DNA from: Octopus vulgaris
Taxonomy: Eukaryota
Reading direction: 5' to 3'
Assembly (NCBI GenBank): GCA_951406725.2
Contig: OX597823.1
Span: 107,880,001-107,944,000, forward strand
Length of the DNA stretch: 64,000 bases
A program made the position numbers and the translations under genes. This document shows positions 1 through 64,000 of this stretch, piece after piece; position 1 is the first letter of the stretch; the number at the start of each line of letters is the position of its first letter. The notes under the pieces are model-generated. The model saw only the letters and a program-made list of their open reading frames with translations, searched no databases and had not been told where the DNA came from.

Positions 1-189
1 AAAGGGCTTGTGAACAGTTTCAGTCAGAGCAAGCAAGAAAAAGCCCATGCTTAGCTGTTATGTAAGTACAGTATTCCTTAATAAATAAAGCTTACTCTAT
101 CTATATCTACATGGTGTGCTCTCATCACTTCAGAAAGCTGACTGTGGTCCGTTCCATAACCTTTGTGCATATTATTCAAGTAGTTCTCT

Positions 190-1045
190 TCTCTTAAAAG
201 TACTGTGAAAGCCATGTCACTGCTTTGACGAAAGAGAGAGCCAACTCATTCTTTCTGATTTCTTTCTACTGTCGTTCAGTTTTCTTTTTCTTTTTGCTTT
301 TGACTTTCTCTGTTGAGCCAGTTTGATACTAAGTTGGTATTTGAATCTTTGTCTTTGGTCTCCTCAATGTCGTTTGCCGTTAACGAATTCGCTGTAAGAA
401 TGGTCCGCGGGGTTCTTGAAGGGACTATTCAGATGACATGTCCTGACCATTTAAGACGAGACTCAAGGATGGCAGTTTCAATGCTCGGTATTTTTGAGCA
501 ATTGAGGAGTTCGTTGTTGGTGGGTCGGACCTGCTCTTTGATGCTGAGAATCTGCCGAAGCTTGGCTTGTTGGAAAGGATCAAGCTTTTACAGGTTTTTT
601 TCGATACAGGGCCCATGTCTCACAGGCGTAGAACAATGTGAGTAGAACGGTGCGGAAAACCAAGAGTTTTGTGTGGAGGGAGAGCACTTGGTTGTTGAAT
701 ACTCACTTGCTGAGTCTTCTGAAAGCCCAATGAAGCGGATTTGATGCGGTGGTCGATGTCTCTTTCGAATGTTCCAGATTATGAGAGAGTGTTGCCGAGG
801 TATTGAAAGTCGTTAACAAATTCCGGAGGCGTCTACCCAATGTTGAGGGTAACTTCTGGTATTTCTTGTCCAGGAACAGGTTGCGCCCGTATTTTCATTT
901 TGTCTGCATTCACTTCCATCCTAAAGCGATTGGAGTTTTGGATCTCGGACGGTCAAGTTTAAAGATTCTGCCGTCCAGGCGATAGCGAAGTCAACACCAG
1001 GAGAATCGCGTGGGATCTCGTTCGTTGAGCATCGCCGCTCATCAG
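190..1045 (-). mobile_element. RTE-clade LINE remnant (RT C-terminal region, decayed)
   Basis: Manual minus-strand translation across stops/frameshifts gives AYRLDGRIF, VNADKMKI, FVNDFQYLGNTLS, DIDHRIKSAS.AFRRL, TLFYACETWALY and LKWSGHV, typical of RTE/BovB-like ORFs. Boundaries approximate. Confidence 0.8.
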
Positions 1046-1391
1046 TTCATGAGGTTAGTGCTTTGTGTGGTTACTCGAATCGTTTTTGATTATTTGTTTA
1101 TTAACATGCCTTTAGATTTTAGTTGCTACTATTATAATATATTTAATATATTATAGTATTTTATTGTATTTACACTATACACTTCGACCGTTTGAACTAG
1201 CGATAGCTTTCAAAGGTCTTTCTCATGAGTTGAAAGAGGCGAGCTATCCTTTTAATCCGGACTATCAGCGAGATCTTTTGATGAGAATTAAGATTATAAT
1301 GATCAGAGTTCGAAATCACGTATTAAAGATATATCTATTTACTTCAGTTTGTGAATTTATCTCACCGTAGAAAGGTGCTTTGGCTCGATCC

Positions 1392-1939
1392 CCTCGAAAC
1401 CGGTCCGTGTGTAGCATCCGTATCTTCGGGGAGGCTGATCTCCCTTTACAGGCTAGCAAGGACACCGTGATGGTGTCGGCTCTCCTGGTGACGTCTATAG
1501 TCGCCTGGGGCTAAATGCATCAGTAACACCCCCACCACCCCGCCCTGTCCCTAGCCACATTCAGATGGCTGGTCCCGCTTATATTACAGAGCAGTTACTG
1601 TTTATACCTCGCTTAGAGATTTATTATTGTTATCGAACAGATTTTCGACGCCAGTGACTGTGTTTACAGTGAAAATCTATATAATTCTAGCCTGTAGAGG
1701 AAGTCCCTCAACGAAGAACGGTGCTTGCCATGCGCTGACGAGAGGCGACCACCTCGAAACCGGTCCGTGTGTAGTATCCGTATCTTCGGGGAGGCTGATC
1801 TCCCTTTACAGGCTAGCAAGGACACCGTGATGGTGTCGGCTCTCCTGGTGAAGTCTATAGTCACCTGGGGCTAAATGCATCAGTAACACCCCCACCACCC
1901 CGCCCTGTCCCTAGCCACATTCAGATGGCTGGTCCCGCT

Positions 1940-1946
<7 letters not shown>
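1392..1946 (+). repeat. Partial tandem duplication: 195-bp direct repeat, period 360 bp, hammerhead-associated (retrozyme/pLTR-like)
   Basis: 1392-1586 and 1752-1946 match with 3 mismatches. Both start at CCTCGAAACCGGTCCGTG, and the second copy runs into (TA)n. Confidence 0.9.
1720..1779 (+). ncRNA. Type I minimal hammerhead ribozyme motif
   Basis: CATGCG-CTGACGA-GAGG(CGACCA)CCTC-GAAA-CCGG-TC-CGTGTG: intact core, 4-bp stem II, palindromic stem III (ACCGGT), 6-bp stem I extended by GGTGCT/AGTATC. Predicted cleavage after C1765. Confidence 0.85.
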
Positions 1947-2017
<71 letters not shown>

Positions 2018-2349
2018 ATACACATGTGTATATATGTGTGTGTGTGCATGTGTGTATATATCGGAAAGGCTCCGAAATAATGTATCCTAGAGACAAACGG
2101 TTTTAATTTTCTAACGAGTTTCCCTTAATTTGCAATAAAAAGAAAAATACTATTTTCTACGAGGAATAACTCAACATTTAGATCACCAAATCTGTCGCAC
2201 TGCATCTATCAGGCTTTTACATTTTTTACGTTTTTCCCCTCTACATATATCTACCACCTCCTTTTTCACTCTGTACATGTATATCTCTCAAGCTTGCTTC
2301 TTTCCCTCTTTCTCTCTTTTTATATTACAAGCAATGCAATTTCAAAGCA

Positions 2350-3071
2350 TCTATATATCTAAATATAAATTATTTACATACCTGTTCAAACGTTTCACAT
2401 GACTTTATTAAAACTTATTAAAACTTCTTACAATTTTCGGCTTTGTAAAAAAATTTCGTTGACATGATTTTGCTTCCAAAACCTGTTTTCTGATTGAGTA
2501 AAAATTATCAAACATTTTCAAAATTTCTTTCTGGAATAAAGAAATCACAAAATCATATTCAGCCTGAAAAATTATCTCAATATTTCAAATTCGAAAATTT
2601 TCTCCATATTTTAAAATTCCAAAATCTCTGACAGCAACAGAAAAGATAGATACCTCTCTCTCTATCTGTCACTCTCAGTCTCTTACGATTTTCTCTTCGT
2701 AAACTTTTCCATTCTGTGTATATATCTACCACATTCTGTGCATACGTATATCGCTCATGCTGAGTGTCTGTGTCAGTATGTATTTGTGTGTGTGAATGCA
2801 TGTACGTCAAAAATTTTATTAGGACTACAAAATTGAAAGTCCCTCAAAATGCATCAGCATCGAGCAAAGAAACATCTTTACATCTCTGCTTCAAATGGAA
2901 AAACCAAATCTTTGCTTATCGAGACATTATAAATTACCCCAAATGAAGCAGAAATCTGTCCTGAACAATAGGCCTATCCGTCGGTGAAGACACGGTCTGA
3001 TAGGGAAATGAAATTGAAATAAAGGCATTCTATTGTAAAAATTGCCCGGCAACGAGGGGCTCTTCAGCTAG
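2350..3071 (+). mobile_element. Non-autonomous Helitron
   Basis: A|TCTATATATCTAAA 5' end, subterminal imperfect hairpin GCCCGGCAACGAGGGGC, CTAG|T 3' end. Confidence 0.65.
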
Positions 3072-3081
3072 TGTACGTGTG

Positions 3082-3130
<49 letters not shown>

Positions 3131-3879
3131 GTACATGCACATACACATACACACACACTTATATATACATACATATATATATATAAATATGTATGTATAT
3201 ATGTATGTGCTACGTGTGTGTGAGCGTGTGTGTATGTATATGATCAAGAAGCTTGGTGTATGCATGTATACGGAATATGCAATTGTCGTGTCTTCATTCA
3301 ACATGCCAATACCTTGCCTATAACTGATTATATAGTGACGGTCATATCACCAAATATTTACTTAATAACCTTGAGTGAGAAAATAACAAATTAGAACGAA
3401 AAAAAAAAAGACCTACAGAAGCAGATAAGAGAAATTTTTGCGAAATTCAATCAGTTAATGGCATGGTCAGAATATTCAGCATTTTAGAAAGGCTCAGTAA
3501 TTAAGTACATGTATTATTATATAAGCATCGATAATATATATTTGTTTGTTTGTGTGTATGTGTTGTGTGCTCGTGTGTGTGCGTATATGTGTGTGCGTGT
3601 GTGTGTGTGTGTATGGATGTAAATTTATATTATATTTATATTATAGTATATTATATATGAGTGTGTTTATGAGTGTATAGTGGTTTGTTATGTAGAGAAA
3701 ACAATAAATCTGAACCGGGAAAAGAATTCTCTACATTCAAAGCAGAGATTTTATATATTTTTTTTTCTTTTTTTCAAACGAAAAGAAATATTTCATTGCT
3801 CCTATGCACCGTTTGTTTCGCTCTTACAAACTCATCATGGCAAAAAAAAAAAAATAAAAAAAAAAAAAAATAATAATTA

Positions 3880-4057
3880 CATATGTATAAGTGCATGTAT
3901 GGATGCAAGTATAAGTGTGTATGTAAGTATGTATGTATGTATGTATGTATGTTTGTATGTATGTATGTATGTATGTATGTATGTATGTATGTATGTACGT
4001 ATGTATGTATGTGTGTGTGTATGTATGTATGTGTGTGTGTATGTATGTATGTATGTA

Positions 4058-4092
<35 letters not shown>

Positions 4093-4325
4093 GTGTGTAT
4101 GTATGTATGTATGTATGTATGTATGTATGTATGTATGTATGTATGTATGTATGTATGTATGTATGTGTGTATGTATGTATGTATGTATGTATGTGTGTAT
4201 GTATGTATGTATGTATGTATGTAAGTGTGTGTATTTCTCTGTGTGCGTGTGTATATATATATATATATATATGTATGTAAGTATGTACGTATGTATGTAT
4301 GTATGTACGTATGTATGTACGTATG

Positions 4326-4356
<31 letters not shown>

Positions 4357-4398
4357 GTGTGTGTGTGTATATACATATACGTGTGTGTGCGGTGTATA

Positions 4399-4453
<55 letters not shown>

Positions 4454-4479
4454 ATCCATATATATACATATACATATAC

Positions 4480-4517
<38 letters not shown>

Positions 4518-4722
4518 ATATATCCATATATATGTGTATACATATATATATACATATACATATATATATATATATATACATATCTCTGTGTGTATGTATG
4601 TATGTATGTATGTATGTATGTATGTATGTACGTACGTACGTACGTATGTATGTATACACACACAGACACGCACACATACACATAGATACAAGCGCCTAAT
4701 TGTGAAGGAGAAGAAAAACGAG

Positions 4723-4759
<37 letters not shown>

Positions 4760-4760
4760 C
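3880..4760. repeat. Compound microsatellite (TATG)n/(TG)n/(TA)n
   Basis: Directly visible. Source of the long low-complexity ORFs at 3680-4804. Confidence 0.95.
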
Positions 4761-4839
4761 GTAAGTACACCATATTTTTTTTTATCTTGTCCTCGTTCCA
4801 GCATTATTCTTCTGTTCTCTTCACCATATCAGTTATCTG
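4680..4839. repeat. Dispersed repeat, copy 1 (copy 2 at about 49220-49369)
   Basis: Both loci share GATACAAGCG..ATTGTGAAGGAGAAGAAAAACGAGTAG(TG)n..CGTAAGTACACCATATT..CTGTTCTCTTCACCATATCAGTTATCTG. Confidence 0.85.
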
Positions 4840-4935
4840 CCCCACACCCCATCAAATTCTATTTTTTCTGCACCCGGAGCTACAGTTTACACAATCCTAT
4901 AAAAATACAGATGCAAACACGCATATTCACACACA

Positions 4936-4980
<45 letters not shown>

Positions 4981-5259
4981 GCGTGCGTACAACACACAGA
5001 CAGAGCACACACCCATACAGGCAACATAACATAACACTCATTTAATTTACTCAAGTTAACCAACATACTAGTTCACCTATAAAAATATAGAACCAACCCT
5101 ACCTGGCGTGCACACTTCCCCACTTCCACACACATTCCAACACACACACATACTTTGATATGGAATCACATACGTAGTCACATACACTGAACTTCTCTCA
5201 CACACACACACACATTTATTAATAGATTCATAAAACAAATGACCATACATGCACATTAA

Positions 5260-5260
5260 T

Positions 5261-5354
<94 letters not shown>

Positions 5355-5505
5355 ATCTATCTATCTATCTATCTATCTATGTACCTACCTACCTACCTAC
5401 CTACCAACCTACCTACCTACCTACCTACCTACATACCCTCCTACCTACCTATCCATCCATCCATCCAACCACCCTCCCATCCATCCATCCATCCATCCAT
5501 CCATC
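5260..5505. repeat. Compound tetranucleotide microsatellite (TCTA)n-(CCTA)n-(CCAT)n
   Basis: Directly visible. Confidence 0.95.
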
Positions 5506-5579
5506 CATGTCCTTTTCTTACGTATGAATATACATAAATATATGAAAATACAATATATATTATATATATCATATATACA

Positions 5580-5758
<179 letters not shown>

Positions 5759-5759
5759 G

Positions 5760-5819
<60 letters not shown>

Positions 5820-6313
5820 CACGTATACATCTCTATGTATTTGCTAATATATATATATTTGTATATATGTATGTATATATGTATGCGCGTTTGTGTATGT
5901 ATGAATATGAACACATATACACACGATTTATGCTTTATAAATTTACTTATATATCTACTTGTGTGTGTGAGTGTGAGTATTTATAGAAATAAACAGGCAT
6001 ATATGTACCCACCCAATACATACATACACGCATTAATGATTCCACAGAAATGTTGGTGTGAAGTCTGTGATACATCTCAAATTCCATTTACCATTTTATC
6101 TAGCTATATGATATGCCAGCAGACTTCTCTCACACAGAATTCAATTAAGTTTTCTTCTTATTTTCTTTTCTGCATTTATATATTTATTGTGCCACTGTTT
6201 TTGTTTTTTACTTTGCTTTTGTTTACGCTGCTTCTTTCAGACATACACACACGCACACACAAAATAGATTCATTTACACACACAGACACACACACACGGA
6301 GATAGGTTTATAT

Positions 6314-6393
<80 letters not shown>

Positions 6394-6616
6394 ATATGTA
6401 TATGTATATATATGGATACACACACACACACACACACGTATTGACGCATGCACACACATACAAACACAAATGCAAACTCCGAGATTTTCTTTTTGGCATT
6501 TAAATCTTTGTTGTTTGATTTTATTTTTTCCTTCGTGTTATTGTTTTGTCACCCCCTCTTTGTCTCTTTCCCCCGCTTTCTCTATGAATTTATATATCTA
6601 TCTCTATATATTTTCT

Positions 6617-6656
<40 letters not shown>

Positions 6657-6810
6657 TACTCCTTCCTAGTCATGTTCGTCCCTCGTTCTCTCGATTTCTC
6701 AATCAATATTTAAAAAAACTGAATGCAAGACGCTTGACTGGTGGTAGTCTATATTGGCAAGAACTATATTTATTGGTATCAAAGTAAAAATGTTGTTTGT
6801 GAGGGAGAGC

Positions 6811-6846
6811 TTCAGACGTTTCGGACAACTGTCCTTCTTCAAGTAA
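6811..6846 (-). ncRNA. Degenerate minimal hammerhead motif
   Basis: Reverse complement reads TTGAAGA-A-GGAC(AGTT)GTCC-GAAA-CG-TC. C3 is substituted and stem I is poor. Confidence 0.5.
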
Positions 6847-7574
6847 CAACGTTTTCACTACACATTCTTTCCTCTTAGTCTACACACATGTTCTTCCCTT
6901 TCATTCTGTATTTCTGTCTCTCTTTACATGTGTATATATAAAGAGAGAGGGGACGGAGTGAGAGGGAGAAAGAGTGTGTTTGTGTGTGTTGTCGGGGTGA
7001 AGATGTGGTCGCGAGGATGGACGTAGTAGGAGGAATGGTAGTAATGTTGAGGTTGAGAATGGTAGTGTTATTGCTCGAGTTGCTAGTGTAGAGCTCTGGC
7101 ATTAGTTGTTGTTTAGCTACAGGCCAGCTCAGACAAGGGAAAACTTATTATCGAAGATATTCTAGCACAGGTCATTCCATCTTTTTGATGTAACAGGACT
7201 ACATTGTACAATGTGTTCGACCATTTATTTAAACAGCTAATTCTGAGGGATATATGGTGCCTTTTGTAGGTTTTACATTAGCTCATGGTTATTGTTGTTG
7301 TTATTGTTATAGTTGATGATGAAGATGGTGATGATGATGGTGATGATGATGACGATGATGAAGACGACGATGATCAGGAGGAAAACACTGATATTGATAT
7401 ATACTCATGAAATATGCACGCGTAGGGTAAAGCAACGTTCTATCTATCTGTCTGTCTGTCTGTTTAGCTGTCTGTCTGTCTTCTGTTTATCTGTTTGTTT
7501 ATCTATTTACCTGTCTGTCTGTTCCTCTCTCTCTCTCTCTCTCTCTCTCTGTATCTATGTGTGTGTGTGTGTGT

Positions 7575-7740
7575 CGTTGCGTCTGTGTTTGTCCTCACCC
7601 TATTACCACTTGACAACAAGTGTTGGTGTGTGTATATCCCCGTAACTTAGCGGTATGGCAAAAGGGAACAATAAGTACCAGGCTTAAAATAGATAAGTTC
7701 AGGGACGGATTTCTTCGATTAACAGGTAACAATAAAAGAA
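7575..7740 (+). mobile_element. Partial tRNA-derived SINE (3' half of the 35075 family)
   Basis: TGTTTGTCCTC..CACTTGACAAC..GGTGTG..CCCCGTAACTTAGCGG..ATAAGTACCAGGCTT matches 35281-35385. Confidence 0.65.
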
Positions 7741-7984
7741 TACATACATACATACGTACGTACATACATGCATACATACACACATGCATACATACCTACG
7801 TAGGTACATCCATATACCTCAGTTTTTTCTTTCCTGCTCAGAAACTAATAGCATTACCTTTCTTCACTCTCCACCCTGAATTGCAGTTCGATTCTTTTCA
7901 TTTGATATTTCCCGACCCAAATTAAAATACCTTGTATTTTGGTTTGGGCTCACCGCAGTAATACATACATATATATATATATAT

Positions 7985-8513
7985 ATGGTGGATGCCCCCT
8001 CGTTATCGAGTATGGCCATTGCACGAAGCTTAATCAATGTTGTTATCGTGCAATGCCTGTGCAAGAAGATTTTTTTTTAAGTGAGGAAAGGCTGTGCACT
8101 GAGTCAATCCCACTCACTAAGCAACAGCAGTCATAATCCGAAAAGAAGAACAAGTCAACATCATCGGTAACCACTGAGCCGCAGGTTTTATGTCGGAGTT
8201 ATCCCAGTTACCTGAGTTACCTTCTCCTAGAAGGATGACCTTCACTCCCAATGGTTTAACTGCGCGATCGGGTATTCAGTCCGATTATTTCTATGTCCCC
8301 GCGCATGATACAGCCTTAAGACATTTATTGGATGGCCGACTCTCAAGAGTTCCTCCGCCCTTGACGGGTTTTGTTTTTCATCCCGCAGGGTGTCCAATAA
8401 ACACCCTTCTCACCAAGCAAGCTTCGTGGGGTTGCCGGCTTAGTCGCCGACGACCCGACAATGCAACAGGTTGTACTGGGTTACATGTCACCAGTAGCAC
8501 TCGAAAGTGACCT

Positions 8514-8516
<3 letters not shown>
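7985..8516 (-). mobile_element. Probable internally deleted RTE derivative (5' UTR joined to 3' tail)
   Basis: Minus strand has an RTE 5'UTR-like motif TCTAGGAGAAGGTAACTC..AAAACCTG and ends AAGCTTCGTGCAATGGCCATACTCGATAACGAGGGGGCATCC, also found on the + strand at 32640-32686. Flanked on both sides by (TA)n. Confidence 0.5.
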
Positions 8517-8567
<51 letters not shown>

Positions 8568-8584
8568 CATACATACATACATAT

Positions 8585-8647
<63 letters not shown>

Positions 8648-8653
<6 letters not shown>

Positions 8654-8830
8654 AGTTTGGGGAGAGTCATACTCCCTTAATAGCTAACATGCTTACCTAC
8701 ACACCGGTTCAATTTCTACTCGTAATTTTCCCTTCCAAAATTTTTGAAAAACAGTTTAAATAATAAACGAGTGGAAATTGAACCGGTGTGTTAGATATTA
8801 AGAAAGTGTGAATCTCCTCAGACACAACAA
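8648..8830. repeat. Foldback (inverted repeat) element
   Basis: Inner arms ACACACCGGTTCAATTTCTACTCGT (8699-8723) and ACGAGTGGAAATTGAACCGGTGTGT (8767-8791). Weaker outer arms TTGTTGAGTTTGGGGAGA / TCTCCTCAGACACAACAA. Confidence 0.8.
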
Positions 8831-8926
8831 AGTTTGTTTCAACACACGAATTCATATGAAGAATCTTGTAAACCAGATAAAAAAAAACTACGTGCGCGCG
8901 CGTGTGTGTGTATCTATATAAACATA

Positions 8927-9563
8927 TATCGGTTTGGCAAGAAAGTAATTTCTTTTATCGCAAATAGATAGAGTTACAATTATCTTCAATGACTTTTGTA
9001 AATTTTATGATTTTTTGTTTTGACATTTGATAGCCGTTACTTTTTATTTTACTTTAAAAGCAAATTGCGCGTAAATTTGTTTGCAGCTGTTAATTCAGCG
9101 TCAATTTTAACATGGAGTGCAAAATCGAACATTTTCGTCGTATTTTGTCTTTTATTTTTGTAAAAGCAAGAAAGCTGCTGAGGTTCACAAAGAGATATGT
9201 GAAATTTATGGTGTTGATTGCTTAACAGAACGCACATGTCAGAAATGGTTTTAAAAAATCCGTTCTGGAGATTTTTCACTCAAAGATGACCAACGTTCTG
9301 GTCGACCTACTAAAATTGATGATGACTGAATCAAAGCCATAATTGAATCTGATTGTCATATAACTGTGCGAGAAATTGCAGAGAGGTTAAATGCATCAAA
9401 CACAACAATTGAAAATCACTTGAAATGTCTTGGACTCGTTAAGAATCTCGATATTTGGGTTCCACATAAATTGAAAGAGATTCATTTAACACAACGAATC
9501 AATATTTGTGATATGCATCTCAAACGCAAAGAAATCGACCTTTTTTTGGAAAGAAATCATCAC
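8927..9563 (+). mobile_element. Mariner transposon 5' fragment (transposase N-terminus, pseudogene)
   Basis: From ATG 9112 with frameshifts: HFRRIL, EICEIYG, ERTCQKWF, DDQRSGRP, REIAERLN and the mariner WVPHKL motif. Confidence 0.85.
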
Positions 9564-9695
9564 TATATATTATATGGAATCTCTACTCTAAATATTATTC
9601 TTAACGTCTAGATAGCCGGGATATTTGTATCGAGTGCTGCCTAAGGAATACGCCGAGATTTTGCGGAATCCAAATTTAAGGTATGTATGTATGTA

Positions 9696-9981
9696 CTAGC
9701 TGTTGACTTAAGCCCACCTCTGACCTTGTATTAGAGACTATTCTATCGATTTTGTTGAAATTTTACATGTGAAAAAATGCAAAAGCTGCAGGAAAAATAA
9801 CATCGTTATGGGATTTTGCATTCAAACGCCCGATTGAGCTCACAAAAATCGATGCCAACTAAGCATTATCGAGTTTTCGGAAAAAATTCTGGTCTTATTT
9901 GAACTTCAGGGCATGTGATCAGCCTGTGTGCCAAAAATCATTAAAATCGGTTGGTCGGTGTGGGAGGGGGTAGAGTAACCC

Positions 9982-10023
<42 letters not shown>

Positions 10024-10061
10024 AACAAACACAGACGACATTACACATTTATGTATATAGA
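9696..10061 (-). mobile_element. Non-autonomous Helitron
   Basis: Minus strand begins A|TCTATATACATAAATG followed by (TG)n and CCGACCAACCGATTTTAATG, like the other Helitron 5' ends here, and ends CTAG|T. Hairpin decayed. Confidence 0.55.
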
Positions 10062-10945
10062 TGTATGTATGTATGTGTGTATATATGTATGTATAAATAG
10101 ATACATAACATACATACACATACATATACACATACATACATACATACATACATACATACATACATACATACATACATACATACATACATACATACATACT
10201 ACAGTGTGGCCCGTTCTTCAGAAGGGTAATCTTTCTAATCCTACAAACATTTTTTTAGAAACCTTTGGTCGATTGTGAATGAAAATATTCCAGTCAAGTT
10301 GCATATTTATGTCACACATTGGTTAATATTTCTTGTCAATACTTCTTGTCACACATTGGTCAATACTTTCTTGTCGCTAAACGCATCGCTGCAGCATGTA
10401 TCAATGTGTCTGTCTCAAAGTCAGGTTCTATCAACATCGTTGTGCCTCAGAGATTGTTAATGTCACCCAGATTCTCATTTCACCACTACTTAAGTTTTCC
10501 TTCTTTCAGCTCCAACGTCACTCTCCAAATGTGCACAGTATTTTTCTTATAGTATCTGTAGCGGTTTTTCTGAACAAAGGACACACTCACAACATATGCG
10601 AAACAAAATATTCGGTGATATATACCACCTTCTCTAGCCTTGCTGTCACTACAAGTCTCTCTTTACTGTCGCTATAGTTTCGCAGTTTGTGAGGGTCTCC
10701 CATGGCAACTACACACGCATTATATCAACAATGACTTAAGTCAGGAAATTCTTCAGGCTTGGTCATTCAGTGACTCTACAGAAGGATCAGGCAAGACCTA
10801 TAATGAAGTTACTTGTCACATGTTTAGACCATTGCTGCTGATGTAGTTTCACACACTTACATACTAAAACTCATCTGTAAGAGTCACTCATGAATACTTT
10901 TCAACTATTTAAACTCTTCGAGGCCTAGTAGAGTCAGTTGAGTGA

Positions 10946-10949
<4 letters not shown>

Positions 10950-11030
<81 letters not shown>

Positions 11031-11188
11031 ATATCTATCTATCTATCCATCTATCTATCTGTCTACATATATACATACATACCTACATACAGACACACAC
11101 ATATAGACATACAGACATACATACACACATACATACACACATACATATATTCATACATACATACATTCATATATTCATACATACATAG

Positions 11189-11221
<33 letters not shown>

Positions 11222-11225
11222 GACA
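10950..11225. repeat. (TCTA)n/(CATA)n/(TA)n microsatellite block
   Basis: Directly visible. Confidence 0.9.
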
Positions 11226-11452
11226 TACAGACATACATACACACATACATACAAGCATACGTATATACACACGTATATGTGCGTGTGTGTGTTCATGCAT
11301 GCGTGTGCACTTAAAAAGGTGACTTAGAAATTCAATAAATGGATATCGAGAAATTATGTTACCAGAATGAAATCTGTAATGTTGTTCATTTGTCCGAAGC
11401 CAGTAAAACAATAAAAAAGAATCCTGTGTTTATGCGTGTGTATGTGTGTCCA

Positions 11453-11493
<41 letters not shown>

Positions 11494-12983
11494 GTATTTG
11501 TACATATATATATATATGTATGTATGTATTTAAATACATACACACATATATATATATTATATAAATACACACATAAACAGCCATTTTTACTACGGATGTG
11601 TATGTGTGTATGTATGTGTATATATTGTATAAGTCTAATACATTCATATATGCAAGAATCCATGTACATATGTATTCTTCTCACCGTTTCTATTTGACAT
11701 AAACTATGGTAGGAGGTGTGAAGGATGTGTAAGCCTCTTCAAAGAATCCCATGAATCTTCTGCTTTGTAAGAATTCCACAAAAACTTCGCTCTGATTAAT
11801 TATTTTTCTTGCCTTTTTATCTTTGTCTTTGAGTCTGGCAGAAAATGTCAGACTCACTTCTTACATTTAACTTCTACTTATAGTGTGGTGGTAGTGGAAT
11901 GGTGCGCAAGTTCCTTCTCACTCTTTTACTCTCTCTCTCTCTCTCTCTTTCTCCCTATCTTGGCGGTAGTAGAATGGTACACTGTATCTCTCTCTTCCTT
12001 TCTTTCCCCTCGTCCCCCTCTTAAAGTATGATGGTAGCGAAGTGGTGCACACCCTCTTTTTTTCGGTTTTTATTACTCTCAGCTCTCTCTTACTATTTTC
12101 TTCTTTCTCTTTCTCTCACCTATCTCTCTTACTCTCTTTCTCACTCTCTTTCTACACACACACGCACATATATTTTATATGTAAGTATGAATATACATAC
12201 GTATACATACACACATACGTATTTGTATATGTGTATATATATCTCCTCTTGCGGCCACTCAATCACACCCTTACTCACCCCTCCTACTCTCTCAGTTTCT
12301 TTACCTTTTTCTTTCTATCTCCCCCTCTTTCTCTTACTCTGCATGTCTGTTTCTTTCTCTTTCTCTCTCTCCAGTTTATTTGCTCTCTTTCTCTCTGACA
12401 CATTATCTTCATTTTGTATTTTCTTAAATTCTTCCTCCCCACTCTGTTCCCTCCCATCAAACATTACTCCGTCTTTGCTCCCTCCTCTCTCTTTCTCCCA
12501 CTCTTTCTTTACATCTAAGATGTCTCTTTTTGTTACTCAGATTTCCATCTCTCTCCTACTCACCTTCATTCTTTCGGCCTTATCACCCTCTCTCATTCTC
12601 CCGTTTTTCTCTTCATCCGTTTGTCCTTCTTAAGTTTTAACTCTCTCTCTCTCTCCTTGCTTTCACTTTGACCCTCACACACACACTCACTCTATCTCTC
12701 TGCATTGTTTACTCCGTCTTCCTCATAATTCTCTTCCTTTCTCTTCCTCCCTTTCTTCCACACCACCTTATCCCTATTGTATCTTGTCTCTTCATTGTTT
12801 CTCTATCTGTTTTTCTTATTCGCTTTCTACATAATATCTTTTCTATCACTCTATATCTCAGACACATCTTTTTCCCTTTCTTCTCAGACTCGCTCTCACG
12901 CTCTATCTGCCCCACCCCTCTTCTGGTCGCTCATAAGTCTTTTACACACGTTTTATCTATACCTGTCTTTTATCTCTCATTCC

Positions 12984-13026
<43 letters not shown>

Positions 13027-13230
13027 TTACATTCACTGTCCTAAAACTTCATACTCTTCACTATCAACATACATATACACACAAGCGTACATCCGTGTGT
13101 GTATATGGCCGCAAGTAAAAGAATATATGTTTGTGTGTATGTGTATACATATATATACACACAAATATATATATAGAAAAATGGTAAAATCGATGAAGGG
13201 AGTACAGTGAACATGCCGTGGTGAGTGGAA

Positions 13231-13266
13231 AATTCAACGTTTCGGATAGATTCCTTTTTCAGGATC
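13231..13266 (-). ncRNA. Degenerate minimal hammerhead motif
   Basis: Reverse complement CTGAAAA-A-GGA(ATCTA)TCC-GAAA-CG-TT. G8 is substituted by A. Confidence 0.4.
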
Positions 13267-13517
13267 TGAAATACTCGTATTGGAGCTTCCGGCGCGAGTG
13301 CCAAGCAGTACAGCGTGTCGTTTCCAAATTAAATTGCGTCATGGTGTTGTTTTTCTCGTAGACGGTGCTCAGCTGACCCTACATGTAAGTATGGCTGGCC
13401 GGTAACGTATTTTTCTGCAATGTATGGATAATTTATCTTGTTCACGCTATTTTATTAGCATTATCACGTGTTTGAGAATAATAAAATTATTTCTGTATCT
13501 CTCTCTCTCTCTCTCTC

Positions 13518-13561
<44 letters not shown>

Positions 13562-13575
13562 TATGCATATACATA

Positions 13576-13632
<57 letters not shown>

Positions 13633-16537
13633 CTGTATGTATGTATATATGTATGTATATGTGAAAATGCATAGTAAATGCACAAACGAAAAATGAAAAA
13701 CGTATACTGAGTGCAGAAACGGATGGAAAACAAAAACAGAAAGTCCTCAATTCTTCATCAGTTATCAACGAGTTAGTTTTATTCAGTTTCGCACCCTTAA
13801 CGATAAGACTGAGGTGCTTCCCATGCTGGCGGCGCCCGCGAAGGTTGCAGAGACTATCGGACGGAGAACAAACAGTTTGTAGATAACAGACAATACCGAA
13901 GCAGACACATGAAAGTGAAAAAATGTAATTCAAGACGATGGACGAAGGACAAGGGCGAAATAAATAAGAAACAAACAAAATACATCCTTTGGGCTAAAAG
14001 AACGATTGGTGGGTAACGCTTTGAGGGCAATTCTAAAGGATTAGAAAGGCAACACGTAGCCAGACGGGTATCAGAGATGACTAGAGGATTTACGGCCGGT
14101 ATCTACGTGACCGGTGTCCGGTGTAAAACAGGAGAGAAAGAAAGGCTGACCACGAGTCACGCGTCAGCAACGGGCAGAGAAGAAAGAGGGTAAGAGAGAG
14201 AGAGAGGGGGGAAGAGAGAGGGAGAGAGAAAAGGGAAGGAAGGACGAAGAGGGGAAAAAGGAGAAAGAAGGCTAGAAATAGAAGAGGGTGAGAGAGACAA
14301 AAAAGAGAAGAGAATGTATATATGTATGTATGTCTGTATAATTTAGACATATATACACTGAACATAAACGTCCGCTATGTGATTTAATAAGTATTTATTA
14401 ATTTAGGATATTTAGAGTTGTGCCATGAGATTAATTGGATAAATTTAGGGCAGAGTGAAACGCTTCTGAAAAATCACATCCAACAATGCAATGGGTAATA
14501 TCTGGGAGAAATTTTGAAAGGATATAGAATAACTAGAAGAGAAGAAAATAGTAGAAGAGAAAAAATGTCGGGAGGCGAGAGAAATGAGGTCCAGCTCGGT
14601 AGACGTAGCGTCCAAAAAAAGACGGAGGTGAGAGAATTGGCCTGTAGTCACGTGTGAGCAAACAGGTAGAAGGGAAGGGGGACAAGAGAGAAGGTGAGGG
14701 AAAGAAACAAAGGGGGTGATGAGAAGGGAGAAGGAACAAAAGATAGTAGGGAGTGGAAGAAAGACAGGGGACAGCAAAGAACGAGGGGGAGAAACGGAAA
14801 ATACAGAGGATTATAGAGGAATAGAGAGGAAAATGGAGTCGCGGAAATTATAAATAAATGTATGAGCTTTCTGTGGATAAGTCTGCGTGGCGTTCGATTA
14901 AAAAAAATTACTCAATAAGTACAGGACATCACCAACGAGTGAAAAACATGTAAGCACACAAAAGTTTAGTAAACGACAAAATGCCCCCCCAAAAAAAAAT
15001 ACAGAATAAGAACAGGACATCAAAAGCACGTAAACACATAACAAGAGACAAGAATGGGACAAAATACCAAAAGAAGTCTAACTCCTCTTCAGTTGTCAAT
15101 TGTTTATTTCTCCCTATTTCGAACTTTACACAAACATACATGTGTATATGCATATATATGTGTACACACACACATATATGTAGGAATATGCATGTATATG
15201 TAAATGTGTGTCCACACGCACGCGTCGTAACCTTGCATGTGTTTGAGTTATCACTTCCCGTTAAAACAATACCTGCGTTGAAAAGGAAATTCTAACTTAA
15301 TCGATCTGTAAAATATTGAACGATGAAATCCGCACCAAACTGAAATATAAATCCCGTGAAATCACTCCCTTATTTTTACTGCGATCCACTTATGATAAGA
15401 CCTTATTCTCGGTCCTTTTGTGTCTTACAATTGTTTACGAGATCAGTCACATCCACCATCTTTACCAAAAATTATGTTAGAGACAAACGGCAATATTTAT
15501 GCGCACCAAGGAAACTTAGATGCCATATTGACGTGGGTTAATGGCAATGACACTTTCTTCAATACCTCACAAATTCTTTGTCCCTGATATGTATTTGCCA
15601 CAATCATAAACATTTCATAATTCTGAGCACCTGATGACGTGATGTCTATAAATGCATGCTTCTCTAAGCATTCACAAATGTCACCAAACCCAAAGAAAAC
15701 CGACGGTGATGTCAATAATTTTGAAATCCCTGATTTTGAGTAAACGGGACTGCTTCTTACAACTTTGGCTTTCTAGCGACATTGACCTTAAGTATCAGCT
15801 ACAGTAGCAGTAAAAAGTATGCAACGAGAACTATAAATGAAAACAGAAAAATAATACATAGAACATTTTTTTCTCTTACCTCTGTACTGTTTCGAACCCC
15901 GACGGGAACAATAAACTAATACACACACACACACACGCAAAACAAATCTCTGCCATTTCGTTGACATACCAACTAAAGGTGTCAACGTTACTTACGAACC
16001 TAGCAAAAAGTAATTAATACCTAAGTTTCAATACATTTGAGACCAATCTAATCTGAGTCACAATTTCCTCAAAATACTTTTTAAATTTCTGAAACTAATC
16101 CGGTGTTTTAAACACTCCAGCAAAGTCATATCAAGCAATTATTTAGCACAGGGACGCACGACTAGCTCCGACAATCAGCTCCAATAAATGAAAGAGAGGT
16201 CATTGTATGATGTTACCTTAATATACAAAGTGAATGTAAGATCCGAGTTGGAACTCATAGTTTTGCACTTAGGTAGCTTTAAAAGCCAGTGTCCTAACAT
16301 GACCTTAGTCATGGTTAAAGCAAAGTAAAGAAAAGTAAACCTTCTCTCTCTTTCTCTCCCTATTTCTCTCTTTCTGTCCGTCTGTCAGTGTCTCACACTC
16401 GTACTCTTACTCTCTCTATATATTCCTCTATATCAATCTCTTTATCACGATTGTTTTCTTTCACATTTTTCTCTCAACCACGTTATTCGCTCTATCATCG
16501 CACGTATCTTTTCGCTCTTTCTCACCTCTTTCTTCCT

Positions 16538-16572
<35 letters not shown>

Positions 16573-16764
16573 TCCCTCTTTCTGTTAACTCACCATTTCT
16601 ATCAATGAATCGTCCTTAAACTTTCTCTTACTCTCTCCTCCACATTTCTTTCACTCTCTGATACTTAAAATCACTCTCTTCCAAAGAATATTCGCTCTAC
16701 GACTAAGCTGCTCCTCTCTTATAATATCTCTACGACTAAGCTACCATTCTCTTATAATGTCATG

Positions 16765-16795
<31 letters not shown>

Positions 16796-17129
16796 GTACA
16801 CTTTCTCTCACTTTCTCACTTTCTCAATATATGCTTACACCCTCACACTGAATGAAGTCCCTCTCGCCAACCTCCCACCCACTCATGACCCTCTCCCATA
16901 CCATCATGATATCCCTACCATCACAATAATTACTCCACCCTGAAACTCTACCACCACTCTCCACGACTACGTGTGTTTTACATACATACATATACATATA
17001 TATATACCAGTATGTATGTGTGTGTATAAAAGTATGTATGTATGTATAAGTGTGTGTGTATATGTATGTACATATTTAATAAGTATATATATATATATAT
17101 ATGCATGTATGTCTATACACATATATATG

Positions 17130-17165
<36 letters not shown>

Positions 17166-17532
17166 GTACTCAGGTTGTCCCTGCAAACCCCCAGAATTCC
17201 AGAGACTGGAGCTGTTGTGTGTGGGTGAGTAGTGTGGTGTTGTAGTATCATAAATGCGGTGGATGTGGTGTTGTTGTTGTTGTTGATGCTGCTGGTGGTG
17301 GTGGTGGTGGTGGTGGCGGTGGCGGCGGGGATGAAGGTTGAAGGGGAGGGGAGGGAGGAGGGTGCTCTTCCATCTTTGCATCACCTGAAAAGAATAAAAA
17401 TCTCTCAAAAGAAACTACACTTGAGTAATTTGATACATTTTTCTCTATTTTATACTTAAATAACGCTTGTGAAACTCTTCACACATCCTCCAGTCTAATG
17501 TTACTAGAGTCGTTACTATCATTTCTCTTGTC

Positions 17533-17563
<31 letters not shown>

Positions 17564-18569
17564 TATCCTCCTCATCCTCATCATCATCATCGCCTACATC
17601 CTTGTCGTCGTCCTTTCTTTGCTATTATCTCTTCTTCTATAGTCTTCCTTTTCTTTCATTTTATTTTTATATATTTTTATGTCTTATCTTAGTTTTATCT
17701 AGTTTATTATATTTACGTGTGTGTGTGTGTGTGTCTGTGTGAGTGTGCGTGTGTGTATGCGTCTGTGTGTGTGTGTGTGTGCGTGTGTGTGAGTGTGCTT
17801 GGAGGGTGGGATTGTTTGATTCCACGTGCATGTATGTATGTATGTATGTATGTATGCGTGTGCGAGTGTGTGTAAATGCGTCTTTAGATGTATGCGTATA
17901 AATGTGCTTTAAATATGTAATTTATATGTGTGTACATACATTAATATGTGTGTGCGCATATATATATGTATATATATATATATATATATATACATATACA
18001 TACATACATACATATATATTTAAAGGCACATACATAAATGCAAGGTACTTTTATGTGTATTTGTGGTTGTTTTAGATATTTTTCTTTCCTCGTGGAGAAA
18101 TATTTTTATCTATTTGTTTTACTTCTCTCATTATTTTTTGCATTATCATACCTACGTACCTATGTATAAGTATGTATATATGTATGTATGTATGTATACT
18201 TATAGCTTTAGTTTTCGTTTCGGTTAGATTCCATTTCACCGTTATCGAATGGCGCTAAATGAAGGAAGGACATTTGTGAATTTCATTTTCCCTCCACAAA
18301 TGTAATTGCATTTTCGTAGAGTTTTGTTTCATGTCTATCTTATTGAGAATATGATTTCGTAAATAATTGCTTAACTTTGAAGAAAACAGGAAAAAAAAGA
18401 TTGTAAAACAGGGGTAAAAGGGAAAAAATAAAATAAAAGAGGAAACAAAATAGAAAATCGTAAAAAAAAAAAGACTATAACAAGAATCTGATAAGATAGA
18501 ATAAAAAATACTAAAGAATTGTGACGAAAATACAGGAAGAAAAACGCAGTAAAATACATATATATAAAT

Positions 18570-18671
18570 TATATATATGTGTGTATGTGTGAGTGTGTGT
18601 GTATTTCTATATATATACATATAAATTATATTTATATATATGTATACATACACACACTCATAGACAAAAAC

Positions 18672-18720
<49 letters not shown>

Positions 18721-18929
18721 AATATATATCTACATATATATATATAAACATACATATACAGATATATACACACATATATATACATATATGCATATATATA
18801 TATACATACATACATATATACATGTGCATATATATATACATATATACATGTGCATATATATATATATACATATACACACACATATATATATACGCACAAA
18901 CATATACGTATACATATATACATACATAT

Positions 18930-18990
<61 letters not shown>

Positions 18991-19000
18991 TTTGTGTATG
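18570..19000. repeat. Degenerate (TA)n/(CATA)n microsatellite block
   Basis: Directly visible. Confidence 0.9.
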
Positions 19001-19697
19001 TGCATTTATATAAAGCATGTGTTTACGTATGTACGTATATGCGTCAGCTCAAGCGACGAGATACTTGAAAACATAACCAAGGCATATATTAAAATACATA
19101 TATAGCAATTCTATTAATTCTATGGGTACGATAGTGTTTTCACCTGTGAGATGTTCAAACTATGAAAGTACGTGATGCCTTCATCAGCGGGTCTACAAAA
19201 CATCGTATGAGAATTTCAAGAAGGTTGTAGGAAACTGCCATGTGCGGGAGTAGTCACTGCCTCAAGGCAACGAATACGCCTATTTTCCTCTTAGAAGTCT
19301 TTACACCAATACTCGAATCACTGAAATTGATATCATGATATTAATAAATGGAAATTAAAATCATTACAAAAAAAAAAAAAAAAATTAGAAGCCGTTTCAT
19401 TAATCATAGAAATAAATAATTGGTAAGTATATACAATAAAAAAAGAGTATCTGTTGGTCTGATTTATTAACGGAGGACGCAGAAAAAGCATAAAATAAAA
19501 CGAAAAGAAAAGAATAAACTTCGAAAAATATTTGCATATAATATTTCGATAGCGCAAACAAAAAATACTACAAAATCTAAGTTTGCTGTTTTCTAAAATA
19601 ATCGCATTATAAATTTTATATTTTCCCTGGACACAATCATGTTTCTGGCAGTCACTCGTTAATAAAAAATATATGGACACGCGATTCCTTCATCATA

Positions 19698-19735
19698 GGC
19701 TCAGGAGTGGATGTGTGGTAAGTAGCTTGCTTACC
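19698..19735 (+). mobile_element. tRNA-derived SINE head, 5' part (interrupted; resumes at 28116)
   Basis: GGCTCAGGAGTGGATGTGTGGTAAGTAGCTTGCTTACC matches the first 38 nt of the intact SINEs at 35075 (+) and 61157 (-). Confidence 0.9.
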
Positions 19736-19955
19736 TTTGTCGTAGACAGACGTGTTTTTTTGGCGGTGAGTCAAACGTTTTGTTCAACGTGGATAATTTT
19801 TTTCTATTGGAATTGTTGTCTATTGTTGAATATTTTCGAATTGTTAAACTTTGAAAACTTTTGAGCTTTTTCCCGGTGACGGGAGAAAGTAATTGTTGAA
19901 ATATTGAAATTATTAATATTGAACTTATTAATATTATTAATATTGAACTTATTAA

Positions 19956-20399
19956 AGCCGTTGTAGGCTTTATTGTCGTGCCGCCCCCCCCCCCCAGCGG
20001 GGTTGGCATTTGAACTGTTATCCTCATTAAGAGGGAAAAACTATTATAGGTTTCCCGTTTTGGGGGATAAACAATTTATTATTGCGAGAAAAATTAAATT
20101 TTAGCCGTTGTAGGCTCTATTGTGGCATCCGCCACTAGTGTGGGCGAGATTTGAACTGTTGTCCTCGTTGTGAGGAAAGAAAAAAAATATCATAGGTTTC
20201 CCGTTTTTGGGATTCTATATTTTATTATTGTGTGAAAAAAAAATATTTCGAACGTTGTAGGCTTTGTTTGCTACGTCTCGCCCCCCCCCCCCAGCAGGGG
20301 TGGGATTTGAACTGTTGTCCTCGTTAAGAGAAAAAAAATTAAAAAAATTATAGGTTTCCCTTTTTCTGAGATTAAATTGTGTATCATTTATTTCGAACG
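19956..20399 (+). repeat. Three approximately 147-bp tandem monomers in the element 1 5' UTR
   Basis: CGTTGTAGGCT recurs at 19959, 20106 and 20253. Each unit has TTTGAACTGTT.TCCTC and ATAGGTTTCCC. Confidence 0.9.
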
Positions 20400-20402
20400 A
20401 AA

Positions 20403-22247
20403 ATGTCGGTCGAAATAATCCAAGAAAAGAACCAGCTGCAAGAGCCAGCAAAAGAGTTCGCGGCAGTAGCCGCTGTGTCTTCAAAAAATATTACAATTGA
20501 AACGGAGAAGCTCTCCGAGCTTTTTGAGAGAACGAAAGAGGAGGATGGGGATATAAAGATCTCACCCGGATCTTTTCGGTTTGAACGGCAGTTTTTAAAA
20601 ATAATTTCCACGTAACTAAACACTTTTAAACTTCCTATACTGGTAGAATGTGTTTATAAAACATCTTTTTCTCTTGGCTTTAATGAGAAAATTCTATAGT
20701 TTGTAAGATATTTGTTGTTTTTTCTTCAATTTCTGCAATTTCAACCAATCAGTGACGTCAATTGAGGTGAAAACATTCTGTGCAGTATGAATAAGTCCCT
20801 CGTTTAAGAAACAGATTGGGTTTATTTACATTTCTGAAGAAGAAAATATATACCCTCCCCCCCACCCATAGCCCTAACCCTAACCCTAACCTTAACTAAC
20901 TCTAACCCTAAAACAGATTGAAATGCAATAGATCGATAATAGGGTCATAATTATGGGTGATAATTTCATATGACACCGCTAGAAAAACTGCCGTTCAAAC
21001 CGAAAAGATCCTCTCACCCTCCCCTAGTGTAGAAAATCTGAAGAGAAGGACACTCGTTTAAAAAACGTACTGTCCTTCATCGAATAAATTCAAGCACTTC
21101 GAAAAGTGCGAAATAGAAAAATGCCTGGCTCCTATATGGAAAGATATAAAATACATAGCGAGGGGCCGGGCATATGGAACAATAGAGGCCAGATTCAAGA
21201 CGGCCGAAAAAGCCCAAGAGCACTCAGTGATTCCTCTAAAACGAAGGAGGTGGTGCTGCTCCCAACATACATGAGAAGGAGAACAGCACGCGTCCGAATA
21301 AACGACGTACCACCAGAAATTAAAGCAAGGGAGGTGATGGCCGTCCTGTTGTATAACAGGACGGACAAAATCACCTTTTCCAAATTACATGCACTGCCCC
21401 ACAAAATTGGCAAAGGCAGAGCATCTGTGCGATTATTCAAGGAACGCAACAAGACATCGAAATGTTGCCAGAAAAAGTGCTCTTGGGGGAAGATATTGCC
21501 CTCAAGATTCAAGTAGAGGGCAAAAGGCCCAAGTGTTTCGAATATGGCAAAAAAGGCCACATTCGCGTAGAATGTGAAATATGGAAAAAAAAGAAAAGTG
21601 TGCAGACATCAGGCCCTTCAACTACAGAAAAAGACCCCAAACCCGCACACAAATTAGCCTCCACAGAAACAAATACTCCCACCCCACCATCTGTGGAACC
21701 CGCTCCCAAACAAAACACCAAAAAACTCCAGGCCATGCACACACCGGTCCCGACAGAAACAAATGCACCCACCCCCTCTGAAGTAACAACTCCTCTGGAA
21801 GACACCATGGAGGTGACCGAGGGGGAGTTCAAGACACCCAGAAAAAAAGAGAACACATGCACCGTCCCCATCCATATCCCCCACAAAGAAAAAAGAAGAA
21901 AAACAGCACCCAACAGAGAAGAAAAGGTCCCGCTCCACTGTCCCAGAAGAGAAAATAAAAAAGAACAAAGACGAAACAAAAACCTTGGTAAAGTTTGATA
22001 CCAGGGATAAATATATTACGGACATTTTAAAAACGCGCCACAAAGTGGAGCTGTGGAAGAGAGATGTGCCTGGATACCAGAAAAATTGTATAATGAAATG
22101 AAGGGTAGGCATCCGAGGACCATCACGAACATCCCGGACCTTCCGCGGTATTTCAAAGAGTTTTTGAAGGAGCAGGAGGAAAGGACTGCCTCACTTGTGG
22201 TGAGGTCAGCCCCAACATCACCAATAAAAGAAAAAGTCAAAGAGTAA
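20403..22247 (+). pseudogene. Element 1 ORF1 (gag-like, CCHC knuckle), disrupted by a MITE, stops and frameshifts
   Basis: The frame continues across the MITE (..DIKISP|SPSVENLKRRTLV*..KYIARGRAYGTIE..LLPTYMRRRTARVRI). Knuckle KCFEYGKKGHIRVEC (second C mutated), then a P/T/K-rich tail. Confidence 0.8.
20568..21011. mobile_element. MITE, 444 bp, 29-bp TIRs, 8-bp TSD TCTCACCC
   Basis: GGATCTTTTCGGTTTGAACGGCAGTTTTT ... AAAAACTGCCGTTCAAACCGAAAAGATCC. TSD at 20560-20567 and 21012-21019. Internal (CCCTAA)n tract at about 20872-20910. Confidence 0.95.
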
Positions 22248-22276
22248 GTAGAACCCTTGCCTTTCTTTTGTTTTAA

Positions 22277-25200
22277 ATGACTGCACTTAACCTTGGGTGT
22301 TTGAATGTGCGTGGTCTGAGCTCGAAGTGGAAGCAAGCTTGTTTCCTCGACGACCTCAGATCACACGATATGCATGTGATGGTTGCTACAGAGACCAAGC
22401 TGGACAGTCTACAAGCCTTCTCTCCCCTCCTCAATGACTATGAGAAAATCATGTCTCCTAGCCGGACCGGAGGGCGAGGGAGTGTAGTAGTACTGGCTCG
22501 AAAAGGTTTGGCTCTGCAGACAAGTACAGTCTATGTAGACCCAGAAGGTGGGCTGGTCGTCCTTGATGTGACATACAGCAGTAAGGCCTTCAGGTTGATC
22601 GGGATCTATGCACATTGTGCTAGAGGATTCCAAACTGATTTCTATCGGCGCCTAGAGAACTTTCTCGTGAGGTTGAAGACATTAGTGGTGTTAGGTGACT
22701 ATAACGCTATTGTTGATGCGCGCATCGATAGCGTTGGCTGGATCTATAGGAAAGTAAACTCACGTCTCGTGGATCTGCTCAAGCAGTTTCAGCTGGCAGA
22801 TCGTTACAGACTTGACCATCCGAACGCCCCAGAGTGGACCTGGATGAGTGGCGACGGAAGGTTCAAGTCCTATTTAGATAGGATAGTGATAAGAACTGGA
22901 GATAAGTCTAGTTTTAGCTGTCCACAGCTTGTCCAAGTAGCATACACTGACCATAGAATGGTTAAGTGTAGACTGGACATAGATAATACAGTTAAGAGAG
23001 GATCCGTCTACTGGGAGCTGAACAAGTCTATTTTGACTTGCGAAGCATACCGTAGCCGGATTGAGGAATTAGTACAGAGGTCGTTAACCGGCGCGGTGGT
23101 TAATAACCGATGGTGGTTCGCCCTGAAGAGAGCCATTCGTTTTGAGTCTATTAGGTTTAGCCATCAGCTAAGACTTGATAAGTCCAGAATAGAAGGGTAA
23201 CTAGTTAAGGACCTAGGGGAGGCGTTGAGGTTGGGCTCTGCATCTCACATTTTGGCAGCGAGAACGGCCTTGGACCATCACCTCAAAGTCAAGCATGAGG
23301 GGTGAAGAGTTCGGGCTAAAGTGCACGCATTGGGCCGTGAGGGAATTAGTGTAGCCGGATGGGCTCGTACGGTAGAAACCCAGCGTGGCAATGATGCCAC
23401 AAGTAAGTCTCTCGTGGATGACAATGGGAGTTCGGTCGATGGGCGGGACGAGATGTGTGAGGCGATTCACAAGCACTTTGCCGAGTTGTTTGGAAGTGGC
23501 GGAGCGCTGGATCATGGCGAGGCCCTTAGGGACTTCCTGTCTGCCGGCCAGCGTCTCTCGGCAATCACGGCCGAGGAGGTAATCGAGGTACTGGGTGAAT
23601 GCCCCGGGGAGAAGTCACCGGGTCTCGATGGTCTGCCTTATGAATTTAACAAAACTATGCCAGACTTGTTCGGGCACCTGCTGGCCAGCGTCTACGCCAA
23701 TTGGCAGCAGAATGGGAGAATTCTCAAGTTTGCAGCCGGGTGGGGTGACGTTGATCAGGAAGGACCCGAGCAAGGAAGACGAGATAGGGAACTTCAGGCC
23801 CATAACTCTGCTGAACACGAAGTTAAAGATTTTGGCCAAGGTGCTAGCGAAAAGGTTGGCGCGAGTCGTGGAAAAACTTGTCGGGGAAGCGGAAACGTGC
23901 GCTATCCCGGGCAGGATGATTAACGACAATCTCCACCTTATACGCTACTCCTTAGAGAGGGCGGGGAAGATTTCTGGCGCAGGAGGGAGGGGAGGCATTG
24001 GTACATTTAGACCAGTCTAAGGCATTCGATAGGGTCGACCATCGGTACTTGGCGGCGGTCCTCGAGAAGGCTGTCCTGGGCCCGACCTTCTGCGGTAGGA
24101 TTGCTGCGTTGTACAGCGACATTGAGTCCGTCGAAAAAGTGAACGGCTTCCTTTCAAAGCCATTCAGGATCGAACGCTCAGTGCGTCAGGGGTGCCCCTG
24201 TCCCCGCTTTTGTATATACTGGCTCTCGAGCCATTATTGCGGAAGTTGGAGGCACTAGGGGGCGCACCGTATGATCTATGGTATGGAAGAGGAGCTACGG
24301 CGTATGCGGATGACATCTCCATCATCGTGGCGGATGAGGGCCAGCTTCCAGTGGTGGAAGAGGCTATCAAAAGTTACGAGGCGGTGGTAGGAGCAAAGGT
24401 TAACAAGGACAAGTCAATTGGTTTGCAGCTCGGCACCTGGAAGGGCAAGCCGATGCCGTCCAATAACGTCGTGGGGCGTTGGACGGAAGGTCCTGTTATG
24501 CTGCTCGGAGTCTGGTTCGAGCCAGACCTCCAAATAGAGAAAAATTGGAGTGAGGTGGCCAGCAAGGTGACTGCTCTAGCCAGACCTGGTCTGGGCGGGG
24601 GTTATTCTTGCTAGGAAAGGCGGAGGTGTTACAGATGTTTATAGCATCGGTTATCACCTACCGTCTGACCGTGGTGCCTTGCCCCAATTTGTGGCTGAAC
24701 AAGTTGGAGAGAATCCTTTTCCACTTTTTGTGGAAGGGAGGAAAGTCACTCGTGAAGCGCTCTGTCTGCTGCCAGAAACCGCTAAAGGGTGGGCTAGGGA
24801 TGCCTTAGCTGAGGATGCGAAAATTCGCGTTAAGGTTGAGGCACCTCTGGCTTTACCTGGATGGAGAGCAGGTGTGGTCACCGCACGTTCGGTTCTACAT
24901 TCCGCAATTAACTTCCTTAACGGACATTGTTAATTGGATCAAGCAGAGACCTAGGCTGGGGGACTAGCAATTGGAGAGCCGCCAGGCATTTCTGCAACTC
25001 TTTTGGGTGGGCAATGCCGGCAATAGGAGTTCCACCGCGGATTTCTATAGTGGGTTAATGGAGGTTAAGTCCGAAGACGCCTTGGGGGAAACCCTGGGCT
25101 ACGATGAAAATCAGTTAACCTGTTCCGGAGAACTTTCGGGCCAGGGTATCTGGACAATTACCAGAAATCCCTGGCTTGGCAGTGCTTCTGTGCGGCGTTA

Positions 25201-25650
25201 TCTGTTCGTGACAAACTGTGAAGGCACGGAAGTGCTGTCTCGCCGACATGTCCGAGGTGCGGGCAGGACAGGGAAACCGTCTTGCACGCATTTGTGGAAT
25301 GTCCGGAATTAACGGGACTGATAGTTTTCGCAGAGCAACTGCTGTCATCGATGGGAAGAGTATAGCTATCAGCTGAATCTATCATCGAGATTGTGCTGCC
25401 TCCTGCCCTCAACAGGGAAAGGAAGGCTTGCTTTTTCTTCGTAGTAGCCATACTGAAAGAAACAGTATGGAAGACGCGTGTGAGAGGCATAGTGTCGAGT
25501 ACCTTTGTATCCGGCCAGGGGTTGGTTAACTTTTTTAGTTACCACCTCAGTAGTAAGATCAGGCTGGAGAAGAGGTACCTGTCACGAGACAGATTCATGA
25601 GAAGATGGAAGCCTGTGGCGAGGAAGTTGGGAGTGTTTGGCATCAGGTAA
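22277..25650 (+). pseudogene. Element 1 ORF2: AP endonuclease, reverse transcriptase, C-terminal zinc finger (frameshifted)
   Basis: APE motifs LNVRGL, ETK, GDYN, LDRI, TDH in an intact 307-codon frame. RT motifs KSPGLDGL, FRPITLLN, LDQSKAFDRVDH, RQGCP/LSP, YADD. C-terminal CPRCGQDRETVLHAFVEC. Confidence 0.95.
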
Positions 25651-25920
25651 GTGGAAGCCAAAAACATTAAAGAAAAAGCAAGGGGTCTATCCTGGTGGTC
25701 GGATGCCAATCTTTCAAAGAAGCCATTACAAATTTCATTTGTAATGAGCAACGCTTAACTCAAAAGTTATAAACATATTTATTAAATTATTGTATATTTT
25801 AAATTGTAAATATTTAATCGCTACAGCTAGTTCATCTTTTTATATTTGTCTGTTCTTGTTCGTCCCCTCTTTGTAATGCCTTCATGGCAAATATTTATGA
25901 AATAAAGTAGCTTTCTTCCC

Positions 25921-28099
25921 ATGAGTCTTTGAGACTTCCCATGATTCATTGTTGTCTGTGTGCGCATGTGCCATTGTGTTGTACACTGAAGAAGATAGCC
26001 GGCTGTGTCTATCCCGCCAAAAGAAGCTGCTGCAAGGTAAGTCTCTTCTCTTGGACCCGGTGTGGGTCGTTGTCTGTGCTTATATGTTTTACAAACAGGG
26101 AATCCTCACTGAATTCAGGATGTTGGTCTACTTGTGGTTCAGCAATATGCTCCATAGTAAATAAATATTTTTTTCTCATTTTCTGGTAGGCGTATCCTTC
26201 AAAATACTTTGTTTTTACAACAACAACATTTACCATTATTGGAAAAGTGTATTTCAAGTGTTCACATGAAGGGAAAACTTTTTTTCTCATTGTGCGAAAT
26301 ATAGTTTGGTGACTATCTTGCCACCGAAAGTCGTTCGCCGTTTTTAAATAGTGTGTATTTTACGACTACGTTGGAAAGCTGTATTCAAGTGGAGCAGTCC
26401 AGGTTCGAATTGGAGTACCATAAGTGCTTGAAGTACATGAATGCCCAGAAGATTTTTTTGCTGTGTTTTCTTCTTTTGAACTATTGTTTTCTTCTATTGT
26501 GACTTTTTATTGAACTGTTTGTTTTTTTTTATTTCTTCTTCCCTTTTGTTTCCTTTTGAATTCTCTCTTGCCTTTTTTGTGAACTATTGCTTTGAACATG
26601 GCGAAAAAACTACGGATAAGATTGTTGTGTGGGAGATTGTCCCACCGAAGCAGTAGTTAAAAGATATGGAGGAGAGGATGATGGTGGTTAGAACTTATTC
26701 TAAAGTTCTTGATTCCATCACCATCTTCCCAAAACCAATTATAGAAAATGAACTGAAAGACTATTTATCCTCTGTGAAATACATATCCCGCGGTGTCAAA
26801 CATGCAATCGTATGGTTGCTGTTCGACTCCCGGGAAAAGGTTCGCAATTTTGCGAGCCAGCCATAGGAGGGCAACGGAATTCTGTTCTTCCCGTCGTACT
26901 GCGGGAGGAAATTAATAAGAGCCTGGATATGTGTGTTACCCCCAGGAACCGAAGCGGGTTGGATTGAAGATACCATCCGACGGGGACTGGGGAATAGCGG
27001 GCCCAGGCTCTTAAATGTAAGGGTATTGCCGGCGGTCGATTGAGAAGGGCCAAAAGCAATTTTGACCCTGTGGACCCCATCGGCCGTAACATATCTGGTT
27101 TTTCCAGATTTTTTAAAAATGGATGGCTCAAGTTATGCAGTGATACTTGATGGTCGCCTCCCCTTGTGTCACTTGTGCCTGGAGTCAATCCACATTAAGA
27201 AGGAGTGTCCCCGGGGCCGTGGTAAATCCCGGAGCAGGGAAAGGTGAAGGTGCCCTCCGCTCTCCCGTTGCAGGGAGAAACGGAGGAAGTTGTTGAGGCA
27301 TTGGCTTCAACGAGTAGGAAAGAAAGGTGAGCAACAATGGTTGCTCACCAACAGATGCGCAGGTTGCGGGAGAAGAGGAGGACCCCTCTAGGTGTGCCGG
27401 TAGAGGCCTCGACGCCCGCAACCGTGAAAAGGAAAAAAGAAAAGAAAGAGAAACGGGAGACTGTCGGCGGATGTCGTTGTGCCGTCGACCGAACCCGATG
27501 ATCCTCCGGTGGAAGGTGTGCCACTGGAGCGAGACACTCTGTCAGTGAGAATCGTGCCACTGACAGAGCAGGCTGAGGCCCCTCCCCGTGAGAAGGAGGC
27601 GAAAACCATCGTTTTCTATCTCGGGGAAGGGCCTGCCGAGAAGTGCTTGGACGGTCTTCCAGGCCGAGAACGATTGGACTCGGACTGTATAGACTGTCCA
27701 GGCTGGCCTCCGCAGGTGGCTGCGGAGGCCGTGAGTCAGAAAGAGCTGTTTGAGGTCATGGTGACCTGTAATAAGGAAGAATTTGCATTCCTCTTTCTGG
27801 GGCCCGACCTGCCGATGCAGGCTTTCCTGCAGGCGGCGTGTCATTTGCTTGGGGCTCCGATGAGGAGAATTGATTGTGTGTTTACTGAATAATTTTGTAA
27901 TGGAGTATTAAGTCTAATAATTGTAAAAACTGTCGTTAAAAAAAAAAGGAACAATGTTTTAGAGAAGCAGAAAATCGGTGGGGGTTTTCTGCCTTCTCCC
28001 ATCAACATCATCCTTGTTTCATCATTCACCTCATCAATGTATATGTCCAGCCGGCAAGCTACTCTTTGTAATGCCTTTATGGCAAATTTTAATGAAATA
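25921..28099 (+). mobile_element. ORF1-only non-autonomous Tx1-like retroelement (element 2, HAL1-like)
   Basis: Bounded by target copies at 25905-25920 and 28100-28115. Its last 40 nt match element 1 at 37/40. It has an ORF1 homologue and no APE/RT sequence that I can detect. Confidence 0.8.
26598..27892 (+). pseudogene. Element 2 ORF1 (CCHC knuckle), decayed
   Basis: KYISRG..FFPSYCGRKLIRAWI parallels element 1 KYIARG..LLPTYMRRRTARVRI. Knuckle LDGRLPLCHLCLESIHIKKECP. Several stops and frameshifts. Confidence 0.75.
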
Positions 28100-28115
28100 A
28101 AGTAGCTTGCTTACC

Positions 28116-28178
28116 AACCACATGGTTCTGGGTTCAGTCCGACTGAAATATAAAATAAATATAAAATAAATATAAAAA
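28116..28178 (+). mobile_element. Remainder of the interrupted SINE (B-box joined directly to the tail)
   Basis: AACCACATGGTTCTGGGTTCAGTCC continues the head from 19735, then jumps to GACTGAAA plus an A-rich tail. Confidence 0.85.
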
Positions 28179-28844
28179 GGTTAAACAGCCATTTTATGTG
28201 TGTAGCAACGTCGCAACATGTGACAACACTGGTTCTACACATGTGGCAACATGTGGCAACACTGGTTCTACACAGTGACGGAGTAAAATGACGGTATAAA
28301 ATTTCATTGCTACTTTGAGAAATTATTGCTCTGCTTTACGAGTTTTCGTATTCGGCGCTCTCTCCGGGAACCAATTTACTCGTATATCGAAGCATCACAG
28401 TACTTATTTGTTATAGCAAACGCATAATATATCGAGTGTAAATCAATAGAGTTGGATAGAATTTCTGTTTTGTTGCTTATCACTGGTTTCTACATTAAGA
28501 TAGATATATTCGTACAAATCTCTTTAGGAGTCTCTTTGCAGCTCCGCTGATGAAGGCATTAAGGTCCTGTAATATTACTATATTTTATATCTTATATGTA
28601 AAGAATAATGTTATATGTATTTATGTTATTCTAATTATCAGCTTAGTAAATAAATAAACAAGTTAACATAATTTAATGTCTAAAAGTAGATGAATCACCT
28701 GTTGTTCTCCTCCATTTTCTTATTTGCTATATATATATATATATATATATGATCCAAGCATGAAAACACAAAGAGAAAACAACACGAGGACGTGGAACAA
28801 GTATAGAGTTATTGGACGCTCAGGAAAGGAAAGAAAGAAGGGGG

Positions 28845-28878
28845 ATTTAACGTTTCGAGCGGAGCTCTTCGTCAGAAA
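28845..28878 (-). ncRNA. Minimal hammerhead motif in a short repeat (about 28750-28910) flanked by (TA)n
   Basis: Reverse complement TTT-CTGACGA-A-GAGC(TCC)GCTC-GAAA-CG-TT-AAA. Core intact, stem I weak. A related decayed copy lies at about 40690-40900. Confidence 0.65.
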
Positions 28879-28944
28879 CATAGGAAAAGGAAAGATCCAA
28901 GGAAGGGGAGAATATATATATATATATATACATATATATGTTAG

Positions 28945-29226
28945 ACTCTCCGTCGAAGGCGACGTTTGAGCATTCAGCTGTTTTGCCGAATGACCAGCAC
29001 ACATGATTTTTTATAGTGATAAAATGAATGTGCCATGCATTAGCTTCCTCACTCTATGAAACTGACGTTGAATAGGTGCAGTTTGATGCAGGTGTTGAAG
29101 GGATCGGAGTGCAACGTGGGATGAAGTGTTTTCCTCAAGAACAAAACGCACTACCCGGTCTATGAACTGAAATCACGATCTAGCGCTCATAAGTCCAGCA
29201 CTCTGAGCAATAGGCCATGCGCACTC
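28945..29226 (-). mobile_element. Decayed tRNA-derived SINE (related to the 41683 copy)
   Basis: Minus strand shows A-box-like GCATGGCCTATTG, B-box-like GATTTCAGTTC, and a tail GTCGCCTTCGACGGAG similar to GTCGTAATCGACGGAG at about 41990. Confidence 0.6.
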
Positions 29227-29684
29227 ACACACACACAAACGCACACACGTATGCATACATGCATACATATTTACATATACATATATATATACCCATATCT
29301 ATATATATATGTATATACTTCGATACATATAGTAACAAATATGCTATTACATGTGTGTGTTTGTGTATATAGCATATATATTATACTTGGAAATACGTAC
29401 ACACTAACACATACACGCTCTCATATGTACATAAATATACATCCACATATATGTATATATATAATAAACATATATAATATGTATATATTACATATTACTT
29501 AATATATAACACGAATATATTTTTCTCAATAATCCTATATATATATGTGTGTGTGTGTATATATATGTATATATGTATGTATATATATATGTATATATAT
29601 ATATCTATGTATATATATATGTATATCTATCTATCTATCTATCTATCTATGTATATACATGTATGTATGCATATATATATATAT

Positions 29685-30160
29685 AAGTATCACTTGAAGA
29701 GGAAAGTGAGAGTTGAGAGGCAAGTTTTGTCTAGTGAATGTTTAAAAAAAAGATGGGTGAATGTAGCAAGGATGGCACGTATGAATGACGAAGTCACTTT
29801 GACTATGATTCTATGAACCGTAAAGATTAATACAGAGAGTTGCTTATTTGCAAAAAAAAAAAGAAATATAACAAGAGACTTCATTGTCCGATGTTACCGT
29901 GGTTACCGTAGGCTTTTCTTTCCACGGGTAAACCTCACCTGTCCTCCCCTTTACACTTCATATTGACATTTCTGTGATAACGATCCCTATTGATCAATTT
30001 TTTCCTCCCCCCTTTTTTATCCCCCCCTTTGTGTCCTCTTTCTTTCCTTTTACGATCCCTTTTGATCGAAAACCAAACCCCTTTTTTACCCCCAAAAGAA
30101 AAGCTCTACCTTGTAATTTGTCCTGTCTGTGTGCAGCCCTGTGTGGCTAATAAAGAAACA
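29685..30160 (+). mobile_element. 5'-truncated Tx1/L1-clade LINE 3' end in a microsatellite
   Basis: YHLKRKVRVERQVLSSECLKKRWVNVAR aligns with the element 1 C-terminus YHLSSKIRLEKRYLSRDRFMRRWKPVAR. 3' UTR ends GCCCTGTGTGGCTAATAAAGAAA. Flanked by (TA)n and (TATC)n. Confidence 0.85.
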
Positions 30161-30207
<47 letters not shown>

Positions 30208-30841
30208 ATATATACATATATATATATATGTATGTATATACATGTATATACATGTATGTGTGAATCTATGCATGTATGTACGTCCTTGTATACGAATGCA
30301 TAAACATAAGCCTAATTTTAAAACAGCAACATGCATACGTTTTTTAAACTATCCATACATATGTTAATAGAAGCCATTTATATTTCTAAATTTTTCTTCT
30401 TCCTTCTGCTGTGATAGTTAAAGTATGTGTCAAACTTAGAATATTTTCTAAAAGTAAAATATGACATATTTATATAATTTTGAAATGCATTTCTTACCCA
30501 ATTTGCTGCTTCTGTCAAAGGTTAAAAACTTGATAGCTCTAGAATGGAATGGGTTATCCTGGAATGAATAAAATATTTTCTATTACACTTTGATGAAGCT
30601 TCATAGATTATTCGACATAAAAAATCCATTAAGTAAACAATTTGTATTAAACGGAGAAGAAAAGGAGAGGAAGAAGAAAATGAAGACGATGAAGAGAAGG
30701 AAAGGAGGATGGATAGAACTGAATGTCTGTGTGTCTTTTGCGAAGAGTATTGGGTATTATGATTTAATTCAATTCGCTATTAAGTAATGTCAAAAGTGAA
30801 AGATTCGAAATATCTGAATTTATGTGTGCATGCGTATATAA

Positions 30842-30886
<45 letters not shown>

Positions 30887-31042
30887 TATATACACATATA
30901 TATATATAGGTATATACACATATACATATATAGGTATGCACACATACACACACATATATATGTATGTATATGCATATATATGTATGTATGTATATATATA
31001 TATATATATATGCATATGTATATCTATCTATTTATCTATCTA

Positions 31043-31098
<56 letters not shown>

Positions 31099-31639
31099 TG
31101 TATATATAAATATATACGTATGTTTTTATATGTAGGCGTGTGTGCAAAGAAAAACTCCCGATGGTGAATGAGCGTATTCTGCACATCCAAATCTTGTCAG
31201 AACATCCGTCTTGAAGAAAGATATTCCGATGTAAAACATGAGGATTGCGAGGTATATCGTTATCCCAAAAATGTTGGGTCGCCGGAAGTACTCGACAGCT
31301 GACTGCAGTTTTGTGCACACTTGATTGACAACAATCGGTTTCATAAAAGAAGCAAAGAAATAGTAGACATTTCTAAAGTATCTGATGTCGTTGTTGTGCT
31401 GGGGTCCATGCCTGCCTGAGACAGTCTAACACTGTCCCTGCTTCGGTTTCTACGCTCGTTCGAGGTCACACGATTAGTGTAACATAGTTAAGAGTAGTTG
31501 CAATTCTCTGCTTTGCTCGCGTTTCTGCGTCTTCCAATTCTACCGCAGTCCATTTATGTCGAAGAAGTGCTTCCACTATATGCTTTTGTGTGTGTGTGTG
31601 AGTATGCTTTTACATACATACATACCTACATGCATACAG

Positions 31640-32060
31640 TAATGAGTGTTGGGTCCTGACTTAAATAGCGAAAACAAGTGGCCCAAATAGATTTCATTCG
31701 GAAAATCTCTAAAGGAACGTTGTTCGAGAAGGTGCGTAGCTTAGAGATCAGAGCTCTTTCCAGGTCGAGCCGCTACTTCTTGGTATGGAAAGATCACAGC
31801 TCTTGTACTACGGCTATATGATTGAGAATGTCGCAGGAAAAATGGAAAGTTGGATTCTTCAAGCCGAGCCAACAGGTAGAATACCTAGAGGTAAATCAAG
31901 GACGAGATAATTGGATAACATCCATGGTCTCAAATTAGTGCAGTGTGGAAAGCCACCAGGAAAGTATAAAGATGTTTGCTTGTCATAGCCCAATAGAGGA
32001 CGTGCCTGGGTACTTTACCACCACGACCCTTCCCGGAACAGTGGGTGAAGAAGATGGATA
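31640..32060 (+). mobile_element. RTE-clade LINE 3' fragment
   Basis: Residual peptides EKVRS, VEPLLLGMERSQLLYYGY and GRIPRGKSRTR*LDNI. Ends GAAGAAGATGGATA before (CATA)n. Confidence 0.7.
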
Positions 32061-32098
32061 CATACATACATACATACATACATACATACATACATACA

Positions 32099-32134
<36 letters not shown>

Positions 32135-32140
32135 TATATT

Positions 32141-32547
32141 CGAGAGCCGGCTGAAAAGTGTGTAGGCGGGCCAAGGTACTCTCATGGAATGTGATCAAAC
32201 GAGCTTTACATCTCAACTTGCAGTTTACACTCTTTTTCCATGTGTTGCAGTGCATCGGTTCCATTGCTGAGCAAACTTTCATCCTGTCTGTCCAAAAAGT
32301 CTTCAACAACAGATATGACGTCATCATCACAAAGATGCTTGTTCCCAAGTATTTTTTGTTGTTGGGGAACAAGTGATAATCAGAAGGGGCCAAATCAGGA
32401 TTATTAGGGAGGCTGATCAACCAGTTCAAAGCCACACTCATACATCAGACATTGAAACCAAGGACTTGTGTGCTGCTGCATTGTCCTGATGAAATAAAGA
32501 CCCCTTTCCGTAGTTTTTTCTGGTCGTTTGGTCTTGATAGTCTCTTG
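32141..32547 (-). mobile_element. Mariner transposon 3' fragment
   Basis: PDLAPSDYHLFP motif. The end resembles a TIR (CGAG..CGGCTGAAAAGT) next to TA. Confidence 0.85.
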
Positions 32548-32705
32548 TATATATATATTAGCTGCCAATTCTGTACAAGACATTGTAGATCTTTAGCTGG
32601 GTTAAAAAGTCACATTCGATCACAGCACTAATACCAGTTAAGCTTCGTGCAATGGCCATACTCGATAACGAGGGGGCAGCCATCATATATATATATATAT
32701 ATATG

Positions 32706-32739
<34 letters not shown>

Positions 32740-34099
32740 CTATGGGCTTCTTCACAAGGTATTATTCAGGTCGGGTACAGTTGTAGAAGAAACATACCTG
32801 GTCAGAAGTGTCGCGCAGTGTGACTGAACCCAAGCCTGCACCCATCTAGATTTTTAAGTACAATAACACTTTTATTTCCGATGCCATCCAATAATCTAGA
32901 GAATGTGCCATAGAAAAAAATCAAAAGTTGTTTAAGCTTTACCCTCATCTACTAAACAGGAGTAGTTTTACATCATTCATATGCCTTCATGTTGTTGTGT
33001 TCAAATTTCCTGATATCAAACTGGATCAGGAAATGGTCGGCTTCACACTGTTTGGGGGGAGGAGGGATCTCAATTGTCAGTAACAATTTTAGTTTTACTC
33101 TTTGCAGCCTTTTATGCCCGGATCATTTAAGTAGAGAAACAGGACTTTGGAGAACTTCTTGAAGAACATTGTTCATGACTTTAGTCTAACCTAAATGTAA
33201 TCCGTTAATGTTAGTATGTTGTGATGGTTTAAAACTTGATAATAATCATTTAATACTAATTATTTCATTAGATAATATTCCTTGAACACCAATGTTATCT
33301 ATAATGAAGAAGTTGATCAAAGCAGATTCTACCAATTACAGAGTTATATGCTATATTAATTTGGAGTTTAGGAGGTTGTTATTATGTCGCTGGTAAAGTT
33401 ATTTACGAGTGTTACTGCTTTGCAATAGAGATTTAATCTTTTGTATTTCATATTTAGGTAGAATCATGATCCCTGGCTGTAGCAGATACAGTTAAGTAAG
33501 ACAAAAGAGTAGTAAGAAAAGTATTGGCCCTTTAACATCGCAGGTCATGTCAGACTGGTCCACCTCTGTTCACAATAATAAGTCAATATTGACGCGAGGA
33601 GAAATTGTAATGGTGGGGTCGTCTGGAGAAATGTTCAATACTAGGTTTGGTGACTGAAACTCAGAACAGATGACAAAAAAAAAGAAAGAAAGAAAAACCA
33701 ATGGTGTTTTGGTTAGAATGTTGTGGAAGAGGTAACTGTATACTATAGGAGAAAATGGTAGCACCAATAGCATTTTTCGTTGCTTCAAAGACAGATGAAA
33801 GGAAGAGGGATTTTTATCATAAAACCAAAGACCCTTGCTTCAATGCATTGTACAAAGTGGGGCATCTAAAGATCGAGTGGTAGTATTTAACTGGGCAACG
33901 GATTAAGTCTATTAAACTATAAAACAAAGGACCTTCCGACATGTTTCCGTCAGCCAAATTTCACTAATAAGGCTTTGAACGTCCCAGGGCTCTGATAGAA
34001 GCCACATTACTTAGATGTCATATTTAAAGGTACATCAGATGCAAAGGATTACCGTCACTATATTTGCAATGTCTGTTTTTATTTCTATTTATTTCTTTA

Positions 34100-34486
34100 C
34101 CAGCAGTATCGCCCGGCGTTGCTCGGGTTTGTTTTGACCCTTTAGAATTAGAATTTTTGAAAAGTAAAAATTTTGCATTATGTAGCTTGTTATTCTCTTT
34201 AAGTGAACATTTTTCTAGTTGAAATACACCGAAAAATGGAGACACAGCAGTCACAAAATCGTAAAAATAGGGATTTTCATAGAAAAAAAAGCACCTTTTT
34301 GGTGTAAATAATTTTTGATGTTAACATAGTCCAATTTGAATTTTTCTTCCACGGAATGAAGAGCAAACCTTCTTCTATCATACTCTCAAATTTGGTCAAC
34401 TTGTGCCGCAGGATCTCGGAGGAGATAGTGTTAGTTGAAGGCTCCCAAACCTGCCATACACAGACAACTTCAGCTTTATATATAGA
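34100..34486 (-). mobile_element. Non-autonomous Helitron
   Basis: Minus strand: TCTATATATAAAGCTGAAGTTGTCTGTGT 5' end, 3' hairpin CCCGAGCAACGCCGGG, then CTGG|T (fits CTRR). Confidence 0.75.
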
Positions 34487-35074
34487 GCGATTTATCTATA
34501 CATTTTGTATTGGGATATTTTAAGTTTAAGGGTCAAAAATTAGAAATTTATTAAATCCCAACTTGATATTAGATTTGATATTACATTAAATTTGATGTTA
34601 TTTCAATGACCATTCTCTGTTGTACCAGGATCTTGTTACGTGTCTTCATTTTTTACTAGAACTATGGATTGTTGGAAAGATACTTATGTCATTAGCCTTG
34701 CTGATTAATGGAAACATATTGATTAGGAATAGAATTTAAAAAACCCTCATTGTTACTCTAGTTAAAAACGAGAAAACGCGACCATTCGACATGCTAGAAA
34801 ATGCAGACCAATTACGTTCTTCTGTCAAAATACGCTCCAAGTATGGAAGACATATCGGAACATTTTGTCATAGCTATGCAATGTCCGAGAAAACGCCTGT
34901 AGCCATGTGTCTGCTCAGTTCCGAACGATCTTTCCCTAAACAACATCGAGAATTCTTTTACAGGATTCTGATTTTCTACAGCTGGTTTGGATTTCTCGCT
35001 CTGTATCCCATACAGCCTTTCTTTCAACCATTTGATATTTCCGTAAAAACATTAGAATGCAGCTAAAATAAAGA

Positions 35075-35237
35075 GGCGCAGGAGTGGCTGTGTGGTAAGT
35101 AGCTTGCTAACCAACCTCATGGTTCCGGGTTCAGTCCCACTGCGTGGCATCTTGGGCAAGTGTCTTCTGCTATAGCCCCGGGCCGACCAATGCCTTGTGA
35201 GTGGATTTGGTAGACGGAAACTGAAAGAAGCCTGTCG

Positions 35238-35270
<33 letters not shown>

Positions 35271-35485
35271 TTGTGTGTCTGTGTTTGTCCCCCTAGCATT
35301 GCTTGACAACCGATGCTGGTGTGTTTACGTCCCCGTCACTTAGCGGTTCGGCAAAAAGAGACCGATAGAATAAGTACTGGGCTTACAAAGAGTAAGTCCC
35401 GGGGTCGATTTGCTCGACTAAAGGCGGTGCTCCAGCATGGCCGCAGTCAAATGACTGAAACAAGTAAAAGAGTAAAAGAGAGAGA
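35075..35485 (+). mobile_element. Full-length tRNA-derived SINE with internal microsatellite and LINE-derived tail
   Basis: A box GTGGCTGTGTGG, B box GGTTCAGTCCC, CTTGGGCAAGT motif, (TA)n/(TG)n middle, tail GGCGGTGCTCCAGCATGGCCGCAG..GACTGAAACAAGTAAAAGAG. Confidence 0.9.
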
Positions 35486-37694
35486 GTAATTTTAAATTTT
35501 CCCACAGCATACAATTTCATATGAAGCATTGAGTTTGTGCATTTCTCTGAAGAACTTCTAGAGAAGGAGCATGAGTGACTGCCAGTTTCTAATTCGATGA
35601 AGAGTTCTCAGAGTATCTTTGTGATAAATGGTCAGATGGGATCTTGCAAATAATGAGTCTTTAATACTTTCCTTCTTATATAAATGAAAGAGTTACAGCC
35701 TAAAATTTGGACATTAGATTCAATACTAGTTTCTTGGCTGCAATTAGAATCTGCAAAACATTGTTTTCAATCGTTTTCGAATAACGTGAAAGGGAGGCAG
35801 TGGGGAACACCTTTACAGTGTTGTAGTCCCTGCACTCAATGGTATGGTAATTCAGTAAGAAAATTTAGTAAAGAAATTTCAAATGTGTTCACACTGTACT
35901 TTGATTTAATGAAATACCAGTAAATCGATGTGGTTGAAGAAAACTTTTGCAAAAACTGTTACTGCTGTATTTCACTGCAACGAGACACGTCCAGAGTATT
36001 CTGGTAAAAATTGTGAAAATAATTGCTTTTCAAATTGTAACGAAAAACAGTTGCCTAGAATCAAATCGCTTTATTTAACTCAAATATTAAACTTCAGTAT
36101 TCGAGATACAAGTGCGAACGTGACTACATTTATAGAAAATGGCGGCTGTCAGCTTTCAGCTAATGTATTAGTATACGACATCTGGACCGGAAGTAACAAT
36201 AATAATTTCAGATAAATATACGCGATGTCTCTGAGCATTATACATTACAACATGGCGGGTTTACTGATAAAATTAGATGTATTAGAAGATGACATTCCAC
36301 TCTCATAGAAACAGAAAATCTAGAAAAGCAGAAAATTACGTAATTTAATCTTCCTTGCCAACGACATGCCACATCATATGTAGCTGCAATATTCGTTATT
36401 CTTTAAACTACTGGAAAAATATGCTCATAAACAATGGGTGGAACGAAATATTAATAAAAAGTCATTAAAATTATCTTACGCAGACAAAACTAGCTTTACA
36501 TCATCTTTGACAAATACGAATGGAAGCTAACTGTATGATTTCTCTTCTTCACAAAATTTACGATCTGTCAGCGCGTCTGACGAAATTTCTCGTATCCTTT
36601 CTATGTTCGCCCTCGACGACACCGGAGCACATTTGTAATGGTTTTTGCCTTTCCCATGCACAATATTCGTAATATGGACAACGGGGACTTATTTGCTACA
36701 TTGGGAATACCTAGTCTTAAATTGATTAAAAAAAAAGACAACGACTTTCTCAGATCAATGTTTATATTGGCCTCTGTGTGCGCACGCACGCCCGTGGCGG
36801 ATACGTGAGTGTGCATTTTAATAAGTGTGTTTGTGTGAGTATGTGCATATGTCTGGGTGTGCACACTTTTCTCAATCCATCCAACAGGTTTGTCCACCTG
36901 CATTCAATAAACAAAATGCAACTTCTGTTACCAACGCTGCTTCAGCAGCAGCACCACCACCACCATCATCACCACCACCACCACCACCACCACCACCATT
37001 AACACCACAGCAACCGTCTCTTTACGCCAACGCTTCTCCATTCTTAATACATAGTAATGCGTGTTTAATTAAACTTACTTCTGAAATATTATATCATCAC
37101 GGTTTTATACGAAAGACAATGAACATTGCACTTGAAATAAACTAAACATTATCTTTCTCCTGACTTGTTTAATCTATATATTCTTTTTACTTCTTATATT
37201 GTGTATATGATTGCTTGTAATTATATGTAAATGTGAGCGTGTGTATAACTATGTAGGTGCACGTGTGCGTTTATCTGTTTGCTTTAGACTTTCTTTTTCT
37301 CTATTTTCTCGAACTAATGAGTCAATGTATCCTCGCGTTTGTCAGTATGACTGTCTGTGCATTTTAATGTGTGCGCGTGTGTATGTGTATATGTGCGCGC
37401 GTGTGTACGATCGTATGAGTATGATTGTGTATGTGAATGAACGAATGTGAATTGGATTGTTTGTATGTATGGTGTGTGTGTGGCTATACTTGTTGTGTTT
37501 GAGTATGATTGTAGGGAGCGTGTTAATGTAATATACCCGAAGAGTCAACGTTTATCAGTATTTCTGAAACAATACTGACACTATGTATAATTCCAGTTAA
37601 CAATAACTCGGCAATGATCTTCTGGCAAAGTGGTGATGAAACAATTGTAATATAATGCAATAAAACATATGGCTCATTCCATTCTCCTTGTGTA

Positions 37695-38890
37695 TCTATA
37701 AATATAAAATTTTCAGTGTGCGTGTTTCTGTGTGTCACCTGTATGCATCGCCAAACGGCTGGATCAATCTATTACAAATTTGGCATGAACGTTTTTCATT
37801 ACTCGGGGAAGGTTCTAGAGGAGTTAAATTTTGGCCCTTATTGATATAGGGGGCGTAGCCCACACCCTTTATGACCTTTCCGATTATTTTTTTAGCGGAT
37901 TCCTATGTTTTCGATGACGTAGATTCCGAATATGCAAAAAAAAACATGTTTTCCAAATTTTTAATTCTTCCTCACCACAAATTCAAAATTTCTAACTTTT
38001 TTCAAATATTCTTTTTCAATTTAGGTGGGAAAATGCTGAGATTAAGAATATGGTAAACAATTTATTTATTTCAAATTTTGTATAAAGAACTCCAAAATTG
38101 ATTCATACACCCCTCGTGACCCGTTGTCTAAAACTGAAAATGAACTGCTAAAAATAAACAGCTAAATGCTACCAAAAATGTTACCAAAAACTTTAAAGCT
38201 TTACTTACTTGATCGATCTGTCATTGAACCAGGATTTTAATTTCATTTGATTCACACTTTGCATTTAGGGAGAAATGCATCAGCAACTCAAGCTACCCCG
38301 TGGGGAGATGGTGCCAATGGTCTCAAAGGGCATGTGCTTCCGAACATTGCACAAAACTTTAGAACTTGTCAATGGCTATGTGAGCGAGCCATCTTAGCTC
38401 CACGTAATGATGCTGTCGATATCTATTGGGATCTCTTGCAGCTGTTGCTGAGAGAAGAACAGTCTTTCAAATAAAGCGAGGACCAAACTGTCGTTTTTTT
38501 CCAAATGAGTTCCTGAACTCTCTACAGCCACCTGGGATGCCGCCTCACAGCTTAACACTTAAAAAGGGGTCCTAATCCTGCTGCTCAGGAATCTGGATCA
38601 ACCTCGCCTGTGCAATGGTACCAGACTGCAACTCCATGTCCTAGAGACAGAAATTATCACCGGAAAATATAAGGGTGAGGATGTGTTCATTCCCCAGATC
38701 CCGTTAATCCCATCTGACCCCCACCCTTTGAATTTAAACAGCTCCACTACCCAGTGAAACTAAGTTTTGCTATGTCGATAAACAAATCTCAAGGACAATC
38801 TCTCAAGGTTGTTGGACTTAATCTTGCTTCTCCTTGCTTCTCTCATGGGCAATTATATGTAGCTGGAAGTCCCCAAACTCTTTTCACTTG
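37695..38890 (+). mobile_element. Internally deleted Helitron with a Pif1-like helicase pseudogene fragment
   Basis: A|TCTATAAATATAAAA 5' end. 38330-38870 encodes WLCERAILAPRN, EFLNSLQPPGMPPH, LLRNLDQPRLCNGTRL and FAMSINKSQGQSLKVVGL..FSHGQLYVA. No 3' CTRR end seen. Confidence 0.88.
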
Positions 38891-38907
38891 TATCCCTTAT
38901 ATATATG

Positions 38908-38938
<31 letters not shown>

Positions 38939-39112
38939 TAAACAAAGTTTAGAAACGTCGTGTGTGATTCGTAATTTCGGACACAGTATAGCAGTGAAAC
39001 CAGCAGAAAGATTTAGTATTTCATCCTCATAATACGAAAAATGTTGTCAGTAAACGGCCACGGGTCTCGAACTTGGAAGAGGATGCGTGGCGTTCAATCA
39101 TATAATAATATA

Positions 39113-39147
<35 letters not shown>

Positions 39148-39739
39148 TATATACATGCTTAGATCTATACGTGTATATTTATATATATATATATGCATAT
39201 GTGGGGACAAAAAAATGCGAAGTACGAGTACATGGAATATGAACTATTTTTTCGAACAACGAAAAACATAAATGGAAAATAAGGCAAAGAACATAAAGAA
39301 CGACCCTTCCTCAATTGTTGGCTGTTTTCCTAGTCTCGTATTTCGAGTATTTAACAACTATATACGCTTTCGATAAAACAGTTGCTCCCGCAAAGCAAAT
39401 TAAATAAAATTTGGGATTTTTGCGGAGGGGCAAAAGTGGTGACACAAACAGGACAGTGAAAACAAACAGGAAGGGCTGCTAGCCTAATCGAGGTTGTGGT
39501 AATGAACGCGTAAATCAAGCTTGCACAAGAAACAGAAAAGAACACGTGTTCATTCCCACGGCTACAACGGAAAGAAAGATGGCCGATGGTCCCGTAGGAG
39601 CCACGTGAACAAGGGAGGAGGAGAGAGGGAGAGTGAGTAACAGAGTATTATTTATATACATATACATATATATATAAACATATAAATATACATATATATG
39701 TATATATATACATGTATATATACATCTCTCTATATATGT

Positions 39740-39799
<60 letters not shown>

Positions 39800-39846
39800 G
39801 CACACATAGATATATAGATGTATATATACATATATATACATACGTG

Positions 39847-39902
<56 letters not shown>

Positions 39903-39910
39903 CATATAAA

Positions 39911-40117
39911 GCGGTGAGCTAGCTGAAACGTTAGCACGCCGGGCGAAATGCGGTATTTCATCTGTCTTTATGCTCTGAGTTAAAATTCCGCTGAGGTTGG
40001 CGTTGCCTTTCCTCCTTTTGGTCTCGATAAATTAAGTACCAGTTTCGTAATTAGGTCGATTTAATCGACTGGCTTCCTCCCTCCAATTTTCAGGCCTTTT
40101 GTCGAGAGTAGAAAAGA
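39911..40117 (+). mobile_element. tRNA-derived SINE with Nin/Deu-like central domain
   Basis: Head GCGGTGAGCTAGC..GTTAGCACGCCGGGCGAAATG, core TTGCCTTTC.TCCTTT..TCGATAAATTAAGTACCAG. Same family as 53011. Confidence 0.8.
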
Positions 40118-40300
40118 AATATATATATATATGTATATATTTAATGTAGGATAAAATTTTTTCGAAAAAAAATTTTATCAATGGCCAGCATATTAGAAAA
40201 TACCTTTAAAGGTTAAATTTATAAACAACTTATAAATAAGGGCAAACGAAAAAATTTCTAATGCCAAATATGCCGAAATTAGACACCCTGTCCATAACCA

Positions 40301-40648
40301 TATAATTTTTCACAATGCGCACGCTACTCAAAAAAAGGTCAACAGAAATCTCTAAAAATTTCCATTATTACCATATCGGACCGATTTCAGGGTTAGTTCG
40401 TAAGAACCCTCCCTTCGTCAGTGATAAATGTGGCAAAGAAATAAATTAGATACTTACTCATACCCGTGGAAGAAGCAAAACACTAAGTCATGAGCACAAC
40501 TAAGTACCCCAAATACATCCAAAATAAAAATACTCCAGCCCATTTTAGACACGTGCGATTTGAACTGAGGCTCTCACAGAGTGAGAGAGTCCAGAAGTGA
40601 ACACTATTAAATTTTTTTTGAGTAGCGTGCGTATTGTGAAAAATTATA
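40301..40648. repeat. 36-bp inverted repeats enclosing a hammerhead motif
   Basis: TATAATTTTTCACAATGCGCACGCTACTCAAAAAAA (40301-40336) and its reverse complement at 40613-40648, 1 mismatch. Confidence 0.85.
40374..40426 (-). ncRNA. Type I hammerhead motif
   Basis: Reverse complement TATCA-CTGACGA-AGGG..GTTC(TTAC)GAAC..CCCT-GAAA-TCGG-TC-CGATA. Core intact, single mismatches in stems I and III. Confidence 0.7.
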
Positions 40649-40903
40649 AGTTGTATATATATATGTATATATATATATATATATATAGGGAGAATTCACA
40701 CACACAAAAAAAGAAAAGAAAACAAAAGACGAACACAGATTTTGTAGACAACAAACAGATGTATTAGTATAACGCTCGGGAAATGAAAAAGTTCTTATCG
40801 TTTCGAGCCTATGCTCACAGAAAAGAACACAAAAAAACAAGGAGAGACAAGAAAGAAAATAAAGAGAAAATAGAGAAAATAAAGAATGTGTAGTGGCTAG
40901 CGA

Positions 40904-40962
<59 letters not shown>

Positions 40963-41613
40963 ATCCATCCTAGAATGTTACTTTGGTTCATACTGTATAT
41001 AGTTGCAAAGATATTTTTCACAATGAATAATATCTGTAACATTTACAGAAGTAAGAAGATTCAATAGTTTTTGTGCCACCGCCTTAGCATTCATCCAGAA
41101 ACCCAGAAGAAACATTGCCTCATAAAAGAATCATTTGAACAAGATTTTAATTTCTTTATGACTAGACTAAAGATTAATATTGATAATCAAAGGAGTATAG
41201 TTTGTCGTTATCCTGATAAAGGATTATGGAAGGATTATAAAAGGATTAGTATTAGCTTGAACTCTTGAAACCAGTTTCATCGTAGTGAAAAAATGTCTGA
41301 CTAATAGGAAATTTATTCTCTTTCTCTCTCTTCTCTTTCTCTCTTATAAATATTCTTATATATACGTGTACACATATGCACACACACACACAAGTATATA
41401 TGTATGAAACGTGTGCGCGCGTGTGTATGCTTGTGTGTGTATGTGTTGTGTGTGTGTGTGTGTGTTCTAAAATAGATAAGTTCATAGATATCATAAGTAC
41501 TTATGTACAGTTATGTCTGTAAATGTATTATTGTGTGTGTATATAAGTGTGTGTGTGTAAGGAGTGTATAAGTGTATGAGCGTCTGTGCGTTTTTGCGTG
41601 CAAATATATATAT

Positions 41614-41682
<69 letters not shown>

Positions 41683-41684
<2 letters not shown>

Positions 41685-42013
41685 GAGCCGCAATTGCCCA
41701 GTGGTAAAGACAGCGAACACGCGGTCGTAGGATCGCGGTTTCGATTCCGAGACTCCGGCAGGGGTGGGGGTGGGGGTGGCGAACCATACTGTACTCTTTC
41801 ACCAAAGCTTTCTCTCACAATTTCTGTTGTACCTGTATTTCAAAGGGCCATTTTTAAGAACTTTGTGTCACGCTGAATCTTCCCCGAGAACTACGTTATG
41901 GGTACACGTGACTGTGGCATGCTCAGCCATTTGCACGTTAACTTCACGTGCTGGCTGCTCCGTTGATCGGATCAACTGGAACCTCGTCGTCGTAATCGAC
42001 GGAGTGCCACGAA
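41683..42013 (+). mobile_element. tRNA-derived SINE (third family)
   Basis: A box TTGCCCAGTGG, B box GTTTCGATTCC, structured body, inserted between (TG)n and (TA)n. Confidence 0.75.
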
Positions 42014-42379
42014 CATATATATATATATATGTGTGTTTGTGTGTATGCATATATATATATATATATATATATAAATGCGCATATATACACGCACTCATAC
42101 ATGTATGAATATATATATATATATCATGGACACGCTGCGTACACACATCCATATATTCATCTAGGTATTGCAAAACACAACAAAATTATGGAATATATAA
42201 AGATCAGTAATGGTAGATATTTCCCCACCAATATATTCCTGCAATATTGCAATATCTACCATACGGGAACCTCTATCACTGATTTTTTTTCTCGAGCACA
42301 TTCATACGCTCATGAGATGTGTTTAGAGATAAATTGTAGTTGACACTTCAGAAAAGGATCCAAGTTATGCATTGGACTT

Positions 42380-43710
42380 CATGTTGTTGTCTTCAAATTG
42401 CTGTTGTTTTCCAAGTTCTATTTCAAACTGCGCCAAGTCCGGTTTTACCTCTCATCCTTTCGGAGTTGATAAAATAAAGCACCGTTCAAATATTAGCACC
42501 ACACTCTTCCCAAATTTTTGTTCACAATCATCATCATCATCAACGTCGTCATCATCGTCATCATCATCATCGTCATCTAACTGAATCGTTTTAAAGTCAA
42601 ACAACATGCCTTCCGTTATTTTCTTCCCGACTCCTTATGTTATGAGTTCAAATCCTACCGAGGTCAGCTATGTCTTTCATCCTTCCGAGGTCGATTAAAT
42701 TAAGTACAAATCAACTACTAGTATCACTGATACTGACTAATCCACTCACCTGAAATTCCTGACCTTCAGCCTAAATCTACAACTATAAATAGAGCGGCGA
42801 ATTAGCAGAATCATCGAAGCGTTATGAAATATGCCTTGTGGTGTTTATTCCCGTTCTTTCTACTCTGAGTTCAATTCCTAATGGGATCAATATTGCCTTT
42901 CCTTCCTTCAGGATCGATAAATTGAAGTACCATTCAAATAATGAGATCGATGGTAGTGACTAACGCACCCAGTCAATTTCAGTTCTTTACCTGCATTAGA
43001 AGAATTTCTTTGCGGTATTTCGTCTGCCGTTACGTTCTAAGTTCAAATTCCGCCGAGGTCGACTTTGCCTTTCATCCTTTCGAGGTCGATTAATTAAGCA
43101 CCAGTTGTTTACTTGGGTCGATCAAATCGACTGGTTCCCTCCCCCCAAATTTCGGTCCTTGTGCCTAGAGTAGAAAAGAATTGTTAGCACATTGGGTAAA
43201 CTGCTTAACGACATTTAGACCGTCTTTACGTTTTGAGTTCGAATTCCATCGAGGGTCGAATATGTCTTTTATCCTTTCAGATTTGGTAAAATAAGTACCA
43301 GTTACGCACTGGGGTCGATGCAGTCGTCTTCTCCTTGCCCTGAAAATGCTGGCCTTCGTCTGCCGTTACGTTCTAAGTTCAAATTCCGCCGAGGTCGACT
43401 TTGCCTTTCATCCTTTCGAGGTCGATTAATTAAGCACCAGTTGTTTACTTGGGTCGATCAAATCGACTGGTTCCCTCCCCCAAATTTCGGTCCTTGTGCC
43501 TAGAGTAGAAAAGAATTGTTAGCACATTGGGTAAACTGCTTAACGACATTTAGACCGTCTTTACGTTTTGAGTTCGAATTCCATCGAGGGTCGAATATGT
43601 CTTTTATCCTTTCAGATTTGATAAAATAAGTACCAGTTACGCACTGGGGTCGATGCAGTCGTCTTCCCCTTTCCTTGAAGATGCTGGCCTTGGGCCAAAA
43701 ATTGAAACTA
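42380..43710 (+). mobile_element. Head-to-tail cluster of Nin/Deu-domain SINE units with a recent approximately 336-bp tandem duplication (43021-43691)
   Basis: The motif AGTTC.AATTCC..TTTCATCCTT..GTCGAT.AA.TAAGTACCA recurs about 7 times. 43021-43356 and 43357-43691 are near-identical. Confidence 0.88.
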
Positions 43711-44414
43711 GTTTGATGCCTTCAGTGGTAGTGTTTGAGGCGATGGTAATGGTGGTGGTGGTAGTTATGATGACAGTGGGGAAGTGATAGTTGTCCTGAC
43801 GGTGGTGGTGTTTGTGACAGGAATAATACCGATTGTGAGGATGAGGATGGTGGCAGCAGTGATACTAGAGATGATGGTGATGGCAGTGGTAGCGATGGTG
43901 GTAAGAAAAGGTTAAGATTGAATTATTCTGCCTCGGCAACTTTTTTGGAGACTAGCCATGGTAATGAAAGTAAATCTACCTCCCACGCCTCCCACCCTGT
44001 TATACATACCACCCAGCTTACTGTCTCTTCCTATACACACACCTGGAAGCGTACACACACACACACACGCACACACGCACTCACGTTTGAATGTGATGTA
44101 TGTACACACATCTATATAATATCGCCTGTTGGAGATTTCACTGCTTTTATTAAGGTTCATATAAATTTATGCGCGCGCGCACATACTTACACACATACAC
44201 ACATTCATACACATTCATACACACACACATTCACACACATACACACACACATACACGCACACATTCACACACACATACACACGCGCCTCACAAACTCTGC
44301 TACATGGTTTGAATATTTCCACTTCAGTTGGTACACCAAAACATGTCTGTGTTTGAGCGCACGTGGAATTTTGTGTGATTGTGTGTAAGGGTGCATAAGT
44401 AAGTGTTTCTGTGC

Positions 44415-44453
<39 letters not shown>

Positions 44454-44638
44454 TTTGCGTGTGTGTATGTGTATCAGTGCGTGTGTGTGTGTGTGTGTGT
44501 ATACGTGTATGGATAAAACAGTGGCTGCGTTGTACTTGGTACTATCTCCTCTAAAATAACGAAAACTCAAAATCTATCGGTTGTAGAGTAAATAATTGGA
44601 GGGTCAATGTCTCATCCATCCATCCATCCACCCATACA

Positions 44639-44717
<79 letters not shown>

Positions 44718-44833
44718 TGAGAGGGGAGAGAGAGACACACACACACAAACATACACACACAGACACACAGGCAGACAGACATACACATGCGCATATCTAT
44801 CTATCTATCTATCTCTATATACGCACACATATA

Positions 44834-45856
44834 CATGGGCGTGTCTAAAGGCTGTTGCGTATGCTCCCAACCTGTAGCATCCTAAGAAACTATTAAGCGT
44901 AACTTCCAATGACTTGAAGGAACTCCACATATTGTTTGAAGTGCAGAAATCGGGAAAACTCCATACCCGTGTCCCGGTTCCCTTGGGTCTCCGGGCCAAA
45001 GGAAACCGAGTAAAATCTCACCAAGACCGGCCTGTGTTGCCTCTGACCCATGGCATGGTGCAGAATCCTGGATAAGCACCATATTGTCCAGCCTAAACTT
45101 CTGTTCCATCCAAGGTAACGGATATTTTCAGAATGTCCAGATACTCCTTTTTGCAGATCTTCAAAGCAGACTCAAGGAAGTGTGGATCCATAACGCATCC
45201 ATCACTTTCCACCGCTCCAAATACCATCACAAAGGCAAGATTCTTAGTTCCAAACACACGAGGGGGCACGTCAGAAGTGTTGTATGCAACCACACGAGAA
45301 TTTCTGCGATTCGCCTCGGCGTCGACTGTGAATTTATTCTCGTCCACAAACACGAGAGTTTTTCCTGCTCCTTGATGTTTGATGAATAACAGAATCTTTG
45401 GGTATCTCTCAGCTCGGATTGCTTTGGCCTTGGCAGTTAGCAGGTGACGGCACCGTCAACATAGCTAGTCATGCCAAGGCTCCTGTTCACAGCTTTGGAC
45501 ACCGTGGAAAGGGACACATTGTGTTTCTTGTGGATATATTGTCTTCAATCGAGCGCTTGAGGCCAGCGAGAAACTTTGGAAATCACTTCGAGTCTTGTGT
45601 TCTTTTCTATCAATCTTTCCCTCGTCTTTAAATTGTTTATATACACGACGAACTGTTGCTTTTGTAAGTTTCGTGAACTTAACAATTTTATTGGCAGTGT
45701 GCCATGACCTCTGCTGCTCCATAACTTTCTGTTGTCGAATCAGTTCGCTATTGACCTGAAAAATAAAGGGGAGGTTTAGATTTTCAAGCAAGCACGGTTT
45801 TGTCAAAAAGTGAAATGCTGGAATCACGAAACCAACTGCTTAAAATTGGTCTCAAT
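44834..45856 (-). mobile_element. Tc1/mariner-superfamily transposon (maT/DD37D-like), decayed transposase
   Basis: HTH-like IVKFTKLTKATVRRVYKQF, then FVDENKFTV, MVFGAVESDG and IQDSAPCH..LWP. Confidence 0.8.
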
Positions 45857-46149
<293 letters not shown>

Positions 46150-46251
46150 TCAGGGTGAGTACTTGATAATTGTAAGCACCTGTATATACCGTTTGGTGGT
46201 GTAGGTGGTGGAGTAAATTAATCAAAATAAAAACATGGTGCCAAGGATTCG

Positions 46252-46329
46252 GCGGTACATATGTTTCGGACCTTTATTAGACGGATTTATAACAATGCAT
46301 AATGTGTGTCTATGGCCTTCTTCAGCCGC
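46252..46329 (-). ncRNA. Type I hammerhead motif (left arm)
   Basis: GCGG-CTGAAGA-AGGCC..TAGAC..GTCTA..GGTCC-GAAA-CATATG-TA-CCGC on the minus strand. Confidence 0.8.
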
Positions 46330-46823
46330 GCACAATTACTACCTCAAGGACATGTATTACATCAAACATTCTACGTTGGGGATGCAAATCCTCTCATTCG
46401 CGTACGACATAATGCGGTACCAGCACAAAAATGAAGCGTCCATCCCGTCCTTCTCTCAATGTAGAATGAGGAAGCTTGGATGTTGAGGTAATATAAATAA
46501 ATGAATAAATAAATATATAAATATATAAATACAGACAGACGTGAAGGAGCCTGGTAATAAGAGTAAATAGGGATAAAGATAGAGGGGCGAGAATTAAGGA
46601 CGAAGGATAAAAAAATATAAAAATGTAAAAGATAAAAGAATATAAGTATAGAAATATAAAAATATAAAGTATAAAAATATAAAGAAATATAAAAATATAA
46701 AAAAATATAAAGAAATATTTCTTTTTGTGCTGGTACCGCATTATGTCGTACGCGAATGAGAGGATTTGCATCCCCAACGTAGAATTTTTGATGTAATACA
46801 TGTCCTTGAGGTAGTAATTGTGC

Positions 46824-46901
46824 GCGGCTGAAGAAGGCCATAGACACACATTATGCATTGTTATAAATCCGTCTAATAAAGGCCCGAAACATATGTACCG
46901 C
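46824..46901 (+). ncRNA. Type I hammerhead motif (right arm)
   Basis: GCGG-CTGAAGA(46828-34)-long stem II-GAAA(46886-89)-CATATG-TA-CCGC. Palindromic stem III ACATATGT. Predicted cleavage after A46897. Confidence 0.8.
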
Positions 46902-47329
46902 TGAATCATTGGCATCATGTTTTTATTTTGATTAATTATATATATATATATATATACAAATACACACACATGCATGGACACCTACACAACCACACATGTG
47001 GTGGACTCTCGTGTTGCAAAAAGACAGATGGCTGCTCAGTAACTTCTTGCCGAACAACTTGCACAGATTGTATCAAAGAAATGTTTGTGCTGTTCATTAG
47101 CTCACTGCCTCTATGGAAGCGATATAACATTGTATAGGTGCATGGGGCGCAACGCTTCAAAAGTCGAAGAGATCGCAGAGCACCATGAAATGAAGAATAG
47201 AACGCATCATCAGGTTTGGGAATAGAAACTATAATATTACGATCGTGAAACGATATCCTCAACACTAGGTAACGCAACTTCAACTCCCTCCATATATACT
47301 AGAACTACTGCTCTCCATGGTAGCTGCGT

Positions 47330-48270
47330 CAGCTACTCTCACAAGTTATACTGGGAAACAAAAGTATCACAAAAATATAAAGTAACCTGAAGGTACCTCA
47401 AAACTGCAGAAAGTTTCGAACGCAATATACAAGTGGGCTGAAGAAAACAACACGCTGCTTCAATGCCGGCAAGTTTTAAGCACTTAGCTATCGGACGACA
47501 GAAGGATTGCAATCAGAAAATGCAGGACTAAGGGGTTTTCTAATCCCAGAGGAAGAGTGGGTGCGTGACTTGAGAATCCAAATGAGTGTCGATGCATCGT
47601 TACGTGGGCATATTTCTAAGATGGCAACAATGTGTAGGCGACTGATTGTTTGCTTTCAGACATAATTCAGACTACGTAACAAAGAAACCATATTGCATCT
47701 ATGGAGAAGATTTGTGCTCAGCAGCCTAGATTACTGCTCCTAATTATGATTATCAAAAACTGTCAAGTGAACGACAGAACTATATCAAGAAGATTGCCTC
47801 AGTACAACAGATGGACTATTGGGAGAGTTTAAAAGAGCTGAAGACGCGAAAGATATGCAATAATATATATATATGGAAATCCTGGAAGGTCTAGTATCCA
47901 ACTTTGTGATTGGAATCTACAGCAATCACTTGATTGGACACCATTATCTCCAAAGTTACAATACAGTAAGAGCTAAGGATTTGAAGAGCACAGTCTTTCA
48001 ATACATTGTGAAAAGGCCCCAATAATCTACAAGGTTCAGATGTGCAAATGTTCAAACGGCAATTGAATAACTTTTTATCCCGTGTAACGGATAAGCCTAC
48101 TTCACGGCAAGACACGCAAAGAAGAGCAGCTCTGTTCAGCTCACTGTGACATCAAGAGTGATCCCAGCGACGGACCGGAGAGATAATCTAAAATAAACAC
48201 ACATTAGCGCTAATGGTGATGCCACAGCATGGCCACAGCCTCTGGTTGAATTGAAGCTGATCATAGCATG
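47330..48270 (+). mobile_element. Decayed CR1/L2-like LINE 3' portion
   Basis: Residual peptides YKWAEENN, VRDL.I.MS.D, FVLSSLDYCS and FLSRVTDKPTSRQ. Tail CAGCATGGCCACAGC shared with 62650-63015. Confidence 0.7.
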
Positions 48271-48320
48271 AGAGGATATGTGTGTGTATGTGTATATATG
48301 TGTGTCTGTGTGTATGTATG

Positions 48321-48354
<34 letters not shown>

Positions 48355-49108
48355 TATACATAATTAATAGCAACAGAAGAAATATTAATATCAAAAAGAA
48401 GTATTTATTCCCACTTACGTGTGGATGTTCTGTTAGAACACAAAATACTGCGTTACTTACCCCGAGAGAACTTATTATATGGACATGTGGTGCATCACTA
48501 GCGATATAAACGCGAGTGTTTATATGCTCTACAACGTAAAGGAATCGGGTTTTGAATCCGGGCAGGCACCTTACACGCACTCTAGAATAATCCAGGTCCT
48601 GACTAGCCAGATCGAATCGTATGGGACAATGGCAATTTGTGTAAGGTTATGAATTACACGAGAGAATAATATATCCTCAAAACCTTGTTTGCTCCAGTAT
48701 GATACAACGCATTCGCTTTAAATTTCTGTCTGACACGTGTTTCTACTGCGTAGACATCCTAAGATGTGGCATCCAGTTGCATTATAAGTTTATGCAGGGT
48801 ATACATATCCATGCAGCTTTATTCAGGGTGCTCACTTCAAAAACCTATAGTGGCAACTTCTTTAATAAATCTGCATTGATACGCAGAGTCTGCTTGAATT
48901 TATAATGTAATTAAGCCAAGAGGAAGCAAGCGAATGCCATATTTCAGTATATCTATGCAGTAGAAACACGTGTCGGACTGAGATCTAAAGTGAATGTATT
49001 GTATATAATGCTGTGGTAAACAAGCTTTTGAAGATGTATAAATTCTTCGTTCTTATTTTTTGATGTCTTGAAGATATACTTGTGCGCGTGTGTGTTTGTA
49101 TGTATATC

Positions 49109-49139
<31 letters not shown>

Positions 49140-49219
49140 TGTATGTATGTATGTATGTATGTATGTATGTATGTATGTATGTACGTATGTATGTATACAC
49201 ACACACACGCACACTTACA

Positions 49220-49369
49220 CATAGATACAAGCGGCTGATTGTGAAGGAGAAGAAAAACGAGTAGTGTGTGTGTGTGTGTGTGTATGTGCGTGCGTAAGTA
49301 CACCATATTGTTTTTTATTTTGTCCTGGTTCCAGTGTTATTCTGTTCTCTTCACCATATCAGTTATCTG
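49220..49369. repeat. Dispersed repeat, copy 2 (copy 1 at 4680-4839)
   Basis: Direct sequence match, including the upstream (TATG)n/(CA)n context. Confidence 0.85.
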
Positions 49370-49542
49370 TATGTATGTATGTATGTATGTATGTATGTAT
49401 GTATGTATGTATGTATGTATGTATGTATGTATGCATGTATGTATGTATGCATGTATGTATATGTGTGTGTGTGTATGCATGTTTATGTGTATGCATGAAA
49501 TAAAACCACGAAATGTATTGCTAATACTTTGGTGAACACTAA

Positions 49543-49762
49543 GGCGGTGTGGTGGCGGAATCATTACCGCGCCGGACCAAATGCTCAGCGACATTTCTTC
49601 TGACTTTACGTTTCAAGTTCAAACTACGCCTGGGGGCGACTTTGTCTCATCCTTTCGAGGCCAATAGAATAAGTACCACGTTGACACTGGGATCGATCAA
49701 ATCGATTTCTTCCCTCCCCTCCCACGAAATTGTTGGTCTTGTGCCAACAATTGAGATCAATA
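49543..49762 (+). mobile_element. Nin/Deu-domain SINE, diverged
   Basis: GGCGGTGTGGTGGCGGAATCATTA head, AAGTTCAAAC B box, CATCCTTTCGAGGCCAATAGAATAAGTACC core. Confidence 0.7.
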
Positions 49763-50165
49763 TTTTGGTAAACGCTAATAAAACACGTGGATACATGTAT
49801 CTATTTAAGGTGATCAATTGCCCTCACCTGAAACACCTCTACCTACCTGTCTTTCGTTCATACACACACACAAGCGCATGCACACAGGTGTTTCTCTATT
49901 TCTACAGCTACTTATCTATCTGTTGTATATATGCGTGTATAATAAATATATGCCTGTATGTATATGTGTGTATACTTCCTTGATCACACACACACGCACG
50001 CACACACACATACACTCATCGATCTCCTCAGTTCGGTAGGGATTACAAAGTTTATGGGACCTAATTCCCGCCTCCCCCGCCACTTTCAATGGCAAGCAAT
50101 TAATGATAAGCAAGACTTATATTTGTTTTAATATATCGTATGTGTGTGCGTGTGTGTTCTATTGG

Positions 50166-50207
<42 letters not shown>

Positions 50208-50611
50208 ATACACTTAAACGTAAATAGGCATACACAATATATGCACACACATATACATAATATACATATTAATACGCATACATGCACAAAGCACATTCAG
50301 AGTATATACATACAACTATACACACACACACACATACACACACACACATACACACAAACACACTAGTATAATGCATTCACGCAATATAGATGCACGACAC
50401 ACATACATACACACACAAATACAAGGCACGCATACAATATACAATACATATACAATACACATACAGAGTATACACACAGTGTACACATACGCATACAATA
50501 TATACATAGATATTACAGACCCCCCCCACACACACACACATATTCATATGAAAACACACAAACCAATGTCCCATATAAGGAAACAATGAGATGCACTTTT
50601 GATAGAGAAGC

Positions 50612-51240
50612 TGCCACCGCCACCACCATCACCACCACCACCACCACCACTACCACTACCACCACCACCACCACCACCACCGAAACAACAACAATAACAA
50701 CAACAATAGTATCAACAAGATCAATGATACCACCTCACCACTACCACCACCACACCACCACCGCCGCCGCCGCCACCACGACGACCACCACCACCACCAC
50801 CATCGCCGCCACCACCAAGAAGGACAAGTACAGTATTATCACTGCCACCTTCAGTCTTCGAGAAAGACTTGTACGCAATCCCTGAAAACTGCCGGAAATG
50901 GTCGTCAGAAATGCTTACCTACAAAAGTCAGAAATTGGAAACATTCGATGATGTGGTCCCTTTTTTTATCCCTAAAGAGGCAGGTCGCGAGACTGGAGTT
51001 TATTCGATTTTAGAGAAACCCCGAATACACCACCGCCGCCGCCACCACCACCACCACCACCACCACCGCTGACACACCCGCCGCCGCCACCACCACCACC
51101 ACCACCACCACCACCGCTGATACACCTGCCGCTGCCGCCACCGCCACCACCACCACCATACCACCACTGCTGCCTCCACCGCCATCACCGCCACCGCTGC
51201 CACCGCATTCGCCATTCCCCCACCACCAGCCGCCACTCTG
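50612..51240. repeat. (CCA)n/(CCG)n trinucleotide low-complexity tracts
   Basis: Directly visible, interrupted by about 200 bp of unique sequence (50820-51025). Confidence 0.9.
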
Positions 51241-53010
51241 CACTGCTATTATTATAATCACCACCGGTCACAATAACAACAACAATGTCACACGCTTCCG
51301 TTGTTGTTGTCGTTGTCCCCAGTGTTGTTGTTGATGTTGTTGTTGACATTGAAGTAGATGACAAATAAGAAACTCGGTGAGACGATTTAAAATTATGAAA
51401 GCTGATTAAATATAGGGACTGAGGTGGAAGAATCGATAGCAATTGATTGATTTTTATTGTCTTCCTCTTTCTTTCTCTCTCATTTCGTGTGTAATATGAT
51501 GTGTGCAATTTAGTATATTGATTTATCAAAGATCGATATTGTCGAGTGGCAACATGGTCGACTGGTTCGAGATTTCAAGGCTAAACATATAGGTACCGTG
51601 ATCGAATCTAACTGCCGTGTTTACCAGTGTATTTCTTGAAATGTTGTTTTCGGTAAGTATTACAGCAGGTATTTCACTTTGCTGATTTGGAATACATGTA
51701 CCGACTTTGTAAGGTAAAGTACCAAATAAAGTATTCATAAATCAGGGCAGAACAAAATATCGCAAGGGACATCGTTAGAAAAGCAAAGACTTTTTTTTTT
51801 ATTTCTCTGATATTTATGATTTTTACCCTTCACTAATATACATCGATGAAAGACCCCAATCCCCCGCACATGCATCCACACACACACATTAATAAATACT
51901 TTAGCACAATATAACATGGATAAGAAACCAAAGATCAATTTTAAGTAGTTAAAATTATCTAATTTATCTAATTTTCTATAGTAATTTACGCCTCTTGACC
52001 CATTTTCTGTTGCCTTCATTATCAAGTTTTTGTGAATGAAGAATTGGTGGTTTCTCTCTGCTATTTTCTTTCGTTCCTCAGTACCAACCACAACTTTCCC
52101 AACGCATCTCTCGTGTACTCCAAGATAGATATCTCCTGCGAATGTCATAGGAACTTATTTATTCTAATGACGTCACACGGACTTATTTTATTCTAAGAAT
52201 TGTATTGTATTTTCATTGTTTTATGCTACTGCAGACCGTCACCAGTTTTCTTAGACTTTCATCTACCAAGCTACCCTGAAAATGGCCTGTGGGGTTGTTA
52301 GAATATCTTCAAAATATGAACGTACGATATATTGACTTGTAAGGAATCACCTTCGACAGTTTGAGACAAAAAAAAAAAAATGATGCAGATTTAAGTAGAA
52401 CGATGTATTTCTACCGAGGACATTACAGAAAATTGAACGTAAAGACGGAAGAAATACCGCGAAGCATTTTGTCCGGTGTGATAACGATTCTGCCAGCTTG
52501 CAGCCGTGATCTCAGGGAAGATATTGATAGTTAACGTTCATCTAAAATTGTCAGAGAAGACAGATTTTAGCACAATAAAATATGTATGACTGGTCTTTTG
52601 TTGCAAATGATGTTCCATCTGAGGGAAGGAAACCTGTAGAGAATAAAAACCTGACAGACGAGCAAGAATTAGACGCCTTTTATTTATTAAAAGTCCCACG
52701 TTACTGATGCAATTTAAGGAAGATTCTTACCAGGAGGTAGTCGCTATTACCATGGCATCACAAATCCTTTGTTTCTACTTCATCAGCGCCTTCTAATTAA
52801 CTGTGGGCTCTAAGAGGATTGGTTATATCAATACCAACTTATCAATCGATTTAGAATGATCGTAAGTCACTTGTTCGACATATGTTTGTCATTAACATGA
52901 TACGTTGAATAGTGTGGCCCCAGATACACTGTAAATCGAGATAAAGTTGAATTTTCCTTTTCAAGTTTTTACAACTTAAACTAGAACAGTTCATACCATT
53001 ATTTCTCGTG

Positions 53011-53595
53011 ACGGTGAGCAGGAAGAATCGTTAGCACGCCGGGCGAAATGCCTAGCGGTATTTCGTCTGCCGCTACGTTCTGAGTTCAAATTCCGTCGAG
53101 GTCGACTTTGCCTTTCATCCTTTCGGGGTCGATTAAATAAGTACCAGTTACACACTGGGGTCGATATAATCGACTTAATCCGTTTGTCTGTCCTTGATTG
53201 TCCTCTCTGTGTTTAGCCCCTTGTGGTTAGTAAAGAAATAGGTATTTCGTCTGCCGCTACGTTCTGAGTTCAAATTCCGTCGAGGTCGACTTTGTCTTTC
53301 ATCCTTTCGGGGTCGATTAAATAAGTACCAGTTACGCACTGGGGTCGATATAATCGACTTAATCCGTTTGTCTGTCCTTGATTGTCCTCTCTGTCTTTAG
53401 CCCCTTTTGTGGGTAGTAAAGAAACAGGCATTTCGTCCGTCTTTTTGTTCTGAGTTCAAATTCCGCCGAGGTCGACTTTGCCTTTCATCCTTTCGGGGTC
53501 GATAAATTAAATACTTGTTATACACTGGGGTCGATGTAATCGGCTAGGCTCCCTCCTCTTAAATTTCATGCCTTGTGCCTTTAGTAGAAATGATT
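53011..53595 (+). mobile_element. Trimeric Nin/Deu-domain SINE (units of about 184 bp) with 13-bp TSD ATTATTTCTCGTG
   Basis: Units start GG(T/C)ATTTCGTC at 53057, 53241 and 53427. TSD at 52998-53010 and 53596-53608. A further truncated unit (53609-53739) is followed by TATTTCTCATGG. Confidence 0.9.
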
Positions 53596-54153
53596 ATTAT
53601 TTCTCGTGGCTTAAGGTCGACTTTACCTTTCAAACTTTTGGGGTCGATGAAATAGACACCAGTTGCGCGCAATGGAGTGGATTTAATCGAATAGCCCCAC
53701 CCCTCAAATTACATGCCTTGTGCCAGTAACAGAAAGGTCTATTTCTCATGGCCTTCCTGCTTAGGCAGCGGGATGGTATCATTGGAAACCCACAACGCAA
53801 GGAAGCGCATCGTGACCGGTGATGTATAGCAACATCCGATAGTCTGGTCGATTCAGTGATACAGTGATTATTTCCGATATAATTTGTCTCTCAGCGCACC
53901 TTCAATTTTTGGATGCTTCCCCACCAAAAGTGTGCACCTCTAAATTAAAAGTAACCATCTAGGTTGAGAGTTACTCTTCTATACAATAAACTCAGTTTCG
54001 GTATAAAATTATTACAAAAATATATAGAAACATATTTAAACTAAACAATTTCAAAACAATATTCTTTGATTGATTGAACGGTCTGCTCGGAATAGTAGGA
54101 AAATCTACCTGAAATTACCCTGTAGTACCTTTGAAAAGGAAGAGTAGGTTAGA

Positions 54154-54342
54154 TCAATGCTCCACAACCTTTTTACACACGAGGCACATATATAATTTTT
54201 TCAAAATTCGGCGGCACACCTAAACTAAAAGATATAACTAAAAGTATAGGGACGGAAGTTACGTTCAGGTTACACTACGGCACACCTAGCATCGTCTCGT
54301 GGCACAACCAGTGTGACGCGGCATACTGACTGCGGAGAACTG
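54154..54342. mobile_element. Decayed hAT-like MITE
   Basis: Imperfect termini CAATGCTCCACAA / TGCGGAGAACTG and recurring GGCACAC subterminal motifs. Confidence 0.45.
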
Positions 54343-54725
54343 ACTTTTATAATGGGGCCCTACACAAACGATTACAGATAAAAACACGGGGTTATCACTA
54401 ATAGAATGCTTTTTGATCAAAGGTTTCCTCAATCAGAATTGACCTACAGATAAGCAACAACAACAACAACAACAACAACAACAAAGAATAAACAATAACA
54501 TAAACAACAATAACTGCATGAAATATATTCCAGTATTTATTTCATATTTCGCTGTAGTTTTCTGAATATAACGAAGTATTTTTTGTTAAAACTGAAGTTT
54601 AGGGCAATATAGTTAAGGTTACTAGTTCTCTGGGTGTAGGCCTGGAAGGGGTTAATATCCACATCTGAATCGGCGCACTTCTTCTTGATTTACAACTGTA
54701 TAGTGTAAGAGTAGAGCAACTGTAT

Positions 54726-54787
<62 letters not shown>

Positions 54788-55041
54788 ATATCAGATGAAT
54801 CTTGTTTAACGTATTGTGTATCAGTTATTGATTAGAATTAATTCCCATCTTATTATCAATATATTCTCTTCTACCATAAATATTTTACATCACGGAAAAC
54901 AAAAAAAAAAGAAAAAACAGAGAAAGAAAGAAGAGAGAGAGAGAGAGGGGTGTAGGGGGAGAGGCATTAGGATCCAGAGAATGCCATGAAATGAAATCCA
55001 TTACTTTGTAGCTGTATAGTGTAAGAGTAGAGCAACTGTAT

Positions 55042-55109
<68 letters not shown>

Positions 55110-55635
55110 CTCATTTCTACTATACTCTTTCCCACTCCCTCCCCCCTCTCTCTCTCTTTATAATACATATACACATATATATGTGGGTATAAATATATAT
55201 ATATATCAACATATCTCGCTTTCTTTGCAATTATTTTTATAGATTATAAATTAAGACATCCAGTTCCCACAAGACTCCTTCCCGCCCGCAGAGAACTTTA
55301 CGTATATGCATACATGTGTGTATATACGTATGTTATATGTACGCATACGCATACATTTGTATATACACACGTAGATACATATAATCATATACAAATACAT
55401 AGATATATACGCATACACAGGCATACGCACACGTATAGGCGTGGAAATGTACAAGTATATAGCATAAATTAAGATATCTGCATTCGTATAGAAAACAAAT
55501 GAAGGCGTAAATATCCGCACGCGTACATTGTGTCAGTATATATTACAAAGCAAAGGATATATATATTGACTTAAGACATGTATGTGCCGGTGTGTATGGG
55601 AGAATGAATGTATATGCGTGTGTATGTATGTGCAT

Positions 55636-56040
<405 letters not shown>

Positions 56041-56608
56041 AAGAGAAAGATACATATATACGTTGTGCATAGTCTATATATATATTTATATTCATTACAA
56101 AAAAGCGTGAGAGAGAGAGAGAGAAGGAGATAGGGAGATTGTGGACATATTTACAAGGGTATGAATGTGTGTGTGTGTGTCTGTGAATCTGTGTGACTAT
56201 GTATACGTATACGTACAAGCAAACACCTACACAAGCAGAGGCAACTGAAAGACACACACAGATATAGGTTTCGTTTCATTTGCCATTTGATATGGGACAG
56301 ATTGGGGAAAGATAACTCAGTTACTCGCGCCCTTTGAGGAAAACAAGAACTATAGCTAAAAGAAGGCAAACAATAACTCCCTGACCCACCCACCTACCCT
56401 GAAAATGCAACAACAACACCGATTCAAAACAACAACAGCAACAACAACTAGCAGGAAGATAAAAACAATCAGAAGACCAACACGATAAATGTGTATAAAG
56501 GCAATAAAAACCAAATTTGGACAATGTATTAGTTTGAAATAGGCCCAAAACAAACAGAATTTCTTTCTCTTCAGAGCTGACATGGAAGCGTTTAGTATTG
56601 GTACCTTG

Positions 56609-56659
<51 letters not shown>

Positions 56660-56809
56660 GAGAGACAGAGAGAGAGGATATTACAAGAGACAGGAAATGG
56701 TGTGGTAAATAACGAATATACACATATACCTACACACACATATAATTATGTATCTAATTAATTACACCCTGTCATCCTGGATGCGCTCACAACATATGTA
56801 TACATTTCA

Positions 56810-56850
<41 letters not shown>

Positions 56851-57041
56851 TGTGTGTGTTTGTTCACTTTTTTAAAACTATTTTTAATCGGCAGAAAGTT
56901 ACAAAAGTGAATCAAGTTTCGTACGTGTCACTTATCAAACTGATTTCAATTGTGGAGCTTCTTTCTTATAAACTAATTCTTATAAATTAATAAATTGAAG
57001 GTCACATAAAAATTGTGCATTTTTCAGTCAACCCCTCAAAC

Positions 57042-57352
57042 CAGGTTTTCTCAACCATTTTTTACCTAGGGACCCCTTTGATTATTATTTTATTCTGGTG
57101 GATCCCCATAGCCATTCATTGTTTCAAAGTTAGAAGCTTCTTCTTGTGAAGTTGAATGAACTATGTCGGATACTAGAGAAAAAAAACTTAGCTGTTTCTT
57201 GCAATACATGCCAATGCATACATCTAAAACAAAAGTTTTTAGGGGCCCTTAGTACACTAAGCTGGATTCCCAATTTATTATTTTGCTGTATGAACCTCCA
57301 GGAATCTTTTATGGATCCCAGGGACCATGCGGACCCCGGTTGAGAACCACTG
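57042..57352. mobile_element. hAT (Charlie-type) MITE
   Basis: TIRs CAGGTTTTCTCAACC / GGTTGAGAACCACTG. 8-bp TSD CCTCAAAC / CCTTAAAC. Confidence 0.85.
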
Positions 57353-57406
57353 CCTTAAACAAAATAAAGTAACCCGTTAATCAAAAGGAGAGAAAATGCT
57401 GTAAAG

Positions 57407-59689
57407 CTGGGGTGTCAAACTCAATCGCACTGGAGACCAAAACTCAAAGCACACTTTAGGCCGCGGGCGAAACAGGATAAACATTTATTGAACAGACTAA
57501 AACCTTTTGAACGTGTCTTGAAACATATGGTATATGATTTTATTACAAAAATAAATTAACTTGAATTAAATTACTTAAAATATTTTGCTCTGCATAAAAA
57601 TATCTCCTGTCAAAATTATAAAAATTCAAGATAAGAACATGTTGCAAACAAAAAAGGAAAATATAAATAAAAAATGTGTTTTTAAGTGAAAATTAAAATA
57701 ATAAATGAAAACTTTCAATTTTCTTTATGCAATTTTGTCCCAGATGCATACTTGGCATCTTTTTTTGGCAACGAGTTCATTGATGTTTGGGGCAGGGTTC
57801 TGTGTTGTTGAGACACACAGGATGGATTGCAGGTGTTCATCTGTGAGAGGACTCCTATGTGATGTTTTATTCATCTTCATCACAGTGAACAGCTGCTCGC
57901 ACGGATATATGCTTCCAAACAAAGACAGAGTTCGAACTGCATGTAAACGGAGCGGGGGAATTGCTTCTGGTATGAAGCGAGTGAAATGTGCGGGACCCAC
58001 ACGAGTCGTACTTTGCTTTTAATGTCCAATTACACTTTGAATCTGTACAGGTGCAGATTTCTCATCAAAAGCAAATGAATTGCGAAGTAGCTCGAAATTA
58101 TTTTCCTGTGCTTCAAAGTCACTAAAAGCGCCGTGCGAATTCAGTGTGGAGCGCACTCAGTTTATCAGAAAAGTGTTGCTTTGGGAACACCGTGGCGCTG
58201 ACTTTGGGAACACCGTGGCGCCGACTTTGGGAACACCGTGGCGTGAGACAAATTCAATTAGTGAATTTGTGTCTCCCATAAGCGCAGCTTCACTTGAAAT
58301 GCCTTCACTGCGTCCTACATATTACAGATCATGCGCACAGCGTTTCCTGGTGAATAATGCAGTGATATGTTGCCAACTCACCAGCGCAGTTCTCTTCTTG
58401 CATCTTTAAAGTATCCTTCCCACTAGTTCACTTTTATCATCGCACTTCGCCGGTGCTCCATCTGTTGTAAGTCCAACAAGTTTGTCTTAAGGCGGTTTCA
58501 TGTCGGTTACAGGTCCTTTCCTGTTGTTGTCCCGTGCATCGATTTAATGTCCAAAATTTCCCCCATGACGAACAAATTGGAGTCCACTCCACGGATGAAA
58601 ACAGCCAGCTGTGCCGTATCAGTCGTGTCTGTAGTCTCATCCACAGCAAGAGAGTATGCAACAAAACCTTTTCCTGTTTCAATCGTGTTTTCAAATCAGC
58701 GGCCATCTCACACACACGATCAGCAACTGTATTTCTGCTAATACTCACATTAGCAAACAGTTGCTTCTTGTCTGGACACAAAACGTCACACATTTTCATC
58801 ACGCAGCTCTTCACAAACTCTCCTTCGGTAAATGGTCGGATTGGTTTTGCGATCTCTTCTGTCACAATAAAACTTGCTTAAACAGCAGCTTTACTCAATG
58901 ATTTTGCTTTGGTTAAAAACTTCTGTTGTAATGTGAGATTCCTCTTCAACTCTTCTATCTTTCGTTGCTTCTGCTCAGCAGTGAGGTATTTATACTTGTC
59001 CTGGTGTTTTGTCTCGTAATTGTGTTTGAGATTATACTCTTCAAGTACAGCAACATATGCACCACAATTAACACGCACGGGTTTGCCATCAATGTCAGTA
59101 AACATGTACCCGGTTTCCCACCGGATTTGAAAGGTTCTGTTTCCAGAATCGGCTTTTCTCTTGGCCATTGATAATAGAAAGCTACAACTACCGAATGACG
59201 TCACGTAAAAATGATGCCCCGAAAAGGCGGTGAGGCGGCTGTTGCGGTGCATTATGGGATTAGTAGGTTTTGCTTCATCAGCACTTCACAACACTCGATT
59301 AGAGAATCGGAGGCGTTTCCCAGCAAGCTTTGTTACGGTTACAATTAAGACTTGTGACTGTGTTATCATACCTCTTTAATGTGTCTTTTTTTTGTCCAGA
59401 CAGGGTGTAATAGTTACTGTGATGTGGCTTTTAGTTGTGTATTAAACTATTGCTACTTTTGGTGACCCCTTAGTAAGAAAGGTAGTCAGTGCTATATATT
59501 ATAATGTAATGGTCTGCTTTAACCATACACTATGTATGTGTAGTTGTAACAAGAAGGGACGGGTGTCGCTGGGGGCAGCAAAGTACTCTATTTGCCGATG
59601 CCGCCAAGTGGACCAATTTCATGCTGATATCAAAAGGGTCCTGCGAGCCGGATGAAATTGCTGCGCGGGCCGGGAGTTTGACATGTCTG
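57407..59689 (-). mobile_element. hAT Charlie/SPIN-type DNA transposon with a deleted, frameshifted transposase (GTF2IRD2-like)
   Basis: TIRs CTGGGGTGTCAAACTC / GAGTTTGACATGTCTG. Perfect 8-bp TSD CTGTAAAG (57399-57406, 59690-59697). Peptides RTFQIRWE..YNLKHNYETKH, RPFTEGEFVK..SISRNTVADR and hATC-like LFGSIYPCEQLFTVMK..RSPLTDEHL. Confidence 0.95.
58179..58243. repeat. 23-bp tandem repeat, about 2.8 copies, inside the hAT transposase
   Basis: CTTTGGGAACACCGTGGCGC(T/C)GA units at 58179, 58202 and 58225. Confidence 0.9.
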
Positions 59690-60181
59690 CTGTAAAGCAA
59701 AGTTTGGAGAGGATTTGAAATCAATTTAAGTGCTTTGTACGAAACCTTGGACGCTTGATTCACACACATGCGCGCGCTCACACACGCATGCACACGCACA
59801 CACTCATGTATATAATAACTAGGTGAAAATACCACTTGCCACCTGTTGCATAAACGTTAATAGTAATGTGGACACTAATGTATTTTAATGTCGTGAGCCA
59901 CATGATTAAAATGAATTAAAAGAATATATTTTAATTATGACAAGAATTGTGACAACAGTCATCATTTAAATTACTTGAAAATGTAAAAGAAAGTCAATGG
60001 AAAGAAAACTAATAATTAATTAAAACTTTTAATTTGAAAATTATTGTTGTTGAAGATGTAATATTTATTAAAGTGTGACATCAATTTGTGCAGCAGGGAT
60101 CCCTTAGTATGATTTGCCCACCCAGTGTTCATTTATAGATAACATATATACTTCTATAGCCGCAGTAATAGTTAGACTGTG

Positions 60182-60222
60182 CTTTGCAGCAGAGGTCTAA
60201 TAAGACCGAAACATGTCCAGAG
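60182..60222 (+). ncRNA. Decayed minimal hammerhead motif
   Basis: CTTTG-CAGCAGA-GGTCT(AATA)AGACC-GAAA-CATG-TC-CAGAG. All three stems pair, but the core has two substitutions relative to CUGANGA. Confidence 0.6.
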
Positions 60223-60786
60223 TTGTCTTACTGCCAAATATCTCCCACACTCTATGACTGCATTCCATGTTGTCACTCTTGCGTTTTTTATTACGAGAAT
60301 TTGTAATTTTGAGAGTGATTATTTTTATCCACTTTTGTACATGTATAGTTGTGTGTGGGTGTATGTGTGTGTGTGTTAGTGTGTGTTTGTGTATGTGTGT
60401 TGAGACCACGTTCTAAGGATACATAGATGGATTAAAATTGCTGGAAACTGATCTGTTATCAGCAACCCGCACATAGAAATAGATCTTTTATTTTTATTAG
60501 TTTGATGTTGCCGAAGAGAGGTTGTACCCAAGACTTTCCAGGCCGTCATCTGGATAAGTGAAACTTGTGGTTAATTTCAGGGAGGTTTGAGTATAGGGAT
60601 TAGTGTATGGTCAAGAGGGTAGGGTTGAAATAATACCGGTGACGAGACGAAAGAGGCTCAATGAAGTGAAAGTGTTTAATAGACGGCGGTAAGTAGTCAC
60701 AGGTGACAATACGTTTGTGGAGCAGAGTTTAGAAGAGCGACTATATGGCAATCTCTCCTTTGCTCATTGGGATATTTTTTATCTTT

Positions 60787-60950
60787 TACCTTGTTCTTGT
60801 TTCAGTCTTTACACCGCAGCCTACTGGGGCACCGCCTTGAATACTTTTAGTAGAATTAGAATGAATGAATCTATCGGTCTCTTTTTGCCGAATCGCTAAG
60901 TTATGAGAAAGCAAACACACCAACAGCAGAGGCGGTGCAGACACACACAG

Positions 60951-61005
<55 letters not shown>

Positions 61006-61157
61006 CTTCACTTTCCGTTTACTAAATCCATTCACAACGCTTTGATCATCCCGAGGCTATAGTTGAAGACACTTGCCCAATGTGCCACGCAGTGGGACTG
61101 AACCCGGAACCATGTAATTGGTAAGCAAGCTTCTTACCACACAGCCACACCTGCGCC
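60787..61157 (-). mobile_element. tRNA-derived SINE (same family as 35075)
   Basis: Reverse complement starts GGCGCAGGTGTGGCTGTGTGGTAAGAAGCTTGCTTACCAATTACATGGTTCCGGGTTCAGTCCCACTGCG and ends with the GGCGGTGCCCCAG..GACTGAAACAAG tail. Confidence 0.9.
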
Positions 61158-62131
61158 TATTGACATGGAATAACAACAACATTCATATATCACTGCTAAG
61201 GTCTCACGAAGTTTTACAGAAGGAGCTATTAGTTGTTGGGAGTATTTTCCAGCCCTATAAAAGAAGACCACTCAGTGTAATGCAATCTCTGCTACGTTGA
61301 AGTTAGGCGTTTATCAGGTGAGGTACATACTAATGCTAAAAGCTAGCATTACGACGCTGAATGTTCTTGTTGCTTGCTGTAAATGTTTAGCGACGAGGGA
61401 GTACAATGATGCTTTCTAGACATGTGTAAGGATTGTGATTTTGTGCTGTTAAAGGAGGCATGATGGCATGGCCCCATTAGAGAATGTTTTTAAGGACCCT
61501 GTTCATAAAACCAATGTATATTTGGCGTCAGGAGCCCATGTTACACATGAACAAAGTTATATGAGTACATATAACTACATCCCTGTACATACGCACACAT
61601 GCTATATATGTAATCATACAAACACACACACATATGTCTGTATTTAATAATCTATAAATTGCTGCTTACAGAGAACTGTATTTACTTCAATTATTTGAAT
61701 AATTAAAATATTCATACATATGATTAGAACGTTGGCAACTGTTATAAATAGTGGGACAATTATAAGTCAACAAATGAGATTTTGAAATATTAACTCGAGT
61801 TGGAATTTCCACAAATAGTTGCTCTATCTAGTTAAAAAGATCTTAAGGAGTGGACTGAATTTGGAAAAATGCTGTATTGTAATGGAAAGAAACTCACGAC
61901 GCAGTTGGGGCAAATTAGCTATTAATTTATATAAATGATTTTTTGTACCTTTGTGCCACGTGATGTGGTAAGCTGAAAAGTAGTAAACGGAAAGCAATTT
62001 CTGGCTACTAATCTCAATACACTACAAACTTTACTTTAATAATTTTGTTTAATTTCATTCAACAACTGTTCAGTATACACAACCATGCTCCTGTACTTAT
62101 ATATATGTATGTATATGTATGTATGTATATG

Positions 62132-62216
<85 letters not shown>

Positions 62217-62562
62217 GTATATATATATATGTATGTATATATATATGTATGTATATATATATATGTATGTATATATGCATGTATATGTATATATGTATGT
62301 ATATATATACATATATATATATATGTACCGGAGTAAGCACATGAATGTTAAACAAAGGTGGAAAAGAGAGTACTCAAATACCAAAGGTAGAGTAATATGC
62401 TTTATTTAAAAACGGCTATAGAAGTATATATGATATGTTTATTTTGTTTATCGCATGCTTAAGACCGTTATTTGAAAGGACCAATGAACCAAATTCATTT
62501 TTAAAGGTGTATCCCTTAACTAGTTTTGATCATATCCTTATTTCTGTTCTGTTTTAACAAAA

Positions 62563-62600
62563 TTGTCCGACGAACGGGAACGTGAAACTTTGAGTAACAG
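62563..62600 (+). ncRNA. Hammerhead motif (U4C variant) within an inverted-repeat element (about 62395-62640)
   Basis: TTGT-CCGACGA-ACG(GGAA)CGT-GAAA-CTTTGAG-TA-ACAG. Flanks ATATGCTTTATTTAAAAACGGC and GCTGCTTTTAAGTAAAGTATAT are imperfect inverted repeats. Confidence 0.65.
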
Positions 62601-62649
62601 CTTTTGTTATATTTCTGCTGCTTTTAAGTAAAGTATATATATATATACT

Positions 62650-63015
62650 AGAACTGGGCGCCACTGCATAGTGCCAAGGACTCCAAATTTGCCAACAAGA
62701 TGTAGGACAAGATACTGTGATAGCCTGGGCTTCAGAGGTCCACAGCTCTTCAATATCCTCCCGAAGGACTCGAGAGACCTGTATGGGGTGGATGCAGATG
62801 TCTTTAAAATAAAACTGGACCTCTTCCTGTCAGGTGTACCAGATGAACCAACTTCACGGCAGGAGGTGCAGATGAAGGCAGCTGCATCAAACTCTCTTAT
62901 GCACCAAATGTCAATTGCTAAAAAGCATTCGTGAAGTAAAATCATGTAGCAACACCGAATGGCGGTGCCCCAGCATGGCCACAGCTCATGATCTGAAACT
63001 AGATAAAATGAAAAA
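62650..63015 (+). mobile_element. 5'-truncated CR1/L2-like LINE 3' end
   Basis: Peptide SLGFRGPQLFNILPK..VFKIKLDLFLSGVPDEPT followed by the tail GGCGGTGCCCCAGCATGGCCACAGC..CTGAAACTAGATAAAA. Confidence 0.85.
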
Positions 63016-63380
63016 AATGAATGAAATATATATATATATATATAAAGAGAGAGTGTGTGTGTGCACATGTGTGTATTTGGTAGCTGCCATGGAAACATCC
63101 GTCACTACTCTGATCTACCTTGACTCACATATTCCGAAATTTGGTATTACAGTGAAGGAGACTAGTTTATGCCGAAGCAATCACATGCGATTAGAACTCA
63201 CTATTCGTATCAAGCACAGAGCAAATACGAAACTGATATTAGCTGCAATTCAACAACCGAACACCACTATTATTACCTACTAACATAGTCAGTTCAATAC
63301 AACTATAAGTGGTGTGTGTTTGTGTTTGTGTGTGTGTTTGCGTGTGTATAAGCGTGTATGTATGTATAAGTATATGTATA

Positions 63381-64000
63381 CGTGGTCTGATCAATACGTA
63401 TTGGGAATGTTGCCATAGTAACAAAGCTAAGACACGCAGAGTAAAACCGCTTGGCACTGATTGAACTTGGCCTCTGGTGCGTACGCGCACTAAGTTTTGA
63501 TGTTCTAGCTCACTTCCGCTGTTTACAGCAGTGCTTGGAAGGAAGGTGTGAAGCATGTGATCGTCGCACTGATCATGAAAGAGAATGTTGAACAGAAAAT
63601 CTTAATCAAATTTTGCCAAAGTCTTGGTGATACCTGATCAGAAGTCTATGCAAAGTTTTCAAAAAGTTTTCATCGTTCTCAATACAACCAAGGAGATCTT
63701 GTGCACCTGAAATCCGAGTGTCTTTTTGGTCAGCTGAAAGCAGTTTTGGCACAAACTTGGCGGACACGCGTCTCATACACAAATCTTCAGTGATAAGGAA
63801 CTGAACTGAACCGTAACTAATCTGCGCATCCTCTGATAACTCACGGATGGTGATTCGACAATTTCCCCTCACAGCTGCATGCACATCTGCGATGTACTCC
63901 TCATGTACTCCTCTCCATGCACTTTCTGCAACTTTACAGCGGCCTCTGAGTAAGTATCGTCATCACAACTGTCCCTGTCATGGCCAATGCGACGATCACA
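63381..64000. mobile_element. Rearranged mariner: + strand 5' end and N-terminus joined to an inverted (minus-strand) 5' segment; runs off the window
   Basis: TA|CGTGGTCTGATCAA TIR-like start. + strand MKENVEQKILIKFCQSLG; minus strand RITIRELSE..MRRVSAKFVPKLLSADQK. 63961-64000 is the diverged reverse complement of 63556-63595. Confidence 0.8.

What the first reader, a model, noticed from the sequence alone, without database searches (positions are those of the whole stretch)
19698..28178. Two different Tx1-like retroelements stacked at one site inside a tRNA-derived SINE head: candidate SINE-targeting, site-specific retrotransposon system
Seen: a SINE head stops at 19735 and resumes exactly at 28116, judged against the intact copies at 35075 and 61157. 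The 16-mer AAGTAGCTTGCTTACC occurs three times (19720-19735; 25905-25920 with 2 mismatches; 28100-28115). It brackets element 1 (6.2 kb) and element 2 (2.2 kb), which have the same orientation and the same TSD length and both end AATAA directly at the target. The site lies between the pol III A and B boxes. Known: Tx1-clade APE elements are often sequence-specific (Tx1L/Tx2L into Tx1D/Tx2D, Keno into U2, Mutsu into 5S, Dewa into tRNA arrays), and because the TSD restores the target they can stack in tandem. Inference: two independent hits at the same nucleotide suggest an endonuclease that recognises this abundant SINE or its parental tRNA as a safe-harbour target. I do not know of a described case in this lineage but cannot exclude one.
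Basis: partly seen in the sequence, partly recalled or inferred. Interest (0 to 1): 0.9.

Follow-up and report, generated by a model that had tools for sequence, protein, structure and literature searches.

The report
Retrotransposons that target a SINE promoter
A group of L1/Tx1-type jumping genes in this (likely octopus) genome sits almost always at one exact position inside the promoter of an abundant short repeat (a SINE), likely because their endonuclease cuts that sequence, and young intact copies exist that would let this targeting be tested directly.

Summary
Confirmed and extended genome-wide. The window holds a SINE head, a decayed autonomous LINE (E1), an ORF1-only passenger (E2) and the rest of the SINE. 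Of 90 other copies picked by their 3' tail, 81 are followed by the SINE target, 2 more lie in deleted SINEs and 7 are off-target. The 30 best copies picked by ORF2 protein are all on target. A young 5.4-kb family with intact ORF1 and ORF2 (58 exact 5' ends) is 99.4% identical between copies while its host SINEs are 93.4% identical, so it entered pre-existing SINEs. E1 and E2 are not a fixed composite.

Corrections: E2 is a non-autonomous partner, and the middle '16-mer' is partly E2's own target-like 5' end. The target is the SINE; no tRNA gene carrying it was found. All 38 young 5' junctions end in element-derived TAACC, matching the SINE subfamily they mostly occupy. A sister family (70% RT identity) is followed by (ATT)n instead.

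Target-specific Tx1 elements are known, but I found no SINE-targeting case in 10 literature searches of an open-access library. Tx1 membership was not tested against named references.

The parts
19698..19735 (+). 5' part of the tRNA-derived SINE (nt 1-38), with the A-box-like 19708-19718 and the first copy of the duplicated target (19720-19735)
   Evidence: Match to intact SINEs at 35075 and 61157; A-box consensus recalled
19736..25904 (+). E1: decayed autonomous L1/Tx1-type LINE; 79.5% DNA identity to the young intact family over 21089-25904, 92-93% to its nearest copies
20391..22229 (+). E1 ORF1 remnant (zinc-knuckle protein in intact relatives), with stops and frameshifts
   Evidence: tblastn with the young ORF1; zf-CCHC in intact ORF1
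20568..21011 (.). Later MITE insertion in E1 ORF1: about 29-bp terminal inverted repeats, 8-bp duplication TCTCACCC
22277..25650 (+). E1 ORF2 remnant: APE endonuclease (open 22277-23200), RT, zf-RVT; three frame changes and 11 stops in the tblastn alignment
25877..25889 (+). E1 3' tail hairpin TGCC-TTCAT-GGCA, predicted signal for ORF2p
   Evidence: covariation across 27 tails
25905..25920 (+). Middle junction: target-derived AAGTAGCTT merged by microhomology with E2's own target-like start
25915..28099 (+). E2: about 2.2-kb ORF1-only non-autonomous element sharing only the last 38 nt with E1; exact 5' end blurred by microhomology
26594..27892 (+). E2 ORF1-like remnant (52% to the L064 ORF, which has a weak zf-CCHC hit; 23-26% to E1-type ORF1)
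28072..28084 (+). E2 3' tail hairpin TGCC-TTTAT-GGCA
28100..28115 (+). 3' copy of the 16-bp target-site duplication
28116..28145 (+). Resumed SINE (nt 39 to about 68) with the B-box-like 28131-28140, then truncated
   Evidence: B-box consensus recalled

Best explanation
This is a radiation of L1/Tx1-type non-LTR retrotransposons, autonomous ORF1+ORF2 families plus ORF1-only passengers, that sit at one position (before nt 23) in the head of an abundant tRNA-derived SINE, likely because their APE endonuclease nicks that sequence to prime reverse transcription. Inferred steps: ORF2p binds a conserved 3' RNA hairpin and nicks the bottom strand at 5'-CTACTT/ACC-3'. A second nick about 16 bp away gives the duplication. 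The 5' end joins through target-like bases carried at the RNA's own 5' end. The duplication restores the site, so later elements stack in tandem, as E1 and E2 did here. Insertion separates the SINE's A and B boxes (shown by position), which would silence that SINE copy (inferred).
For: Shown. Tail-selected: 81 of 90 have the target at the 3' junction (90 of the 122 other hits were examined). ORF2-selected: 30 of the top 30 of 151 matches. 603 exact T-variant 3' junctions genome-wide. A broken SINE head lies upstream in 40 of 90, at distances of 39 to 6471 nt, so truncations are independent; control 0 in 535 kb of reversed sequence. Young family: 38 of 38 5' junctions read are target-bounded, 33 behind a SINE head and 5 behind another tail. 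In 20 young copies the element is 99.4% identical and the host SINE 93.4%; the SINE is more diverged in 190 of 190 pairs. Both ORFs are intact in L270, L276 and L280. Four of 7 off-target copies show 16-bp duplications, and all 7 begin with AAGT/AGTAG-like sequence. All 38 young 5' junctions end TAACC, even in the 10 of 36 whose target has T there. The hairpin covaries: 94% of cells paired, 7 compensatory cells, 0 of 500 shuffles (related sequences, so not a probability). SINE-targeting RTs form one clade (SH-aLRT 100, quick tree).
Against: 50 of 90 tail-selected loci show no SINE head in the 1.5-6.5 kb fetched. Many end at microsatellites or other repeats, two keep a shortened head, and several are stacks, but not all were explained. 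7 of 90 are off-target. No biochemical nicking data exist. Activity today is inferred from intact ORFs and 99.4% identity; no insertion polymorphism was shown. No autonomous element with the E2-type ORF1 was found, so its partner is inferred from the shared tail. Targeting in other species was not shown.
Confidence: 0.9

Rival explanations
1. Hitch-hiking: the element and the downstream SINE body move as one transcript (read-through or a composite master), so the shared 3' flank is not a target.
For: There is no poly(A) tail, so read-through is possible; 50 of 90 tail-selected loci lack an upstream head in the fetched range.
Against: Host SINE bodies are far more diverged than the young elements in 190 of 190 pairs. 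Heads abut elements truncated at many different points. Off-target copies lack the SINE body yet have 16-bp duplications. L091 carries the same private 2-bp insertion in both duplication copies. E2 occurs behind different partners.
Confidence: 0.03
2. Specificity comes mainly from RNA-DNA pairing or from tethering to Pol III factors bound on the SINE, with only a loose endonuclease preference (TT/A, as in L1).
For: The RNA 5' end carries target-like bases. The young family favours the A-variant SINE that matches its own 5' end: 26 of 36 versus 45% genome-wide, p=0.001. The site lies between the A and B boxes.
Against: 5'-truncated copies, which lack that 5' end, have the same 3' junction. Insertions also occur at stacked junctions where the A or B box is kilobases away. 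Off-target sites outside SINEs resemble the target sequence. The A-variant bias may reflect age: older families are 2 A to 75 T.
Confidence: 0.15
3. The true or ancestral target is a host tRNA gene, and SINE copies are hit as look-alikes.
For: The SINE head is tRNA-like; tRNA-associated targets are reported for Dewa and Dada (PMC3706591, passages).
Against: 27 distinct tRNA gene sequences from 30 loci differ from the 16-mer by at least 7 bases (only Arg, Ala, Thr, Cys, Lys and Glu types were sampled). The 16-mer with a canonical B box occurs twice, both in SINE-like sequence. The sister family is followed by (ATT)n.
Confidence: 0.05

Closest known systems
Tx1-Mar LINEs and SINEU of crocodilians (Kojima 2015, PMC4494074; abstract and passages read)
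   Same: Tx1-type elements prefer one site inside an abundant dispersed repeat. Passengers share the target, tandem copies sandwich a duplication, and the reported SINEU-3 duplication is also 16 bp.
   Different: That target is an old Mariner DNA transposon; here it is the Pol III promoter of a SINE. The passengers here are ORF1-only elements, and intact young autonomous copies exist.
Tx1L of Xenopus, Keno, Kibi/Koshi, Mutsu, Dewa (targets as listed in passages of PMC4494074 and PMC3706591)
   Same: Sequence-specific insertion attributed to the endonuclease. The (ATT)n-flanked sister family here parallels the microsatellite-targeting Kibi and Koshi.
   Different: Their targets are a piggyBac element, U2, microsatellites, 5S and a tRNA spacer; no SINE is listed in the passages seen.
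HAL1 (half-L1), ORF1-only non-autonomous L1 derivatives (PMC5753468, passage)
   Same: E2-type elements are about 2.0-2.3 kb, encode only an ORF1 and share the partner's 3' end.
   Different: They are target-specific, and their ORF1 is only 23-35% identical to the partner's, so a simple deletion origin is not shown.
R2 families whose RNA carries target-derived sequence (PMC5035012 and PMC4494074, passages; 5' annealing mechanism recalled)
   Same: Target-like bases at the element's end appear to guide junction formation.
   Different: R2 uses a restriction-like endonuclease and rDNA. No ribozyme family reached its threshold at the young 5' end.

Membership tests
L1-group non-LTR retrotransposon | ORF2 with N-terminal APE endonuclease, RT and C-terminal zinc domain | tested here: met
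   PF03372, PF00078 and PF13966 in the 1140-aa ORF2 of L280; best PDB match human L1 ORF2p E 1e-66 versus R2 E 2e-19
L1-group non-LTR retrotransposon | Separate ORF1, variable 5' truncation, target-site duplication | tested here: met
   487-488-aa ORF1; truncations from 39 to 6471 nt; 16-bp duplications
Tx1 clade | RT groups with named Tx1 families (Tx1L, Keno, Kibi, Koshi, Mutsu, Dewa) | not testable with these tools
   No named Tx1 sequence came back; the tree has no such reference
Tx1 clade | ORF1 with CCHC zinc knuckle (feature recalled) | tested here: met
   PF00098 E 4e-5 in L280 ORF1
Tx1 clade | Target-sequence preference (over 20% of flanks, the criterion in PMC4494074) | tested here: met
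   81 of 90; 30 of 30
HAL1-like ORF1-only elements (E2) | ORF1 only, no ORF2, shared 3' tail | tested here: met
   No E2-tail locus has this family's ORF2 within its unit; L031 and L081 have ORF2 hits 3.5-5.5 kb upstream, read as separate elements; 38-nt shared tail
HAL1-like ORF1-only elements (E2) | Derived by deletion from the autonomous partner | tested here: inconclusive
   ORF1 only 23-35% identical to the partner's; no DNA similarity beyond the tail
tRNA-gene-targeting elements (Dewa or Dada type) | Insertion in or beside functional tRNA genes | tested here: not met
   On-target flanks continue into the SINE body or into a stacked element; sampled tRNAs lack the site; the tRNA sample is incomplete
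CORE-SINE (octopus OR1/OR2) for the target repeat | Central CORE domain homologous to MIR | not tested
   Only the CCTTGGG motif named in PMC5786205 (passage) is seen in copies; no alignment to OR1/OR2 was available

The most novel reading that the evidence does not exclude
An undescribed, probably still active LINE lineage specialised on a SINE promoter: a parasite of a parasite that disables each SINE copy it enters. It carries ORF1-only passengers, re-captures target bases at its 5' end as new SINE subfamilies arise, and switched target relative to an (ATT)n-associated sister at 70% RT identity, giving a natural pair for mapping APE endonuclease specificity.
Probability: 0.55. Interest if true: 0.78.

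Novelty: new variant of a known kind. Interest (0 to 1): 0.66.

Why it matters
It adds a class of target, a SINE promoter, to those reported for site-specific LINEs, and shows that a dispersed, evolving repeat can sustain near-exact targeting. Intact young copies and an intact sister family with a different flank make APE target choice directly testable by domain or loop swaps. The 5' junction data suggest how L1-type elements finish integration, a poorly understood step. An element aimed at more than 66,000 dispensable sites is also a candidate for safe-site gene insertion in cephalopods.

Tried and rejected
ARAGORN and Rfam found no tRNA or other RNA gene in the window.

An APE query against longer proteins returned nothing (weak evidence by the tool's own note). 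No relative carried a Tx1 name; the closest named protein is from Argonauta hians, 73% to P0127 in RT.

DNA context for relatives in other species could not be obtained.

Sequencing runs under six coded organism labels hold parts of E1, with no RNA holder on record. Laying four runs showed the family and the SINE in organisms A, B and E but was swamped by repeats. It is not evidence on targeting, empty sites or expression.

No known ribozyme at the young 5' end. The tree is the quick version; the careful search did not finish. The earlier-findings look-up returned nothing. PMC85248 (Tx1L endonuclease) was not held, and the supplements of PMC4494074 could not be read; they list Tx1 targets and could bear on novelty.

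Rejected: fixed E1+E2 composite, chance, tRNA-gene target, hitch-hiking.
Full report
OBSERVATION. The three 16-mers, the split SINE and the two co-oriented inserts are at the stated coordinates. The SINE resumes at 28116 but runs only to about 28145. E1 (19736-25904) is a decayed LINE. Its ORF1 remnant is broken by a 444-bp MITE, and its ORF2 (22277-25650) has APE, RT and zinc regions with three frame changes and 11 stops in the alignment. E2 shares only the last 38 nt with E1 and carries a distant ORF1 but no ORF2. The genome is 2.8 Gb. An octopod origin is inferred from the closest named protein, Argonauta hians, and from my recollection of octopus SINEs.

3' FLANKS. The shared 26-nt tail pattern has 124 exact hits, control 0. 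I examined 90 of the 122 outside the window; 8 listed and 24 unlisted hits were not fetched. 81 of 90 have the target 15-mer (at most 3 edits) at the junction, 2 lie in SINEs with deletions, and 7 are off-target. An independent selection by E1's ORF2 protein gave 151 matches; all of the top 30 end at the target (four overlap earlier sets). The exact T-variant junction occurs 603 times. Intact target 30-mers number 30,053 (A variant) and 36,073 (T variant), so a random hit has a chance of about 1e-5.

5' FLANKS AND INDEPENDENCE. A broken SINE head lies upstream in 40 of 90 loci, 39 to 6471 nt from the 3' end; the control found 0 in 535 kb. About three of these heads may belong to other insertions. 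The other 50 show no head in the range fetched: some are stacks, two keep a shortened head, many abut microsatellites or other repeats, and some are unexplained. Stacks recur with different partners (L017, L032, L034, L052, L055, L058, L064, L088, L095, L104). Of 29 other E2-type 5' ends, 19 follow a head, 5 a tail (1 of E1 type) and 5 neither, so E1+E2 is not a fixed unit. Which of the two arrived first here cannot be told.

A YOUNG INTACT FAMILY. The ORF2 search exposed a 5.43-5.44-kb family with ORF2 frames of 1140-1150 aa; three of the 18 copies fetched also have a full ORF1. Its 5' 24-mer occurs 58 times. In 20 copies the last 800 nt are 99.4% identical while the following 130 nt of SINE are 93.4% identical, and the SINE is more diverged in all 190 pairs. 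This is the strongest evidence for insertion into pre-existing SINEs. All 38 5' junctions read are bounded by the target, 33 behind a head and 5 behind another tail; a triple array was also seen.

MECHANISM. The duplication is 16 bp even off-target: 4 of 7 off-target copies show one (0 to 3 mismatches), three of them at the element's mapped 5' boundary and one at a 5' start, and all 7 sites start with AAGT/AGTAG-like bases. This points to sequence recognition with a fixed stagger (inferred). All 38 young 5' junctions end TAACC, including the 10 of 36 whose downstream target has T at that place, often with a one-base slip. Seven of 29 E2-type copies begin with a whole degenerate target copy. 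The RNA therefore likely carries target-like bases that anneal at the second nick, which also explains the window's middle junction. Young copies occupy the A-variant SINE in 26 of 36 cases (45% genome-wide, p=0.001); older tail-selected copies do so in 2 of 77. The element's 5' end thus appears to track SINE subfamilies, by age, preference or both. A four-pair hairpin before the tail covaries across 27 tails (relatedness inflates this test) and is the predicted ORF2p signal that lets ORF1-only passengers ride. The site lies between the A and B boxes, so insertion would silence the SINE copy (inferred from recalled Pol III promoter rules).

RELATIVES. A second young family in this genome (1145-aa ORF2, at least 150 matches, arrays spaced 5.87 kb) is followed by (ATT)n in 30 of 30 loci. 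Three tandem junctions there have 15-18 nt of (ATT)n between copies; its free 5' flanks were not checked. Its RT is 70% identical to the SINE-targeting one. In a quick tree the SINE-targeters form a clade (SH-aLRT 100) inside a clade (99) with this sister and the Argonauta protein. The two differ in the loop before the SYLDR motif, which I recall as a specificity determinant in L1-type endonucleases. Sampled tRNA genes lack the site.

KNOWN AND NEW. It works like the target-specific Tx1 elements, closest to Tx1-Mar/SINEU. Membership of the L1 group is met; membership of the Tx1 clade is untested because no named references were available. Ten literature searches found no SINE-targeting LINE. 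I read passages of PMC4494074, PMC3706591, PMC5035012, PMC5753468, PMC3747384, PMC4824008, PMC4758252, PMC5786205 and PMC8967140, and part 1 of 3 plus a word search of PMC13282606. That paper lists 13 recently active L1-Tx1 families in Octopus vulgaris and does not contain the word 'target'. The library lacks most subscription journals, I did not see Kojima and Fujiwara 2004 or Repbase Reports, and the supplements of PMC4494074 were unreadable, so prior description cannot be excluded.

VERDICT. A real, strongly supported SINE-targeting LINE system; a new variant of a known kind. Interest 0.66.

Noticed in passing
L208-L237, L288, L289; G000:C4:93804531-93834478, C50, C47: Young sister LINE family with an intact 1145-aa ORF2, followed by (ATT)n in 30 of 30 loci and forming tandem arrays of up to 10 copies at 5.87-kb spacing.
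   Followed up: partly
L360-L389 (10 loci read); 6,937 exact junctions genome-wide: A second abundant SINE of about 230 nt has a 3' end nearly identical to this lineage's tail. It forms 184-bp head-to-tail arrays in which the next unit starts about 45 nt into its own head. It may be a passenger that targets its own head.
   Followed up: partly
L008/L095 3' junction; L373: A third, different tRNA-like SINE head directly follows a 16-bp target-like stretch at the end of an element; possibly another passenger using these sites.
   Followed up: no
window 20568-21011: MITE with about 29-bp terminal inverted repeats, an 8-bp duplication and internal (CCCTAA)n; 87-89% similar copies occur in at least five other fetched loci.
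   Followed up: partly
window 19950-20370: About three imperfect 140-150-bp repeats in the 5' UTR of E1, shared with other E1-type copies.
   Followed up: no
P0003 / P0124: A close relative of this ORF2 is filed under a Herbaspirillum sp. MAG on a 1.8-kb contig, probably animal DNA in a bacterial bin.
   Followed up: no
L048, L077, L102 5' junctions: Short extra pieces of SINE-head sequence at 5' junctions, suggesting template jumps.
   Followed up: no
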